Part shown: one piece after another, positions 1 to 14,642 of the stretch
Position numbering within the stretch: the first letter of the stretch is position 1
How the letters are laid out: every line of letters starts with the position of its first letter
DNA from: Promethearchaeota archaeon
GTDB taxonomy: Archaea > Asgardarchaeota > Lokiarchaeia > Sigyniarchaeales > SOKP01
Assembly (NCBI GenBank): GCA_016840165.1
Contig: JAEOSU010000008.1
Coordinates: 1-14,642, forward strand
Direction: 5' to 3'
DNA length: 14,642 bases
Notes under the pieces: model-generated
What the model saw: the letters and a program-made list of their open reading frames with translations, nothing else
The model's database searches: none
What the model was told of the DNA's origin: nothing
Made by a program: the position numbers and the translations under genes

Positions 1-743
1 CAGGTACTATTTGGCAATTTTTTATGCATCTCTTCCATATTAACTCGAGCAGTTATTCTATCGTGAGAAGCAGCTATAAGAAGCGTGGGGTTTTTGACTT
101 GGGGGAGCCGATCCATAGTGTTATGAGTTTTGAGTGCTTCTGCTTGATTTATAATGTCTTGGGGGGTAGGAGGATCTTTAGCAAGCATTTGAATATAATC
201 TTCTGCAGACCAAATTCCAAAGTACTTCTTTTTGGGATCTTTTTCCATTTCTCGCCTATATGTTGCATAAAAGTTGACTCGGGCAGTTTCCCAGAAAGCT
301 TTTTCCGCTCCAAGTTCCAGTTCGTGCAATCGCATTTTTTTGTAAATCTCAGGTCCCTCTTCAGTGGGATAGCCTGTTACGGTGCAAATTAAGACCAGTT
401 TGTCTACTCTTTCAGAATATTTCAAAACAAAGTTTTGAGCGATCATTCCCCCAAGACTCCAACCCATTACATGAGCCTTTTCAATGTTAAGGTAATCCAT
501 CATGTTTTTAGTATCATCTGCAAAGATTTCAATATGGTTTCCAGACGGACGATCACTTTTTCCGGCACCTCTATTATCAAACCTTATAATTTTAAAATCA
601 TGAGAAAGATCGTCTACTTGGGCCATCCACACTTCTTTTTTTACTCCAAACCCATGGATCAAAAGTACAGGGTAGCCATCTTCTTTTCCAAGGATTTCAT
701 AGCAGAACTTCACATCACCAATTTGAGCATAATTTTCAGTCAT
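1..743 (-). CDS. Alpha/beta-fold hydrolase (C-terminus runs off the left edge)
   Basis: Manual translation from ATG at 743: MTENYAQIGDVKFCYEILGKEDGYPVLLIHGFG...RFDNRGAGKSDRP...AHVMGWSLGGMIA...PTLLIAASHDRIT. Contains the HG oxyanion motif, the GxSxG nucleophile elbow and the likely catalytic Asp. The frame is open to base 1. Not in the supplied ORF track. Confidence 0.93.
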   Translation of the reverse strand, partial: MTENYAQIGDVKFCYEILGKEDGYPVLLIHGFGVKKEVWMAQVDDLSHDFKIIRFDNRGAGKSDRPSGNHIEIFADDTKNMMDYLNIEKAHVMGWSLGGMIAQNFVLKYSERVDKLVLICTVTGYPTEEGPEIYKKMRLHELELGAEKAFWETARVNFYATYRREMEKDPKKKYFGIWSAEDYIQMLAKDPPTPQDIINQAEALKTHNTMDRLPQVKNPTLLIAASHDRITARVNMEEMHKKLPNST

Positions 744-825
744 AATAATTATTTCGATCTCACATTTTATATAGCTTTTTTTCCTACTCAAATTGTAAGA
801 AAATGTATATAATTAATTGAGAAAA

Positions 826-1323
826 ATGGAAAGAATCGCAATCTTTATTGACAATAGTAATATCTTCAAGGGCTTTCAGAAATATGGCGTCCAGGTTGAC
901 TATGAGAAGTTAAAGAATCTCATATCCCGAGGACGAAGCCTGGAAGGTATATATTTATATGAGGGAGTAGTATATCCTATAAGTCCAGCAAAAGCGAATT
1001 GGTATAAAGAGTTGAGTAATCGAAGTGGATACGAAATTAAAGCTACTTTCGATAAAATTATTTCAAAAGGAGCTATAGAAAAAAAAGTGGATATTCATAT
1101 GGCTATAGAGATTATATCACTGGGTTATGAAAATATATATGATACCGCTGTTTTGGTATCAGGAGACGGAGATTTTGTACCAGTGGTAAAAAAATTGTTA
1201 GATATGGATAAAATGGTTGAAATCTGGGCTTTTAAGTATTCCCTGGCTAATGCATTAATAGAAAAGGTTGGATCAGAAAATATTTATTATATTGATGATA
1301 TATTGAACGAAATTAAACTTTAG
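826..1323 (+). CDS. NYN (LabA/DUF88, PIN-like fold) domain protein
   Basis: Motifs IFIDNSNI, EKKVDIHMA and LVSGDGDFVP carry the conserved acidic residues of NYN domains. ATG at 826 preferred over TTG at 817. Confidence 0.9.
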   Translation: MERIAIFIDNSNIFKGFQKYGVQVDYEKLKNLISRGRSLEGIYLYEGVVYPISPAKANWYKELSNRSGYEIKATFDKIISKGAIEKKVDIHMAIEIISLGYENIYDTAVLVSGDGDFVPVVKKLLDMDKMVEIWAFKYSLANALIEKVGSENIYYIDDILNEIKL

Positions 1324-1335
1324 GAATGTGAAATT

Positions 1336-1953
1336 TTGATTCTTGGTATAGTAAATTTTAGCTCTCTATTACTTTCATACCTATTTTTCAGTTATCTATA
1401 TGTACTTAGTATCCAGCCTGTAAAAAGGGAAGTAAAATATGGTGAGAAGGTATGGAGCAATTGTAAGAAACTTCGAGTTATGGGAAGCTTTTTTGAATTT
1501 ATTGCTATAATTAACTTGGTGCTTTGGATATGGTTTCCATTACCTGTAGTAGATACTTGGATAATAAGTCTGAACGTCTGGGTTGGAATTATAATAGCTA
1601 TTATAATTGCTATTCCATGTTGCATTATTATGTTTTTAGGATTAAAAGCAGCTGGATCTGAAAGCCTAAGTCCATCAAAAGAAACTGAGATGTATGGAGG
1701 GATTTATCGCTATATTCGACATCCTCAAACACTAGGAGAGTTCCCTCTCTTTGTTGCTATTAGTTTTGCGGTGAATTCATGGTTTTTAGTGATAATCTCG
1801 TCGCTATATATCATGATTTATGTGCCGATTATGATCTATTTTGAAGAAAAAGATCTTCTTATGAGATTTGGAAATTCTTATCAGGTATATCGCGAATCAG
1901 TAGGTGTTTTATTCCCCAAAATTAGAAATAAGAAAAGAGATAGAATTAATTAA
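1336..1953 (+). CDS. Isoprenylcysteine carboxyl methyltransferase / PEMT-family membrane methyltransferase
   Basis: Several hydrophobic segments plus GGIYRYIRHPQTLG and EEKDLLMRFGNSYQVY, matching the G-Y-x-x-x-R-H-P and EE-x-x-L-x-x-x-FG-x-x-Y family signatures. TTG start is uncertain. Confidence 0.85.
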   Translation: MILGIVNFSSLLLSYLFFSYLYVLSIQPVKREVKYGEKVWSNCKKLRVMGSFFEFIAIINLVLWIWFPLPVVDTWIISLNVWVGIIIAIIIAIPCCIIMFLGLKAAGSESLSPSKETEMYGGIYRYIRHPQTLGEFPLFVAISFAVNSWFLVIISSLYIMIYVPIMIYFEEKDLLMRFGNSYQVYRESVGVLFPKIRNKKRDRIN

Positions 1954-2040
1954 TTGTTTAAAAATCTTTATTACTAATTAGGGCACATATAAATGCATAG
2001 TTAAAATTTGAAATTATACTACCTATCAAAGATTGAATAA

Positions 2041-3720
2041 ATGGACCAAGAATACGATATTATAGTAATTGGTGCAGGATTTGGTGGACCTGTAGCAGCA
2101 AAAATATGTGCAGATGCCGGATTAAAGACATTAATGCTCGAAAGATCGAAAAATGTAGGAGATAAAGTGATTTCAGGATTAACAATTCCATTTTATGGGT
2201 TTGTGTTTGGACCTGAGTTTATTCGAGATGGCAATCCTCCATTTGAGCGACCCTCTGATGGGATTATCAACTATATTATTAAAGATATCGAAAAGGGAGA
2301 TATAGAAGTCGACAACTCATTAAAAGTGCCTAAACCACTATCTCCAATAATTGCTTTTGGATATAATGCCTATTGCAAACCATTCTGTGAGTGGGAAGTA
2401 AAGAAAGCACTTGAGGTAGGGGTTATTTTGAAAAAATCTACTACTGCTATAGACGTAATCAAGGAAGATGACATCGTCAAGGGAATCATAACAGACAAAG
2501 GAGAAAGCTTATATAGCAAAATTGTCATTGATGCAGAAGGATCAAAAGGGTTATTAGCTATAAAAGCAGGGATACGTGAAAAATATCCTCCTGAAACTAT
2601 CTCTTTAGCTGATACGTATGATTATTCCATGCCAAAAGAAAAAATAGATGAAATATTTGGTTATTCAGTGAAGATGTGTTGGGGTTGGGATGAACAGAAG
2701 ATTGCTCCCCCGCTTGGTCACGGAAACGGGCTTATGGTCTGGCCTTACCGAAATTCACTCCATTTCATGCAAGATCAGTGTTTGCGATTAGATGGAAGTC
2801 AAGTCCCAAATTTGAAAAAACTTTTCAAAATCTATCATCACAACATTACCCATAATTTGCCTTGGTGGAAACATTTAGTAGAGCCTAATGCAGAATTACG
2901 AGCGAGAATGTGGGCTGGGTTTGAGATCTATGTTGGACTCAATAAGAGTTTACGAGCGATGCCAAATCATACTGATGGAATGATATTAATAGGGGATGCT
3001 GCCGGTTTAGAAAGTACTGAATTATGTGATGGTGTCCCAGCAGCCTGGTTTTCAGCTGAAATCGCAGCTAAAGTAGCAATCGAAGCAATTAAAGCTAATG
3101 ATGTTTCGAAAGAGTTTTTATCAAAATATGACCGGCTTATAAAAGCACATCCCATAATTCAATGGTCAATCTCGGGCAGAAATCGGTTTGATTTACGAAT
3201 AGCTCAAGAGGAGCACGATCTTAAAAAACTAAAGAAATATATTCATAATGGTTGGGGGCTTGGAGCATTAACCCATTTCATGAATCCGTTCTTACAGACA
3301 TTTCTTTCTTACATAAACGATGATCAATTCATATTATCAAAGTGGATAAGGATGTTTTTTCGGTATTATCAGAATTGGCTATATGAAAGCTATGATTATT
3401 CTGAGAAACAAAAATATAAGAATTTGTCCTCTAAAAGACTCCAAAAAATGGAGAGGAGATTTCAATATTTTCTTGGATTAACAGATAAACTTATCCAATC
3501 GCTCTATAAAAGAAAGAAGATACTTTCATTGGTATTAATACCTTTATCATATTCTATAAATAAACTCATGAGGAGAGTTCTTCCGATTATTGAACCGATA
3601 TATTCATTAATTTTACGATTGCTACAACCTAAATTATCTAAGTTAGGTGATAAGGTAGTCAATTTTGTTAGATATGCGAACCCGATAATTTTCAAAAACA
3701 CATGTGGAGGGAAATCCTGA
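2041..3720 (+). CDS. FAD-dependent oxidoreductase, FixC/geranylgeranyl-reductase superfamily, with long C-terminal extension
   Basis: N-terminal YDIIVIGAGFGG dinucleotide-binding motif, LERSKNVGDKVISG (FixC-like), IDAEG and ILIGDAAG motifs. The stop overlaps the ferredoxin start (TGATG). Confidence 0.85.
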   Translation: MDQEYDIIVIGAGFGGPVAAKICADAGLKTLMLERSKNVGDKVISGLTIPFYGFVFGPEFIRDGNPPFERPSDGIINYIIKDIEKGDIEVDNSLKVPKPLSPIIAFGYNAYCKPFCEWEVKKALEVGVILKKSTTAIDVIKEDDIVKGIITDKGESLYSKIVIDAEGSKGLLAIKAGIREKYPPETISLADTYDYSMPKEKIDEIFGYSVKMCWGWDEQKIAPPLGHGNGLMVWPYRNSLHFMQDQCLRLDGSQVPNLKKLFKIYHHNITHNLPWWKHLVEPNAELRARMWAGFEIYVGLNKSLRAMPNHTDGMILIGDAAGLESTELCDGVPAAWFSAEIAAKVAIEAIKANDVSKEFLSKYDRLIKAHPIIQWSISGRNRFDLRIAQEEHDLKKLKKYIHNGWGLGALTHFMNPFLQTFLSYINDDQFILSKWIRMFFRYYQNWLYESYDYSEKQKYKNLSSKRLQKMERRFQYFLGLTDKLIQSLYKRKKILSLVLIPLSYSINKLMRRVLPIIEPIYSLILRLLQPKLSKLGDKVVNFVRYANPIIFKNTCGGKS

Positions 3721-3989
3721 TGGTAAAAACATTTAAAGAATTCCCGGGAGTGGAATGGGTTGAGGGAGCAGGAGATTTTATTAAGATTGACGAAGAGAAA
3801 TGCATCGGGTGTATGAATTGTGTGAAAGTATGTCTTGCTGGTTGTTTTGAGATGGTCGAAAAAAAAGCTAAGATTAAGAGTCTGGAAAAATGTATGGAGT
3901 GTGCATCTTGCTGGTATGTCTGTCAAGAAGGTGCTATTAATTTTTCTTGGCCTTTGGGTGGAACAGGCTTCAAGAGTGACTGGGGATAG
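3720..3989 (+). CDS. 2x[4Fe-4S] ferredoxin, FixX-like
   Basis: Two CxxCxxCxxxC motifs (CIGCMNCVKVC, CMECASCWYVC) and a FixX-like C-terminus WPLGGTGFKSDWG. ATG at 3720 overlaps the upstream TGA, with GGAGGG at 3706-3711 as a likely ribosome-binding site. Confidence 0.9.
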   Translation: MVKTFKEFPGVEWVEGAGDFIKIDEEKCIGCMNCVKVCLAGCFEMVEKKAKIKSLEKCMECASCWYVCQEGAINFSWPLGGTGFKSDWG

Positions 3990-4052
3990 AATAATGCGTG
4001 GTTGTGCTTTATTTGCTATAAAAATATAAATTCAAAGTTACTATAATTTGTT

Positions 4053-5483
4053 ATGAATATCAAGAACTATTTCTTAGATAAGCTAAAAACATATCTCTTA
4101 TTGTTTATTGCATTGAATTTATTGATGATGAATTTCACTTTAATTATTAACCAACAAAATGATCCAAATTTTATTACTTCTATTAATGATCTTGATTCTT
4201 CCGTATATCTTAAAACAGCTTCCCAACAAGCGGACATAAATATAATTTGGAATAAGACTTATGGTGGAGAATTTATCGATACTGCTCAGTCCATAACTCC
4301 TAGTAGTCTCGGAGGATATGCAATATCTGGATGGACAAATAGTTCAGGAGCGGGCGATTTAGATATTTGGCTTCTTAGAATTGACAATGATGGAAATCAT
4401 TTATGGAATAAAACGCTTGGTACTGTTGAAGAGGACAAGGGATTTGAAATTATAAACTGTAGCGCGGGAGGTTTCGCCGTAGCAGCTATAGTGAGAAATA
4501 TGACCCATATTCACTCCAATAATGAAGTATCAGTAATTAGGATAGCTGACAATGGTAATATTATATTCCATAATAATTATAGTGGTCCAGATCAGAACAG
4601 TACATCGGCTAAAGATGACAGGGGATATTCGATAGTTGAATGTCCGAATGGAGATTTTGTTATTGCGGGAGTGACCGGGACAAATGTGGGGGCCTCAGAT
4701 GTCTATTTGTTGTGTATAGGTCCAAACGGTTTGGTTAAATGGGAACGAACTTTTCATCATTGGGATAATGAACGATGTTTTAGTCCTCATTCTTTAGTGT
4801 TGTGTAGTGATAATGGGTTTGCTATTGCGGGATATTCATATAGTGCCGCATTATCCAACGATGTGTGGTTGATTCGTACTAATCACCTTGGTATAGCTTT
4901 ATGGAATAAGACCTATGGAGTATCTTCCGGTTATGAGCGCCCTGAATCACTTGTCCAATGTGATGATGGGGGATTTGGAATTATGGCAAATACGCAGAGT
5001 TTTGGTGCCGGAGGCACAGATGGATGGTTCATACGAACCGATGCAATGGGAAATCAAATTTGGAATCAAACTTATGGGGGCACCGAAGAGGATGGTTGTA
5101 CCAAAGCGGTAATGATGTCCGATGGGGGATTTATCTTAATGGGATCTACACACAGTTTCGATATTGGGGGTGGAGATGCATGGATTATTCGAATTGACTC
5201 CGATGGAGAAGTGCTCTGGGAAGAAACAATTGGAGACCCCTATGGTAATGGCATTGCATCCTTCTTGTATTTAGGTAATAATACATATGTTGCAGCGGGA
5301 TCCACTTATTCTGTAGGCTCAATGTATCAAGATCTTTGGGTATTTAAGTTTCAGGTAAGTGTTGATGAATCGATATCACCATCGAATGGGATTCCTGGAG
5401 CTCAGATGTGGTTATACTTCGGAATAATTCTCTTTTCTGTTGTTATCTTGCTATTTAGATATAGAAAAGTAATCAGATTATAA
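4053..5483 (+). CDS. Secreted/membrane-anchored repeat protein (probable 7-bladed beta-propeller) with IPG-TM-basic C-terminal tail
   Basis: N-terminal hydrophobic segment, seven ~50-aa repeats starting WNKTYGG, WNKTLGT, FHNNYSG, WERTFHH, WNKTYGV, WNQTYGG and WEETIGD, many N-x-S/T sequons, and C-terminus GIPGAQMWLYFGIILFSVVILLFRYRK. Confidence 0.8.
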   Translation: MNIKNYFLDKLKTYLLLFIALNLLMMNFTLIINQQNDPNFITSINDLDSSVYLKTASQQADINIIWNKTYGGEFIDTAQSITPSSLGGYAISGWTNSSGAGDLDIWLLRIDNDGNHLWNKTLGTVEEDKGFEIINCSAGGFAVAAIVRNMTHIHSNNEVSVIRIADNGNIIFHNNYSGPDQNSTSAKDDRGYSIVECPNGDFVIAGVTGTNVGASDVYLLCIGPNGLVKWERTFHHWDNERCFSPHSLVLCSDNGFAIAGYSYSAALSNDVWLIRTNHLGIALWNKTYGVSSGYERPESLVQCDDGGFGIMANTQSFGAGGTDGWFIRTDAMGNQIWNQTYGGTEEDGCTKAVMMSDGGFILMGSTHSFDIGGGDAWIIRIDSDGEVLWEETIGDPYGNGIASFLYLGNNTYVAAGSTYSVGSMYQDLWVFKFQVSVDESISPSNGIPGAQMWLYFGIILFSVVILLFRYRKVIRL

Positions 5484-5536
5484 TTTTCTAATGATTTTCT
5501 TTTTCTAAAAATGAAAAAAAGGGAATAATTAATTTT
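5484..5536. terminator. Probable bidirectional oligo-T terminator region between convergent genes
   Basis: T-tracts on the + strand just after the 5483 stop and A-tracts (T on the - strand) downstream of the 5537 stop. Confidence 0.4.
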
Positions 5537-5734
5537 TTATTTTTCTAATTTTTTAATTAAAACTCCAATTAGAAATATGATTCCTAATAAGAGGATTATT
5601 AGGGAGTATGGAATAACTTCTAATAAGCCTTCTAAGAGCCCAATTTGAATTGTCCCGAGGATTCCAAGAGAAAAGAATACAAATCCAAACAGAAGGGCAA
5701 TTTGTCTGTAAGATATTTTCCAATTATCATCCAT
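5537..5734 (-). CDS. Small two-TM membrane protein, hypothetical
   Basis: Two hydrophobic helices and a basic tail. ATG at 5734 is preceded by TGAGGA. An alternative GTG at 5749 overlaps the PAP2 stop. Confidence 0.7.
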   Translation of the reverse strand: MDDNWKISYRQIALLFGFVFFSLGILGTIQIGLLEGLLEVIPYSLIILLLGIIFLIGVLIKKLEK

Positions 5735-5745
5735 ATTTTTAATCC

Positions 5746-6699
5746 TCACCAGTTTAATTTTTTAAATATTGAAGGCCAAATAACGATAGCTACAAGGAGA
5801 GTTACTATATTAAGAATTGCATTCATCCAATACACGTCAGTATCTATTATTAAATAAATTACCAGATAAACTACTGCAAATAAAATGATCCCGAGTAAAA
5901 TCCGAATAACGACCTTCCATGTGGTGTCATAGTTAGCGTTTGCATCAAAATTTATATATTTCTCCTCAATAGCTAATCCGAGGCCTAAACCAATTAACTG
6001 TCCTCCAGGTCCTCCAAGATTATATTCAATATTAAGAAAAGTCTCACTTAAGATCATAACGATAAGCCCGAGAATTGCCAATCCCAAATATATATAAGTA
6101 CTATTATGAGTACTGACAAAATTATTGATTGGCTCTTCAAATATTAAAACAAATGATAAAATTATGATTCCAAAGAGCCATCCTATTAGAATATCTCCAA
6201 ACCAATGTACTCCAAGATACATCCTCGATAAACCTACAAGAATAATAATAACGAGAGAGACAATCCACAGTAAAATATTTCTGTTTTTTAACGCAAGATA
6301 GCCCCAGACCACTGATGAGCTCTGCGCATGCCCACTGGGAGTGCTCAGATGAGATGCGCTTATTAAAATCCAGTTTGATTCTGGAGGTCGAGTTCTGTTA
6401 ATTATGCTCTTTCCATAATAATTAACAAAATTTGAAGCCATATACACAAATAGGAGTTTTTTTGCTAGACTCTTATTAATTCCCCAGTAGATAGTAAAAA
6501 TTAGACTGAAATAAATCAAAGTCCCACCGAACTCTGTTATAAAGCGGAAAAAATACTCCGCATTTGGTAAAAGGGTTCGTAATGTGTCATTCCAGATAAA
6601 ATCGAAAAGAATTGGTAAAATAAGTGCTACAGCAATATAAATTACACAGACTAAAACTAAGAATAATAAGATTAAATTCACAGTTGTCTTCTTATCCAT
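5746..6699 (-). CDS. PAP2-family membrane phosphatase (lipid-phosphate phosphatase-like)
   Basis: All three PAP2 motifs present: KSIINRTRP, PSGH and SRMYLGVHWFGD. Multiple TM segments. ATG at 6699 preferred over GTG at 6708. Confidence 0.93.
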   Translation of the reverse strand: MDKKTTVNLILLFLVLVCVIYIAVALILPILFDFIWNDTLRTLLPNAEYFFRFITEFGGTLIYFSLIFTIYWGINKSLAKKLLFVYMASNFVNYYGKSIINRTRPPESNWILISASHLSTPSGHAQSSSVVWGYLALKNRNILLWIVSLVIIILVGLSRMYLGVHWFGDILIGWLFGIIILSFVLIFEEPINNFVSTHNSTYIYLGLAILGLIVMILSETFLNIEYNLGGPGGQLIGLGLGLAIEEKYINFDANANYDTTWKVVIRILLGIILFAVVYLVIYLIIDTDVYWMNAILNIVTLLVAIVIWPSIFKKLNW

Positions 6700-6826
6700 A
6701 AAAATCACTAAAAAATTTAGGTATTCAATTTGTAATAGAATAATTTTTAATTATTTCTAATAGTGATTGACATTTAAATCTATAAGAATCAGAATCAAAC
6801 ATTTTTGATAATTAGGTCTATCTTCT

Positions 6827-7339
6827 TTAAAATCGTACAATAATATCTCCAGAACATTTTTCTTGGGAATTTAATAGGCAGATATCAATTTTAGGCTGGA
6901 TTGTATACTCAATCCCTAACGCATCTAACCAGCACCCAATACGATAGATCACCCCACATTCGTATTGTTTGTGAAATCCAATCATTTTCATGCCATTGTA
7001 GGCAAAACAGCTATTCATCTCCCAATGGATCCGATTATCGTCAAGAAAGGTATATTCAAAATCCATAAAGTCCCCTTTTATCACACTAAAAGCGTTGTTA
7101 ACAAAATCTTTTAATTGATCAAATGTTTTTATTTCGAGCTTTTCTTGTCCTAGTGCTTTTTTCACTCTTTGCATCTCAATTACTGAGAGATTTTTAATAG
7201 CTGCTTTATTTAATTTGTTAGCGCTATCAATCCCTAATTCACGGGCACAATTATAAAACCAAGAGCCATCGTGAGTCATCCAACATTTTACAAGAAATTC
7301 CTTCAAATTCCTCTTATCAAGCTGATCAAATAAGGTCAT
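6827..7339 (-). CDS. DUF6125-like protein (probable V4R-like fold)
   Basis: KCWMTHDGSWF resembles the W-x-x-H-D-G-x-W-F motif I recall for DUF6125. Cys pattern SCFAY...YECG...C-x7-C near the C-terminus. Family call is from memory. Confidence 0.65.
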   Translation of the reverse strand: MTLFDQLDKRNLKEFLVKCWMTHDGSWFYNCARELGIDSANKLNKAAIKNLSVIEMQRVKKALGQEKLEIKTFDQLKDFVNNAFSVIKGDFMDFEYTFLDDNRIHWEMNSCFAYNGMKMIGFHKQYECGVIYRIGCWLDALGIEYTIQPKIDICLLNSQEKCSGDIIVRF

Positions 7340-7362
7340 AATTACAATTCACGTTGAAAAAT

Positions 7363-7857
7363 TTAATCTAAATATAGTGTTTGAATAAGCGATTTAAGTT
7401 CCTCTCGATTATTATAGTAATATAAATCTTCTCCGAGAATAAAAAATGGTTTTAATAAACCCCCCTTTTTAAGCATATGAGTCATATCCATACCTTTTAA
7501 AACAAAAATTTTAGTTTTTTTATAGAATTTAGGAAAGGATACAATAATTCCCATCTCTATCATCTGTCCGCCCTTATCGTGCTCTAATACCATAATAATT
7601 TCATCAGAAAATTTAGCGATTAAATCAAATTTCAATATAAGATTCTCACTATGCGTCCGTCGAAACTCTTTTTCAAAGAAACCAAGGGTGTTCTTCCTAT
7701 TATTCAAAATTTCCTTTATTTCGACTAGTACGGGAAAATTTTTCTCATTATATGAGCCACAGATGAACACTTTATACTTTAGAAGATCATAAATTGAAAA
7801 GACGTCAGTAAATTCCTCTAAGAATTCTTCCCATGTTTCGTTATGTGAATGTTCCAC
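7363..7857 (-). CDS. Hypothetical protein, nucleoside 2-deoxyribosyltransferase (NDT)-like fold suspected
   Basis: KVFICGSY first strand and SDEIIMVLEHDKGGQMIEMG resemble the NDT pattern D-x-hhh...G-x-x-x-E-x-G. GTG start. The fold is inferred. Confidence 0.55.
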   Translation of the reverse strand: MEHSHNETWEEFLEEFTDVFSIYDLLKYKVFICGSYNEKNFPVLVEIKEILNNRKNTLGFFEKEFRRTHSENLILKFDLIAKFSDEIIMVLEHDKGGQMIEMGIIVSFPKFYKKTKIFVLKGMDMTHMLKKGGLLKPFFILGEDLYYYNNREELKSLIQTLYLD

Positions 7858-7927
7858 TTTTAGCCCACTATATTGTAATTAGGTTAGAAATTCATTCATA
7901 TCATAAATTATTATATATCAACTTAAA

Positions 7928-7951
7928 TTGACTCAATTCCAATTGAGTTAA
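7928..7951. promoter_or_regulatory. Inverted-repeat operator between divergent TATA-like boxes
   Basis: ttgACTCAATT-cc-AATTGAGTtaa: perfect 8-bp arms at 7931-7938 and 7941-7948, 10/11 matches when extended, 2-bp spacer. Flanked by TATATAA on the - strand (7911-7917) and TATAAATA on the + strand (7953-7960). Confidence 0.65.
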
Positions 7952-8024
7952 ATATAAATAGGAAAATTTATTTCTTGTTTATAGAGAAGAAAGTGATAAT
8001 TATAAACTGGTAGGGTGAGTAAAT

Positions 8025-8366
8025 TTGGCATCAACTGGAAAATTTGAGAAATTGAGAAAAGATTTAGAAATCATTTCAGAAAAAACGCGTTATAAAATTC
8101 TATTGACGTTACTAGCAAGTGGGGAGAAATTGTCGTTTAACCAACTTAAAGAATTACTTCCTTCAGTTCCCGATAATAACCTGAATTACCATCTTTCTGT
8201 CTTGAAGGAAAAGAATTTTGTTAAAAATGAAAAAAGAACAGATTATAAGCGTTCAGAACCTCGCTCTTTCTACTCATTAAGTAAACATGCAATTGATATA
8301 TTGGACAATCTAGGTTTAAAAGCTGTCAAGGAAGAATTTCGCGCATTATTTGAACAGATGACCTAA
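8025..8366 (+). CDS. ArsR-like winged-helix transcriptional regulator
   Basis: TRYKILLTL...LSFNQLKELL...NNLNYHLSVLKEKNFV...FYSLS follows the ArsR/HxlR winged-HTH pattern. TTG start with GGGTGAG at 8013-8019. Confidence 0.85.
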   Translation: MASTGKFEKLRKDLEIISEKTRYKILLTLLASGEKLSFNQLKELLPSVPDNNLNYHLSVLKEKNFVKNEKRTDYKRSEPRSFYSLSKHAIDILDNLGLKAVKEEFRALFEQMT

Positions 8367-8407
8367 AAAGATTGGAATATCCTTTTGTTAGTAATAACAA
8401 TATTAAG

Positions 8408-8447
8408 AAAAAAAAAGCATTTAATGAATTCTAAAATTAATTTTAGA
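8408..8447 (-). terminator. Putative terminator of the Lys-rich peptide gene: 18-bp palindrome followed by T9 on the - strand
   Basis: Perfect palindrome TCTAAAATTAATTTTAGA at 8430-8447 and an A9 run at 8408-8416, downstream of the 8461 stop. Confidence 0.5.
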
Positions 8448-8460
8448 GAGTTGATTTATA

Positions 8461-8568
8461 TTATTTCTTTTTTGCGGGAGCCTTTTTCTTTGGAGCAGGC
8501 TTTTTCTTTGCTGGTGCTTTCTTTTTAGCAGGTGCTTTTTTCTTTGCCGGAGCTTTCTTTTTTGCCAT
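8461..8568 (-). CDS. 35-aa Lys/Ala/Pro repeat peptide MAKKKAPAKKKAPAKKKAPAKKKPAPKKKAPAKKK (histone H1-tail-like)
   Basis: ATG at 8568 to TAA at 8461 bounds the repeat exactly. Composition 18 K, 10 A, 6 P, 1 M. The 18-bp units differ almost only at synonymous positions. Too short for the supplied ORF track. Confidence 0.85.
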   Translation of the reverse strand: MAKKKAPAKKKAPAKKKAPAKKKPAPKKKAPAKKK

Positions 8569-8991
8569 AATCTCTCATACTTCCCTTAGTCTATTGTTGT
8601 TATTAAATAGTAATTATGTGTGATTTATTCACATATATTCATTAATAAATGTTTTTATTATTTCACTTCCAATCCAATATTAATTCCAAATTGATTGGTT
8701 TAAACTTTTATCAATCATTATTACCAATATCTGTCCCAGATTTTGAAGATTTATTAATAAAATTAATTCTAATACACTTAAAAAATAAAATATTAATCGT
8801 AAGTTGAGCATAGAAAAACATATTTGTGAGGAGTAATGAGAAGATGGTAAAATTATTCTCGTTTTCTCTTTTTTCTCATGACAAATTGGAGAAAAATGGA
8901 TGAAAAATATTAAATACTCTTATTATTATATGGGTTTTGCAAATTTACTTTTCGACAAAATTATTCAAAACGTGGGGTTTAGGTATCGGAA

Positions 8992-9513
8992 ATGATGTAT
9001 GATGCTATCTTCAAAATCGTGATTTTTGGAGATGGAGGATGTGGTAAAACAACATTATTAAAGAGATATATTTCAAATTTATTTATGTCCGATACAAAAA
9101 TGACAATTGGGGTTGATTTTGAAACAAAAACCCTTACTTTTGATGGTATGCAAGTCAAGTTAATGATGTGGGATTTTGGTGGAGAAGAACGATTTAGATT
9201 TATGTTTCCAAATTATATCTGTGGTGCCATGGGAGGAATTTTAATGTACGATATCACGGATTACTCTTCACTTTCTCATGCAGTTGATTGGTTAACAGTA
9301 TTAAATAGAAGTGAAAATACGATTCCAATTGTATTGATCGGAGGAAAATCAGACTTAGATATTATCCGAGAGGTTTCTTACAAGGAAGGCTTAAAAGTTA
9401 TGAAGGATATGAACCTGCATGCTTTTTACGAGTGTTCTAGCAAAACAGGTGAAAATGTTGAAAAAGTATTTAATAATCTAGTAGAATGTATGCTAAATCT
9501 TGCTTTTGTATGA
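8992..9513 (+). CDS. Rab-like small GTPase (Ras superfamily), paralog 1
   Basis: G1 GDGGCGKT, G2 MTIGVDF, G3 WDFGGEERF, G4 GGKSDL, G5 ECSSK. Confidence 0.95.
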   Translation: MMYDAIFKIVIFGDGGCGKTTLLKRYISNLFMSDTKMTIGVDFETKTLTFDGMQVKLMMWDFGGEERFRFMFPNYICGAMGGILMYDITDYSSLSHAVDWLTVLNRSENTIPIVLIGGKSDLDIIREVSYKEGLKVMKDMNLHAFYECSSKTGENVEKVFNNLVECMLNLAFV

Positions 9514-9645
9514 GAATTTTAAATAATTTTTTAGATCTACTCATCTAATTTCTCAAATATATATAAACATACAATTTATGATAATGATAGAAATAAAAAT
9601 TAGAAGATTAATTTCTCATAATGTCTAAAACTTAGAAGCACTAAA

Positions 9646-9921
9646 ATGCAAATAATTTACTATTTAGGACATATTTTATCGGAAAGGATTGGAATATCTC
9701 CCGCAGCTTCCCGAGGGCTAATTAAATTAGCAATAAAAGATGAATTTAGCCCTTTCAAGGCAATTGATTCATTGGGAGTACGGGATTTCAAAAACTTCAT
9801 TACCAATTCATTGAGTAAAAGACTTCAAGATTTAAATATAAAAAATTATAAAGAAATTATAGAATTTCTAATTCAAGAAGTAATTGAAAATCAATCAATT
9901 ATTACTATGGAGAAGATATAG
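9646..9921 (+). CDS. Small soluble, probably all-helical hypothetical protein
   Basis: 91-aa ORF with normal composition. Its stop is followed by GAGGGA and the ATG of the 7TM gene. Confidence 0.75.
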   Translation: MQIIYYLGHILSERIGISPAASRGLIKLAIKDEFSPFKAIDSLGVRDFKNFITNSLSKRLQDLNIKNYKEIIEFLIQEVIENQSIITMEKI

Positions 9922-9927
9922 GAGGGA

Positions 9928-10734
9928 ATGAATATGTTATTTCAAGCCAATATAATTATTAATTATTCCTTACAGGCTGTTTGGATTGTGTTACAATTAG
10001 TAGTAGCGATGTTTTTATTATTTAAAATGTTTCAAACTAAACGATACAATCTTACACCTTTAATACTATTTTTTATATTTAGTAGCATTCGAATCATATT
10101 TTTAGTCATAGTTCCTTCTTTACGTCCTATCTATTTAGTGCTAGTCCAATTTCCAAATATACTTCTCTTGATCTTTACGAAGTTAACCTTTTTTAAATAT
10201 AAGAAAAGCCCGTTTACAATCTTTCTTATCATCCTAATAATCGTAAGAACTATAGATTTTATTGTGAGACTAAATTTTAACATATCAATTCCGATGACTC
10301 TTGAGTTAAGTGAATCTAATTTAATCTATTATTACTATATTCTTTTTTCAGTCTCTATATCATATTTGCTTTCCCATGGTTGGCTAGGTTGCGTTTCAAT
10401 CCGCTATTATTGGTCAATAAAATCTGAACAAATAGCTCCGTGGATAAAGAAAAGGTATCTTTTAATTGCTATAAGCTCATTCATATATATACTCAACATT
10501 TTTATCTATTTTCTTTTCCCATATAAAAATGTTGATATATATGTTTTTCCTAACATTCTTTATTCATATACATTAGTTGGAATTGTAATATTTTATTCAT
10601 TTGGGATGTTTATCGCATGGATTATGCCGAAAAAGTTAAAGAGTTATTTCGATAAAGATTTTCAACCAGCGGAAGAAAAAGAACTCAGTGAACAAGAACT
10701 TATAGACCGTATCAATCGAGAACGAAAAAAATAA
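9928..10734 (+). CDS. Stand-alone seven-transmembrane protein, hypothetical
   Basis: Seven hydrophobic segments by eye, then WIMPKKLKSYF and a charged tail. No fused enzymatic or kinase domain. Confidence 0.75.
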   Translation: MNMLFQANIIINYSLQAVWIVLQLVVAMFLLFKMFQTKRYNLTPLILFFIFSSIRIIFLVIVPSLRPIYLVLVQFPNILLLIFTKLTFFKYKKSPFTIFLIILIIVRTIDFIVRLNFNISIPMTLELSESNLIYYYYILFSVSISYLLSHGWLGCVSIRYYWSIKSEQIAPWIKKRYLLIAISSFIYILNIFIYFLFPYKNVDIYVFPNILYSYTLVGIVIFYSFGMFIAWIMPKKLKSYFDKDFQPAEEKELSEQELIDRINRERKK

Positions 10735-10860
10735 CTTAAAGACCGTATTTAGAAAGCTCTTAAAACTTAAATTAATATCATTTTTACTGATAGTTTATAA
10801 TAGTAGGATTTTTTAATTTGAATAAAATCTAATATAATAATTCCATACGAGTTGAGATTT

Positions 10861-11229
10861 ATGACAAGGGTTGTTCATTTTGAATTGAATGTGAAAGATA
10901 TAGAAAAAGCAATAAAGTTTTATGAAAATGTGTTTGACTGGAAGTTTGAGAAATGGGAGGGTCCGATGGATTATTGGCTAATTATGACTGGTGATGAAGA
11001 TGAACCAGGAATTGATGGGGGATTAGGATTAGAGGAGGAGAATTTCCCTTCAGTAGTAAATACTGTTGACGTCGATAATGTAGATGAGGTTGTTAAAAAA
11101 GTAGAAGCAAATGGAGGCACAATATTAAGTCCTAAACATGCCGTTCCAGGAGTCGGTTGGTTGGCATATATTCAGGATTCCGAGGGAATTGTAATTGGAG
11201 TAATGCAGGAAGATATCAATGCTAAATAA
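10861..11229 (+). CDS. VOC / glyoxalase-bleomycin resistance family protein
   Basis: VVHFELNVKDIEKAIKFYENVFDW...VDNVDEVVKKVEANGG...VPGVGWLAYIQDSEG is the typical VOC pattern. ATG at 10861. Confidence 0.92.
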   Translation: MTRVVHFELNVKDIEKAIKFYENVFDWKFEKWEGPMDYWLIMTGDEDEPGIDGGLGLEEENFPSVVNTVDVDNVDEVVKKVEANGGTILSPKHAVPGVGWLAYIQDSEGIVIGVMQEDINAK

Positions 11230-11237
11230 TTTTTTTT
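11230..11237 (+). terminator. Oligo-T (T8) putative archaeal terminator
   Basis: T8 immediately follows the VOC stop codon. Confidence 0.45.
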
Positions 11238-11335
11238 CTAAGATATGAATTTATTTCTAAAATATTTTCTCAAAACTTTTTAATAACTGTAGGTTGATTT
11301 ATGCATTAAAGAAATCATTTTGAAAAGAAAATGAC

Positions 11336-11866
11336 ATGAGTTTTGACGCTATTTTCAAGATCTGCTTATTTGGTGATGCTGGTTGTGGTAAAACCACTTT
11401 AGCAAAGAGATATATGACAAATAAATTTATATCCGACACAAAAATGACTATTGGGGTTAGTTTAGAGACTAAGACTTTTAAACTTGATGAAAAAAGAATT
11501 AAATTGCAAGTTTGGGATTTTGGGGGTGAGGAACGCTTTAGATTTTTTCTTCCGGGTTATATTAAAGGTACTCATGGAGGAATTCTCATGTATGATATCA
11601 CCAACTTAGCATCACTTAGTCATTTAGATGATTGGTTATCTGTAATCAGGGAATCATATCAACGTTTCCCGATTGTGTTAACCGGAGGAAAACAAGACTT
11701 AGAGCCTGATAGACAGATTAGTTTTGAAGAAGGTAATAATTTCGCTAATTCTCGGGAATTAAGCGCATTTTTCGAAACTTCTAGTAAAACTGGAAAAAAT
11801 GTCGAAATACTTTTTGAAACTTTAATTATTTTAATGTTAGCTAAATTTGAGAAATCGTGGGTTTAA
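11336..11866 (+). CDS. Rab-like small GTPase (Ras superfamily), paralog 2
   Basis: G1 GDAGCGKT, G2 MTIGV, G3 WDFGGEERF, G4 GGKQDL, G5 ETSSK. About 100/173 identities to paralog 1 in an ungapped hand alignment. Confidence 0.95.
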   Translation: MSFDAIFKICLFGDAGCGKTTLAKRYMTNKFISDTKMTIGVSLETKTFKLDEKRIKLQVWDFGGEERFRFFLPGYIKGTHGGILMYDITNLASLSHLDDWLSVIRESYQRFPIVLTGGKQDLEPDRQISFEEGNNFANSRELSAFFETSSKTGKNVEILFETLIILMLAKFEKSWV

Positions 11867-11893
11867 TTTTTTTCATTTTTCAGGTTTTTCAAG

Positions 11894-12460
11894 ATGTCTG
11901 TAGAAGTAAACGGAAAGAAGGTTATTGTAAAGGATCGTATTTTATATTTAGGTAACATGCACATTAACTCTATATCTCAAATTAAAGGATTAGAAGAATT
12001 AACTGATTTAAAGACTCTTATCTTATTTAATAATGAAATTACTAACATATCTGGTTTAAAATTATTGAATGGATTAGAGAAATTAAATTTATATGGTAAT
12101 CGAATTACTAAGATAACAGGATTAGAAACATTAACAAGATTAAAGACTCTATATTTGTCAGAGAATGCGATTAAAGAAATAGAGGGATTAGAATCATTAA
12201 AAAATCTTGAAAATCTCTCGTTTGAAGATAATAAGATTGTAAAAATCAAAGGTCTAAACAATCTGATAAATTTACTCGATTTAAATTTGTTTGGTAATTT
12301 GATTAGAACTATTGAAGGTCTTGAAAGCCTTATTAAATTGCAAAGATTAAGAATTGGTAATAATCCTATACTCCAGAATATAATCAGCGAATGTGGAAGT
12401 CTTGATGAGTTAGGTTATGCTTTATCTCCTCAGAAATTTGTTGATTATTGTAATGGCTAG
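11894..12460 (+). CDS. Leucine-rich repeat protein, SDS22-like class
   Basis: Five full 22-aa repeats LxxLxLxxNxIxxIxGLxxLxx plus partial flanking repeats and a cap ending NNPI...PQKFVDYC. Confidence 0.93.
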   Translation: MSVEVNGKKVIVKDRILYLGNMHINSISQIKGLEELTDLKTLILFNNEITNISGLKLLNGLEKLNLYGNRITKITGLETLTRLKTLYLSENAIKEIEGLESLKNLENLSFEDNKIVKIKGLNNLINLLDLNLFGNLIRTIEGLESLIKLQRLRIGNNPILQNIISECGSLDELGYALSPQKFVDYCNG

Positions 12461-12564
12461 TAGGTTAATATTTTTATCTCTCTGCTAATGCAAGTTATGA
12501 TTTCAATAAATCTTTTAATGAGATAGTAAATTATAGATAATTTAGTAAAAATAATTGAATTAAA

Positions 12565-13731
12565 ATGTTTGACGTAGTAATTTCGGGAGCAGGCCCATCA
12601 GGATCGCATTGCGCTGAAGTATTGTCAACCGCAGGATTTAGTGTGGCTCTTATAGAAAAGGATGCGGATTGGAGGAAACCGTGTGGAGGTGGAATCAATC
12701 ATCGAGTATTAGATATGTATCCAGAACTAAGAAAGTTAAATTTACCAAAAATTCGAAACATTGCTATGCATTCAGCAGGATATAATAAATTGGAATATCA
12801 AGTATCAGAAAGGGCAAGAGGTACCGTCATGGATCGATTAGATCTTGATAATTTCATAAGGAATAAAGCTATAGATGCAGGAGCAGAATTATTTGATAAA
12901 AATTTATCATTTGATTTCATATATAAAAACCAGAAGAGGGTAGGCATTAAAACTAAAACACCTTCTGGGATGAAGGATTATTATGGAAATTTAATCATTG
13001 TTGCTGATGGGATGAGTTCAAAATTGTCTCTTAAATCGGGTTTACGAAAAAAATGGAGGACAGAAGAAATAGCAAATGGTAAATGTGCGATTAAGCAGGG
13101 CAAACATCAACTTGATGAAGAGTTTATCTATATTTATTTTAAACCATTCAAAGGCTATGCATGGATATTCCCTTTAGATGAAGAACGGTTTAACATTGGG
13201 GTCTATACCTTCTCAGAGGATAACATAAATTATGACTTGAATTCTGTTTATAATGATTTTATCAAAGATCCTGAAATAAAAAGCTACATACCGAAACTTG
13301 ACTATAGGGAATGTTGGTTAGGAGCCTATCCTTTTCCTGTGAACGGAATATTGGAAAAGAGTCTGATTGATGATCATGTAATGCTCGTTGGGGATACAGT
13401 TGGTTTTGTATCCCCTATCAGTGGTGAGGGTATTCAGCATGCGTTGCTTTCCGGAAAGATAGCTGCTGAAACAGCAATAAAAGCTCTTGAAAAGGAGAAT
13501 TTTTCAAAAGAATTTCTAAAAGAATATAAGAATCATCCTAAAATAAAGCAGCAAATAAGATCTTTCAAGTTAAAAAAATCTTTACGGGAGTTCTTTTATA
13601 AAGACAAGGGTAAATTCCTTAATAAAATACTACAATTAGCAGAACAAGATGCAGAATTTAGAGCTCAAGTTGTAGACATTTTTATGTCAAAACAAGTGCC
13701 AAGTAAAGAATTTCTATCTAAAATTCTTTAA
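12565..13731 (+). CDS. Geranylgeranyl reductase family flavoprotein
   Basis: FDVVISGAGPSG, KPCGGG, VADG, GYAWIFP and VGDTVGFVSPISGEGI motifs of the GGR family. Confidence 0.9.
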   Translation: MFDVVISGAGPSGSHCAEVLSTAGFSVALIEKDADWRKPCGGGINHRVLDMYPELRKLNLPKIRNIAMHSAGYNKLEYQVSERARGTVMDRLDLDNFIRNKAIDAGAELFDKNLSFDFIYKNQKRVGIKTKTPSGMKDYYGNLIIVADGMSSKLSLKSGLRKKWRTEEIANGKCAIKQGKHQLDEEFIYIYFKPFKGYAWIFPLDEERFNIGVYTFSEDNINYDLNSVYNDFIKDPEIKSYIPKLDYRECWLGAYPFPVNGILEKSLIDDHVMLVGDTVGFVSPISGEGIQHALLSGKIAAETAIKALEKENFSKEFLKEYKNHPKIKQQIRSFKLKKSLREFFYKDKGKFLNKILQLAEQDAEFRAQVVDIFMSKQVPSKEFLSKIL

Positions 13732-13865
13732 TTCTGAGCTTAGTGTAGTTGAGTACAGAATTTCTTTAATTCAAGAATTCGTTATATTTATGGTTTTGAA
13801 TATCTTTATAAACTAAATCTTTCATATTTTATCTACACTAAAGTACAAATTAATTATGAACATTC

Positions 13866-14642
13866 ATGAATGTAAAAGATCTTAAAGGAAAACCCGATTA
13901 TGATTTAAAAAAATTTTCAGGATACATGCTCTGGAAGCAATCAAATGGTTTTCATCTACGATGGAGGACTAAAAAATGGAAAAAAAGTTCTTTCCAAGGA
14001 ACAATAAGCTACCAAGATAAAATCATAATTATCAAAAAGGAAAATATTCAAAATGAGGACACCTTAACAAAGGAAGGAAATAAAGTAATAAAATGGGATG
14101 TGAAAGGACAAGATCAGTTAGTGGGCTTTAATTTTTTAACTCCAAAGTCGTTTACGTTAGATATTAGAATAAATAATAAAAAAGTAAAACAAAAAGAGAT
14201 TTATATTGGACCCGAAATGCAAAACCCAGATGAAAATCCCTTTATAGTAGAGCAACCTGCGAAAAAGAGAATCATAGAACCAGCATATGAGCCAGAACCT
14301 GAACCGGTATATAAGCCCGAACCTGAACCAGTATATGAACCCGAACCAGAACCAGTATATGAGCCCGAACCAGAACCAGTATATGAACCCGAGCCAGAAC
14401 CAGTATATGAACCCGAGCCAGAACCAGTATATGAACCAGAGCCTGAACCAGCATATGAGCCCCAACCAGAACCGGTATATGAACCAGAACCAGAACCAGT
14501 ATATGAACCAGAACCTGAACCAGTATATGAACCCGAGCCCCAACCAGAACCGGTATATGAACCAGAGCCAGAACCAGTATATGAACCCGAACCTGAACCG
14601 GTATATGAACCCGAGCCCCAACCAGAACCGGTATATGAACCC
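13866..14642 (+). CDS. Hypothetical protein: ~137-aa N-terminal domain followed by (EPEPEPVY)n repeats, runs off the right edge
   Basis: Manual translation [48 protein letters not shown]...[38 protein letters not shown]..., with no stop before the window end. Missed by the ORF track. Confidence 0.88.
14277..14642 (+). repeat. Coding tandem repeat, 24-bp unit (two 30-bp variants), 15 Tyr-containing units visible
   Basis: Consensus GAA CCN GAR CCW GAA CCR GTA TAT. Twelve 8-aa units, two 10-aa units ([10 protein letters not shown]), an initial EPAY and a final partial EP. Confidence 0.95.

Follow-up and report, generated by a model that had tools for sequence, protein, structure and literature searches.

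The DNA analysed here (the window) is a stretch of 14,642 nucleotides from a Promethearchaeota archaeon, positions 1 to 14,642 of contig JAEOSU010000008.1. On its minus strand, positions 8461-8568 form a complete open reading frame (ORF) that begins with ATG, comprises 35 codons and ends with TAA. The encoded peptide reads MA(KKKAPA)3-KKKPAP-KKKAPA-KKK and consists of 18 Lys, 10 Ala, 6 Pro and 1 Met without any acidic residue, as the initial annotation of the window had recorded, with a computed charge of +17.8 (about +18) and a pI of 11.2; after removal of Met, the product has 34 residues and a mass of 3.62 kDa. The ORF uses AAA ten times, AAG eight times, GCA six times, GCT four times, CCT and CCA twice each, and CCG and CCC once each, with all four Pro codons present. 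In the DNA, Tandem Repeats Finder detects the repeat with a period of 18 and 5.7 copies at only 70% matches, indicating divergence between the units in DNA but none in the peptide, in which the repeat is better kept. A six-frame scan of the whole genome (3.6-Mb assembly, 31.6% G+C) returned this ORF as the sole K/A/P-dominated frame of its kind.

Genomic setting and absence from databases

The ORF is flanked by the convergent gene of an HTH_20 regulator (8025-8366) and the divergent gene of a Ras-family GTPase (8992-9513), and the long AT-rich upstream region pointed out earlier is an intergenic region of 423 nt with 24% G+C. A TATA-like box, TTTATTAA, is located on the minus strand at 8642..8649, 81 to 74 nt before the ATG, and is a predicted promoter from which a 5' UTR of about 50 nt would result. 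Directly before the start codon, the minus strand features a purine-rich, Shine-Dalgarno (SD)-like stretch (8572..8588) made up of TAAGGGAAG at 8580-8588 and GAGAG at 8572-8576, which fits the consensus GGAGACGT less well than the corresponding stretches of most loci do.

Archaeal transcription is terminated by oligo-T tracts, and a T9 run on the minus strand (8408..8416), 44 nt past the stop codon, is predicted to be a terminator of this archaeal type. Between the stop codon and the T-run lies a perfect 16-nt A+T palindrome, CTAAAATT/AATTTTAG (8431..8446). Both elements had been described in the initial annotation and both are present, but only one of them recurs: a run of 6-12 T, located 18-62 nt past the stop, is kept in 33 of 33 orthologous loci, whereas no counterpart of the palindrome was seen by eye after the stop codon in these loci. 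By this sequence comparison, the palindrome is probably not an essential part of the micro-gene unit, and it may instead have to do with the convergent HTH gene ending at 8366.

The earlier suspicion that such a gene is unannotated and missed by gene callers was supported by an exact-sequence lookup among about 15 billion collected protein predictions: 16 out of 16 versions of the peptide were absent, while the control, the genome's 77-aa histone, was present on 16 contigs. The peptide matched no Pfam family at E <= 0.01 and no sequence in the PDB, and no Rfam family was matched either, the one far sub-threshold match being located elsewhere in the region. A profile built from 20 peptides gave six matches and no short relatives among 1.84 billion representatives; all six are proteins of 176-383 aa with K/A/P tails, including two S1-domain proteins, one SWIB-domain protein, one weak match to PF07382 (Hc2-like) and two proteins without Pfam family. 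The nearest clusters in the ESM Atlas are unnamed hypothetical proteins of 36-43 aa, of low recognition value and to be taken as a lead only. In viral contigs, nine matches to the N-terminal pattern were obtained, none of which is a (KKKAPA)n mini-ORF. Full-text literature searches, made for the repeat and for archaeal proteins resembling linker histones, turned up no account of a peptide of this kind. Trypsin-based proteomics should be blind to it as well, given a lysine every few residues.

Relatives, gene architecture and selection

Homologous small ORFs in related genomes, on whose existence the initial proposal depended, were looked for and found. Using degenerate DNA patterns for the N-terminus and the internal repeat, equivalent short ORFs of 27-38 codons were uncovered in at least 46 species-level genomes, where counts from pattern searches are lower bounds and related genomes are not independent observations; reversed-pattern controls gave 0 or 1 match. 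A search of the relatives with the single protein was insensitive, with copies in 5 of 41 genomes, and the degenerate DNA patterns performed far better. The copies are distributed over 17 of 42 genomes in the genus of the window and 27 of 54 in a second genus, in which one copy is interrupted by a contig end, together with one copy in each of two more genera, and all four genera belong to one Loki-type Asgard family. A profile that recovered four out of five known copies gave no match in five genomes of the window's genus that are 99-100% complete, indicating that the peptide is dispensable and its distribution patchy.

Outside the family, no stand-alone copy with an ATG was detected in a 400-genome sample of the phylum, and the pattern matches opened there (36 loci) all lie within longer proteins, save one 36-codon frame without ATG. 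This K/A/P-rich frame runs from stop to stop on the plus strand of locus L285 (G319:C1:1834802-1836843) and is the only possible stand-alone case seen outside the studied family, as far as its sequence goes. A genome of the same order, inferred to be that of Lokiarchaeum ossiferum B35 from its histone ending in the anti-HLoB.1 antibody epitope, showed pattern matches in histone tails only.

The orthologous loci have a uniform architecture. In 32 of 32 loci, a TTTAWWW box falls within -95..-65, most often at exactly -81 (17 of 32), and GGAG, GAGG or GGGA is found at -22..-6 in 31 of 32 loci and in 0 of 1,600 control windows taken farther upstream in the same regions. ATG stands at the start of the ORF in all 33 loci, and the length differences between loci always amount to whole codons. 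In eight disjoint pairs of same-length ORFs, the differences at codon positions 1, 2 and 3 numbered 9, 17 and 114, respectively, with pS of 0.62, pN of 0.04 and pN/pS of 0.064, and two species were found to encode identical 37-residue peptides despite eight synonymous differences. Together with the 70% DNA matches of the repeat, the low pN/pS upholds the earlier reading of the synonymous variation as a sign of selection on the peptide instead of slippage. Judged from these comparisons, the micro-gene is a real, monocistronic, peptide-coding gene under selection, the product of which would be translated in vivo; given its architecture and the selection on it, it can be neither an artefact of slippage or misassembly, nor an antisense gene, nor the end of a decayed gene.

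The copies differ in number and length. One genome contains two small K/A/P ORFs of 31 and 38 codons, both on the minus strand and separated by about 320 nt (L265, G132:C29:3532-5591), which look like a tandem duplication of the micro-gene. Two further loci (L024:1501-1620 and L027:1501-1625, both plus strand) feature, after the stop codon (TAA or TAG), 10-12 further in-frame K/P/A codons followed by a second stop, which are read as recent truncations and suggest that the length of the peptide is loosely constrained (27-38 residues).

The recurrent neighbours of the gene, namely a 127-aa protein without Pfam family and nitroreductase-like and Fe-S proteins, reflect local, lineage-bound conservation only, and no chromatin gene was found among the conserved neighbours in the orthologous loci. 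The protein without Pfam family, 127-129 aa in length (L052:5542-5922, minus strand, and 10 other loci of the second genus), is encoded in the same orientation downstream of the peptide gene at a distance of about 330-2,200 nt, an arrangement that looks like local synteny and not an operon.

The N-terminus of a tailed histone and the K/A/P module

The MAKKKAPAKK-type N-terminal pattern is found at two ORFs only in the genome, that of the peptide and that of the 77-aa histone (G000:C105:948-1178, minus strand, identical to L034:948-1178), in which PF00808 is matched over residues 17-75 with 37.4 bits. Residues 1-10 of the peptide (MAKKKAPAKK) are identical to the N-terminal tail of this histone at 10 of 10 positions, with 27 of the first 30 nt common to both genes. 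By its sequence, the histone is of the tailed HLoB type, which is widespread in the family, and the genome contains at least four PF00808 matches above the cut-off. The tail preceding the YIAKAP motif comprises 13-14 residues in 37 of 44 histones of the family and 19-47 residues in five histones of a sister family. The upstream region of the 77-aa histone gene is very strongly conserved and ends in GTGGAGGAAT before the ATG.

The peptide gene and this histone gene have unrelated upstream regions, each conserved on its own, and the ten common residues are of low complexity, so common descent of the peptide and the histone tail is plausible from the sequences but not shown. A complementarity by which histones would have short cis tails where a free tail exists was considered and rejected, since it holds at the family level only, amounts to one evolutionary contrast and fails genome by genome.

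Tailed HLoB histones of cultured Lokiarchaeum, with abundant and modified tails, were described in a preprint of July 2026 (10.64898/2026.07.02.735847). According to this work, the lysines of HLoB tails are methylated and occasionally acetylated, the tail peptide 2-10 of L. ossiferum HLoB.2 is mostly modified when found, and histone-tail peptides are acetylated in vitro by the acetyltransferase LoHAT2, with Lys3 of the tail placed at the LoHAT2 active site in a predicted complex. Neither a tail-only gene nor a linker histone is mentioned in the preprint.

Histones are not the only proteins bearing this module. In another Asgard family, an Alba protein (PF01918; L232:1465-1860, plus strand, G178) features an N-terminal extension with (KKKAPA)3, and in another Asgard family, RNA polymerase subunit D (Rpb3-like, with Fe-S insert) ends in a C-terminal K/A/P repeat tail (L241:685-1626, plus strand, and L242-L244). 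AAA_5 ATPases of 420-449 aa (dynein-related or MoxR-like; L018:1501-2796, plus strand, L163, L167 and L222), found in several genera of the studied family, start with MAKKKAP or MAKKKTP followed by a long K/P/A-rich N-terminal tail, and S1 RNA-binding proteins with K/A/P tails are among the profile matches. A pattern scan of all species gave at least 120 stretches, in which the bacterial matches are a sample; these include proteins of 126-168 aa, HU-like by eye, with the same MAKKKAPAKK start and in some cases (KKKAPA) repeats (L040, L093, L062, L121 and others), such as those of Luteimonas (126 aa) and Pseudomonadales (159-168 aa). Two high-G+C bacterial contigs (L109 and L138) contain stand-alone K/A/P frames of 26-27 codons with the same start. 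The occurrence of the module on S1 proteins, RNA polymerase subunit D, Alba, HU and histones suggests a general nucleic-acid-binding polycation module which is not DNA-specific. Binding of the peptide to DNA is accordingly taken as presumptive, given that S1 proteins and RNA polymerase subunit D are among the carriers.

Known polycations, proposed action and competing explanations

The initial annotation had regarded the peptide as a candidate chromatin protein resembling the tail of a linker histone. The likeness in K/A/P composition to known DNA-condensing tails was borne out, and a chromatin connection gained from the identity of residues 1-10 with an HLoB-type N-terminal tail, while homology to H1 found no backing: the C-terminal domain of linker histones H1/H5 is likewise K/A/P-dominated, disordered and cationic, but the likeness is one of composition only, as the peptide lacks the winged-helix globular (H15) domain of PF00538, matches no Pfam family and has no detectable homology. 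The sequence affinity of the peptide is to the N-terminal tail of a core-type histone, not to H1. The initial annotation credited archaeal histones with no recognised H1 partner, a view that calls for an update: in a preprint of October 2026, a structural cluster resembling H1, and distinct from this peptide, is reported from Asgard archaea.

The HLoB-type tailed histones of Lokiarchaeia are, like the peptide, Lys-rich and predicted to be disordered, and have the MAKKKAPAKK start in common with it. Different from them, the peptide has no histone fold and no PF00808 match, is encoded by a separate gene with an unrelated promoter and 5' UTR conserved on their own, and exceeds the usual 13-14-residue tails of the family two- to threefold in length. 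The H1 of kinetoplastids consists of a tail only, which shows that no globular domain is needed for such a tail to work; the peptide is about half the size of this H1. Mycobacterial HupB/MDP1 has a Lys/Ala/Pro C-terminal tail, and tails of this kind raise DNA affinity and compaction; in the bacterial HU proteins recognised by eye the tails are fused to a folded DNA-binding domain, and the likeness to them is probably convergent low complexity. Fish protamines, with about 30-34 residues of which two-thirds are Arg, resemble the peptide (35 aa, +18) as stand-alone, very short products with a charge density of at least 0.5 and no predicted fold. In contrast to protamines, the peptide has Lys with regular A/P spacers and no Arg, is tied to no specialised cell type and has no homology to them, and whereas protamines replace histones, the histone genes (at least four PF00808 matches) are retained here. 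Chlamydial Hc2 and the bacterial H1-like nucleoproteins (PF07382) are also Lys/Ala-rich repeat polycations that condense the nucleoid, but the peptide is much shorter and does not match PF07382 at E <= 0.01. Each of the H1, histone-fold, Hc2, protamine and ribosomal-protein families is excluded as a home for the peptide, by a missing defining feature or a failed profile test; by analogy, its action probably resembles that of the H1 C-terminal domain, the kinetoplastid tail-only H1, HupB-type tails and protamines.

Lysine-rich histone tails, the H1 C-terminal domain, the K/A/P tails of bacterial HU proteins and protamines all neutralise phosphate charges and bring about compaction or bridging. 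AlphaFold2 (AF2) with the family alignment gave an extended chain without secondary structure (pTM 0.14). On balance, the peptide is rather probably an unstructured free polycation (+18) that binds DNA or chromatin in trans. Its most probable target would be the histone-wrapped chromosome, where each molecule would neutralise about 18 phosphate charges and promote compaction or bridging, so that an abundant free tail with its own gene would contribute in trans the effect that lysine-rich tails have in cis. A chromatin target is supported by a specific and unforeseen likeness, residues 1-10 being identical to those of the organism's own histone, and also by the K/A/P-extended histone tails of relatives and by the repeat in the N-terminal tails of Alba and bacterial HU proteins; the lack of DNA specificity of the K/A/P module, the low complexity of the ten common residues, the absence of a chromatin gene from the conserved neighbours and the patchy distribution count against it. 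A more elaborate form, doubtful at this stage, is that the free copy of the HLoB tail acts in trans on hypernucleosomes and is written, erased and read like the cis tails, buffering or competing with the archaeal 'histone code'.

An RNA- or ribosome-associated polycation comparable to eL41, bS22 and bL37, or a general counter-ion of RNA or polyphosphate, is the foremost of the competing explanations, though an unlikely one. The strong SD-like box and the fixed promoter suggest high expression, the proteins nearest to the profile include the two S1 RNA-binding-domain proteins, K/A/P tails are present on RNA polymerase subunit D, and eL41, bS22 and bL37 are like the peptide in size and charge. 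However, the known ultra-short ribosomal proteins mix Arg with Lys, lack Ala-Pro spacers and are near-universal in their clades, whereas the peptide has no Arg and regular Ala-Pro spacers, matches no ribosomal family of Pfam, is patchy even within one genus and has the N-terminus of a histone tail, not of a ribosomal protein. More improbable is a soluble histone-tail mimic, serving as substrate, sink or competitor for enzymes or readers of HLoB residues 2-10 and tuning modification instead of compaction. This reading draws on the identical residues 1-10, and on the modified tail of L. ossiferum HLoB.2 and the in vitro acetylation of tail peptides by LoHAT2 (10.64898/2026.07.02.735847), yet it is purely inferential and no writer or eraser gene was found beside the peptide gene; it is compatible with a free polycation acting on chromatin.

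The other candidates, i.e. an exported peptide, a non-coding repeat, a leader peptide and a pseudogene, are disfavoured by the tests. Polylysine-like peptides are membrane-active and these archaea live in close syntrophy, which would suit an exported polycation with antimicrobial action or an effect on the surface of partner cells; as the peptide has no signal peptide, hydrophobic segment or Cys, and no transporter or immunity gene is among the recurrent neighbours, export is very improbable. An equally slim chance is left to a non-coding locus, whether as a DNA repeat produced by slippage, a small RNA or an (FFFAGA)n ORF on the antisense strand. The wobble-aligned antisense frame is open in 33 of 33 loci with a pN/pS of 0.117, a low value that mirrors the sense frame by symmetry, but this frame has no start codon whatsoever in 17 of 33 loci, for which reason an antisense gene, considered for its low pN/pS, was rejected; moreover, the ATG, SD box, promoter and T-run are all on the sense strand in essentially all loci, the repeat units are 70% alike in DNA, and no Rfam family is matched. 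An attenuator that senses Lys, Ala or Pro, with the peptide as its leader and a downstream gene under its control, is extremely improbable: the run of Lys codons followed by a terminator-like T-run recalls bacterial attenuators in outline, but the genes downstream vary by locus and are often on the opposite strand (in the window, the convergent HTH gene comes next), no conserved co-oriented gene follows in the orthologous loci, and the whole peptide is under selection, not the Lys codons alone. Scarcely any probability, finally, attaches to the remnant of a decayed tailed histone, the detached tail which the initial annotation had itself named, along with assembly error, as a way to be wrong. 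The first ten codons are indeed common with the histone gene (27 of 30 nt), but the micro-gene has a different 5' region conserved in its own right, with its own promoter, SD box and terminator, no remnant of a histone fold past the stop codon, an intact tailed histone elsewhere in the genome, and purifying selection across 46 species.

Research on Asgard chromatin treats it as the point from which eukaryotic chromatin started, and a 2026 report described tailed histones with modified lysines in it; a conserved tail-only gene whose start is identical to the tail of the histone itself would add an unlisted component to this chromatin. Two testable questions are raised, namely whether lysine-rich tails act in trans on archaeal hypernucleosomes, and whether tails arise or travel as independent modules. 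Should the peptide be such a free tail, K/A/P tail modules would be independent genes able to fuse to histone, Alba or HU folds, which would offer a route by which histone tails and the H1 C-terminal domain could have originated. The micro-gene also shows that very short polycation genes are systematically left out when the genes of these genomes are inventoried.

Histones with extended tails are present in a few relatives, in which 19-26 residues precede YIAKAP through extra K/A/P units (L225:2249-2530, minus strand, in G151; L191 in G094; L177 in G106; L164 in G072). The longest of them, that of G151, has 94 aa, and by their sequences these proteins resemble, in effect, the peptide fused to a histone fold.
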